A stretch of DNA of 46,257 nt, taken from assembly GCA_035650735.1 (NCBI GenBank), contig DASRGZ010000217.1, positions 1-46,257 of the forward strand, given 5' to 3'. The stretch is from Chthonomonadaceae bacterium (lineage in GTDB: Bacteria; Armatimonadota; Chthonomonadetes; Chthonomonadales; Chthonomonadaceae). The number at the start of each line of letters is the position of its first letter. Within the stretch, counting starts at the first letter, position 1. Under the pieces are notes generated by a model. That model did no database searches and had not been told where the DNA came from. It saw only the letters and a list, made by a program, of their open reading frames with translations. The position numbers were made by a program, and so were the translations under genes. Of this stretch, positions 1-46,257 are shown one piece after another.

Positions 1-106
1 AGGCGCTTTAAGGCATCTCTTATGGCACAATAACGGGTGAGGTTGTCGCTCATTTTAGGTTCTCCAGTGTCTGTGGTAAGCACTAGAGTACCCAATGCGG
101 CAACCT

Positions 107-817
107 CTACGCCCTCCTTCCAAAAAGTGTACGGCAGTGAAATTGGCTTTTGCGGTTCACCGCAGGCACAAGCCGCACGCGCTGCACCATGCCCTCAAAG
201 GCAGCTTGCAGGCGCGGGTATCGCTCGCGCGTCGTGATACAAATCAAGGCAAGGCAGACCTTTCGCTGCGTGGGTGCGTTGTCCGGGAAGACAGCGGTGC
301 CGCGCACGAAAACGTTCCCGTTCGGGCCAGAGCCGAAGTTACCTTCTATGGTGCCATCCAGCGCGGGACCGAGCGCGTGCTGAAAGCGATGGGCTGATGA
401 AATCTTGACCTTAGAATTGGCCGCTATAGCCTGCGTTTCTCGTTCAAGCGAGTCAATATCTTTTAGGTCATATCTGCGCTGTCCCTGCCCTATATCTAGC
501 GTATCGCGTTCCCATTCCGCCAGATTTGAATGCTGAATGTGCTGATACAACCAGCGACTAAAACCTGATGGCGGCTTGTGCGTGAGCCTAATTTGCATAC
601 CAACCCCTGCATCCTTCGGAGGGGACGGCTGCCAATCCTCCGGGTATTGTATCACAACCGCCAGTCCCGTTTTAGCCAGCGCAGGGCTGGTATAAGTATG
701 CCAGCGCGGGCGGCTCATCCAGATAGCGCCAAGTGTCGCAAAGGCGAGCAGAAGCGCGGCAAGGCTGATAGGCCAGAGCCAGCGAAGGCGCTTCCTGGGC
801 GCACCGGTCTGTTCCAT
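107..817 (-). CDS. Hypothetical membrane-anchored/exported protein (N-terminal TM helix)
   Basis: C-terminal part of ORF 107..1177. The ATG at 817 (MEQTGAPRKRLRWLWPISLAALLLAFATLGAIW) lies just downstream of the CMD gene stop and has a basic plus hydrophobic N-terminus; the upstream extension overlaps the CMD gene. Confidence 0.6.
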   Translation of the reverse strand: MEQTGAPRKRLRWLWPISLAALLLAFATLGAIWMSRPRWHTYTSPALAKTGLAVVIQYPEDWQPSPPKDAGVGMQIRLTHKPPSGFSRWLYQHIQHSNLAEWERDTLDIGQGQRRYDLKDIDSLERETQAIAANSKVKISSAHRFQHALGPALDGTIEGNFGSGPNGNVFVRGTAVFPDNAPTQRKVCLALICITTRERYPRLQAAFEGMVQRVRLVPAVNRKSQFHCRTLFGRRA

Positions 818-828
818 CGGCGTCTGCC

Positions 829-1317
829 CTATTCGCCCGTCCCGGCTCCCGTCTCTTCCTCGTAGCTGAGCGTTTCTGGGGCCGCTTGCTCGTTGAAGGT
901 GCCGTCCGGGGAGCGGGCATCTATGGCGGCAAAGACCTCGCGCGCCGCTGCCAGGCCGTCCCAGGCGTCCGGGAACCCACCATAGACGGTCATATGCAGG
1001 ATGACTTCGATGATCTCCTTGCGGGTCGCGCCGTTGCCGAGCGCGCCGCGAATGTGGGTCTTGAGGTTGTCCATGCGGCCCAGGACGGTCAGCGCGGCGA
1101 CCGTGCACAGGCTGCGCGTCTTCAAGTCCAGACCGGGACGCGCCCACACCTGACCCAGCGCAAACTCCGTCACCCACTCGACGTAGTCGGGCGAGAGGGC
1201 CGTCAGCAGCGCCGTTGTGGCGTCCGCCGATCCCGTCAGCTTCTCCATGATGGCGCGTCCGCGCGCCTTGCGCGCCGCGATCTCCTCGGCGTCCGTGCGT
1301 GCTTGCTCCTCACTCAT
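829..1317 (-). CDS. Carboxymuconolactone decarboxylase (CMD/AhpD-like) family protein
   Basis: Motifs VWARPGLDLKTRSLCTVAAL, HIRGALGNGATRKEIIEVILH and YGGFP; GGAGG RBS at about 1321-1325. Confidence 0.9.
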   Translation of the reverse strand: MSEEQARTDAEEIAARKARGRAIMEKLTGSADATTALLTALSPDYVEWVTEFALGQVWARPGLDLKTRSLCTVAALTVLGRMDNLKTHIRGALGNGATRKEIIEVILHMTVYGGFPDAWDGLAAAREVFAAIDARSPDGTFNEQAAPETLSYEEETGAGTGE

Positions 1318-1340
1318 GTGCCTCCGTACCTCCTGCCTTC

Positions 1341-1368
1341 ATTATAATCTGCCACTAGAAATTGTCAA
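1341..1368 (-). promoter_or_regulatory. Sigma70-type promoter for the CMD gene
   Basis: The minus strand reads TTGACA-16 nt-TATAAT (both hexamers perfect consensus), ending about 24 nt upstream of the ATG at 1317. Confidence 0.7.
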
Positions 1369-1405
1369 GGAGGTTTGCGGAAGCTGGAGGGAGGCGGCGC
1401 GCGGA

Positions 1406-2119
1406 TTAGATGGGCAGATCCCAGAGCGCCTGCAAGCTCCTGAAGTTCAGGTTCTTGACGTGACCGTCGCCATGGAGCGTATTGAAGCGGCGGTTAAACA
1501 GGTCCGGGTTGCTCTTGTACCAGTTCGCGACGCCGATAGCCTGATCGGAGGGGCCGCTGCCGTGCCAGATGCCGGAGCCCTCCATGTAGAGGTTAAGCTC
1601 GGCGGGTGCGCGCACCGAATCCTCACCGAGATGCCGGGCGGCGACCTCGGTACGGTAGAGATAGCTGGTGCCGCGCTTGTCGAAGCAGACCGGCGTGCAG
1701 TCGAGTTCCAGGCCGGTGAAATCCTCGATGACGATGCCGGTATCGCTGGGACAGTGGAATATCTGGCGGGACTTGACGTAGGGCTGCAAAGCGTCGTGCA
1801 GCCAGGGAAGGGAAGGGATCTGGGCCTTGAAGTCGGGGAAGGCGTTCCAGATCTGGGGCGTGTCGCGGTCGGCGGGGTCTACGGCCACCGGATAGAGGCC
1901 ATCGTTATCGCTGGCGTACATGGAAAAGGCATGTCCCGCCTGCCGCATGTTGGAAAGACAGACGGTCTCGCGCGCTTTGCCCCGTGCCGTCGCGAACACA
2001 GGGAAGAGCAGTGCGGCTAGAATGGCAATGACCGCGATCACCACGAGCAGCTCCACCAGCGTGAAGCCTTGATAACACGAGATGCGGCGTACGCGCACCC
2101 GGGGGGAAAGGGGAGCCAT
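1406..2119 (-). CDS. Prepilin-type N-terminal cleavage/methylation domain protein with C-terminal H-X9-DG-like motif (DUF1559-like)
   Basis: GFTLVELLVVIAVIAILAALLFPVFATARGKAR...CLSNMRQ, IFHCPSD and C-terminal NTLHGDGHVK. Confidence 0.9.
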   Translation of the reverse strand: MAPLSPRVRVRRISCYQGFTLVELLVVIAVIAILAALLFPVFATARGKARETVCLSNMRQAGHAFSMYASDNDGLYPVAVDPADRDTPQIWNAFPDFKAQIPSLPWLHDALQPYVKSRQIFHCPSDTGIVIEDFTGLELDCTPVCFDKRGTSYLYRTEVAARHLGEDSVRAPAELNLYMEGSGIWHGSGPSDQAIGVANWYKSNPDLFNRRFNTLHGDGHVKNLNFRSLQALWDLPI

Positions 2120-2335
2120 CCTGATCCTCCTTTATAAAGGTAATACAGGGAATGCAGCCGTTTCGTGTAGTTCTTTAGTTCCGAATTCTTCGGGCCGGCG
2201 ATCCTTTCCTTCCCCTTCGGTAAAAATCTCAGACTTAACTTGAAAGCAGCACCGCCGCTTCCAGTAGACGCAAAAATAGCCTCCCGCATGGGCAGGAGGC
2301 CGCTTCGGAAGCGCTTGTAAAGCGGAGAGAAGGCG

Positions 2336-2947
2336 TTATAGCTCCGTCTTGCTGAGGATGTCCCCCGTCGGGCTGAACTCATAGACGATGGGGACGCCAT
2401 TGGGGATATTGAGTTCCAGCACCTGCTCTCTGGTCAGGTTATCCAGGTACATGACGATGGCCCGGAGGCTGTTGCCGTGCGCGGAGATCAGCACGTTTTT
2501 ACTGCGCAGGACTTCGGGCAGGATCCTTTCCTTGAAGTAAGGCAGCGTGCGCGCCGCCGTGTCCTTCAGGCTCTCGCCGTTAGGCGGCTGCACGTCATAG
2601 CTGCGCCGCCAGAGCTTAACCTGCTCCTCTCCAAACTTCTCGGCGGTCTCGGCCTTGTTCAGCCCTTGCAGATCGCCATAGTGGCGCTCGTTGAGCGCCT
2701 GGTCGTAATAGGTGGGCACGCCCTCCTGCCCCGCCGCCTTCAGGCAGATGACCAGCGTCTCAATTGCGCGCTTGAGGACGGAGGTGAACGCCTCGTCAAT
2801 GTGGATGCCAGCGATGCGGATCTTCCTGCCTGCCTCCTCGGCCTCTTTCATTCCCTGTTCGGTCAGCGGCACATCAATCCAGCCGGTAAAGCGGTTTTCC
2901 AGGTTCCAGGTGGACTGTCCATGCCGCAATAAAATCAGTTTTCCCAT
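2336..2947 (-). CDS. gpmA: 2,3-bisphosphoglycerate-dependent phosphoglycerate mutase
   Basis: [38 protein letters not shown] and AHGNSLRA. Confidence 0.95.
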
Positions 2948-2969
2948 TCGTGCTCCTTATATATTTTTG

Positions 2970-3243
2970 CCTAACCCCCCGTCCCCCTTCCCTACAAGGG
3001 AAGGGGGTGGCCCAGGTGGGTGTGCTCCCTTCTCTCCTCTTTTCTTCCCGGTGAGGAGAAAGACAGAGCTATCACAGGAGTAAGGTACAGCCTTGCTCCA
3101 CCTCCACTGCCAGGGTCGGCCCTGCAACGGACTGCCAGGGTCGCGCCTGTCATGGTTCGGCGCTCTGCCTTGCGGCAGCCCTCCGCCTGACGACCCTGCG
3201 AACGCAGTGAGCGAACTAGGGAAGGGGGACGGGGGGGGTTAGG
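2970..3243. repeat. REP-like family 1 composite (cctaaccccccgtcccccttccct hairpins as outer inverted ends) hosting a nested 45-nt element dimer
   Basis: 2970-2994 is the reverse complement of 3217-3243 apart from the G-run length; hairpin cccccttccct/gggaaggggg at about 2983-3007. Confidence 0.8.
3106..3193 (-). mobile_element. Nested dimer of the 45-nt mini-element (inner copy 3131-3175)
   Basis: The minus strand parses as 18-nt left part + complete 45-mer + 25-nt right part = 88 nt; the outer copy lacks only the 'aa' at positions 19-20. Confidence 0.75.
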
Positions 3244-3247
3244 TGGA

Positions 3248-4516
3248 CTATCCCAAATTTTCCAGCGCGCTGGTAAAATCCGCCATCGTCAAGGTTTTGT
3301 CCACATTTTGATCTTTGCTGTCGGCGATGCGGATGAGGGCTTGCAGGCCCGCCTCGTTGACCAGCGCTTTAATGTCGGCGCCGCTATAGCCCTCGGTCTG
3401 CCGGGCCAGCGCCTCCAGGTCCACGTCGGGGGCCAGGTTGGCGCGGCGCGTACAGAGGGCAAAGAGCTGCTTGCGCGCCTCCAGATCGGGCATCGGGATC
3501 TCGATCTCGCGCGAGAGCCGCCCACCGCGCCGCAGCGCCGGGTCCAGCATATCGGGCCGGTTGGTGGCCCCGACTATAAAGACGCGGTTGTTGGGCGTCA
3601 GGCCGTCCATCTCTTGAAGGAACTGATTGACGACCTTATCCGAGTGGATGGCGATGCCGCCCTGCCGTATCGGCAGCAGCGCGTCAATCTCATCTATAAA
3701 GATGATGGCGGGAGGATTGGCGCGGGCCTTGGCGAAGAGATCACGCACGCGCTTTTCGCTCTCGCCCACGTACATCTGATGGATGTCGGCGGGCGTGATA
3801 GCGTGGAAATTGCATTTGGCCTCGTTGGCCAGAATACGCGCGATGGTGGTCTTGCCGGTGCCGGGCGGGCCTTTGAGCAGGATGCCGGTCGGGGTTTGAA
3901 CGCCCAGCTGCCGCGCCAGGTCGGGCTTTTCCAGCATATATTGCATCTGTTTGAGCTCGCGCTTGGTGCGGGGATTGAGGACCAGATCCTCCCAGGTTAG
4001 CTTGGACTCATCTACGCTATGCAGGGCGCGCACAGCTCCCTGCTCGAACGACTGCGCGAAATCCCGGTAGGTGCTGTTGGCCGGATCTAGCATAGCGGCC
4101 TTGCGGGACGCCTCCTCGGCCTCCGTCCTGCGATCCAGGGCGTAGAGCGCCTTGCCCAGGTAGTAGTAGGCGTTGGCGCGGTTCTCGTCCCGCTCGATGA
4201 CGGAGCGCAGATAGAAAATGGCGTCGTTGAGCCGCTGGCGGTAGGTCTGGAACTTGCGCTTGCCGTCGCGCGCCGTCTGGTCAAAGCCCAGCACCTGCGC
4301 GCCATAGGCGACGGCCATATCGGCTAGCGTCGGCTTATCGGCCTCGGCCTGGTTCCACAGGGCCCAGCCGAGCCGGAATCGCGCCTCCACATTTTCCGGG
4401 TCGAGCGCGACGGCCTTGCGGAACGCCTCTACCGCGCCGCCCCAATCATAGACGCGGGCGCGCTGCATCCCCCGATGCAGCGCCTCCTCGGTTGTCTCTA
4501 CAGGTACGTTGGTCAT
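3248..4516 (-). CDS. TPR-domain AAA+ ATPase (single CDC48/FtsH-like AAA module)
   Basis: N-terminal TPR-like helices (AVEAFRKAVALDPENVEARFRLG, AYYYLGKALY); Walker A GPPGTGKT, Walker B IIFIDE, SRH ATNRPDMLDPALRR. Start placed at ATG 4516 because the ORF extension runs into a repeat. Confidence 0.9.
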   Translation of the reverse strand: MTNVPVETTEEALHRGMQRARVYDWGGAVEAFRKAVALDPENVEARFRLGWALWNQAEADKPTLADMAVAYGAQVLGFDQTARDGKRKFQTYRQRLNDAIFYLRSVIERDENRANAYYYLGKALYALDRRTEAEEASRKAAMLDPANSTYRDFAQSFEQGAVRALHSVDESKLTWEDLVLNPRTKRELKQMQYMLEKPDLARQLGVQTPTGILLKGPPGTGKTTIARILANEAKCNFHAITPADIHQMYVGESEKRVRDLFAKARANPPAIIFIDEIDALLPIRQGGIAIHSDKVVNQFLQEMDGLTPNNRVFIVGATNRPDMLDPALRRGGRLSREIEIPMPDLEARKQLFALCTRRANLAPDVDLEALARQTEGYSGADIKALVNEAGLQALIRIADSKDQNVDKTLTMADFTSALENLG

Positions 4517-4545
4517 TGCTTTTACTTTGATCTCACCCTGGAAGA

Positions 4546-4650
4546 CCTCACCCCCGGCCCCTCTCCTTCTCAAGGAGAGGGGAGAGTCCGCTCCTGGCTT
4601 GACCGTTCCCCCTCTCCCGGCGCTGCGGGAGAGGGGGACAGGGGGTGAGG
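4546..4650. repeat. REP-like family 1 double hairpin (empty)
   Basis: cctcacccccggcccctctcctt-ctc-aaggagagggg followed by ccccctctcccg..cgggagaggggg..gggggtgagg. Confidence 0.8.
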
Positions 4651-4673
4651 ACTATAAGCCAGGTGGTGCGGGG

Positions 4674-5540
4674 CTATTCCACAAACTCTATCTGGCCGAT
4701 GGTGGGGATAAGGCCGCGCTCGGCGCCGCGATTCAGGAATAGCTGAATGCTCTGCTTGCCTGCCTCGCCCATATCTACCGTCCACTGGTTGACGTACATG
4801 CCGACAAAGGTATCCGCCGTCTCCGTCTGCATGTCGCGGGCAAACTGCATAGCGTGCTGAAGCGCCTTCTGACGGTGCTCCAGCCCATAGAGGATGCTGG
4901 CTCGGAGCGCGCGGCTGGCGCGTCGCTGCACCTGGCGCGGCAGATCTTTGCGGATAGCGTTGACCCCAAGCGGCAGCGGCAGGCCCGTCTCCGCTTTCCA
5001 CCACTGGCCCAGATCGACGATGTTAACCAGGCCCATCTCCCGATGCGTCAACTGGCCCTCATGGATCAGCAGCCCGGCCTCCACCTCGCCGCGCGCCGTC
5101 GCCGCCATGATCGTGTTGAAGGGCATGGCCACGTACTCAAACGGGCCAGGCAGGTAGAGCGATAGGGCCAGAAAGGCACTGGTCAGCAGGCCAGGCACCG
5201 CTATTTTGACGCGGGAGAGGTCGGACGGTTTCATCGGTTGGCGGGCCACGACCATTGGGCCGTAGCCATCGCCCATGCTCGCGCCGTGGGTCAGGATGGC
5301 ATACTTATCGTGGACATAGGCGTAGGCGTGCGCCGAGATCGCCGTACACTCCAGGCGGCCTTCCCGCGCCCAGTCGTTAAGAGTCTGAATGTCGCGTAGG
5401 ATATGCTTAAACCGCAGGCCCTCGGTATCCACCAGGTTCTCCGCCAGACCGTAGAACATAAAGGCGTCGTCGGAGTCGGGGCTGTGGCCGAGTTGCAGGG
5501 TTGGCGTGTCTGTCGGGTCCACGTTTTCAGAGGACATCAT
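4674..5540 (-). CDS. mqnD: 1,4-dihydroxy-6-naphthoate synthase, MqnA/MqnD/SBP family (futalosine menaquinone pathway)
   Basis: LGHSPDSDDAFMFYGL, DIQTLN, GASMGDGYGP, GLLIHEGQLT, LPLPLG and MYVNQWT. Confidence 0.85.
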   Translation of the reverse strand: MMSSENVDPTDTPTLQLGHSPDSDDAFMFYGLAENLVDTEGLRFKHILRDIQTLNDWAREGRLECTAISAHAYAYVHDKYAILTHGASMGDGYGPMVVARQPMKPSDLSRVKIAVPGLLTSAFLALSLYLPGPFEYVAMPFNTIMAATARGEVEAGLLIHEGQLTHREMGLVNIVDLGQWWKAETGLPLPLGVNAIRKDLPRQVQRRASRALRASILYGLEHRQKALQHAMQFARDMQTETADTFVGMYVNQWTVDMGEAGKQSIQLFLNRGAERGLIPTIGQIEFVE

Positions 5541-5982
5541 CGGTTGCTCGCTTTCGCAGAAGTCGCGGCGCTCCCGTTCACCGTTCGGGAACGCCCTCCC
5601 TGGCACACTCTATTGTACCTGGAAAAACGCCTGCCAGTCTATCCGCCCGCGCACGGCGGCAGCCCCTCGCGCCGGCCAACCTGACGACGGCAGCGAAGTC
5701 TATCTGGCTACGCATGGCGGCGGCGAGGCCCGGAGCCGCTCCACGCTTCCGCAAAAGCGGCAGTGGCTAACCTCTTGCAGGTGAGTGCGGTTCTGTGCAG
5801 TCAAGGCAAGAACTTGCCTGCAACGGATTCGACACTCCCAAGGCGAGAACGACTCACTGGATTTTCCGTAACTTAGGTGTGATGATCGCATAGACCTAAT
5901 TCTCTATACGCAAGCGCAAGACTCGTTCGCGCTTGCCTTCTCTTCCTCGTGGGCAGTACGCGCGACAGCGCAGATTGCGAGG

Positions 5983-6744
5983 ATGGCGATGCACACGCTA
6001 CGCCTCTACCTGGAGGACATCCAGGGTGATTGGTTTGGCTGGATGGAAACGTTTCCGGGCGCATTCAGCCAGGGGATGACTCCCGGCGCGGCGGCACGCG
6101 CGGCGCCTGCCGCGCTCATAGACTATCTGCGCTGGCTGCGCGCCCATGAGGAACCGCTTCCCGAGCACCTCCAGGGGCTGAACAGCGCGGATTTCCGGGT
6201 CGAGGTCGTGGAGGTGCAGCAGGCGCAGCAGGCCCCGGATGGGCAGGAGAGGAACGGATTCTTCGCCCCGGACGAACGCCCGGTAGACCATGAGGACCTG
6301 GCGCGTTACCTGCGGCTGCTGCGCTATGCGCGCGAAGACCTGCGCAAGGCCGTCGGGGCCATTCCGCCGGATGGCTGGCATACGGCGCCGCTTGGCAGCA
6401 AATCGGTCTCCTGTATCCTGCAGCACCTAGCCGAAGCGGAACTGCGCTGCCTGCGGGGCCTGGGCCTGGAACCGATCGCGCCGCGCGAGCCGGAGGCGAT
6501 AGATTGGATAGAGATCGTACGCCAGGAGTTCGAGCGTGCCGTCTATGCGTTTCCGGCGCACCGACGCGGCGAGGTTTTCACCGTGACGGGAGAACGCTGG
6601 ACCCTGCGCAAGGCGCTGCGCCGGGCGCTCTGGCACGAGCGCTACCATGCCGCTCAGATTGCCGCACGCTCCAACCCGGTTGAGTTTATGCGGGCGCTGG
6701 CCGTCGAAATGCGGCAGCGGGACGCGGGTATCCGGCTATGGTAA
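5983..6744 (+). CDS. Protein with HicB-like N-terminal domain and DinB-like C-terminal domain
   Basis: N-terminus FPGAFSQGMTPGAAARAAPAALIDYL (HicB-like pattern); C-terminus ILQHLAEAE...WTLRKALRRALWHERYHAAQI (DinB-type His triad). Confidence 0.7.
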   Translation: MAMHTLRLYLEDIQGDWFGWMETFPGAFSQGMTPGAAARAAPAALIDYLRWLRAHEEPLPEHLQGLNSADFRVEVVEVQQAQQAPDGQERNGFFAPDERPVDHEDLARYLRLLRYAREDLRKAVGAIPPDGWHTAPLGSKSVSCILQHLAEAELRCLRGLGLEPIAPREPEAIDWIEIVRQEFERAVYAFPAHRRGEVFTVTGERWTLRKALRRALWHERYHAAQIAARSNPVEFMRALAVEMRQRDAGIRLW

Positions 6745-7031
6745 ACCTTCTCCCCTCTTTTTCCGTTTGCAACCTATGGCTTCTACCGGAGGAATCAGGG
6801 TCATGTCCCGGCCCGTATGTTCCTCCGGTTTCTTGTTTGCCGGCAAAACTTCCCCGCGTTTTGAAGCCTTGCACCGGTTTTTTGCGTATCTTAGGGAAAA
6901 TTCGCGCCCGCGCCGAGCGAACAGACAGCAGGACTCTCTACCTGTCATGCTGAATGGGAAGACAAGGCAAGGGCGCCTGCATGGGACTACAGCCAACGAA
7001 ACCACGTCGGAACTCGGTAGATGGAGGGAAA

Positions 7032-7742
7032 ATGATGCCAAAACCAACGGTTGCGATCAGCGTGGATTGCGTCTGCGCTGCGGCGGGAAAATGCTACGTT
7101 TCGGAGATTGTCGCGGTTGCAGAGCAATTCAACGTTCCCCTGACCTGGCTGCTCGACGTTGCCGAGCATGACCCGATGTCCAACGTTAAGCTTTACCACA
7201 ATGAGTATCAGCACCGCATCCCCGCCTGGCATGAACTCGGACTGCACCTAACATTCGATACTGGAGCCAGCAATACCGTCGAACGTGGCGACCTCATCCG
7301 CATTGGCAAGGACATTCTCAAACAGTTTTCCATCAAACCGACCGCTTTCCGTGCCGCCAACGGCGACCTGGAGCCTGGGGACCTGCGCGCGCTGGAAGAC
7401 ATCGGCATCCTGGTGGACGCCACGCCCGGCTCCAGCGCCGGGCAGCCGGTCGGCGCTCCCAAAACCCCCTACCATCCGTCGTATGAGAACATCCATCAAT
7501 CGGGCGACGCCAGGCTCTGGATCGTGCCCGTTGCCAACCTGAACGGCGCGCGCGGCTACCTGGACGAGGGATTCGACCGGATCAAGCCCATCATTGATGC
7601 GCAATTGGGCGAAGCGCCCATTCTGGGCCTGGGAATGTGTGACTGCGTGGACAATGCGGAGAACCTGCGCCATGTCCTGAGCTATCTCAAGCAGCAGGGC
7701 GCTCGCTTCGTTACCCTGACGCAGCTGGTGACCGAACTCTAG
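7032..7742 (+). CDS. Polysaccharide deacetylase-like (NodB-homology) protein
   Basis: AISVD, VPLTW, HELGLH, PTAFRA and ARFVTL motifs; GGAGG RBS before ATG 7032. Confidence 0.7.
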   Translation: MMPKPTVAISVDCVCAAAGKCYVSEIVAVAEQFNVPLTWLLDVAEHDPMSNVKLYHNEYQHRIPAWHELGLHLTFDTGASNTVERGDLIRIGKDILKQFSIKPTAFRAANGDLEPGDLRALEDIGILVDATPGSSAGQPVGAPKTPYHPSYENIHQSGDARLWIVPVANLNGARGYLDEGFDRIKPIIDAQLGEAPILGLGMCDCVDNAENLRHVLSYLKQQGARFVTLTQLVTEL

Positions 7743-7852
7743 CCCGGTCATCTCGACGACGGGCGAAAGCCCTTCGCTGCGTGGTGTTCCGCCTAGTGTC
7801 CGCCTACGCGGACACCACCGTTCGGGAGGCTGTTTTGGTGTCCCCGTAGGGG

Positions 7853-8008
7853 TCGTAAGGCGGAGGGCGGTCGCAAGGCAGAGCCGTGTCGCAAGGTGTC
7901 GCTAGGCGGAGGCAAGGGCCGTAACCTTGCCGACCCTGGCAGTGGGGCGAACCATGGCAGCCCCGACCCTTGCAGTGGCGCGAACCGTTGAGCGCCGACC
8001 CTGGCAGT
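7853..8008 (+). mobile_element. Stack of nested 45-nt mini-elements (complete inner copy 7899-7943) inside a gtgtcccc-gta-ggggacac family 2 hairpin
   Basis: Left parts of 18, 18 and 10 nt, one complete 45-mer, then right parts of 33 and 32 nt; the flanks gtgtccccgtagggg / cac rejoin into a hairpin like the one at 33683. Confidence 0.75.
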
Positions 8009-8145
8009 CACTGGGCCGTTAGGCCACCGAGCGGGGGAATTCATTCCCTTGTGCTTGAAGGAGTCTGAGCCAGCCCCTCTCTCGCTGCGAGAGAGGGGTA
8101 TACTTATGCCAGAATTCTCATTTTCCAGGTGGAGGAAACGACATC

Positions 8146-8895
8146 GTGGCAGAGACACAGGAGAGACCGGTCGCCGTGGTGACCGGCGCCAGCAGCGGCA
8201 TCGGCGCGGCAACGGCGGTCGCGCTGCATGCCGCCGGCTTCTCACTCGTATTAGGCGCGCGGCGGCTGGATCGGGTCCGTGTGGTCGGCCAGCCGCTAGA
8301 TGCGCTATGCCTGGGGCTGGATGTGACCGACCCGCAGAGCGTGGAGGACTTTTGCCGCGCCATTCCGCGCGTGAATGTCCTGATCAACAACGCGGGCGGC
8401 GCGCTGGGCCTGACGCCCGTAGCGGCAGCTGAGGACGCCGATTGGGAACAGATGTATGACACCAACGTCCTGGGCCTGATGCGGATGACGCGGGCGCTGC
8501 TGCCCAAGCTGGAAGCCTCCGGCGCGGGCCATATCGTCAACGTCGGCAGCATTGCGGGCCGGGAAGCCTACGTGGGTGGCGCAGGCTACAATGCCGTCAA
8601 GTTTGCCGTGCGCGCCATCACGCAGGTGCTGCGCCTGGAACTGGTGGGCAAGCCCATCCGCGTTACTGAGGTCGCCCCCGGTATGGTGGAGACCGAGTTC
8701 AGCCTGGTGCGCTTCAAGGGCGACGCCGAACGCGCCAGGAAAGTCTATGAGGGGCTGACGCCGCTGACCGCCGACGACGTGGCCGACTGCATTGTCTGGG
8801 CGGTGACGCGCCCGCCGCACGTCAATATAGATGAGATCGTGGTCAAGCCGCTCGCCCAGGCTTCGGCATCGGTCGTCGCCCGCAAGACGGGATGA
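8146..8895 (+). CDS. Short-chain dehydrogenase/reductase (YdfG-like)
   Basis: VTGASSGIG, LINNAGGALG, YNAVK (YxxxK), PGMVETEFS and PPHVNIDEI; GGAGG RBS before the GTG. Confidence 0.92.
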   Translation: MAETQERPVAVVTGASSGIGAATAVALHAAGFSLVLGARRLDRVRVVGQPLDALCLGLDVTDPQSVEDFCRAIPRVNVLINNAGGALGLTPVAAAEDADWEQMYDTNVLGLMRMTRALLPKLEASGAGHIVNVGSIAGREAYVGGAGYNAVKFAVRAITQVLRLELVGKPIRVTEVAPGMVETEFSLVRFKGDAERARKVYEGLTPLTADDVADCIVWAVTRPPHVNIDEIVVKPLAQASASVVARKTG

Positions 8896-8896
8896 G

Positions 8897-9937
8897 ATGG
8901 GAGAGGTTTCCATGCTGGACGTTATGGCGCAGTGCCGGGCCGTGCGGGAAAACGTGGGGCTGCTGGATCGCTCCGAGATAGGCAAGCTGGCGATCTTTGG
9001 CCCGGATCGCTACACCTGGCTGCAGGGCATGGTCAGCAACGACACGCGGCGTCTGGAGCAGGGCGCGCCCTCGCTTCCCGCCTGCATCCTCACCCCTACC
9101 GGCCACGTGCTGACCGACCTGACGCTTATCAACGTCGTCGGCGAGAACCCCCTGGCCCCCGCGCTCGGCCTGCCCGCGCCCGACTTCGTGCTGGCTGTGC
9201 TGCCGCGCGAGAACGCGGAGAAGATAGCTACCTTCCTGGATCGCTATATTATTATGGAGGAGGTGGAGCTGCGCGACGTCAGCGAGGCCATCGGCTGCTT
9301 CTCGCTGCAAGGGCCGCACGCCGCTGAGCTCTGGCAATCGCTGGCGGGTCGGATGGGTGATCGCGTCGTGGTCGTCGAGGCCGACCCTACCGGCAGCGGC
9401 GGGCTTGATCTCTACTTTCCCAGCGCGGAGCGCGAGGCGGGGCGAAGCGCATTGCTTGGCACGGGCGCGGCGGAGGTCGGGCCGGAGGCGCAGGAGATTT
9501 TGCGGGTGGAGGCGGGCATCCCGCGATACGGCGCGGAGCTGGATGAGAGCGTCATTGCGCTGGAGGCCAACCTGGGGCCGACCCATATCAGCCTAACCAA
9601 AGGCTGCTATATCGGGCAGGAGATCATCGCGCGCATCGACTCGCGCGGCCATACCAACCGTGCCCTGACGGGCCTGCTCATCACCGGGGAAGCCGTGCCC
9701 GCGCCCGGCGCCAGACTCTATCCTCTTCCGACTTCCGGGGAGTCGGCGCCGCGCGACGTGGGCCGGATCACCAGCGTCGTCGCCTCCTCGCCGGCCATGG
9801 GCGGACGCCCCATCGCGCTCGGCTATGTGCGTCACGAACAGCGCGCTCCGGGCACGCCGCTGCGCGCCGGCGAAGCGCCCGCCGCGCCGACGGTCGAAGT
9901 TGTGGAACTTCCCTTCTATCGTAGGCCGGCCTCGTGA
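8897..9937 (+). CDS. ygfZ: Folate-binding aminomethyltransferase-like protein (GcvT/YgfZ family)
   Basis: GPDRYTWLQGMVSND, LRVEAGIP and the signature KGCYIGQEIIARI; alternative start at 8912. Confidence 0.85.
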   Translation: MGEVSMLDVMAQCRAVRENVGLLDRSEIGKLAIFGPDRYTWLQGMVSNDTRRLEQGAPSLPACILTPTGHVLTDLTLINVVGENPLAPALGLPAPDFVLAVLPRENAEKIATFLDRYIIMEEVELRDVSEAIGCFSLQGPHAAELWQSLAGRMGDRVVVVEADPTGSGGLDLYFPSAEREAGRSALLGTGAAEVGPEAQEILRVEAGIPRYGAELDESVIALEANLGPTHISLTKGCYIGQEIIARIDSRGHTNRALTGLLITGEAVPAPGARLYPLPTSGESAPRDVGRITSVVASSPAMGGRPIALGYVRHEQRAPGTPLRAGEAPAAPTVEVVELPFYRRPAS

Positions 9938-10896
9938 GCGCCCCAGAGGAGACCGCCGAAAACGCGCCCTGCGCGGCAACGCCGCCATCGAGCCGGGACC
10001 GTTCCACGCACAGCCGCGCCGAAACGCGCGTCGTTTCCCCTGCCGCCGCCCTCGCCCTGGCGGGCATCAACCTGCTCTGGGGCGGCTCTCTGGTGGCGGC
10101 CAAATATGCCCTGACGGCCTTCGGCCCCTTCACGCTGACGGCCATGCGCTTCTTTCCGGCAAGCCTGCTGCTGCTGGCGGCGGCCCGCGCGGGCGGTCAC
10201 CGCCTGACCGTCCGCCGCGCCGATTGGCCCGCGCTCTTCCTCCTCGGCAGCGTCTCCATCGCCCTCACCTACGGCGTGTTCTACATCGGGGCCGACCGTA
10301 CGAGCGCCACCGATGCCTCGCTCCTCTTTGCCTGCGAGCCTATCCTGATCGCCCTCTTTGCGGGCCTGTTCCTGCGCGAGCGGCTGACCCTGCGGCAGTG
10401 GAACGGGCTGCTGCTGGGCGTGCTGGGCATCTGGCTGATCGCCGGGCAGGCGCTTGGCAACCGGATCGCGCTGCTGGCCCTCTGCTTTGAGACCGCCGCC
10501 AGCGTCCTTGCCAAGCGGCTGGCATCGGCGTACCCCGGCCTGGTGATCGTGAGCTGGCAGATGCTGATCGGCTCCTCCCTACTGCTTCCGGTAGCCGGAT
10601 GGGAATTGGCGCATCGCTCGGCAACGCTCTCCTGGCAGGCGCTGGGCGGCTGGCTCTACCTCAGCCTCCTCTGTTCGGCGCTCTGCTACGGCATCTGGTA
10701 CCACTTCCTGACCCGGTTTCCGGTTTCCGCGATGGGCGTGTTTATTCTGCTGCAACCGGTGGTGGGGCCGCTGTATGGGCGGCTATTCCTGGGGGAATCG
10801 CTCAGGCCGGGCAGCGCCCTGGGCGGCGCGCTGGTCCTCCTCGGCATAGCGCTGACCACGCTCGCTCGGAAGCCCTCATCCCCTGTTCCCCCTTGA
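9934..10896 (+). CDS. DMT/EamA family transporter
   Basis: About 10 hydrophobic segments, LWGGS..AK, P.....RF and LFLRERLT / LFLGESL duplicated EamA pattern; GTGA overlap with the upstream gene. Confidence 0.88.
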   Translation: MSAPEETAENAPCAATPPSSRDRSTHSRAETRVVSPAAALALAGINLLWGGSLVAAKYALTAFGPFTLTAMRFFPASLLLLAAARAGGHRLTVRRADWPALFLLGSVSIALTYGVFYIGADRTSATDASLLFACEPILIALFAGLFLRERLTLRQWNGLLLGVLGIWLIAGQALGNRIALLALCFETAASVLAKRLASAYPGLVIVSWQMLIGSSLLLPVAGWELAHRSATLSWQALGGWLYLSLLCSALCYGIWYHFLTRFPVSAMGVFILLQPVVGPLYGRLFLGESLRPGSALGGALVLLGIALTTLARKPSSPVPP

Positions 10897-10900
10897 TCTA

Positions 10901-12208
10901 TCATATCTCCAAGGCCGAAGACTTGCGGAGGCGCACCTCGTCCATGCCGAGGGCGATAATGGCCGCGTAGGCAACGATGCCGCTGGCGATCAGGAAGGCG
11001 GCGGCATAGCCCCAGATTCCGGCGATAGCGCCCAGTACCAGGGGCGCCGGCACCGTCGTTAACTGCGCCGTCGTCACTGCGCCGAGGGCCATCGCATGGT
11101 CGCGTTGCGGCACGACCTCCAGCAGATAGTTCACCAGCAGCTGATAGAGCGGGAAGCGAAATCCCACCAGCGCATAGACGCCCGTAAACCAGGCCCAGTG
11201 TCCCCGGAACGGCTCCAGCCCGCCCAGCACCAGCGCTGCCAGCGGCACCATCGCCTCCACCCAGAGCAAGATGCAGATGATAAGGCGGTTGCCCTTCCGG
11301 TCGGCGGCGCGACCGAAGATGCTGCTCGAAACCGATTGCCATAGCACCTGAAAGAGGGTCGCCAGCACCAGCGCGCCCTCCGAAAACGTGCCGGACTGCC
11401 GCCAGTAGCCGGTATAAAACTGGAGCATACTACCGCTGATGCTCACAGCAATGTTGACTACCATCAGCCGGGCCAGGTTGCGGTTATAGCGAGTCAGAAC
11501 GACAAAGGCGCGCAGGGTGCTGTAGAGTCCTGTGCGACGGCCAGCCGGAGGGGAGGGCGCCTCCCGCACCCACAGCAGCGAGGCTCCTGCCAGCACAAAG
11601 AACAGCGTCGTTAGCGTGAAGGCCAGCGCGTAGTTGCGCGGCTCCGGGAAGTGCCCCTTGCCGATGACCCTGTACAGCAGCAGGATCGCGCCGACGTTGA
11701 TTACCCCGGAGAGCATCATCCCGACTGCCATAGCCTGGCCCCGCCTTTCTGCGGGAATGATCTTGCCCAGCAGCGCGCCCTGCGCTACCGAAACCGCCCC
11801 CAGGAACGTGAAGAAGAGCGAATAACAGAGGCCGAAGACCCAGAGGCTTTGCGCCCTATCGCCGGCGGCGGGCGACCAGAGGTAGATTGTCAGCGCCGCC
11901 CAGGACGCAACGGTAAGGCCCCAGAAGAGCAGCACCGCCATAACCTTCTGCCGGAACCGATCCACGATGGGCGCGGCGATCAGCGGGGCCAGGTTTTGGC
12001 CGACTTTATTGAGCGAGGCGAAGAGGCCCATGACGGTGGGCGCGGGTGCCAGATAGCTGATAAGCCCGGCCATCATGGTGCTTTCCATCTTGAACTGCCA
12101 GCCGATCCGATAGAAAAACTGGTAGGCCACCCAGGCCCAGAAGTTGCGGGGAAGGCAGGGGATCTCCTCCGGTGTGGGAGGGGCGGGTCGTAGGGCAGGC
12201 GTGGACAA
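10901..12208 (-). CDS. MFS transporter
   Basis: About 12 TM segments; PIVDRFRQK and FGRAADRKGNR motif A-like loops; IPAERRGQAMA. Confidence 0.85.
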   Translation of the reverse strand: MSTPALRPAPPTPEEIPCLPRNFWAWVAYQFFYRIGWQFKMESTMMAGLISYLAPAPTVMGLFASLNKVGQNLAPLIAAPIVDRFRQKVMAVLLFWGLTVASWAALTIYLWSPAAGDRAQSLWVFGLCYSLFFTFLGAVSVAQGALLGKIIPAERRGQAMAVGMMLSGVINVGAILLLYRVIGKGHFPEPRNYALAFTLTTLFFVLAGASLLWVREAPSPPAGRRTGLYSTLRAFVVLTRYNRNLARLMVVNIAVSISGSMLQFYTGYWRQSGTFSEGALVLATLFQVLWQSVSSSIFGRAADRKGNRLIICILLWVEAMVPLAALVLGGLEPFRGHWAWFTGVYALVGFRFPLYQLLVNYLLEVVPQRDHAMALGAVTTAQLTTVPAPLVLGAIAGIWGYAAAFLIASGIVAYAAIIALGMDEVRLRKSSALEI

Positions 12209-12323
12209 TGGAGAGACGTTCCTTTCCGCGCGATCTGCGCGCGGTAATCATTCTCCACCGGCAATGGGTATGCCTGCTCTCTTTGCTGCAATCAAGGCAC
12301 CAAGTCGGCCTTCGCCGACTCTT

Positions 12324-12368
12324 TCTCCCCTCTCCCGCAGCGTGGGAGAGGGGGATAGGGGGTGAGGG
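12324..12368. repeat. REP-like family 1 hairpin (empty)
   Basis: tctcccctctcccgcagcgtgggagagggggatagggggtgaggg. Confidence 0.75.
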
Positions 12369-12384
12369 CCGCAGGGGATGGCGT

Positions 12385-12621
12385 CTAGCCCTCCTCTGTC
12401 CCTATCGGCACGCCGGAAATGGACATGCGCAGCGGCGTGAACTGGACAAGCTCCGAGCGCGGCAGCCAGACCAGCGTGGTCGTCGCGCACAAAAAGCCTT
12501 CCGCGTTCTCGCGAATCAGGCTGAGACAGACTTGCTCTTCGCTCAGGCTCAGCACCACATACTCGCCCGCCTCCGCCGTGGGCAGGTCTTCCTCCAGATA
12601 GAGCACATCTCCGGGCTGCAT
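12385..12621 (-). CDS. Small acidic hypothetical protein
   Basis: 78-aa ORF with an GGAGGGAG RBS-like sequence upstream and protein-like composition; no family recognised. Confidence 0.55.
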   Translation of the reverse strand: MQPGDVLYLEEDLPTAEAGEYVVLSLSEEQVCLSLIRENAEGFLCATTTLVWLPRSELVQFTPLRMSISGVPIGTEEG

Positions 12622-13364
12622 GGCTTCTCCCTCCGCCTATCCCATCGCGCCCGTTCGCTGCCTGCGGCCGCAGCCACCTGCCAGACGCTTCCCGCAACGC
12701 ACCCCTCCTGGAGGGTAGCACAAAGCCAGTGGAACCGTCAACCCGAAACGGATACGGAGCGCTCAGGCCGTTCCTGGATTGATCTGGCAAATGTCAATTT
12801 TTGAAAAGGAAATTTTCTGGTAATCGCTCCCAACGGTGTGGACGTATCTCCTCAGCAGCAGGCTGCGTGAGATTGATCCACACGGCTGGGAGTGTCTACC
12901 AATTTTCTATAACTACGCTGTAATTAAGCAGGAAAAGCGGACTTTATCGCGAATCAACACAGCGAGTACACTGCACGCAAGCAAGTTTGTGTGTACACCC
13001 CGTCGGAGCCCTGATGACTCCGGGGCGCTCTGGCCTGTTGCTGCAATTCTCCATCCCTAGCAATACACGACGGCAAGCGAGCTATGTGCTGCATCCCGGT
13101 CATATCGTGGCGATTTACCACCATTGTTAAACTACATCTCCCTGATTCCACTTCTGCGCTCTTTCCTGACGGGGGAGGAGGAGACGAACCAGCAGATCCA
13201 ACGGCCCTATATACACTATCCTGCGGCGTCCGACAGCCTGCCTGCTGCGCCGCTCCGGCTAGACAAGCCTCGTTAGTACCTGTGCGGTGACCCTGTTCAT
13301 TCGTGTGGATACCGTGGAGTACAGCGGAGGAGGATTGCATTCGACAGCAGTTAAGAAAGGAACG

Positions 13365-16300
13365 ATGCAGATGTCCAAGTTACTTTTCGTTCGCTCGGTC
13401 TGCCGGAGCGTCGCAGCGGGAATCCTGCTCTGCGCCGCCTGGCCGCTATCGGCGCAAACCCGCCCGGTTGCGCCCGAGGCGGCCAGACCAGCGGGGCTGA
13501 GCGCGGCCAATGTGGATATGCACTCCGTCAGCGCCCTCGAACGCCTGCTCAAAGGCCACTGGGCCAAGGCCCACTCCGACAAGGCCAGCAGAAAGCGCGT
13601 CGAAGGGGAGCAGGATCGCGACCGGGAGCGGGCCGCAGGCGGCGCGCGCTTCCGGCCCATTATCAAAGGCAAGCACCAGGAAGAGGAAGAGACCCAGGGG
13701 CTGTGGCTCCCCGCTCGGCTCTTTTTCATGAAGCAGCGCGCCTTCCCCTTTGACCGGGTGGATTACGAGGCTTATAGCCGTGCCAGACTCCAGCGCGACC
13801 ATATGCCGGCGGCCAACCTGCAGGGACTCTTCCGCCACGGACCCGGCGCCGCCCCGTTGTCCGGTCCCCGGATGCAACTCAACCAGGTCGGGCCACGCTG
13901 GGAATCGCTCGGGCCTGGCGGCTACGATTTCGGCGTTTTGAGCTGGCGCGTCAACGGCATGGGCTTCGACCGGACCAACCCCAATACCCTCTACGTCGCC
14001 GCACCCAGTGGCGGCATCTGGAAAACGACCGACGGCGGCAATAGCTGGCGCCCGCTCACCGATGCCATGCCGGGCCTGGCCGCTAGCTGCGTCTCCGTCA
14101 GCCCCACCAACCACAACCTGGTGCTGGCCGGCACCGGCGACTATGACGGCGGCAACGGTCCCGGCTTCGGCGTCCTGCGCTCCACCGACGGCGGCGCAAC
14201 CTGGACCATTATAAACATTGGGTCTGGCAGCGAGGCCATCCATCGCATCACTTTCGACCCGCGCACGCCCTCCAAAATCTTTGCCACCGGCGGGCGCAAG
14301 GGCCTCTTCCGCTCGATTGATTCCGGGCGCACCTGGCAGATGGTGATCGGCCCCACGGCCACGCCAACGGCCCCTGCGGTCAACGGCTCTTTCAGCAACG
14401 TCGTCTACAACTCCAGCGGCGAAACGATCTATGCCAGCGCTGATGGCGCCGGCATCTACCAGTCTACCAATGGGGGCACGACCTGGATACAGGCCCCCGG
14501 CGCGCCCACCGGATCGGGACGCTTCGACGTCGCCTGCTCGACCATTCGCACCCTGCGCGGGCGCAAGACCGTCTACGTCCTCAACGGCGGCGGCGAGTCG
14601 GTCTCCAAGGGCGAGCCGCCCGCCGACGACGACCGCGGCACTATCCAGTGGAAGGCGCTGGATGGCTTCCCGAAGACGCCCAAGTTCATCGTCCGCCCCT
14701 ATTGGGACCAGAAAGGCTACAACTTCTACCTGGCCGTCACCAGACAGGTCGTCAACGACCCGGGCGATCCGACTGCCAACCCTCCCATCCCGGCCAGCAA
14801 TGGGTTCAAGGACATCGTCTATGTCGGCATGGTAGACCTCTGGCAATCGCAGGACGGGGGCATACTCTGGCAGGGCGTGCCCACCTACCATGTGGACCAC
14901 CACATGATGTTCGTCAGCCCCTTCGATCCTAACCTCGTCTACGACGGCAACGACGGCGGCGTTTATCGCGTATCCTATACGCCGGGCACCGAGCCGCGCC
15001 CGACTCCCATGATTCCCAACCCGCCCATGAATCCGCCCCCCGTGCCTGCGGCGGGCCAGCCACGCTATGGCACCTTCAACTTCATCCAGCCGCTCAACCG
15101 GGGGCTGGGCATCGCCCAGTTCTACACAGCGGCCTACGCCGCCAACAATCCCAATCTTATGGTCGGCGGCACGCAGGACAACGGCAACGTGGCGCCCCTC
15201 CTTGGCTTCGACAACTGGTTTAACGTCAATGGAGGCGACGGCGGCGGCTGCGGCATCAATCCGGAGGACGGCAACATTCAGTATACGTCCAACTTCACCC
15301 CCAAGCTCCTCGATCCGCAGGCCGAGCCGATCTATGAGGTCTACCATACCACCGATGCGTGGAATTCGCAGGAGAATATTGACCTGGATGTCGGAGATGA
15401 TACCAAGCCCTTCATCCTGGCGGGCGGGATTCACCAGGGCAATCCGCACCTCTTCCTGCTGGCCACCAACCATCTCTATCGCTTCGACGATACCATCGGC
15501 GACTGGATCCAGTACGACTTCCAGTTCTCCGACCAGGGCTACGTTCTGACGATTGCCACCACGCCGCTGAACCCGAACTATCTCTACGTCGGGACAACCG
15601 ATGGCACGCTCTACTTCTCTGCCGACGGCGGCGATAGCTTCTCGGAGATCGGCAATGCCGGAGCGCCCGGCGGACTGCCCCTGCGCTCCATCACCAAGAT
15701 CGTGGTCAGCCCTAACGATCCGAACCGCATCTTCGTGACCGTCTCCGGCACCGGCACGCCCCATATCTGGCGCTGCGACGACACCACCGCATTCGCTCCC
15801 ATCTGGAGAGATATTAGCGGCACGGGCGGCAGTTCCCCACTGCCCGATATCTTCACCAACACCCTGGCCGTCCTGCCGGACACTGACGATAGCGTGCTCT
15901 TTGTCGGCACCGACGTCGGCGTCTTCCAGTCCGCCAACGGCGGCCAGACCTGGAGCAACGCCACCGCGACGCTGGGCCTGCCCAACGTCATCGTGAATGA
16001 CCTGACCTATGTGCCGGGAACCGGATATCTGCAGGCGGCCACCTTCGGGCGCGGCTTCTGGCGGCTGCAACTGCGCACCTCGGAGAACACGCCCGCCCAG
16101 TTCACGGTGCAGTTCCATTGCCGGGACTGGGTCGGCGACGACACCCAGTTGCCGATCAAGGTCGAGCTACAGCAGGGAGGCATCTCGGTAGTGACCAAGA
16201 ACGGCACGTTGGCGCGCGACGGCACGTTCGGCTTCACGGTGCCCAATGCAGGCGTCTACGATGTCTACGTGACGATCCCGAGGTTCCTACGCAAGAAGTT

Positions 16301-16532
16301 TGCCGATCTGAACATCACGGATGGAACGGTGGCCTCCGCGGAGTTCATTGATGGAGACGTCAACGGCGATAACGTGATTAACAGAACGGACCTGTACGCG
16401 ATAGCCTTCCGCCTCTTCGGTCCGGGCTTCGGCAATCCAGCGCCCGGCCTGCTGGATGTGGATGGGGACGGCTACGTCACATTCCGCGACCTCAACATCG
16501 TCGCGACCAACCAGGGCAAGAGCGGCGATTAA
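13365..16532 (+). CDS. Large secreted BNR/Asp-box (VPS10/GH74-like beta-propeller) protein with C-terminal dockerin-like domain
   Basis: Signal peptide (…AAWPLSA); many S/T-x-D-G-G-x-T/S-W repeats; AATFGRGFW propeller end; C-terminal GDVNGDNVINRTDL and DVDGDGYVTFRDL duplicated Ca-binding loops; AAAGGA RBS before ATG 13365. Confidence 0.85.
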   Translation: MQMSKLLFVRSVCRSVAAGILLCAAWPLSAQTRPVAPEAARPAGLSAANVDMHSVSALERLLKGHWAKAHSDKASRKRVEGEQDRDRERAAGGARFRPIIKGKHQEEEETQGLWLPARLFFMKQRAFPFDRVDYEAYSRARLQRDHMPAANLQGLFRHGPGAAPLSGPRMQLNQVGPRWESLGPGGYDFGVLSWRVNGMGFDRTNPNTLYVAAPSGGIWKTTDGGNSWRPLTDAMPGLAASCVSVSPTNHNLVLAGTGDYDGGNGPGFGVLRSTDGGATWTIINIGSGSEAIHRITFDPRTPSKIFATGGRKGLFRSIDSGRTWQMVIGPTATPTAPAVNGSFSNVVYNSSGETIYASADGAGIYQSTNGGTTWIQAPGAPTGSGRFDVACSTIRTLRGRKTVYVLNGGGESVSKGEPPADDDRGTIQWKALDGFPKTPKFIVRPYWDQKGYNFYLAVTRQVVNDPGDPTANPPIPASNGFKDIVYVGMVDLWQSQDGGILWQGVPTYHVDHHMMFVSPFDPNLVYDGNDGGVYRVSYTPGTEPRPTPMIPNPPMNPPPVPAAGQPRYGTFNFIQPLNRGLGIAQFYTAAYAANNPNLMVGGTQDNGNVAPLLGFDNWFNVNGGDGGGCGINPEDGNIQYTSNFTPKLLDPQAEPIYEVYHTTDAWNSQENIDLDVGDDTKPFILAGGIHQGNPHLFLLATNHLYRFDDTIGDWIQYDFQFSDQGYVLTIATTPLNPNYLYVGTTDGTLYFSADGGDSFSEIGNAGAPGGLPLRSITKIVVSPNDPNRIFVTVSGTGTPHIWRCDDTTAFAPIWRDISGTGGSSPLPDIFTNTLAVLPDTDDSVLFVGTDVGVFQSANGGQTWSNATATLGLPNVIVNDLTYVPGTGYLQAATFGRGFWRLQLRTSENTPAQFTVQFHCRDWVGDDTQLPIKVELQQGGISVVTKNGTLARDGTFGFTVPNAGVYDVYVTIPRFLRKKFADLNITDGTVASAEFIDGDVNGDNVINRTDLYAIAFRLFGPGFGNPAPGLLDVDGDGYVTFRDLNIVATNQGKSGD

Positions 16533-16617
16533 CAGAGACGACAGCACAACCTCGGGCCCTCGCTGTGCCGGGTACGGAGCGTACCCGTCTGAGTGGTTCC
16601 TTCGCAGTGCAGTCCGC

Positions 16618-16667
16618 AAAAAGGTCCTCCCGGTAGAAACCTGCCGCCGGGAGGACTTTTTCTTTTT
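16618..16667 (+). terminator. Intrinsic terminator (possibly bidirectional)
   Basis: Stem gtcctcccgg (16624-16633) / ccgggaggac (16647-16656), followed by a T-tract and preceded by an A-tract. Confidence 0.8.
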
Positions 16668-16996
16668 GAGCGATTGCGATTTACCGGAGAGGGCTCGGTC
16701 TTACTGCCCTCTTTTTTATATTGCTGTCCTTCTATCAAGTCCGAGGGAATACTTATCGTATGGCTACCTCAAGGTGCAGCGCATATGGGAAGAAATTCAC
16801 CGGATTGGATATTACCTCTCAAAAGGCGCGAAACGAGAGTATCAAACTTAATGCGCAGACACTCAATCGGGGTAAAGTTGTAGGCTGGTGTCTGGACAGG
16901 CTGCCTATAAAAAGGTAAAATAACAACGTAGGCCGAATATAACCGCAAAGGCAGTGGAATCTGGCTGGAGGGCAAGCTCGCAAAGGAGAGTCTGCA

Positions 16997-18322
16997 ATGC
17001 TCACGATTCAAGGTGGCGGACAGCGGTTTTGCGATGGCATTTCGCGGCGGGAGTTCTTAAAGATCGGCGGGCTGGCGTTAGGGGGCTTGAGCCTGACGGA
17101 AATTCTTGCGGCGGAGGCGCAGGCTGGCGTCCGCCGGTCGCACAAAGCCATTATTATGATCTTCCTGCCGGGCGGCCCGCCACATCAGGATATGTTCGAC
17201 CTGAAGCCGGACGCGCCCGCCGAGATACGCGGCGAGTTCAAGCCGATCAAGACCAACGTGTCCGGCATCCAGATCTGCGAGCACATGCCCCGCCTCGCCA
17301 CCATGATGGATAAGTTTGCCGTCATCCGTTCCCTGGTGGGCGCGCGGGATGAGCACGCTTCCAATATCTGCTTTAGCGGCTACACGGTGGCCGAGAGCAG
17401 CCAGAACCATGCGCCCTGCATGGGATCGGTCATCTCCAAGCTGCAAGGGCCGGTAGATAAGACCGTGCCGCCCTTCATCGGCCTGTCGCCGAAAATGGGC
17501 CACATGCCCTGGGCCGATCCCGGCGATCCCGGCTTCCTCGGTTTAGAGCACAGCCCGCTCAAGCCCGACGGGGAGCTTATGGCGGATATGACCCTCAAAG
17601 GCATCACGCTGGATCGACTGGCGGACCGCCGCAGGCTGCTTGCCAGCCTGGACCGCTTCCGCCGCAAGGTGGACACGCTAGAGGGGATGGACGCGCTCCA
17701 TCAGCGCGCCTTCGACCTGCTGACCTCCACCAAGCTCGTCAATGCCCTGGACGTGACGAAGGAAGACCCAAAGGTGCGCGCCCGGTACGGCTACGGCACG
17801 AACCAGAACGTGGACGACGGCGGGCCGTGCTGGAACGATCAGTTTCTGGTGGCGCGGCGGCTGGTGGAGGCAGGCGCGCGCTGCGTGACGCTGGCCTTTG
17901 GCCGCTGGGACTACCACGACCGCAATTTCGCGCAGTGCAAGGAGCGGCTGCCCAAGCTGGATCAGGCCCTGTGTGCGCTGGTGCAGGACATCCACGACCG
18001 AGGGCTGGATAAGGACGTCTCTGTGGTCGTCTGGGGTGAGTTCGGACGCACGCCCCACATCAACAAGGATGGCGGACGCGATCACTGGCCGCGCGTCTCC
18101 TGCTGTCTGCTGGCCGGCGGCGGCATGAAGACCGGGCAGGTCATCGGCTCCACGACCCGCTTTGCCGAAGAACCCGCCGATCGGCCTGTCCACTATAAGG
18201 AGGTCTTCGCCACGCTCTACCGCAACATGGGGATTAACATCAAGGATACGCCGGTCATGGATACGCTTGGCCGTCCCCACTACCTGCTGGAAGACTACGC
18301 GCCGGTTCCCGAATTGATTTAA
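16997..18322 (+). CDS. DUF1501 domain protein with twin-arginine-like signal
   Basis: SRREFLKIG, IFLPGGPPHQDMFDLKP, LVARRLVEAGAR, WDYH, WGEFGRTP and GRDHWP; AAGGAG RBS. Confidence 0.9.
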   Translation: MLTIQGGGQRFCDGISRREFLKIGGLALGGLSLTEILAAEAQAGVRRSHKAIIMIFLPGGPPHQDMFDLKPDAPAEIRGEFKPIKTNVSGIQICEHMPRLATMMDKFAVIRSLVGARDEHASNICFSGYTVAESSQNHAPCMGSVISKLQGPVDKTVPPFIGLSPKMGHMPWADPGDPGFLGLEHSPLKPDGELMADMTLKGITLDRLADRRRLLASLDRFRRKVDTLEGMDALHQRAFDLLTSTKLVNALDVTKEDPKVRARYGYGTNQNVDDGGPCWNDQFLVARRLVEAGARCVTLAFGRWDYHDRNFAQCKERLPKLDQALCALVQDIHDRGLDKDVSVVVWGEFGRTPHINKDGGRDHWPRVSCCLLAGGGMKTGQVIGSTTRFAEEPADRPVHYKEVFATLYRNMGINIKDTPVMDTLGRPHYLLEDYAPVPELI

Positions 18323-18375
18323 CCGCCTCCCTCCTTCCTAATAAGGATTCCAGGGAGGAGCCATTCCGTTTTCTT

Positions 18376-18706
18376 TGCGGGCGGTTGAAACCGCAGCAAC
18401 CAGAGCACTAAACCCGCCTGCGCGGCGTGCGGGGAGAGGAGAAGCCCTCACCCCCTGCCCCCTACTGCCAGGGTCGGCCCTGCAACGGACTGCCAGGGTC
18501 GCGCCTGCAATGGTTCGCCCCTCCGCCTTGCGATCAACGCTGCGGGAGAGGGGAGCCTCTCTTCCTCCCAGGTTCTTCGGTTCTGCCTTATCTCCCCTCC
18601 TCCCCGGCCCTTCTCCCTCCAAGGGAGAAGGGGGAAGAGAAGTCGGGTCACCCCCTTCCCTTGTAGGGAAGGGGGACGGGGGTTAGGTAAGGGAATTTAT
18701 TCGCCC
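18376..18706. repeat. Cluster of REP-like elements (family 2 at 18376-18426; family 1 at 18445-18553 and 18595-18687)
   Basis: gcgggcggttgaaaccgcagcaac is also present at 33624 and, diverged and inverted, at about 40810-40858; several perfect short hairpins. Confidence 0.8.
18464..18533 (-). mobile_element. 45-nt mini-element (18489-18533) plus an orphan 25-nt right part
   Basis: 18464-18507 is identical to 3106-3149 (44 nt); it sits in a hairpin matching the empty copy at 12324-12368. Confidence 0.72.
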
Positions 18707-18769
18707 GCAATCCAAACAGGGGAAATCCTCGGCGCTGGCCTTATGCCTCGGCTGTTGATAAACTGGCGC

Positions 18770-19730
18770 CTATGGTGTGGGTGGCTCTAGATACAGGATT
18801 TTATCCCGGTAGTCAATAACAACTCGGTACCGCGACAGGAGAGAAAGCCCTAATATCGGGTTTCCCAAATCCGGCTCAAAGGTGGCTGTCACTTTGACCG
18901 ACTGAGCCCCCAATTGCAGGGTGATAGGAACCATTTGCTTCGTCCCTTTAATCCCTTTTGAGGTATCAAACACCGTTGGCAGCAGGGGAATGAAAACAGA
19001 ATCATCGGCGGTGCTGAGGATAAAATCCACAGGCTCTCCATTAACCAGTACAGAGATAGACCATCCTCGGACGGTGTCTTTGTGCATCGGAAGCGCGATG
19101 GTGCCCGGAGGCGGTTCCACTCTTGGTCGTGAGGGACAGGCATCCGGGAGAAGTCGTTTGCTCTTAAAATCCAGCAGGAGGCGCACGCCTGGATTGCCGG
19201 AGGTGTCATCAAAAAACTCACAGCCGATAATCGCATCACACTTGGGCATCGAAGGGGTAAAAAGGTCGGCTCTGTCTTGAACCCTGAACGAGGTATACCG
19301 GTAATAGCTGCCCAGGGAGAGACTATCCCACAGATCGTCTGTGATTTCTGGCTGCAAAGCCCTGGCGGTGTCCTTGGCTAGAGGGTGTTATGCTCTTTTT
19401 TGCCTGCTTCGAGAGAGGACTTGGAGGCTGATGACCGCTTGGTGCTCGCTAGAAAGCGAGCACCAAGCCTCTAATGAGCGGCTGGCCTATCTCCTCAAGA
19501 GGACCCAAGTGCATCCCACGCTCTAGGAAAGAATAGTCTTGCCCTAGATCCAGGACACAGCGTACAGGCTTGCCCTGCATAGGCGCCGTTACCGTCAGAC
19601 CCGATGCCGCAGGAAGGGTGTAGTCAAACGGGACACTGGTTCTACAGCGACCTCCAGTTATATAGTAGGCTACTGGAAGGAGAGCAAGCGCGCCAACAAG
19701 CACGGCGAGGAGATAGATGATACGGTTCAT
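18770..19730 (-). pseudogene. Membrane-anchored tandem retropepsin-like (aspartyl protease fold) gene interrupted by a MITE
   Basis: Removing 145 bp (one CTAG plus the insert) joins ORFs 19449..19730 and 18770..19357 in frame (…CVLDLGQDYSFL|AKDTARALQPEITDD…), giving 271 aa with LDLG…IIG and ILSTA…ILGLSLL…VIDY motifs. Confidence 0.85.
19378..19526. mobile_element. MITE, 145 bp net, with CTAG at both ends
   Basis: CTAG at 19378-81 and 19523-26; imperfect 20-nt terminal inverted repeats (ctagagggtgttatgctctt vs ctagagcgtgggatgcactt, 16/20); internal perfect 14-bp hairpin at 19437-19468; second copy at 46121. Confidence 0.9.
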
Positions 19731-19849
19731 GGCTGGCCTCTGGGATCTGGAGTGCGTGCGGAAAATGAGACAACCTGTTCACGTAGTAGCGGTTGTTACT
19801 TGAGCCTCTGCTTGCAGAGATTGCCGGCTTGTTTACACTCTAAGGCGCT

Positions 19850-21241
19850 TTATCTCTTTGCCGTTGGCGGCGGCAAGGTAGAGAGGCTGCCCTCCAGCTT
19901 GCCATCGGCGGCGTTCCAGAGGAGCACCGTGCCGTCCCAGGTTCCGGCGGCGAGTCGTTTGCCATCCGGGCTGAAACAGACGGCGTAGACCCAATCCTTT
20001 GCCTGCGTCAACGTCTCTGTGTTGTTGCCGTCCGCCAGCCGCCAGAGGCGCACCGACTTATCTGCCGAGGCGGTCGCGATCGTCTGCCCGTCGGAGGCGA
20101 AGGTAAGAGCAAGCACCTGGTTGTCGTGCCCTGTCAGCGTTTTGGTCAGTTCGCTGTTCTCCTGCCCGAAGTTCCAGAGGCGAATGGTCTTGTCGGCGCT
20201 GCTAGTCACGAGTTGCTTGCCGTCCGGGCTGAAGGCGACGCCATAAACGATGTCCTCGTGGGGTTGGAAGGAGTAGAGAAGTTTGGCCGTCGCCGCGTCC
20301 CAAACCTTGATGCTTTTGTCCGCGCTTGCTGAGGCAAGGTACTTGCCGTCCGGGCTGTAGGCCAGGCCCCAGACCACATCCGCGTGTTCCCGCAGCGTAT
20401 GCAGGGCTTTCCCGGAGGCGACATCCCAGAGCCGGATCATCTTATCCGCGCTGCCGGAAGCGAGCCGCGTTCCCTCCGGACTGAACGCCAGCGCATTGAC
20501 GACGTCCGTATGCTCGCTCAGCGTGCGCGCTTCCCGCCCGGCAGCTATGTCCCAGAGCTTGATTTCGCCGGAGACGCCCGGCGTGCCGCCGCCCGCCGCC
20601 AGCCACTTGCCGTCTTTGCTGAAGGCGAGGGCATGGATGGCGCCCGCATGGCCCCGCCAGACCCGCACCAACTGCCGCGTCTCCGGGTTCCAGAACTGCA
20701 CCTGCCGGTACGCGCCGACGGCCAGCGTTTTCCCGTCCGGGCTGAAGGCCAGGGCGTTGACCGGCATCGGCGCCGCAAGGATCGGCATGGCGGGCGTCTG
20801 CGGCGCGTTCCCGGCTTTGACGGGCGCATCTACCTTCGCTCCCACATCTATCCACCGCCGTATCCGCGCGATCTCGGCAGGCTTCAGTTCTCCTCCAACC
20901 GGCATTTTCGGCTGGAGCGTGCCGAGCAGATATTTGACCAGTCGGCTCTCCCCGCTCTTGCCGGGCGCGATCTCCCGCCCGCCCTTGCCGCCCTGCATCA
21001 GGCCGGCGTAGGAGGTCAGCGTCAGCCCGCCGGAAGGGTTCTTCTCGCCGTGACAGCCCACGCACGCTTCTCGCAAGATCGGCAGGATGTCCTTATGAAA
21101 GGAGACGGCAGTGGAAGGTTTTGCGCGCGGCTTTCCAGAGGAGAGGCGTGATTGGGCGCGGGCAAAAGGGCAAGCGCCCAACAGGACGCAAACCGCTGCG
21201 AGCGTATAGGACAACAATAAGCGCAGGCTGAGGTTATTCAT
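19850..21241 (-). CDS. Exported planctomycete-type cytochrome c domain + WD40 repeat protein
   Basis: Signal peptide; VSFHKDILPILREACVGCHG…MP…IRRWIDVGA (CxxCH); about 7 WD40 repeats (GH…LAFSPDG…SADK.IRLW). Confidence 0.92.
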   Translation of the reverse strand: MNNLSLRLLLSYTLAAVCVLLGACPFARAQSRLSSGKPRAKPSTAVSFHKDILPILREACVGCHGEKNPSGGLTLTSYAGLMQGGKGGREIAPGKSGESRLVKYLLGTLQPKMPVGGELKPAEIARIRRWIDVGAKVDAPVKAGNAPQTPAMPILAAPMPVNALAFSPDGKTLAVGAYRQVQFWNPETRQLVRVWRGHAGAIHALAFSKDGKWLAAGGGTPGVSGEIKLWDIAAGREARTLSEHTDVVNALAFSPEGTRLASGSADKMIRLWDVASGKALHTLREHADVVWGLAYSPDGKYLASASADKSIKVWDAATAKLLYSFQPHEDIVYGVAFSPDGKQLVTSSADKTIRLWNFGQENSELTKTLTGHDNQVLALTFASDGQTIATASADKSVRLWRLADGNNTETLTQAKDWVYAVCFSPDGKRLAAGTWDGTVLLWNAADGKLEGSLSTLPPPTAKR

Positions 21242-21313
21242 GCGATACTAGATCTCTGAAGAACAGGCTCCCTAGAAGCGGCGGAAGCGGAATCTTCCGC
21301 TTTCATCCTTTCC

Positions 21314-23827
21314 TTAATGGTTGAAAAGGAACTCTTTCGAGTTTAAGAGCGCCCATAGGAGGTCTTCGGCGCCGCGCTGGCGGTCTTTGGCGGCGGCAAG
21401 GATATGGACGGCCTTGCGGCTCTCCTCCGGCGTGGGGAAGCGCGCGAGGGAGGCCAGGTAAAGCTCCTCGACGACCCGGCGATCCGGCAGTTTCGACTCT
21501 ATCAACGCCGCCACGCGCCCGGATTTATCCGAGAGACGAGCGTTGATGCCAGCACTGTTCATCAGATGGAGCACCTGGCCCAGGTTTGGCTCGTCGGAGC
21601 GTTCGCACTCGCAGGGAATATTGCGCGCCGGTCGTCCGAAGAGGTCCAGGAAATAGGAGGGCACGCCCGTATCGGGAAGCTGCTCGGCGCGCATCCCCTG
21701 CGGGTAGCCTTCGAACTTCTCCGGCACGCCGGTTGCCGCCGTGAGCGCGTCCAGCAGTTGCTCCGCGCCCAGCCGCTTGAACGGGAAATGCGCGTAGTAG
21801 CGGGTATCCCGCGCATTGCCGGGCGTCGGCTCCGAAGACCGCTGGTAGGTCTGCGAGCGCATAATCGCGCGCATCAGGTACTTCAGATCGTAGCCGTGCC
21901 GGATGAAGTCCTGCGCCAGACAGTCGAGCAGCGCCTCATTGGAGGGCGGGTTGGTCACGCGCAGGTCGTCCACTGGCTCGACCAGGCCGCGCCCCATAAA
22001 GTGCTTCCAGAGGCGATTGACGATACAGCGCGCGAAGAAGGGGTTTTGCGGCGCGGTCAGCCACTCCGCCAGGGCCAGCCGCCGGTCGCCCGGATACTCC
22101 TTCGGCAGGGGCGCCGCGTCCAGCGCGCAGGGCAGAACCTCCTTTTGCGTCTTGGGGTGCTTGACCTCTCCGGTATCGGACACAAAGACGATGCGTTCTC
22201 CGGGCCGCTCTCCGGGCTTGGCGCGAACCCGCGCGAAGAACGCCGCCATCTGGTAGTACTGGCTCTGCTTCCACTTTTCGTAGGGGTGGTTGTGGCATTT
22301 GGCGCACTGGATTCGGACGCCGAGGAACACCTGCGAGGTCGTCTCCGCCAACTCCTGCGGGGTCGTGGCGGCGCGATAGTAGTTGGCGGCGCCCTCCGTG
22401 TAGGCGCTGCCCTGCGCCAGCAGCAGCTCGCGCGCAAAGCGATCCCAGGGCTTGTTCTCCGCCACGCTCTGCCGGATCCAGGCGTTGAAGGCCACCATCC
22501 CTTTCTCGGAGAGCAGTTGCCGGGAGTCGCGCAGGATGTCGCCCCATTTGAGCGTCCAGAAATCTACGTACTCGGTCCGACGCAGCAGGGCATCAATCAG
22601 CTTCTCGCGCTTCTGCGGGTCACGGCTGGCGAGGAAGGCGCGCGTCTCCTCCGGCGTCGGCAGCAGGCCGATGACATCCAGATAGGCACGCCGCAGGAAA
22701 TCCGCGTCCGCGCTGCGGCCGGAAGGCTCCAGGCCCAGGGCGTCCAGCTTCTCCTGCACGAGCCGATCTATCTTCTCTGAGAGGGTTGCGGCGGGCGGGC
22801 GGCTTTTCCGGATCGCCACACGGCGCGGCGGGCCGAAGGGGGAGATAACGCGCGCCGTCGTCACCAGGCCCTGATAGCGAATGATGACGGCCCCTTCCCC
22901 CGGCCCGACCGCCTTCGCCTCGCCGCCCGGCGTGACGGGAGCCACGGACTCCTCGCTGGCGGAAAAGAGCGTTTCGCCGGTCACATCGCGCTGCCATCCG
23001 TTGCTGTAGCACGCCTTCACAATGAACCGCTGGGTCTGGCCGGGGGCCAGCGTGCGGACCTTCGGGAAGACCTCCAGGCGCACGACGCGCGGCTCGTCCG
23101 CCGCCGGGCCGGGAACGCCTTTGGCGATCCAGTCGCGCAGCAGGCGATACTCCGGCGAGCCGACCGCAAACCGCTTTCCGCCGCGATGGGATATGCTGAG
23201 CGTGGGCTTGCGCAGGATCAGGCTGTTCTCCGGCTGTGCGCGGGTGATGCGCCGCGCGCCGCCAAAGCGGGTGATCGCCTCATAATCGGCCTCCGGGTCG
23301 TAGCCGAGCAGCGAGAGCTTAAAGCCGCCCTTGCCCTGCGCCGCGCCGTGACAGGCTCCCTGGTTGCATCCGGCCTTCGTCAGAACCGGCAGCACGTCGG
23401 TGAGGAACCGGGGCGGTCCGGCCTTCGCCACGCCGCGCACCGCAATGGGAACGCGCGCGGTGCGCCGTTGCAGGCGCGCGATGAGCACGGTATTCCCATC
23501 GCCGCGCGGGCGCACAATGCCGTCCGCATCTATCACGGCTACCCTGGGGTCCGCCACCGCCAGCGCCGCTTCCCCGCTCACGTCCCGCGCGCCGCCGCCT
23601 GGCAGTCGTCCCTGGATCAGGACGCGCGCCTCGGCGTAGGGGCCGCGCAGCGTGATCGAGGAGGGGAAGGGAATAAGCGCCTGAAGAGGCGGCGCTGCCG
23701 TCCGGCGTGCCGCGCGGGCACCGGGTTTGGGAGCGTGAGCGTAGGCTGCGCCCGCCGTGAGCGCCAGGCCAACGCTGAGGAAGAGGAGCCGGTGTAGAAA
23801 ACGGAGAATTGCCGGGACGACTCGCAT
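21314..23827 (-). CDS. DUF1549/DUF1553 (PSCyt2/PSD1) protein with Ig-like domains
   Basis: GCNQGACHG, FLRRAYLDVIGLLPT, FLGVRIQCAKCHNHPYEKW, VNRLWKHFMGRGLVEPVDD and WALLNSKEFLFNH; GGAGG RBS before ATG 23827. Confidence 0.92.
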   Translation of the reverse strand: MRVVPAILRFLHRLLFLSVGLALTAGAAYAHAPKPGARAARRTAAPPLQALIPFPSSITLRGPYAEARVLIQGRLPGGGARDVSGEAALAVADPRVAVIDADGIVRPRGDGNTVLIARLQRRTARVPIAVRGVAKAGPPRFLTDVLPVLTKAGCNQGACHGAAQGKGGFKLSLLGYDPEADYEAITRFGGARRITRAQPENSLILRKPTLSISHRGGKRFAVGSPEYRLLRDWIAKGVPGPAADEPRVVRLEVFPKVRTLAPGQTQRFIVKACYSNGWQRDVTGETLFSASEESVAPVTPGGEAKAVGPGEGAVIIRYQGLVTTARVISPFGPPRRVAIRKSRPPAATLSEKIDRLVQEKLDALGLEPSGRSADADFLRRAYLDVIGLLPTPEETRAFLASRDPQKREKLIDALLRRTEYVDFWTLKWGDILRDSRQLLSEKGMVAFNAWIRQSVAENKPWDRFARELLLAQGSAYTEGAANYYRAATTPQELAETTSQVFLGVRIQCAKCHNHPYEKWKQSQYYQMAAFFARVRAKPGERPGERIVFVSDTGEVKHPKTQKEVLPCALDAAPLPKEYPGDRRLALAEWLTAPQNPFFARCIVNRLWKHFMGRGLVEPVDDLRVTNPPSNEALLDCLAQDFIRHGYDLKYLMRAIMRSQTYQRSSEPTPGNARDTRYYAHFPFKRLGAEQLLDALTAATGVPEKFEGYPQGMRAEQLPDTGVPSYFLDLFGRPARNIPCECERSDEPNLGQVLHLMNSAGINARLSDKSGRVAALIESKLPDRRVVEELYLASLARFPTPEESRKAVHILAAAKDRQRGAEDLLWALLNSKEFLFNH

Positions 23828-24052
23828 GACAGACCTCCCTGGAACCCCTCTGCACGAGCGCGATAGGGATGGAGAAGGACGGGCAGGTTTTTTGCGCTCG
23901 CCTGACGAAACTACTCTCAAATCGGCAGCGCGTCCGGGCAGCAGTCCCAGGAGAAACGTCCCTGGATGCCCGAAGCGCCCTGGTTAGAAGCGCTATTGTA
24001 ACCAGACAAACTTCCGGTCAGAAAGTTTCTGATTTTCTCCGTGAGGCGGGCC

Positions 24053-25135
24053 ATGAACACCAAGATATGGAAAATCGCCGGGATTAATTTCGACCATATG
24101 CACATGGGCGACCTGCTGCGCATGGCGCACGAGCATCCGCAGGCCGAGATCGTCGGCATCTGTGATGAGATGCCCGCCCGCATGGAGAGCGCGGCGCGCA
24201 ACTTCGCCATCCCGCCGGAACGCCAGTTCACCGACTACCGGCAGTGCCTGGAACAGACACAGCCGGACATCGTGATCCTCTGCCCAAGCACGGCGGAGCA
24301 TGGCGCCTGGGTGCAAAAGGTCGCCCCCTACGGCGTGCATGTCCTGGTCGAGAAGCCGATGGCCGCGTCCCTGGCCGACGCCGACGCCATGATTTTGGCC
24401 ATGCGAGAGACCGGCAAAACGCTCGTTATCAACTGGCCGCTGGCCTGGTATCCGCCGCACGTCACCGCCAAGCGCCTCCTGGACGAGGGCCTGATTGGCG
24501 AGGTGCTGGAGGTCCACTATTACGATGGCAATCGCGGCCCTCTGCGCCACGTTGCAGATAAGGTGGAGGTCAGCGAAGAGGAGGCGGCGCGGCAAAAATC
24601 GCAGTCCTGGTGGTACCAGAAGGCGCGCGGCGGCGGCTCCCTGCTGGATTATCTAGGCTACGGCGTCACGCTGGGCACCTGGTACCACAACGGGCGTGCG
24701 CCCATCGAAGTGACTACGGTTGTGGACGAGCCGCCCGGCCTGGAAGTGGATGAGCACAGCGTCACCGTGGCCCGCTACGAGCGCGGCCTCTCCAAGTACG
24801 AGACGCGCTGGGGCACCTTCACCGATCCCTGGACAACCCAGCCGCAGCCCAAATGCGGTTTTGTCATCGTCGGCACGCACGGCACGATCAGCAGCTACGA
24901 TTATGAGCCTATCGTCCGTATCCAGACCCGCCAGCGGCCCGAAACGCACGAGCAGCCTGCCGATACGCTGGAGCCGCCCTACCAGAACCCGATTCAATAT
25001 CTCATCCACTGCCTGACGACGGGCGAGCCTGTGCGGGGGCCGCTCTCGCTGGCGCTAAGCCGCATCGGGCAGCAGATTGTGGATACCGCCATCGTGAGCG
25101 CGCGCGAAAAACGCACCGTACCGCTGCTGGGCTAA
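24053..25135 (+). CDS. Gfo/Idh/MocA family oxidoreductase
   Basis: HVLVEKPMA, GGGSLLDYLGY and N-terminal Rossmann-like region. Confidence 0.88.
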   Translation: MNTKIWKIAGINFDHMHMGDLLRMAHEHPQAEIVGICDEMPARMESAARNFAIPPERQFTDYRQCLEQTQPDIVILCPSTAEHGAWVQKVAPYGVHVLVEKPMAASLADADAMILAMRETGKTLVINWPLAWYPPHVTAKRLLDEGLIGEVLEVHYYDGNRGPLRHVADKVEVSEEEAARQKSQSWWYQKARGGGSLLDYLGYGVTLGTWYHNGRAPIEVTTVVDEPPGLEVDEHSVTVARYERGLSKYETRWGTFTDPWTTQPQPKCGFVIVGTHGTISSYDYEPIVRIQTRQRPETHEQPADTLEPPYQNPIQYLIHCLTTGEPVRGPLSLALSRIGQQIVDTAIVSAREKRTVPLLG

Positions 25136-25249
25136 TCCCGGTAGCCCTCACTCCCGGCCCTGGCGCCCTCAAAAAAGCAACTATCATGGCCGAGGCACAA
25201 ACAGGGTGTCAGGGTTTTAGGGTGCTAGGGTTCTAAGTCTCAGAAAGGA

Positions 25250-26389
25250 ATGATTGTGGCCGAGACATCAAAGGAAGACGACTATAGCCTGCGCCAGCAC
25301 GCCCCGGATCGATCCATTCTCGCGCCGGACCTACCCTACCAGCCGCCGGAGCCCAAATCCTTTCGGCCTCCCATCGGGTTGATCGCCTGCGGCGGCATTA
25401 CGGAGACGCACCTGAGGGCCTATAAGAAAGCGGGGTATAACGTCGTCGCGCTATGCGATCTCATTGAAGAGCGGGCGCGCAAGCGGCAGGCCCAGTTCTA
25501 TCCGGAGGCGTTCGTCACCACCGACTACCGCGAGGTCCTGAAGCGCGACGATATTGAGGTGGTGGACATTGCCACGCACCCGCCGGAGCGCGTCGTCCTG
25601 ATCGAGGACTCGCTGCGCGCGGGCAAGCACGTCCTCAGCCAGAAGCCCTTCGTGCTGGATCTGGACACGGGCCGCCGCCTGGTGGATCTGGCCGACCAGA
25701 AGGAGCGCAAGCTGGCCGTCAACCAGAACGGGCGCTGGGCGCCGCACTTCAGCTACATGCGCCAGGCCGTTCGGCAGGGACTCATCGGCGATATACTCAG
25801 CATCCATCTCGCCGTGCATTGGGATCATACCTGGACGGTTGGAACGCCGTTTGAAGATATTTATGACCTTGTGCTGTATGATTTCGCCATCCACTGGTTC
25901 GATTTTGCTAGTCATATCCTGGGCGACCGGAAGCGGCTGCGCGTGATGGCCTCCCGGAGCCGGGCGCTGGGGCAAACGGCACGCCCGCCCATGCTGGCGC
26001 AGGCGATGCTGGAGTTCGAGGGCGGGCAAGCCTCGTTCGTCTTTGACGCCCATATCCGCTACGGCGCGCAAGACACGACCTATATCGGCGGGACGCAGGG
26101 AACACTGACCAGCCAGGGGCCGAACCTCTCAGAACAGACGGTCACGCTCTACACCGCCCAAGGCATTGCCCGGCCCCATCTGGAAGGCGAATGGTTCCCG
26201 GACGGCTTTCGCGGCACGATGGGCGAGTTGCTGTGCGCCATCGAGGAGAACCGGGAGCCGCTCAACAGCGCGCGCGAGAACCTGCGCAGCCTGGAGCTAT
26301 GCTTTGCGGCCATCGCCTCGGCCACCGACGGCACGCCCAAAGTGCCGGGCGAGGTGCGCCGCCTGCCTGTTGTTTCGGCGCATACCTAA
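25250..26389 (+). CDS. Gfo/Idh/MocA family oxidoreductase
   Basis: IGLIACGGI, GKHVLSQKP, NQNGRW and YDFAIHWFD; alternative GTG start at 25256. Confidence 0.88.
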   Translation: MIVAETSKEDDYSLRQHAPDRSILAPDLPYQPPEPKSFRPPIGLIACGGITETHLRAYKKAGYNVVALCDLIEERARKRQAQFYPEAFVTTDYREVLKRDDIEVVDIATHPPERVVLIEDSLRAGKHVLSQKPFVLDLDTGRRLVDLADQKERKLAVNQNGRWAPHFSYMRQAVRQGLIGDILSIHLAVHWDHTWTVGTPFEDIYDLVLYDFAIHWFDFASHILGDRKRLRVMASRSRALGQTARPPMLAQAMLEFEGGQASFVFDAHIRYGAQDTTYIGGTQGTLTSQGPNLSEQTVTLYTAQGIARPHLEGEWFPDGFRGTMGELLCAIEENREPLNSARENLRSLELCFAAIASATDGTPKVPGEVRRLPVVSAHT

Positions 26390-26609
26390 CCCCCCGGCCC
26401 CCACTGCTAGGGTCGGAACTGCGCACGCTCGCACCACTGCCAGGGTCGGGCCTACAATGGACTGCCAGGGTCGGCAGGGTTACGGCCCCTGCCTCCGCTT
26501 TGCCACAGCCCTCCGCCTTGCCACACCTAGCGACCCTGCGAGGGAAGGGGGGGACCCGGCTTCTCCTCTCCCCTCTCCTAGAATTGGGGGAGGGGACGGG
26601 GGTGGGGGC
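26385..26609. repeat. REP-like family 1 composite hosting a triple nest of 45-nt elements
   Basis: Same architecture, in reverse, as the empty copy at 18595-18687 and the filled copy at 39320-39556. Confidence 0.8.
26403..26533 (-). mobile_element. Triple-nested 45-nt mini-element
   Basis: The minus strand parses as 10 + 18 + 45 + 25 + 33 = 131 nt, i.e. three 45-mers with 2 nt lost from each of the two outer copies. Confidence 0.8.
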
Positions 26610-26648
26610 TTGGAGCAGTTTCAACTGCCCCACACAAAGGAGGATGCC

Positions 26649-27548
26649 ATGTCCTACGCCATCGGGGTTGACATCGGGGGAACCAACATCAAGCTGGTCG
26701 CCGTCACGGATGCGGGAAAGGAACTGGCCCGCATGATCACGCCGACGGAGGACACGCCAGAAGCGCGGACGGTCTGGGTCAGGCGCATCCGGGAGCAGAT
26801 CACGCAGATGGAACAGGCGCAGGGCAAACCTCCTGCCTATATTGGCCTGGCTGCGCCGGGATTGGCCGCGCCCGACGGACGTTCGATTGCCTGGATGCAG
26901 GGGAGGCTAGATGCCGTACAGGGCCTGAATTGGACCGAGGCGTTGGGCTTTGTGCTTACCGTTCCTGTCCTCAACGACGCGCACGCCGCGCTGCTCGGCG
27001 AGGCGTGGCTGGGTGCGGCGGCGGGCTGCCGGAACGTGATCCTGCTGACGCTGGGGACCGGCGTCGGCGGGGGCGTGCTGGTGGAGGGGCAACTGCTCAA
27101 GGGCTATATCGGCCGCGGTGGGCACCTGGGGCACATCAGCCTTAACCCGGACGGTCCGCCCGACATCGTGGGCACGCCGGGCAGCCTGGAGGATGCCATC
27201 GGCGAATGCACGCTCTCGGAGCGCAGCGGCGGGCGCTTTGCCTCCACCGAAGCCCTGCTCGCCGCCCACCAGGCGGGCGATGCACAGGCGACCGAAATCT
27301 GGCTGCGTTCCGTGCGGTGCCTGGCGGCGGGCCTCGTCTCACTCATCAACGTTGTAGACCCGGAAGTGGTCATTCTAGGCGGCGGCATTGCCCGCGCAGG
27401 GGCGGCCCTGTTCGACCCGCTGCGTGGCTTTCTGGATCAGTGGGAGTGGCGGCCTCTGGGACGCGGCGTGCGCATCGTCCCGGCTCGATTGGGCGAGTTC
27501 GCGGGCGCTTTTGGGGCCGCCTACAACGCCTTTCGGACGGAAGTATGA
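26649..27548 (+). CDS. ROK family sugar kinase (glucokinase-like)
   Basis: IGVDIGGTNIK, LNDAHAALLGE, TLGTGVGGG, GHLGHI and GSLE; AAGGAGG RBS before ATG 26649. Confidence 0.9.
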   Translation: MSYAIGVDIGGTNIKLVAVTDAGKELARMITPTEDTPEARTVWVRRIREQITQMEQAQGKPPAYIGLAAPGLAAPDGRSIAWMQGRLDAVQGLNWTEALGFVLTVPVLNDAHAALLGEAWLGAAAGCRNVILLTLGTGVGGGVLVEGQLLKGYIGRGGHLGHISLNPDGPPDIVGTPGSLEDAIGECTLSERSGGRFASTEALLAAHQAGDAQATEIWLRSVRCLAAGLVSLINVVDPEVVILGGGIARAGAALFDPLRGFLDQWEWRPLGRGVRIVPARLGEFAGAFGAAYNAFRTEV

Positions 27549-27577
27549 GAGAGCGCCGGGAGAGGAAGTAAGGAAGT

Positions 27578-29125
27578 ATGGAGGCGATAACGGAGCGTAT
27601 GGCAGCAGAGGCCGCCGATAGGGGCGCGGGCAGATCGCTTGCCCCCTGTGCGTTCGTGCTGTTCGGGGCGACCGGTGACCTGACCCATCGCAAGATTATC
27701 CCGGCTCTATTCAGCCTGGCATCGCAGGGCTTGCTGCCGCAGCCGTTCGTTGTGGTGGCCTTTGCGCGCCGCGATAAGACCGACGCGGGCTATCGAGAAG
27801 AGCTGCGCGCCGCCGTCAAAGAGTTCGCGCCCCGGCTGCCCGCCGACAGCCCCAAATGGGACGAGTTCGCCCGCAACATCTTCTACCTGCGCTCCACGCT
27901 CGACGCCCCCGAAGGCTACCGGCGGCTGTCTGCACGCCTTCATGAGCTCGACGAGGAGCGCGGCCTCCAGGGGAACCGCCTGTTCTATCTGGCGACGCCG
28001 CCCGAAAACTTCAGCCAGGTCATCCACCATCTCGGCGAGGCGGGGCTCAACAGGCCGGGAGCCGAGGGCGGCTGGGTGCGGCTGATCATCGAGAAGCCGT
28101 TCGGCTATGACCTGGCCTCGGCTCGGCAGCTTAACGCGGAACTGAAAGCCGTCTTTGGCGAAGATCAAATTTATCGTATTGATCACTATCTGGGCAAGGA
28201 GACCGTTCAGAACATCCTCGTGTTGCGCTTCGCCAACCAGATCTTCGAGCCGCTGTGGAACCAGAAGTACATTGATAACGTGCAGATTACCGTCGCCGAG
28301 ACGTTAGGGATGGAGGGGCGCGGCGACTACTTCGATGCGACCGGCATCACGCGCGATATGGTACAGAACCATGCCCTGCAGGTGCTGACTCTTATCGCTA
28401 TGGAGCCGCCCGTCTCCCTGGCCGCCGACGACATCCGGGACGAGAAGGTCAAAGTCCTCAAATCCATTCGCCCGTTCACGCCGGAGGAGGTTGCCCTGTG
28501 GACGGTGCGCGGGCAGTACGGCCCCGGCGTCGTGGATAACCAGGCCGTTCCCGGCTACCGCGAGGAGGAAGGGGTGGACCCCCATTCCGTCACGGAGACG
28601 TTTGCCGCGTTTCGCTTCTCGCTGGATACCTGGCGCTGGGCGGGCGTGCCGTTCTATGTGCAGGCAGGCAAGCGTATGCCCACGCGCGTTACCGAGGTGC
28701 AGATCCAGTTTAAAGCGGTGCCCTGCGTGCTGTTTGCCCAACAGAACGGTTTCCAGCTCCAGCCGAACCGCCTGATCCTGCGCATTCAGCCCAACGAAGG
28801 CGCCTCGCTGGAGATCATCAGCAAAGAGCCGGGGCCGGATATGCACGTGCTGCCCGTGCAGATGGATTTCAAGTACGGCGCGGCCTTCGCCTCGCCCATC
28901 CGCGACGCCTACGAGCGGCTGATTCTTGACGCGGTGCGGGGAACGGCCTCGCTCTTTGCCCGCAATGACGAGGTGGAGGCGGCTTGGGCCGTCATCACGC
29001 CGATCCTGGAGGCATGGCGCGATCTCTCCTGCCCGCTCTTCCCCAACTACGCCGCCGGAACCTGGGGGCCGGAAGCGGCCAAGTCCTTGCTGACCACGGG
29101 CCGCACCTGGCACTATCCGCGCTAG
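27578..29125 (+). CDS. zwf: Glucose-6-phosphate 1-dehydrogenase
   Basis: FGATGDL, IIEKPFG, RIDHYLGKE, DMVQNH and RWAGVPFY. Confidence 0.97.
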   Translation: MEAITERMAAEAADRGAGRSLAPCAFVLFGATGDLTHRKIIPALFSLASQGLLPQPFVVVAFARRDKTDAGYREELRAAVKEFAPRLPADSPKWDEFARNIFYLRSTLDAPEGYRRLSARLHELDEERGLQGNRLFYLATPPENFSQVIHHLGEAGLNRPGAEGGWVRLIIEKPFGYDLASARQLNAELKAVFGEDQIYRIDHYLGKETVQNILVLRFANQIFEPLWNQKYIDNVQITVAETLGMEGRGDYFDATGITRDMVQNHALQVLTLIAMEPPVSLAADDIRDEKVKVLKSIRPFTPEEVALWTVRGQYGPGVVDNQAVPGYREEEGVDPHSVTETFAAFRFSLDTWRWAGVPFYVQAGKRMPTRVTEVQIQFKAVPCVLFAQQNGFQLQPNRLILRIQPNEGASLEIISKEPGPDMHVLPVQMDFKYGAAFASPIRDAYERLILDAVRGTASLFARNDEVEAAWAVITPILEAWRDLSCPLFPNYAAGTWGPEAAKSLLTTGRTWHYPR

Positions 29126-29167
29126 CGGCCTGATTTCCCACCCCACAACAAGGAGATTTGAACGTAA

Positions 29168-29878
29168 ATGGCGATCCGCTGGGTCTTTTTTGACATCGGG
29201 GATGTGCTGTTTGATGAGGATGTGCCGCACCTCTACTATTTCCATTCGATGCTGCTGGCGATGCGGCGCAATGGCGTGGACGTGGAGTGGGACGCCTACC
29301 ACGCGCGCATTCAGCAGTACGCGCGGGTCAAGCCGGGGACGGCGGTGCTGGATGCAGCCCGGTACTATGTGCCGGACGACGCTCTCTGGGATAAAATCTA
29401 TCACGAAGGCCGCGCGGAGTACGAGGCGATGCGCAAGCCGCGTCCCTATGGCCTGCTGCTGGATGGCATCACGCCGGTCGTGCGGGCGCTGCACGCGGAT
29501 TTTCGGCTCGGCATCATCGCCAACCAGCATCCTCCCATCCTACAAGCCCTCGATGATTACGGCATCGGGCCGCTCTTTGCGGTCAAGGCCATTGATGAGG
29601 TCGTCGGCCTCTCCAAGCCGGACCCGGCTATGTTTCGGTGGGCGTTAGAGCGGGCCGAGTGCGCCCCGGAAGAGGCGGTTATGGTCGGCGACCGCCCGGA
29701 CAACGACATCGCACCCGCCAAAACGCTGGGCATGGGCACGATCCGGTTTCAGAGGGGTATTCTCTACACCTTCTATGAGCCGCAGCGCCCGGAGGAGCGC
29801 GCGGATATTCTCGTGCGGGACATTATGCGCCTTGCCCCCGCCGTTTATGAACTCGCCAATCGAGGGAGGAATTCGTGA
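29168..29878 (+). CDS. HAD-superfamily hydrolase
   Basis: FFDIGDVL (motif I), SKPDP and MVGDRPDNDI. Confidence 0.88.
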   Translation: MAIRWVFFDIGDVLFDEDVPHLYYFHSMLLAMRRNGVDVEWDAYHARIQQYARVKPGTAVLDAARYYVPDDALWDKIYHEGRAEYEAMRKPRPYGLLLDGITPVVRALHADFRLGIIANQHPPILQALDDYGIGPLFAVKAIDEVVGLSKPDPAMFRWALERAECAPEEAVMVGDRPDNDIAPAKTLGMGTIRFQRGILYTFYEPQRPEERADILVRDIMRLAPAVYELANRGRNS

Positions 29879-30738
29879 TTACCCTGGATATTACCCCAGA
29901 AGAGATACGGAACCGCATAATGACGCCGGAACACCTGCAAGCCGCTGTCGGCGCGCTGCGCAGGGACGGCTTCGTCGTGCTTAATCACATTATTGAGACA
30001 GCCCATCTGGAGAGGCTGCGGGAAAGGATGCTTGCCGACGTGGAGGCGATCCTGGCGCGCGAGGACGCTCCTTTCAATTTCAATACCGGCAATCTTCAGC
30101 AAGACCCGCCGCCCTTTGCGCCCTACCTATTCCACGACGTCCTGCTCAACGATATGGTGTTCGCGGTCACAAAGGCGATCCTGGGGCGCGGCGTGAAGAA
30201 CAGCTACTACAGCGGCAACACAAACCTGCCGGGTTCTTCGGAGCAGCCGGTTCATGTGGATCTGGGCCAGCTCTGGCCGGACCTGGAGGTCGCTCCCCCA
30301 GCCTACGCGCTGGTGGTGAACGTTCCGGTGGTGGATATGGATGCCGAGAACGGCAGCACCGAGCTCTGGCCCGGCACGCACCTGGATACGACGCTTTGCG
30401 TTCAGCAGATGCGGGAGGACAAGGATATCATTGTGCCAGAGGCGCTCCTGGAGCAGCGCCGGAAGATCGCGCCGCCGTTGCAGCCGAGCGTCGGCTGTGG
30501 CGGCGCGTTGATCCGCGACGTGCGGCTATGGCATCGCGGCATGCCCAACCGCACCAGACAGCCCCGCCCGATGATCGCCATGATCCACTACTGCTCCTGG
30601 TGGCATGCCGACCCGATTCCCTTTCCGAAAGGCACGGAGGCGTTTTTCAAGGATAGCGACCTGGCGACAAATGCCGTCTTCGTGGCAGGCCCAATTGATT
30701 ACATCCATCACAACCGGGCCTACGATTTCCAGAGATAA
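29875..30738 (+). CDS. Phytanoyl-CoA dioxygenase (PhyH) family Fe(II)/2OG dioxygenase
   Basis: RDGFVVL, QPVHVD (HxD), ENGSTELWPGTH and RLWHRGMPN..PR. Confidence 0.88.
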   Translation: MITLDITPEEIRNRIMTPEHLQAAVGALRRDGFVVLNHIIETAHLERLRERMLADVEAILAREDAPFNFNTGNLQQDPPPFAPYLFHDVLLNDMVFAVTKAILGRGVKNSYYSGNTNLPGSSEQPVHVDLGQLWPDLEVAPPAYALVVNVPVVDMDAENGSTELWPGTHLDTTLCVQQMREDKDIIVPEALLEQRRKIAPPLQPSVGCGGALIRDVRLWHRGMPNRTRQPRPMIAMIHYCSWWHADPIPFPKGTEAFFKDSDLATNAVFVAGPIDYIHHNRAYDFQR

Positions 30739-30786
30739 CGGCTCAAACAGCGTCCCTCACCTTCTCAGGATGTGTACGCTAACTTC

Positions 30787-30940
30787 TGGCAGCCCACCCG
30801 TTTACGGGTGGGCTGTGGGCGGCAAGCCCCATAAATGGGGCTGCCAGAAGTTGATCCGTCCCCTTCAAGAGTTACAAGAAGGGAGAGTAGCCCCCTTCAG
30901 GGGGCTTGCCGCCCACAGCCCGGTCCTTTAGGGCCGGGCG
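30787..30940. repeat. REP-like palindromic cluster
   Basis: cagcccacccg-ttta-cgggtgggctg and agcccc-ataaat-ggggct; gggctgtgggcggcaagcccc recurs inverted as ggggcttgccgcccacagccc at about 30901. Confidence 0.7.
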
Positions 30941-31028
30941 CAGCCGGGGTTCCGTAGATACTGACAAGCGGAAACACTCCCCGGCAATTGTATTCCCGGC
31001 CGGGCGCAGCTGGGGTTCCGTAGATACT
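30932..31028. repeat. Two 31-nt direct repeats separated by 35 nt
   Basis: ggccgggcgcagc(c/t)ggggttccgtagatact at 30932-30962 and 30998-31028, one mismatch. Confidence 0.8.
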
Positions 31029-31150
31029 CTTAGGGTGAGGGACGCGAAATTCGGCATCTGGCTATACGAACTAACTTTTCTCCGTATTGGATTGTATAAT
31101 AAAGGGTAAGGAATGCGAACGCTATAGTTGCAGGATAGGTCAGAACGGCG

Positions 31151-32179
31151 ATGCGATTTGTAGTAATCACGGGCGTCTCGGGCGCGGGCAAAACACTGGC
31201 GCTCAACAGCTTTGACGATGCAGGCTACTATGCGGTGGATAATCTGCCGCCGCGCCTGCTGCCCGCGCTGGCGGATTTCTGCCAGCGCGAAGGGCGCGAC
31301 CGGGCGGCGGTCGTCGTGGATACCCGCTGCGGCCCGGCCTTTGGCGAGTTGCCCATCGTGCTTCAGGAGTTAGAGAAATCCGGCCTGCATGTCGAAGTTC
31401 TCTTCCTCGACGCCAGCGACGAGGCGTTGGTGCACCGCTATAAGGAGACGCGCCGGCCCCATCCGCTGCGAACCGAGCCCAACGATGGCATCGTGGAAGG
31501 CGGTATTGTCGAGGCCATCCACGCCGAGCGCGCCCTGCTCAACACGGTGCGTGCCCTCGCCGACAAGATCCTGGACACGTCGGCGCTGACCATTATGCAG
31601 CTACGCGAGGCCATCTACGCCGCCTTTGCCGGCGCGTCGCGCCCCGGCCTGCTGGTGACCATCACCTCGTTCGGCTTCAAGTACGGCCTGCCGATTGATG
31701 CCGACCTGGTCTTCGACGTTCGGTTTCTCGCCAATCCGCACTACGTTCCCGCACTCAAGATGCTGGATGGGCGCGACATTCGCGTTGCCAATTACGTCAA
31801 GCAAGACCCGCTGACGCCCGCCTTCCAGGAGAAGATGCGCGACCTGGTGGCCTTCGCGCTGCCCCAGTATCAGCGTGAGGGCAAGGCGTACCTCAACATC
31901 GCCATCGGCTGCACCGGCGGCAAGCACCGCTCCGTTACTCTGGCCGAGGAACTGGCGGCGCAACTGCGTCAGGAGGGCTATCGCGTCGTCGTGCGCCACC
32001 GCGATCTGGCCCGCAACCTGCCGGTGGAGATGCCCGAGAGCCCGCAGGCCGTTCTGTACTTTCCAGTGGAAAGCAATCCCCCGCACGCAGCCAACGACGG
32101 CCCGGCAGAACCGCCTGATACGGACGGCGATCTCGCCAACCCGCGGCCTATGCTTCTAGATTCCGAGGTCGCTCCATGA
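31151..32179 (+). CDS. rapZ: RNase adapter / P-loop NTPase RapZ (YvcJ)
   Basis: ITGVSGAGKT, VDNLP, RYKETRRPHP, SFGFKYG, DVRFLANP and IGCTGGKHRS; TATAAT at 31095-31100 upstream. Confidence 0.95.
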   Translation: MRFVVITGVSGAGKTLALNSFDDAGYYAVDNLPPRLLPALADFCQREGRDRAAVVVDTRCGPAFGELPIVLQELEKSGLHVEVLFLDASDEALVHRYKETRRPHPLRTEPNDGIVEGGIVEAIHAERALLNTVRALADKILDTSALTIMQLREAIYAAFAGASRPGLLVTITSFGFKYGLPIDADLVFDVRFLANPHYVPALKMLDGRDIRVANYVKQDPLTPAFQEKMRDLVAFALPQYQREGKAYLNIAIGCTGGKHRSVTLAEELAAQLRQEGYRVVVRHRDLARNLPVEMPESPQAVLYFPVESNPPHAANDGPAEPPDTDGDLANPRPMLLDSEVAP

Positions 32180-33603
32180 GCAGACTGCGCACTTCGCTGA
32201 AATGGCTGTACCCCGGCATGCACGTCAAGCGCTGGGTCGCGCTGGCGTTCTGCGGGTTGCTGATCTTTCTGGTGGGCATCGGCATCATCACCCAGGCGCA
32301 CGCTCCCTCCAGTAAGCCGCTGGCGGTGCGCGTTGCCGATTGGGTTGTCCACAATACCCATGTGGGACTGCGCCCCGGCACGCTCGGCGTCATTCTGGCA
32401 GGGACGGGCGCACTGCTCTGCCTGATCGCGCTGGGTAAACTCATCTCTTCGCTGACAATTGTGCTCGACCCGGAAATGGCGCATGGCGGCCTGGTAGACG
32501 TGGTCTATCAGCGGCGCAAGCTATCGCAGGGACGGCGTATCGTGGTCATCGGAGGCGGCACGGGCCTTTCGACGATGCTGCGCGGCTTGAAGCAGTATAC
32601 AGGCAACATCACCGCCATCGTCACCGTGGCCGATGACGGCGGCTCCTCCGGTAAAATTCAGAAGCAGCTCAATATCCTGCCGCCCGGCGATATTCGCAAC
32701 TGCCTGGTGGCGCTGGCCGATGCCGAGCCGCAGATGACCGAGCTGTTCCAGTATCGGTTTCGCAACAGCGTCATGCCTCCGGATGCGGCCAACGGCGTCA
32801 GCGGATCGGCAGCGGCCCCGGTTGCGGCGGCAGTGACGGCCAGGGCGGCGGAGGGAAACGACGGCGCGCACGTCCCTGCAAACATTGGGAGCAACTACGG
32901 GGAGGGACTGCGCGATCACGCTTTTGGCAACCTGCTGATCGCCGCCATGACCGCCATCAACGGCGGCGACTTCGAGCGGGCCATCCAGGAGACCAGCCGC
33001 GTCCTCAACATTCGGGGGCGCGTCCTGCCCGCTACGGTGACGCACGTGCGCCTGCGCGGCGAGATGGAGGACGGGTCCATCCTGGACGGCGAGACGGCCA
33101 TCGCCACTTCCCCGCTCAAGATCAAGCGTATCTCGCTGGTTCCTGCCAACGCCTGCCCGGTAGACGACGTGTTGGAGGCGATAGCGCAGGCCGATGTGAT
33201 CGTGCTGGGGCCCGGCAGCGTCTTCACCAGCATCATCCCGAACCTGCTGGTGCGCGGCATCCCGGAGGCGATCCGCCGCTCGAAAGCCAGGAAGGTCTAC
33301 GTCTGCAACGTAATGACCCAGCCCGGCGAAACAGACGGTTTCTCCGCCTACGACCATATCCAGGCCATCGAGCGGCACGCCCAGCAGCGCATCTTCGATT
33401 ACGTCCTGGTCAATACAGGCCGGCCCAGCCAGGAATTGCTGGAGAAATACCGCAAGACGCATTCCGTGCTGGTCGAGCCCGATATAGATCGCATCAAGCG
33501 GGCCAACTATCGCCCGATTGCCGGCAACTTCATCAGCCAGACCGACGTGGTGCGCCACGATGCGGGTCTGCTCGCCGCCGCCATCATGCGCCTGCTCCAC
33601 TAA
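32176..33603 (+). CDS. yvcK: Gluconeogenesis/cell-shape factor YvcK (CofD-like, UPF0052) with N-terminal TM segments
   Basis: VIGGGTGLS, VADDGGSSG, PPGDIRNCL, HAFGNL, LGPGSVFTSIIPNLL and NVMTQPGET; ATGA overlap with rapZ. Confidence 0.93.
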   Translation: MSRLRTSLKWLYPGMHVKRWVALAFCGLLIFLVGIGIITQAHAPSSKPLAVRVADWVVHNTHVGLRPGTLGVILAGTGALLCLIALGKLISSLTIVLDPEMAHGGLVDVVYQRRKLSQGRRIVVIGGGTGLSTMLRGLKQYTGNITAIVTVADDGGSSGKIQKQLNILPPGDIRNCLVALADAEPQMTELFQYRFRNSVMPPDAANGVSGSAAAPVAAAVTARAAEGNDGAHVPANIGSNYGEGLRDHAFGNLLIAAMTAINGGDFERAIQETSRVLNIRGRVLPATVTHVRLRGEMEDGSILDGETAIATSPLKIKRISLVPANACPVDDVLEAIAQADVIVLGPGSVFTSIIPNLLVRGIPEAIRRSKARKVYVCNVMTQPGETDGFSAYDHIQAIERHAQQRIFDYVLVNTGRPSQELLEKYRKTHSVLVEPDIDRIKRANYRPIAGNFISQTDVVRHDAGLLAAAIMRLLH

Positions 33604-33623
33604 GGAACGATACGAACCTCTCT

Positions 33624-33731
33624 GCGGGCGGTTGAAACCGCAGCAACAAAAGCACGAAGTGTCCCTGCGGACACTCCTTAAAGTCCCCGTAGGGGACTTT
33701 GTGCCCCGGTTGCCGCGAATTCATTCGCCCG
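33624..33731. repeat. REP-like family 2 element between convergent genes (empty)
   Basis: Four hairpins: gcggttgaaaccgc, agtgtcc-ctgc-ggacact, aaagtcccc-gta-ggggacttt and gcgaattcattcgc. Confidence 0.8.
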
Positions 33732-33741
33732 AACGGCGCTA

Positions 33742-34659
33742 TCAATCGGTGTTTTTGTTCTGGAGCCAGGTCTCCAGGATTTGATGCGGATTGTAGGCGT
33801 GCCAGCGGATAGCCTCCGGGGGCTGCCCGCCAAGCGCAGCCTGCGGGATGGCCCCGATGATCTCGCTTTCGACGGCGGACGCGCCCAGGCGCGCGGCTTC
33901 CTGCTCCACGAAGGCAAATACGGCGGGCAGTGGCGTGCGGTCGGGACGTGTCAGGTTCAGGGAGACCTGGGCGCGGTGCTGTGAAGGCAGGTAGAGGCCG
34001 AGGGCGCGCACGCCCTCAAGCTCGGGGCGATGGTGGCGCTCCTGCCGGATGCGGCGGGCGATGGCAGAGGCGATCTCGACGTCGGGGGTGCTTAGGAGGA
34101 TGTTGTAGGCGATGAGCGGGCCGCGCGCGCCGACAATGGCAACCCCGGCGGTAGGATGGGCTATGGGCGGGCCGAGGTCGGGGGCGCGCTCGTCGCTCAG
34201 GAGCGCGCTGACAAACGCCTCGAAGCCGCCGCGCCGGACATCGGGCAGGGAATGGGGACGGCCAGGCCGGGCGGCCCACTCATAGAAATAGATCGGCAGG
34301 GCGAGCTCTCTGGCCAGGTCGGCGCCGACGTCATGGGCTAGCGCGATGGCGTCCTCCCGACTGGCGTTGCGCAGCGGAATGACGGGCACGACATCTATCG
34401 CGCCGGTGCGCGGATGAGCACCGGAATGCGTGCGCAGGTCTATGCACGCCACGGCCACGCGGGCGGCGGCAAGCACGGCAGCGCGAATGCCCTCCGCCGA
34501 ACCAAGAAACGTCATCACGCTGCGGTTGTGATCGGCGTCCGCCGAGTAGTCAATAAGCTGCACGCCCGGCGCAGATGCGATGGCTTCGGCAATGGCGGCG
34601 ATAACTTCGGGTCGCCGTCCCTCACTGAAATTGGGCACGCATTGAAAGAGGGCTGTCAT
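33742..34659 (-). CDS. ftcd: Glutamate formimidoyltransferase
   Basis: CVPNFSEGRR, DADHNRSV, HSGAHPRTGAIDVVP, GARGPLIAYN and AQVSLNL. Confidence 0.92.
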   Translation of the reverse strand: MTALFQCVPNFSEGRRPEVIAAIAEAIASAPGVQLIDYSADADHNRSVMTFLGSAEGIRAAVLAAARVAVACIDLRTHSGAHPRTGAIDVVPVIPLRNASREDAIALAHDVGADLARELALPIYFYEWAARPGRPHSLPDVRRGGFEAFVSALLSDERAPDLGPPIAHPTAGVAIVGARGPLIAYNILLSTPDVEIASAIARRIRQERHHRPELEGVRALGLYLPSQHRAQVSLNLTRPDRTPLPAVFAFVEQEAARLGASAVESEIIGAIPQAALGGQPPEAIRWHAYNPHQILETWLQNKNTD

Positions 34660-34755
34660 CGTTTCACCGCTCAGCAAGCGGAAATCTCACCCTCTTTAGA
34701 TGCACACATTAAAAGAGGGCTGCCATCTTTTCTGTTAGTGCCGGAAGAAGCGGCT

Positions 34756-35904
34756 TCAAGCAAGGGCCTGATCGAGATCGGCGATCAGGTCCTTTGCGTC
34801 TTCCAGGCCCACGGAGAGGCGGATCAGGCCGTCCTGAATGCCGCGGCGGTGGCGCTCCTCGCGCGTGAGGGCCGCATGGGACATCAGGGGCGGGTAGCTG
34901 ATGATGCTCTCCACGCCGCCCAGGCTCGCCGCCAGTGTGAACAGCTTGGTGCGCTGCAAGACGGCTCTGGCTGCTTCCTCGCCGCCTTCGATCTCAAACG
35001 GCACCATGCCGCCGAAGCCGCGCATCTGCCGCTTGGCCAGGGCGTGCTGAGGATGATCCTCCAGGCCGGGGTAGTGGAGGGCAATCACGCGCGGGTGCGC
35101 TTGCAGGAAGCGGGCGATGGCGAGGGCGTTGCTTTCATGGACGCGCATACGCGCCGCCAGCGTGCGCACTCCCCGCAGCGTCAGCCAGCAATCAAAGGGT
35201 GAGGCAACGGCCCCCGTCGTCTTCTGCAAGTCGTAGAGCTGCCGGCGCAGGCCGGCATCCCGCACGATGAGGGCGCCGCCGAGCAGGTCGCTGTGCCCGC
35301 CCAGGTATTTGGTTGTGGAGTGCATCACGAGATCGGCACCCAGGTCCAGCGGGTTTTGAAAACAGGGCGTCCCGAACGTGCTGTCCACGGCCAGCAGCGC
35401 GCCGGCCCGATGCGCAGCCTCCGCGACGGCGGCGATGTCGGTGAGGCGCAGCAGGGGGTTGGAGGGCGTTTCGATCCAGACCAGGCGCGTCCCCGGTGCC
35501 CGCGCCGCCACGAACGCCTCTGTGTCGGCGGCATCGGCGTAGGCGACCTCGATCCCTGCCGGGCGCACGACCTGCTCCACCAGCCTGGTAGTACCGCCGT
35601 AGATGCCCTCGGCCATGAGCAGGCGGTCTCCGGGGCGCAAGAGGCGCAGGGCGCAATCGGTGGCGGCCATTCCGGAGCTAAAGCAGAGCGCGGGGCAGTC
35701 GGCGGGCGCGTTCTCCAAAGCGGCCAGGCAGGCTTCCAGCGCGGCGCGCGTGGGATTGCCGTAGCGACTATACTCGTAGCCAGCGCGCATCACGCCGGGC
35801 GCGTCATAGGCGTAAATGGTGCTCAGGTGCAGCGGCGGCACGACATCGCCCGCAGCGGCGTCGGCCTCCTGTCCGGCGTGGATGGCTCTGGTGGCAAACT
35901 CCAT
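34756..35904 (-). CDS. PLP-dependent cystathionine gamma-synthase/gamma-lyase (Cys/Met metabolism family)
   Basis: YSRYGNPTR, FSSGMAA, WIETPSNP, HSTTKYLGGHSD, SLGGVESI and IRLSVGLE. Confidence 0.92.
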   Translation of the reverse strand: MEFATRAIHAGQEADAAAGDVVPPLHLSTIYAYDAPGVMRAGYEYSRYGNPTRAALEACLAALENAPADCPALCFSSGMAATDCALRLLRPGDRLLMAEGIYGGTTRLVEQVVRPAGIEVAYADAADTEAFVAARAPGTRLVWIETPSNPLLRLTDIAAVAEAAHRAGALLAVDSTFGTPCFQNPLDLGADLVMHSTTKYLGGHSDLLGGALIVRDAGLRRQLYDLQKTTGAVASPFDCWLTLRGVRTLAARMRVHESNALAIARFLQAHPRVIALHYPGLEDHPQHALAKRQMRGFGGMVPFEIEGGEEAARAVLQRTKLFTLAASLGGVESIISYPPLMSHAALTREERHRRGIQDGLIRLSVGLEDAKDLIADLDQALA

Positions 35905-36146
35905 AGCGGCTCCTTTCCCAAAGCGGCGCGGCCTGCGCCGTATAAAAGCTGTCTATACTATACCCAACGGCGTGCCGTGCAGCGCCATCGGCTCTGAAGG
36001 CCGACGAAAGCAGCAGGCTTTTTTCGCAAGCCTTTCCGCTCTGGAAGCCGGGATCGGAGTAAAGCAAGAGAGCGGATGCGGGGGAACTAGGGGCAGCTTT
36101 GAATCGTCAGGCTACATAAGCAGGATCAAAAAACAACAAAAATAGG

Positions 36147-36176
36147 TTGACAAGTATACGCGCGATTTGCTATACT
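36147..36176 (+). promoter_or_regulatory. Sigma70-type promoter
   Basis: TTGACA (36147-52), 18 nt, then TATACT (36171-76) with an extended -10 TG; A-rich UP-like tract upstream. Confidence 0.7.
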
Positions 36177-36244
36177 TCTCCTAGAGTTAGCGACCAATTA
36201 CGCCGGGACTGGGCCGGCCTGCGCATGCTGTGGAGGTAGTCCGA

Positions 36245-36754
36245 ATGAGCGTTCCAATGCGTTGGGAAGTCAACGTGGCGCCGGAGATGCCGGCAGTGTC
36301 TCCGGCGCGGCGCCGTCGCCGGGCGCGGCGGGTTCGGCCCCTGCGCGTCGCGTTCGTGCTGTGCCTGGGCGCGGTCCTGTGCGGGATGGTCGCTGCCGGC
36401 GTGCGCAACGTGGCGCTGGGCGTGGCAGCGACGCCTGCCCTGCGGCTGATTTCCGGCGCTCCCGCGGCCGGGCAGGTCGCGCTGACGGGGGCCACGGCAG
36501 AGCGCAAGCTGGGGTTTGTGACCGTTACCGGCAATGTGACCAATCGCAGCCCGCGCGCGCTCAATCGGGTGGAGGCAGTCGTCGAGCTGTTGAACGCGCG
36601 TAACCAGACTGTGCGGGTTGAGAGCGGCCTGGTGGCCTTTGATCCCCTGGAGAAGGGAGAGACGGCGCCCTTCCGGGTCGATCTGATGGATACAGCGGGC
36701 GCGGCGGCCTATCGCGTGCGGTTCCGGCAACTATTGGGGCCGCGCCTGGATTAA
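36245..36754 (+). CDS. Membrane-anchored FxLYD-like Ig-fold domain protein
   Basis: Basic N-terminus and TM helix, then VTVTGNVTNRS…VEAVVELLNARNQTV…LEKGETAPFRV; GGAGG RBS before ATG 36245. Confidence 0.7.
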   Translation: MSVPMRWEVNVAPEMPAVSPARRRRRARRVRPLRVAFVLCLGAVLCGMVAAGVRNVALGVAATPALRLISGAPAAGQVALTGATAERKLGFVTVTGNVTNRSPRALNRVEAVVELLNARNQTVRVESGLVAFDPLEKGETAPFRVDLMDTAGAAAYRVRFRQLLGPRLD

Positions 36755-36913
36755 TTTTAATCGAAATAGGGTGCTGATAGAGGGAGCGCCCTGAGCGGGC
36801 CAGCGATATGACGGGCAGGAAAGGAGCAGAAACCTTTCCTGCCCGTTTGGCTTTTATCCCCTCTCGCCTTCTCATCCCCAGGGTACTTCCGTTCTCTGTG
36901 TTGCAGCGTTTTA

Positions 36914-37156
36914 GGCGTCCGCCAGGACACTTGGCCGCAGGCCCTGGAGCCGGGGGTTTTCAACCCCCGATCCGTGCCGGGCATGGAAAATACCCGGCTA
37001 GAGGGCGGCTGCGCCGCCAACCGTCCTTCGGACGGAAACTCCTGCGGGACAGGAGCGTCCGCCAGTCGCAAGGCAAAGGCGCGAGCAAGCGTAGCGCCGT
37101 CCCTTGCAGTCGCTTGGCCGTAGGCCCTAGAACCGGGTATTTTCAATGCCCGGCGG
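36914..37156. repeat. Two REP-like family 2 units: empty (36914-36969) and filled (37054-37156)
   Basis: gcgtccgccag-ga-cacttggccgcaggccctggagccggg vs gcgtccgccag-[45 nt]-cgcttggccgtaggccctagaaccggg. Confidence 0.78.
37066..37110 (+). mobile_element. Single 45-nt mini-element
   Basis: tcgcaaggcaaaggcgcgagcaagcgtagcgccgtcccttgcagt, exactly 45 nt, in place of 'ga' of the host hairpin. Confidence 0.75.
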
Positions 37157-37263
37157 TAAGCGCAGGAAAACGGAAGGACCCAGACTCGTCCCTATACAGG
37201 AATGGCATAGGAGCAGGGCGAAGCAAAAACTGCGTGGTTTCAATAGACAGGAGAGAGCCTGCC

Positions 37264-37698
37264 ATGCCCAAGAGACGCATCCCTCTATGGGACTTATTGG
37301 GGCTATCGGCGGTGATAGCCTTCGTGGGAGTTCCGTCTGGGCTGGTCTATCGCCAGGTGCAGCACGAGAAGGCAAACACGGCCCTGATTGCTGCCGTCAA
37401 GAACAACGACACTGCCGGGGTGATGGCCGCCCTGAACCGGGGAGCCGACATCAATGCCAAAGACATGAATGGACGCACAGCCCTGGAACAAGCTGTGGTA
37501 GCTGAAAATGTGGAAGGCGTACGAATCTTGCTGGAAAGACATGCTAATCTGATTATTCCAACTAGTGAGGGAACGTCAATCCTTTCTGAGGCCATCAGAT
37601 TGCGCGGTGATGCCCCAGAGGAACCGGCGCTTCGGCAAATTGTGGCCTTGTTGAAGAAGGCAGGAGCAAAGGAAGAAAGGGGCCAGGGGCGACCCTAA
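37264..37698 (+). CDS. Membrane-anchored ankyrin repeat protein
   Basis: TM helix, then NTALIAAVKNND…LNRGADINAKDMNGRTALEQAV…LLERHAN; the ORF extension upstream is repeat DNA. Confidence 0.82.
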   Translation: MPKRRIPLWDLLGLSAVIAFVGVPSGLVYRQVQHEKANTALIAAVKNNDTAGVMAALNRGADINAKDMNGRTALEQAVVAENVEGVRILLERHANLIIPTSEGTSILSEAIRLRGDAPEEPALRQIVALLKKAGAKEERGQGRP

Positions 37699-38027
37699 GC
37701 GGCAAGGTCGTCTGCGGCGAAGGGGCCTGCGGATTCAGGACTTTGCTTGCGAGTCTGGCCCCACGATTCCCGAAAATCCCGGTAGGGAAGCAGGAGATAG
37801 CGCCAGGAAAGAGGAACTAATACGCCGAAGCGAGAAGGGTTTGTCAGATACCGTTTCCTTGTGTCATAATGCGTATAACGTCTCTAGCCTTCCGGGGGCG
37901 AGAGAAGGCGCAGCCAGCGGTCGTGGTGGCAGCAGCCCGCCAACGGATTCGCAGACTCTTGACTAATTATGTTTCCTGACTCCTATTTCATGTGTCCTGG
38001 CATGAGGAGGCAAAAGAGGAGGAGATC

Positions 38028-38693
38028 GTGCAACGGGTGTCTATTTTTGTGGACGGCGCGAACATGTATTACGCGCAAAAAAAGCTTGGCTGGTATATTG
38101 ACTTTCGCAAAGTCCTGTATTTCTTCGGCAAGGAAGCCGGCAATACTATCAGCGAAGCCTACTACTATACTGGGGCGGATTCCCAATCCAAGAACCGTGA
38201 CGTGGCGTTCCATGAGTATCTGATGTATTCCGGCTATACCGTTCGAACAAAGGCGATCAAGCAGATGGTGGATGATACGACCGGAGAAATTGTAGAAAAG
38301 GCCAACCTGGATATTGAACTTGTCATTGATATGTTTAACACCGTGACGCTCTATGAAACCTGTATTTTAATGAGCGGCGACGGCGATTTCGAGCGCGCCC
38401 TGGAACTGGTGCGCAGCAAGGGCAAGCGTATAGCCGTGGTAGCCCATCCCGATATGACGGCACGCGAACTGCGCAACGTCGCCGGACGAAACTACTTCGA
38501 CCTGCGCGACCTAGAGCGTTTCATCGCCCGCACGGATCGCCTGCCGGAAACGAATTCCCTGCCGGGCGCTTTTCAGGATCATCAGATGGTCGAAGGGCTG
38601 CCTGTCGGCGCCGAAGAGTCCTCTGGCTCGCAGGTGGCGGTATGGCGCACCGGGATTATCCCGGCGCAGGCAGCGCGCCAGGAACGCTATTAA
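38028..38693 (+). CDS. NYN domain protein (LabA/DUF88, PIN-like)
   Basis: IFVDGANM, KANLDIELVIDM and LMSGDGDFERA; GAGGAGGAG RBS before GTG 38028. Confidence 0.9.
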   Translation: MQRVSIFVDGANMYYAQKKLGWYIDFRKVLYFFGKEAGNTISEAYYYTGADSQSKNRDVAFHEYLMYSGYTVRTKAIKQMVDDTTGEIVEKANLDIELVIDMFNTVTLYETCILMSGDGDFERALELVRSKGKRIAVVAHPDMTARELRNVAGRNYFDLRDLERFIARTDRLPETNSLPGAFQDHQMVEGLPVGAEESSGSQVAVWRTGIIPAQAARQERY

Positions 38694-38810
38694 GGCTTCC
38701 TGGAAGCGGGACGGGGGCGAGATGCGCTGTCAGGAGCGAGCGGTCGGGGCGCAGCTGGAGGTCTCGCCATCGGCAAGCGCCGGCCTGCGGATAGACCTGG
38801 TAGGAGGACA

Positions 38811-39299
38811 GTGAGCGAGAACGGCAAGTTTGTGATCCGCGACGCGCGCATGTCCGACCGTACCCGCATCGGGGCGCTCTGGAAAGAGCTGATGACGCTT
38901 CACCAGGCGCTCGACCCGCGTTTCGTGGTGCCGGTGGACGGCGAGCAGAAGTACGTGCGGCACATCCAGGACATGTTGCGCTGCCGGGATGCGCGCGTAT
39001 TGGTCGCCGAGGAGAAGGCTACCAACACCGTGATCGGCTACCTGGTCGGTGAGCTGCAAACGCGCCCGCCCGTGGCTCTGCCCGGCCAGTACGGGTTTAT
39101 CACCGATGTCTGCGTGCAGGAAGCGTGGCGGCGGCGCGGTGTCGGACGGGCGCTCTTCGAGCAGATACGCCGCTGGTTCGTGCTGCGCAAGGCGCGCTCC
39201 ATCGAGCTTTACGTCTCCACAGCCAATCCCCATGCCGCCGCCTTCTGGCAGGAGATGGGCTTTAGCCCGTTTTTGAAACTGATGCACCTCGACCTCTAA
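38811..39299 (+). CDS. GNAT family N-acetyltransferase
   Basis: VQEAWRRRGVGRAL (motif A) and NPHAAAFWQEMGF. Confidence 0.9.
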   Translation: MSENGKFVIRDARMSDRTRIGALWKELMTLHQALDPRFVVPVDGEQKYVRHIQDMLRCRDARVLVAEEKATNTVIGYLVGELQTRPPVALPGQYGFITDVCVQEAWRRRGVGRALFEQIRRWFVLRKARSIELYVSTANPHAAAFWQEMGFSPFLKLMHLDL

Positions 39300-39319
39300 T
39301 AGACCGGGCAGACGCCCTA

Positions 39320-39556
39320 CCTCACCCCCGGCCCCTCTCCTTGCCAAGGAGAGGGGAGAACAGAAGCCGGGTCACCCCCTTCCCTCCCAGGGGCGCGAGG
39401 TGTCGCAAGGCGGAGGCAAGGGCCGTAACCTTGCCGACCCTGGCAGTGGGGCGAACCATGACAGCCCCGACCCTGGCAGTCCGTTGAGCGGCGTCCCTTG
39501 CCAGTGGCGCGAACCGTTGTAGCGCCGACCCTTGCAGTGGGGGACGGGGGGTTAGG
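39320..39556. repeat. REP-like family 1 composite hosting a stack of 45-nt elements
   Basis: The flanks cccccttccctcccaggg / gggggacggggggttagg match the empty copy at 18645-18687 minus 'aa'. Confidence 0.8.
39393..39538 (+). mobile_element. Stack of nested 45-nt mini-elements (complete inner copy 39403-39447)
   Basis: Parses as 10 + 45 + 33 + 25 + 33; the inner copy differs from 7899-7943 at one position. Confidence 0.75.
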
Positions 39557-39601
39557 TCCAGAAGGGCCGTGGGGAGCCGTTATCACGAGAGAACAAGAAA
39601 G

Positions 39602-40696
<1,095 letters not shown>

Positions 40697-40726
40697 CCTG
40701 ACCCAGTTTTGGTTGCGGGCGAATTA

Positions 40727-40858
40727 CCTAACCCCCCGGCCTCTTCCCTATCCGCTCGTCCCTCGCTAGGGAAGGGGGTGGGGGCCTTGATCGGGGGTGA
40801 GGGCAGAATCCGCGCAGGCGGGTTTTGCGCCTTGGTTGCTGCGGCTTTAGCTGCCCGG
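40727..40858. repeat. REP-like family 1 hairpin plus inverted family 2 unit (empty)
   Basis: cctaaccccccggcctcttcccta…tagggaaggggg; 40810-40858 is a diverged reverse complement of 18378-18425. Confidence 0.7.
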
Positions 40859-40968
40859 CAAGAAAGCCGATAATGAAGTCGGCGGGAGCGCGCGCTAGAA
40901 GGCACAGCCCTATCGTCCCGCCTTCGGTGTAAAGAACTCCCGGACGGCAGGAAAGGCGCAAGGCAGGC

Positions 40969-42005
<1,037 letters not shown>

Positions 42006-42196
42006 TCTCCTTATTCTCCCAGGATTAGCACCGAAAGAGATTTTCCCTCGCATCGCAACCGCCACGCCCAGCCGGAATGCGATGCAGAGGCGTCCGTCCT
42101 GCCTTTTGCCCACCTACCCTCCCATGTCGGCGCGTCCCTGTGGTATACTAGGGACGATTGCGGCCCTCATCCCATTGCTGAAGAAAGGACATTCCA

Positions 42197-43810
42197 TTGA
42201 ACATGCCAGAGACGAAGCGACGAATCGAGATCTACGACACCACCCTGCGCGACGGTTCGCAAGGCGAAGGCATTAGCTTCAGTGTCGAGGATAAGATTCG
42301 CATTGCCCGCCGTCTGGATGAGTTCGGAATGGACTTTATCGAGGGCGGCTGGCCCGGCTCCAATCCGAAGGACGAAGCCTTCTTCGAGCGCATGAAGCGG
42401 GTTCCGCTCAAGCACGCGCGCCTGACCGCCTTTGGCAGCACCCGCCGCGCGCATATCGCCCCGGAGGACGACCTGCAACTGCATAAGCTGCTGGCGGCGC
42501 AGGTGCCCGTCGTCTGCATCTTCGGCAAATCGTGGGAAGCGCATGTGCGCTACGCGCTACGGACGACGCCGGAAGAGAATCTGGCGATGATCGCCGACAG
42601 TGTTGCCTTCCTCAAGCGCCGCATCCCGACCGTCATCTACGACGCCGAGCACTTTTTTGATGGCTACAAAGCTCATCCCGAATACGCGCTGAGCTGCCTG
42701 CGCGCTGCCGCTGAGGCGGGCGCCGACCGGCTGGTGCTGTGCGACACCAACGGCGGCACGCTGCCCTACGAGCTGGCCGAGATCGTCGGGCGCGTGCGCC
42801 AGGCGTTCCCGGAGGCCCAGATCGGCATCCACACGCACAACGACGCGGAGTGCGCCGTCGCCAACGCGCTGGCTGCCGTGCGGGAAGGCGTGATGCATGT
42901 TCAGGGAACCATCAACGGCTTTGGGGAGCGGTGCGGCAACTGCAACCTGATCTCGGTGGTGGCCGCGCTGCGCCTCAAGCTCGGCTACGACTGCCTGCTG
43001 CCCCACTCGCTGGAGCACCTGACGGGCCTGTCGCAGTACGTGGACGAGATCGCCAATCTGGCCCCGGATACGCACCGTCCCTACGTCGGGCGCAGCGCCT
43101 TCGCGCACAAGGGCGGCGTTCACGCCGACGCCGTGCTCAAGGGCGCCAGCTACGAGCATATCGATCCGGAGGCGGTCGGCAACTCGCGCCGTCTGCTGGT
43201 TTCGGAGTTGGCCGGCAGCAGCAGCATCTCAGGCAAGGCGGCGGAGTACGGCTTCGACCTCAACCGCAAATCGCCGGAGGCGCGTGCGCTGCTTCAGGCT
43301 GTGGCCGAGCGCGAGCACGAGGGCTATAGCTACGAGGGCGCGGAAGGCTCCTTTGAGCTGTTGCTGATGCAGTCGGTCGGCACGTACCGCCGCCTGTTCG
43401 AGCTGAAGGGCTACCGCTGCATCGTGGAGAAGCGCGGCCACGACGAGGAGCCGATCACCGAGGCGACGATCAAGGTCGTGGTGGACGGCGAGGAGCGGCT
43501 GACGGTGGCGGAGGGCGACGGCCCGGTGCACGCGCTAGACCGCGCGCTGCGCAAGGCGCTGCTGGAGTTTTATCCCGCCCTGGCCTACATCAAGCTGACC
43601 GACTTCAAGGTGCGCGTCATCAACACGCAGGAGGGGACGGCGGCCAAAGTTCGTGTCATCATCGACTCCACCGATGGCGAGCAGTCCTGGAGCACGGTGG
43701 GCGTCTCCACCAACGTCATCGAGGCCAGCTGGCACTCCCTGGTGGATAGCGTCGTCTACGGCCTGCTGCGCTGCCAGAGCCGCCAGGCAGCCGTCGGAAG
43801 CGGGAAATAG
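42197..43810 (+). CDS. cimA: (R)-citramalate synthase (bacterial CimA-type, LeuA family)
   Basis: YDTTLRDGSQGEG, IEGGWPGSNPKD, YDAEHFFDGYK, HTHND and AFAHKGGVH, plus a regulatory domain with GDGPVHALD; alternative ATG at 42203; TGGTATACT at 42141. Confidence 0.9.
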   Translation: MNMPETKRRIEIYDTTLRDGSQGEGISFSVEDKIRIARRLDEFGMDFIEGGWPGSNPKDEAFFERMKRVPLKHARLTAFGSTRRAHIAPEDDLQLHKLLAAQVPVVCIFGKSWEAHVRYALRTTPEENLAMIADSVAFLKRRIPTVIYDAEHFFDGYKAHPEYALSCLRAAAEAGADRLVLCDTNGGTLPYELAEIVGRVRQAFPEAQIGIHTHNDAECAVANALAAVREGVMHVQGTINGFGERCGNCNLISVVAALRLKLGYDCLLPHSLEHLTGLSQYVDEIANLAPDTHRPYVGRSAFAHKGGVHADAVLKGASYEHIDPEAVGNSRRLLVSELAGSSSISGKAAEYGFDLNRKSPEARALLQAVAEREHEGYSYEGAEGSFELLLMQSVGTYRRLFELKGYRCIVEKRGHDEEPITEATIKVVVDGEERLTVAEGDGPVHALDRALRKALLEFYPALAYIKLTDFKVRVINTQEGTAAKVRVIIDSTDGEQSWSTVGVSTNVIEASWHSLVDSVVYGLLRCQSRQAAVGSGK

Positions 43811-43906
43811 ACGCAAGCGAGCGTTGTATAGCGATAATGGTAGAAGGCAGGGTCATCCAGTTCTCAGTACTTTTGCGTTTTTGGCGTCCGCGAGGACGCC
43901 TGGCTG

Positions 43907-43951
43907 TCGCAAGGCGGAGGCGCGAACCATTGCAGCGCCGCCCCTGGCAGT
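43907..43951 (+). mobile_element. Single 45-nt mini-element in a family 2 REP unit (43883-43985)
   Basis: tcgcaaggcggaggcgcgaaccattgcagcgccgcccctggcagt; flanks tggctg / ggcc compare with tggccg-ca-ggcc in the empty unit at about 36932-36943. Confidence 0.75.
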
Positions 43952-44158
43952 GGCCACCGAGACGGGTACTTTCAGTGCCCGGCGGCGAGCACGGGAAAAC
44001 TGAATGGCCCTGGGGAGAAGGCTGCCGCGCAGGGAAGTACCTCTTGAGGTTCGAACATCCCTGCGCGGCAGCTTTTATTTATGGCGTGTTCGAATGTAAG
44101 GTGTTCTTGCAAGCGAGGGGACGTTTATTAAGAAAACGGTTATCCTCTCAGGAGAGAC

Positions 44159-46003
44159 TTGATGGAGAATACGCGCAGCCTGGCCGACCTGATAGCAGCC
44201 CTGGAACATGAGGACGAAGCGGTCTATTTTAATGCGGCGGTCGAGCTGGCGCTCCGGCAAGAGCCGGCGGCCATTCCTGTTCTGATCCGGGCATTGGGCC
44301 ATGAGAGTGGGCCGATCCGGCACTATCATGTCTTGAACGCCCTCAAGGCGCTCGGAGAGCCGGCGGTCCCGGCCTTGCTGGCTGTGCTGGAGGAAGAGGG
44401 AAGCGGATGCGCCAGTGCCGCGCATGCGCTCTATCAGATCGATCCGGCCTGGCAGCAGATCGCCGTCGCGGCCCTTATGCAGGCATTGCAGGACGACAGG
44501 GAGACGGTGCGCGGAGATGCCGCCCATGTGTTAGGAGAGATGGGAGAAGCGGCAAAAGCCGCCGCGCCGGCGTTGATGGAGGCGCTCCAGAACGAGCAGG
44601 AGACGGCGGCTGTGCGCGGCCAGGCGGCGCGCGCTCTGGCGGCCATCGGAGAGATCCATCCTCAGAGCGGGCCGGCTCTCCTACAGGTGCTAAGGAGTGA
44701 GGACTGGACGGCCCGCCGCGCGGCCTCGCAGCTATTGACGCAGAGACAAGAAGTGGCTCAGTCCATCTTGCCGGATCTGATCCGGCTGCTGGCCGATCGG
44801 CGCGAGCCTTCCGAAGTCCGCGTAGACGCGGCGCAGGTGCTGGGCGCGCTTAGCGGAGCGGCGCCGCAGAGCGTTCCTCCGCTGATAGCCGCCCTGAAGG
44901 ACCCGGACTGGTGGGTGCGTGTCTATGCGGCGCGGGCGCTGGCCGCGCTGGGCCCGGCTGCCTCGGAGGCAGTCTCTGCGTTAATAGCAGCCTTGCAGGA
45001 TTCAGAGTTGAATGTGCGCCGCAACGCGGCGTATGCCCTGGCGCAGATCGGGCAGGCAGCCCAGGAGGCGATCCCTGCGCTGATAGAGGCATTGGACAGG
45101 GCCGTTATCGGCGGCATTGCAGCGGAAGCGCTGGCAAAGATCGGTCCCGCAACCCTGCCCGCACTGCGACTGGCGCTGGCAGAGGCGAGCGAGGATGGGC
45201 GTCGTAAGGCGGCGTATGCGCTGCAAAAGCTGGATACCCCGGAGGCCCGGCAAGTAGGGGAGACATGGGAAAAGGAGAGCGGGCAGAAAGCCTTTGCTCC
45301 CTCCTATGCCGACTTCTTTCCGCTCGCGACGGAAATCGCCCTCAATGACGCCGAAGCACAGGAGTTTGAGGCGCTGTTGCGCTCCACTCTAGAGCGGGGA
45401 ACGGGCAGCGTTATGGACTATCGGAGCGTCTATCCCAAGCACAAATTCCTCTACTACATGGTGCAGAAGCATAACTGCATGCTGCACGGCTCCAATCGGC
45501 TGGATATCACAGTGATGAACCCGATCCGCCGGTCGCTGGAAGCAAAGGAAGGGAACCCGCTTGGAAATATTAATGGCGTCTACGCGACACCCGATGCGAT
45601 CTGGCCGATGTTCTTCGCCATCGTTGACCGCATGAATCATAATGTCTGGCTTATCAACGGCCCGGTGGAAGAGCCGGAGGCAGAAGGGGGAAGGAAGTAC
45701 TATCACTTCTCTATCAACGTAGAAAGCCTGCGGAAGCGGCCGTATAAGGATGGAATGATCTACATTCTTCCCGGCAAGACCTTCGAGGATGCTGGAGGCG
45801 CCGAGCGAGCCAGCCGGTCGCCGGTACGGCCGCTTGTCAAGCTGCCCGTCGCTCCTGCGGATTTTCCTTTCCTGGCCGAGATGCGCGGCTTCGATTCGCG
45901 CCATCCGGGCTGGATCTCACCAGAAGGCTTTGTCTTCCTGAACGAAGTCGAAAAGTATCCTGTCCGCACGCTGCCTTCCCAAAAGCAGGAAATGGGAGAA
46001 TGA
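44159..46003 (+). CDS. HEAT/PBS-lyase repeat protein with an uncharacterised C-terminal domain
   Basis: About 10 repeats of the type VPPLIAALKDPDWWVRVYAARALAALG over the first ~370 aa, then a distinct globular domain (LHGSN…GVYATPD); start TTG 44159 or ATG 44162. Confidence 0.85.
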   Translation: MMENTRSLADLIAALEHEDEAVYFNAAVELALRQEPAAIPVLIRALGHESGPIRHYHVLNALKALGEPAVPALLAVLEEEGSGCASAAHALYQIDPAWQQIAVAALMQALQDDRETVRGDAAHVLGEMGEAAKAAAPALMEALQNEQETAAVRGQAARALAAIGEIHPQSGPALLQVLRSEDWTARRAASQLLTQRQEVAQSILPDLIRLLADRREPSEVRVDAAQVLGALSGAAPQSVPPLIAALKDPDWWVRVYAARALAALGPAASEAVSALIAALQDSELNVRRNAAYALAQIGQAAQEAIPALIEALDRAVIGGIAAEALAKIGPATLPALRLALAEASEDGRRKAAYALQKLDTPEARQVGETWEKESGQKAFAPSYADFFPLATEIALNDAEAQEFEALLRSTLERGTGSVMDYRSVYPKHKFLYYMVQKHNCMLHGSNRLDITVMNPIRRSLEAKEGNPLGNINGVYATPDAIWPMFFAIVDRMNHNVWLINGPVEEPEAEGGRKYYHFSINVESLRKRPYKDGMIYILPGKTFEDAGGAERASRSPVRPLVKLPVAPADFPFLAEMRGFDSRHPGWISPEGFVFLNEVEKYPVRTLPSQKQEMGE

Positions 46004-46120
46004 GGAAAGTAGGGAGCGCATGAGCCGGGCACAGAGCGTACCCGGCTCACAGGACGCGAGGACGTTGCCGGTTTAGATACACAATCCGGCAGCGGAAGGA
46101 GCCTTGCCGCTCAGGTCAGT

Positions 46121-46257
46121 CTAGAGAGTGTTATGCTCTTTTTTGCCTGCTTCGAGAGAGGACTTGGAGGCTGATGACCGCTTGGTGCTTGCTAAAAAGC
46201 GAGCACCAAGCCTCTAATGAGCGGCTGGCCTATCTCCTCAAGAGGACCCAAGTGCAT
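46121..46257. mobile_element. Second MITE copy, truncated by the window end
   Basis: 137 nt match 19378-19514 with 3 substitutions and start with CTAG. Confidence 0.9.

Follow-up and report, generated by a model that had tools for sequence, protein, structure and literature searches.

The small dispersed repeats of the Nostocaceae reportedly form families SDR1-8, of which Elhai et al. 2008 are said to have treated SDR4/5/6, and are reportedly 21-27 nt long. IS200/IS605 elements have two subterminal hairpins and are not known to lose target bases. REP and REPIN sequences are described, in the parts of the literature covered here, as short, intergenic, high-copy, non-autonomous hairpin repeats without target duplication that are tied to RAYT (Y1 HUH) enzymes (PMC3116915, PMC3733652, PMC6006769), and the REP hairpin as having a conserved GTAG or CGTC head adjoining it (PMC3733652). 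REPs are themselves cited as targets of insertion sequences, among them IS1397 and ISPpu9/10 (PMC3116915 references 41-42).

We compared these systems with a 45-nt unit that is nested three deep in a REP-type hairpin at positions 26403-26533 of the window, the whole stretch of 46,257 nt analysed here from a Chthonomonadaceae bacterium. The assembly comprises 6.52 Mb in 224 contigs, with 63% G+C and a completeness of 97.6%; genes in the window include members of the PSD1, PSCyt2 and DUF1501 families. The minus-strand layout given for this locus in the preliminary description matched the sequence exactly. A recursive parse, in which each intact unit is removed and the flanks are then examined for closure into another unit, returned layers of 45, 18+25 and 10+33 nt, all three co-oriented. 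As had been claimed, the two outer layers each lack 2 nt, AA in the middle unit and GA in the outer one, and their parse totals are 43 nt each. The features of the locus are as follows.

26403-26533, minus strand: three-layer composite of the 45-nt unit, 131 nt, which lengthens the host hairpin by a net 129 nt (3 x 43)
26461-26505, minus strand: innermost intact 45-nt unit, of the tight GGCAGGG-GCCGTAA-CCCTGCC hairpin subfamily
26436-26523, minus strand: middle unit from the recursive parse, 18+25 = 43 nt, with the break after position 18
26506-26523 and 26436-26460, minus strand: left (18 nt) and right (25 nt) halves of the middle unit; the loop AA is absent
26403-26533, minus strand: outer unit, 10+33 = 43 nt; GA is absent
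26524-26533 and 26403-26435, minus strand: left (10 nt, TCGCTAGGTG) and right (33 nt) halves of the outer unit
26534-26553, minus strand: 5' arm, loop and start of the 3' arm of the host REP-type hairpin, CCCCCCCTTCCCT-CGC-AGGG
26384-26402, minus strand: remainder of the 3' arm of the host hairpin and its G-rich tail, GGGGGCCGGGGGGTTAGGT

Once all three layers are peeled off, CCCCCCCTTCCCT-CGC-AGGG-GGGGG remains, followed by CCGGGGGGTTAGGT; at 26384-26402 this host hairpin overlaps the stop codon of the upstream GFO/IDH/MocA gene. The host hairpin, too, had been described as 2 nt short. Its paralogues bear this out, with AA present in 34 of 35 empty copies of TCCCTCGTAGGG..GGGGGCCGGGGG, and the orthologous hairpin of a same-genus relative, G001, agrees. 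In G001 the same two genes flank the site and the hairpin starts on the same stop codon (ACC-TAA-CCCCCC). The G001 hairpin has the empty form, CCCCC-TT-CCCT...AGGGAAGGGGG on the plus strand, whereas the window has 131 nt between CCCCC and CCCT. At three other window loci compared with G001, the relative has no REP at all.

Empty sites were then sought across the genome by taking the 12 nt on each side of fully peeled loci and looking for them 0-8 nt apart. This search covered 77 of 255 flank classes and found empty copies for 35 of the 77. In 28 of these 35 classes the most frequent (modal) gap was 2 nt, against 4 nt in five, 1 nt in one and 3 nt in one; the 4-nt classes represent a single host, GGGCC-GTAG-GCCCC, where the unit ends in ..GCAGA or ..GCAGC. 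The dinucleotides lost from targets were AA, GA, AG, GG, GC and GT. Filled and empty sites differ by 43-nt steps, as had been predicted, and the absence of target duplication is confirmed: in the 28 classes the empty paralogues have 2 extra nt, not fewer, and the G001 ortholog likewise.

The unit has conserved ends of 12-13 nt, TCGC(A/T)AGGCGGAG and GACCCTGGCAGT, and two helices. The outer helix, P1, pairs positions 3-8 with 37-42 (GCNAGG with CCTNGC) and is followed by an internal loop. The inner helix, P2, consists of 5 bp (13-17 with 29-33) that close a variable loop, and its sequence varies with the pairing kept. In a set of 52 distinct units, drawn from the window, this genome and three relatives, pairing was kept in 90.7% of cells, versus 76.9% after shuffling, and both partners vary in four of the five inner pairs. 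Units in other organisms have hairpins of very different sequence that still pair. Covariation scored 0.329, versus 0.095 shuffled (0 of 500 shuffles reached the observed value) and at most 0.071 with the partner column slid. DNA minimum-energy folds of single units reproduce both helices with ordinary z-scores (-1.2 and -0.9; +0.2 to +1.2 for composites), and these folding energies are unremarkable; the case for a conserved structure is made by covariation. A check for terminal inverted repeats returned only the subterminal 6-bp helix (3-8/37-42), in which one pair is often mismatched; T1 and T45 are unpaired. Rfam, searched at gathering thresholds over the whole window, gave no matches.

Genome-wide, the recursive parse identified 482 units in 325 loci, 341 of them uninterrupted and 141 split by exactly one insert. 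The uninterrupted units are 44-46 nt long (exactly 45 nt in 261 of 341); the split units retain 42-43 nt each and are opened after position 10 (51 units), 14 (25), 17/18 (52) or 22 (13). As a measure of parse noise, three of the 40 most divergent among the 191 distinct uninterrupted sequences looked spurious. Left (L) and right (R) ends cluster in 342 loci, and their order is nearly always all lefts followed by all rights: LR in 154 loci, LRR in 55, LLRR in 40, LLR in 28 and LLRRR in 16. The head-to-tail tandem order LRLR occurs in 2 of the 342. Left ends follow each other at 14, 18 or 22, or at 28 if a 10-nt stub went unrecognised; for right ends the spacings are 29, 25, 21 and 33. In LLRR loci these pair as 18+25, 14+29, 22+21 and 10+33, so that the outer unit totals 43 nt. 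The tight GCCGTAA-loop hairpin subfamily is always a guest, interrupted in 0 of 125 copies, and of the 146 copies in the AACCATTGCA-loop subfamily 75 are split. Guest subfamilies, host subfamilies and insertion positions combine in at least 29 ways, and identical 45-mers occur in as many as 11 distinct flank contexts.

The counts of seven loci and seven intact 45-mers reported earlier for the window hold. Besides 26403-26533, the loci are as follows.

3106-3193, minus strand: two-layer copy, in which an outer unit of 18+25 nt encloses an intact one (3131-3175); the surrounding REP hairpin belongs to the family of the 26403-26533 host
7853-8008, plus strand: multi-layer, unbalanced locus with left stubs of 18, 18 and 10 nt, an intact unit at 7899-7943 and right stubs of 33 and 32 nt
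18464-18533, minus strand: intact unit at 18489-18533 plus an orphan right stub of 25 nt; the host is a hairpin of the CCCCTCTCCC..GGGAGAGGGG type
37066-37110, plus strand: single unit of the GTCCCTTGCAGT subfamily, in the target CCGCCAG-GA-CGCTTGG of a REPIN-like repeat
39393-39538, plus strand: composite of a 10-nt stub, an intact unit at 39403-39447, a 33-nt stub and two more right stubs, in the REP hairpin AGGG-..-GGGGG
43907-43951, plus strand: single intact unit adjoining a CCGGGTACTTTCAGTGCCCGG-type REP

Elsewhere in the genome, a Y1 gene is flanked by the REPIN-like repeat that hosts the unit at 37066-37110. With up to 2 mismatches allowed, the right-end 12-mer occurs 17 times in the window, versus 4.41 expected, and 0 of 100 shuffles gave as many as 17; two of the 17 (15860 and 37411) lie inside coding sequence, lack a left end and look like chance.

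Composites move as well as single units. An 88-nt two-layer composite sits in three unrelated host families, and there are 14 occurrences of a composite in which two units enclose a 39-nt spacer. This 39-nt spacer, found at contig ends, was considered as the end of an insertion sequence and rejected, being part of the two-unit composite. A 55-nt block of a 10-nt left stub and a unit (TCGCAAGGTG + unit) sits at ordinary REP sites, and also inside another unit at position 18, with host halves that once more add up to 43 nt. Since composites reinsert at standard sites, the unit's ends act as transposon ends; slippage does not predict composite movement or alternative end use. Peeling left 339 junctions. 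These comprise 205 clean host flanks, about 54 with a left stub only, about 21 with a right stub only, about 27 with stubs that do not sum to 43, and 12 more with stubs that sum to 42-43 yet fall below the parse thresholds; the 20 beside another junction mark were left unclassified. The arrangement of many of these unbalanced layers fits the use of an outer end with an inner end, from which they would follow. The copy number is partly second-hand, because host repeats already bearing a unit were amplified.

With up to 5 differences allowed in 24 nt, the flanks of peeled units form 112 classes, whose consensus is G, G, (T/G), G on the left side of the insert and (G/C), G, G on the right. The insertion rule first put forward, G-NA with the break after G, is too narrow: position -1 is G in 79 of the 112 classes, and the lost dinucleotides go beyond NA. 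The preferred left flank, G-(T/G)-(G/A), is a loose preference. Nested copies are always co-oriented, as had been stated; 131 of the 341 intact units lie between co-oriented host stubs and none between opposed stubs. REP family 1 presents AGGG-AA-GGGGG on both strands, and about 30 filled sites lie in the arm beside the CGGGGG tail and one in the other arm, compared with 164 and 59 empty sites, respectively. From this skew it follows that more than the palindrome is read, or that a single strand is used. By crude ORF calls, the units are mostly intergenic, with 40 between convergent and 21 between divergent gene pairs, and their orientation shows no significant bias relative to neighbouring genes (78 sense versus 61 antisense between tandem genes).

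In units with T at position 35 the right flank begins with CG in 20 of 25 distinct contexts, versus at most 17 of 205 for units with A; these contexts represent few independent target types, and they hint that the element's own sequence may set part of the target choice. Position -2 is T in 49 of 51 hosts with an insert after position 10, and likewise in 49 of 51 with an insert after position 18, versus 1 of 91 and 0 of 91 uninterrupted monomers. A C-to-T change at -2 was considered as an insertion footprint and rejected, because a host that is not itself an element, GCCCAC-GTAG-GTG-GG-CAGCG (loose pattern), has a native T there whether the copy is empty or filled; we read it instead as a target preference.

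The element has expanded in this genome. Across 41 genomes, a strict pattern gave 372 matches here, two in G001, one each in the relatives G010 and G019, and none in the other 37; the reversed-pattern control gave none in all 41, and the strict pattern none in 400 other genomes of the phylum sample. A covariance model, the scan recommended in the preliminary description, found at least 150 copies here, nine in G001, seven in G010, one in G019 and none in 38 others among the genomes of the family, which makes the unit high-copy here and low-copy in relatives. In G010, every unit seen occupies one position of that genome's REPIN-like repeat. Among the 39 matches listed in a loose-pattern scan of genome contigs, three are real units, all from Chthonomonadaceae bacterium, and most others are chance.

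A metagenome scan returned at least 127 stretches. Of those listed, 109 of 127 match this genome from end to end with at least 99% identity, and five more match at 100% up to contig ends of this assembly; the source sample may be the origin of these 114. At least 13 metagenome loci are from other organisms, with new compensating hairpins at the same CAGGG-..-GGGGG site; self-nesting is seen at one of these loci. No match to the unit was present in collections of plasmids, phages and viral contigs. Eight public runs had matches, all in metagenome contigs from five studies, with no RNA run listed. The contigs from these runs end at repeat loci (26559, 36996/37102, 39385 and 43900) and so carry no filled or empty information; such repeats break short-read assemblies, whose contigs end there. 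A joint between 39392 and 39539 with AA between (run X4, depth 61) was weighed as an excision product, and is most simply a paralogous empty REP.

An ssDNA/HUH, IS110-like or integron-like recombinase acting in trans had been suggested as the mover. Neither of the latter two was found: in this 97.6% complete genome there was no match to the IS110 DEDD transposase (PF01548), and the 10 stretches matched by the integron integrase model TIGR02249 all fell short of its cut-off (best 88 bits versus 265). HUH enzymes are kept as a tentative option. The reverse transcriptase model RVT_1 (PF00078) had no match in the genome either. Four Resolvase-domain matches to serine recombinases and two TnpB matches are present, and the three Y1_Tnp matches all look defective. 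The best Y1 gene encodes 166 aa, scores 75.7 bits with the NCBIfam IS200 model and below cut-off with the REP-associated model, and has HVP where three relatives have HVH. The second has a disrupted N-terminus. The third is a fragment with a stop codon adjoining a TnpB, the only IS605-like copy in the genome, and its TnpA is broken.

The best Y1 gene is flanked by inverted copies of a REPIN-like repeat, both empty, and this repeat is a favourite target of one unit subfamily. No unit copies flank the Y1 genes; the flanks of the loci L001-L003 are other hairpin families. Near the Y1 genes, the left-end 13-mer had one match with 2 mismatches, which lies within the Y1 frame of L002 and has no right end, and none in L001 or L003. 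Homologues of the best Y1 protein number five to seven per genome in G001, G010, G019 and G016. Their number does not track that of the element, with five Y1-protein matches and no unit in G016. A larger gene-bearing element with the same ends was not found among the first 60 of 198 left ends that have no right end within 400 nt, and the partnerless left ends inspected were degenerate units or chance matches in genes. The recommended look for a recombinase, HUH or RT gene bounded by the unit's ends thus turned up none in the ends inspected, and genome searches linked no enzyme gene to the 45-nt unit.

We favour the reading, to which we assign a probability of roughly 0.78 on the sequence evidence, that the unit is a real mobile element: non-autonomous, hairpin-forming, defined by its ends and moved in trans. 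The original proposal, a non-autonomous element that is well short of MITE size and removes 2 nt of its target, is supported by the empty sites, the +43-nt steps and the co-orientation of nested copies. The copies are read from sequence and may record past insertions rather than ongoing activity. In such a process, a trans-acting factor would recognise a left end and a right end on one strand, and the segment between them would go into G-rich sites of the form 5'-G(T/G)(G/A)-NN-(G/C)G, most of which lie within REP-type hairpins or the 5' half of another unit copy. The target NN, usually two purines, is replaced, and replacement by a 45-nt unit adds 43 nt per event. Because anything between a left and a right end would move, composites and combinations of an outer with an inner end would move too, and such composite and mixed-end moves would build the Russian-doll loci. 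The putative substrate is single-stranded DNA, and the element may be either copied or cut out.

It is also conceivable, but in our judgement unlikely, that a conservative serine or tyrosine site-specific recombinase integrates a small double-stranded circle at targets resembling the element's joined ends. By our own reading, the REPIN target GTCCGCCAG-GA-CGCTTGGCC does resemble the joined ends GTCCCTTGCAG-TT-CGCAAGGC, and most targets do not. The 2-nt unit recalls the 2-nt stagger of serine recombinases; conservative recombination, however, retains the core dinucleotide on both sides and loses nothing, and the element ends (TC.., ..GT) are not copies of the lost dinucleotide. The preference of position-35 T units for CG right flanks (20 of 25 contexts versus at most 17 of 205 for A) and the four Resolvase-domain matches would suit a recombinase, but no recombinase gene adjoins the units, and a double-stranded circle of 43-45 bp is too small to form.

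Movement might instead involve no dedicated transposition, with gene conversion among paralogous host repeats combining with microhomology-mediated template switching where forks stall in hairpin-rich DNA. The hosts are high-copy repeats in their own right, blocks of host plus unit recur as blocks, the short G-rich flanks could act as microhomology, and no intact candidate enzyme is visible. We nevertheless regard this as improbable: template switching would be expected to leave ragged junctions, whereas the end points are constant to the base, the 2-nt loss is constant in 28 of 35 classes, the 112 target classes are unrelated and include four fixed positions in the unit itself, co-orientation stands at 131 to 0, and stubs recombine as if their ends were recognised. 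Close to refuted, finally, is an immobile functional structure (a terminator, protein-binding site or small RNA) growing by slippage or duplication, which the conserved hairpin and the mostly intergenic, more often convergent (40) than divergent (21) placement would suit, but which is at odds with the absence of Rfam matches, an orientation not tied to transcription (78 sense, 61 antisense), tandem LRLR order in 2 of 342 loci, halves that always sum to 43 nt, the existence of empty sites, and 372 copies here versus 0-2 in 40 other genomes. No slippage-type repeat, a match the preliminary description had allowed for, accounts for the unit.

For a mobile element moved in trans, the reading we prefer, the agent may be an unrecognised activity. 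A HUH/Y1 (RAYT or IS200-like) enzyme is a somewhat weaker candidate, and another recombinase a doubtful one. A single-strand, HUH-like reaction is favoured by the strand specificity, the dependence on a hairpin, the absence of duplication, the preferred 5' flank and the hint of a self-set target. A constant 2-nt target loss, however, is not known as a property of HUH, serine, tyrosine or DDE transposition, and we therefore hold the HUH/Y1 assignment to be tentative.

More speculatively, the unit could be one member of a widespread and essentially undescribed group of gene-less ssDNA hairpin 'mini-transposons', in which the folded sequence would supply the ends and part of the target choice. 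The mover would be an enzyme not recognised as a transposase, and the excision of a target dinucleotide with the splicing-in of a hairpin would be a chemistry undescribed for any transposon family. The 45-nt unit itself would be among the smallest mobile elements with base-exact ends, with junctions that can be read hundreds of times in one genome. The sharpness of the rules (+43 nt, 2-nt loss, four self-insertion positions, strand choice and alternative ends) could help to identify the enzyme. The same enzyme question applies to the small dispersed repeats of cyanobacteria and, in part, to REP and REPIN mobility, and tool builders would take an interest in an enzyme with which a hairpin is spliced into a selected strand.

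Among known systems, DDE-derived MITEs differ from the unit in having target-site duplications. IS200/IS605 elements and their PATEs resemble it in being strand-specific and hairpin-dependent, in lacking the signature of inverted repeats plus duplication and in preferring a short 5' sequence, and a dependence of the target on position 35 would parallel the DNA 'guide' rule of IS608. The unit differs from a PATE of this kind in having one central hairpin inside one outer helix and a 2-nt loss, and its left flank is only a loose G(T/G)(G/A), not a conserved tetra- or pentanucleotide. IS1397 and ISPpu9/10, as far as they are described in the source cited above, share a fixed position in REP hairpins with the unit, but are kilobase elements with their own transposase. 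The unit is like REPs and REPINs, as those sources present them, in being a short, intergenic, high-copy, non-autonomous hairpin without target duplication, and it lives inside such repeats, among them the family whose copies flank one of this genome's RAYT-like genes. Unlike them, it flanks no Y1 gene, and its consensus ends, TCGC... and ...GCAGT, come without a GTAG or CGTC head. No REP or REPIN insertion junctions are known to be resolved to this degree; the unit is a guest in REPs with exact ends.

The literature passages covered, on Armatimonadetes and planctomycete repeats and on RAYTs together with nesting, describe no such element. The closest published kind, compared by description only, is the small dispersed repeats of cyanobacteria (Elhai 2008). 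As those repeats are reported, both they and the unit are gene-less, far below MITE size, form hairpins with compensating changes, have no mover assigned to them, insert precisely and are nested in each other and in other repeats; in the unit, the compensating hairpin changes and the nesting in its own copies and in other repeats are present. At 45 nt, against a reported 21-27 nt, and in an Armatimonadota-like rather than a cyanobacterial host, the unit has in these repeats at most an analogue, on account of its length. It is further set apart from their descriptions by its conserved 12-13-nt ends, two helices, constant 2-nt target loss, four fixed self-insertion positions and composites built by alternative end use.

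Beside the 45-nt unit, the window contains at least three further high-copy hairpin repeat families, CCCCCTTCCCT..AGGGAAGGGGG, CCCCTCTCC..GGAGAGGGG and CCCCTCTCCCGCAGCG..GGGAGAGGGG, each with a G-rich 3' tail. These three families are the main hosts of the unit. They are also abundant in G001, a relative of the same genus in which units are nearly absent. A further repeat, GCGGGCGGTTGAAACCGCAGCAACCAGAGCAC, is present in the window as two copies in the empty form, and hosts of this type are filled by the unit elsewhere, at CC|GC|AGCAAC.

Host repeats of the window
2969-3009, 4545-4585, 4606-4650, 12323-12367, 18595-18668 and 39319-39392: copies of the hairpin repeat families
18349-18422 and 33596-33669: host GCGGGCGGTTGAAACCGCAGCAACCAGAGCAC, empty form

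Among the 28 classes of target site genome-wide with a modal gap of 2 nt, 25 lost a purine-purine dinucleotide on insertion, by our own tally. On the targeted strand there are runs of G matching a G-quadruplex-like pattern, for example GGGAAGGGGGACGGGGGGTTAGG. With crude ORF calls, 22 unit loci genome-wide lie within ORFs; since 43 nt added net would cause a frameshift, these represent either spurious ORFs or gene disruptions.

One composite consists of unit positions 1-34, a 39-nt spacer (ACGGCCAGTATTCGCAAC..GATGTTGATG) and a full unit, in that order. It occurs 14 times in the genome of origin, nested in other units at position 18 (contigs C40:5665, C62, C63, C105, C126, C131, C147, C155, C171, C187, C194, C195 and C206), and many contigs of this genome end within it. 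As a separate observation, the window holds a 137-nt direct repeat (19378-19514 and 46121-46257; 98% identity, copies 26.7 kb apart), the second copy of which reaches the window end.

A unit in G019, a relative of a different genus, is identical to the commonest tight-hairpin unit of the genome of origin, and its flanks are likewise the same. This unit lies 72 nt from the end of contig C128 of a MAG that is 75% complete. The match could stem from common descent, from transfer or from mis-binning of the contig. The window also encodes DUF1501 and PSCyt2/PSD1 (DUF1549/DUF1553) genes (16997-18322 and 21314-23920), which are commonly regarded as planctomycete hallmarks; the relatives of the genome are labelled Chthonomonadaceae.

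The GTCCCTTGCAGT subfamily of the unit has as its preferred target a REPIN-like repeat, ..GTCCGCCAG-GA-CGCTTGGCCGTAGGCCC..CCGGGTACTTTCAGTGCCCGG. On contig C166, inverted copies of this repeat stand on both sides of a RAYT-like Y1 gene.

REPIN-like repeats and Y1/HUH genes of the genome of origin
Window 37123-37181, 43952-44010, 16564-16590, 36973-36999 and 46021-46047: REPIN-like repeat
L001 (stretch of contig C166) 1299-1384 and 1977-2007: REPIN-like repeat, flanking the Y1 gene
L001 1435-1935: Y1/HUH gene, HVP in place of HVH
L002 (second stretch) 1369-1815: Y1/HUH gene, N-terminus disrupted
L003 (third stretch): Y1/HUH gene fragment with a stop codon

In this genome, each of the three Y1/HUH genes appears impaired. 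Its relatives retain several copies that appear intact.
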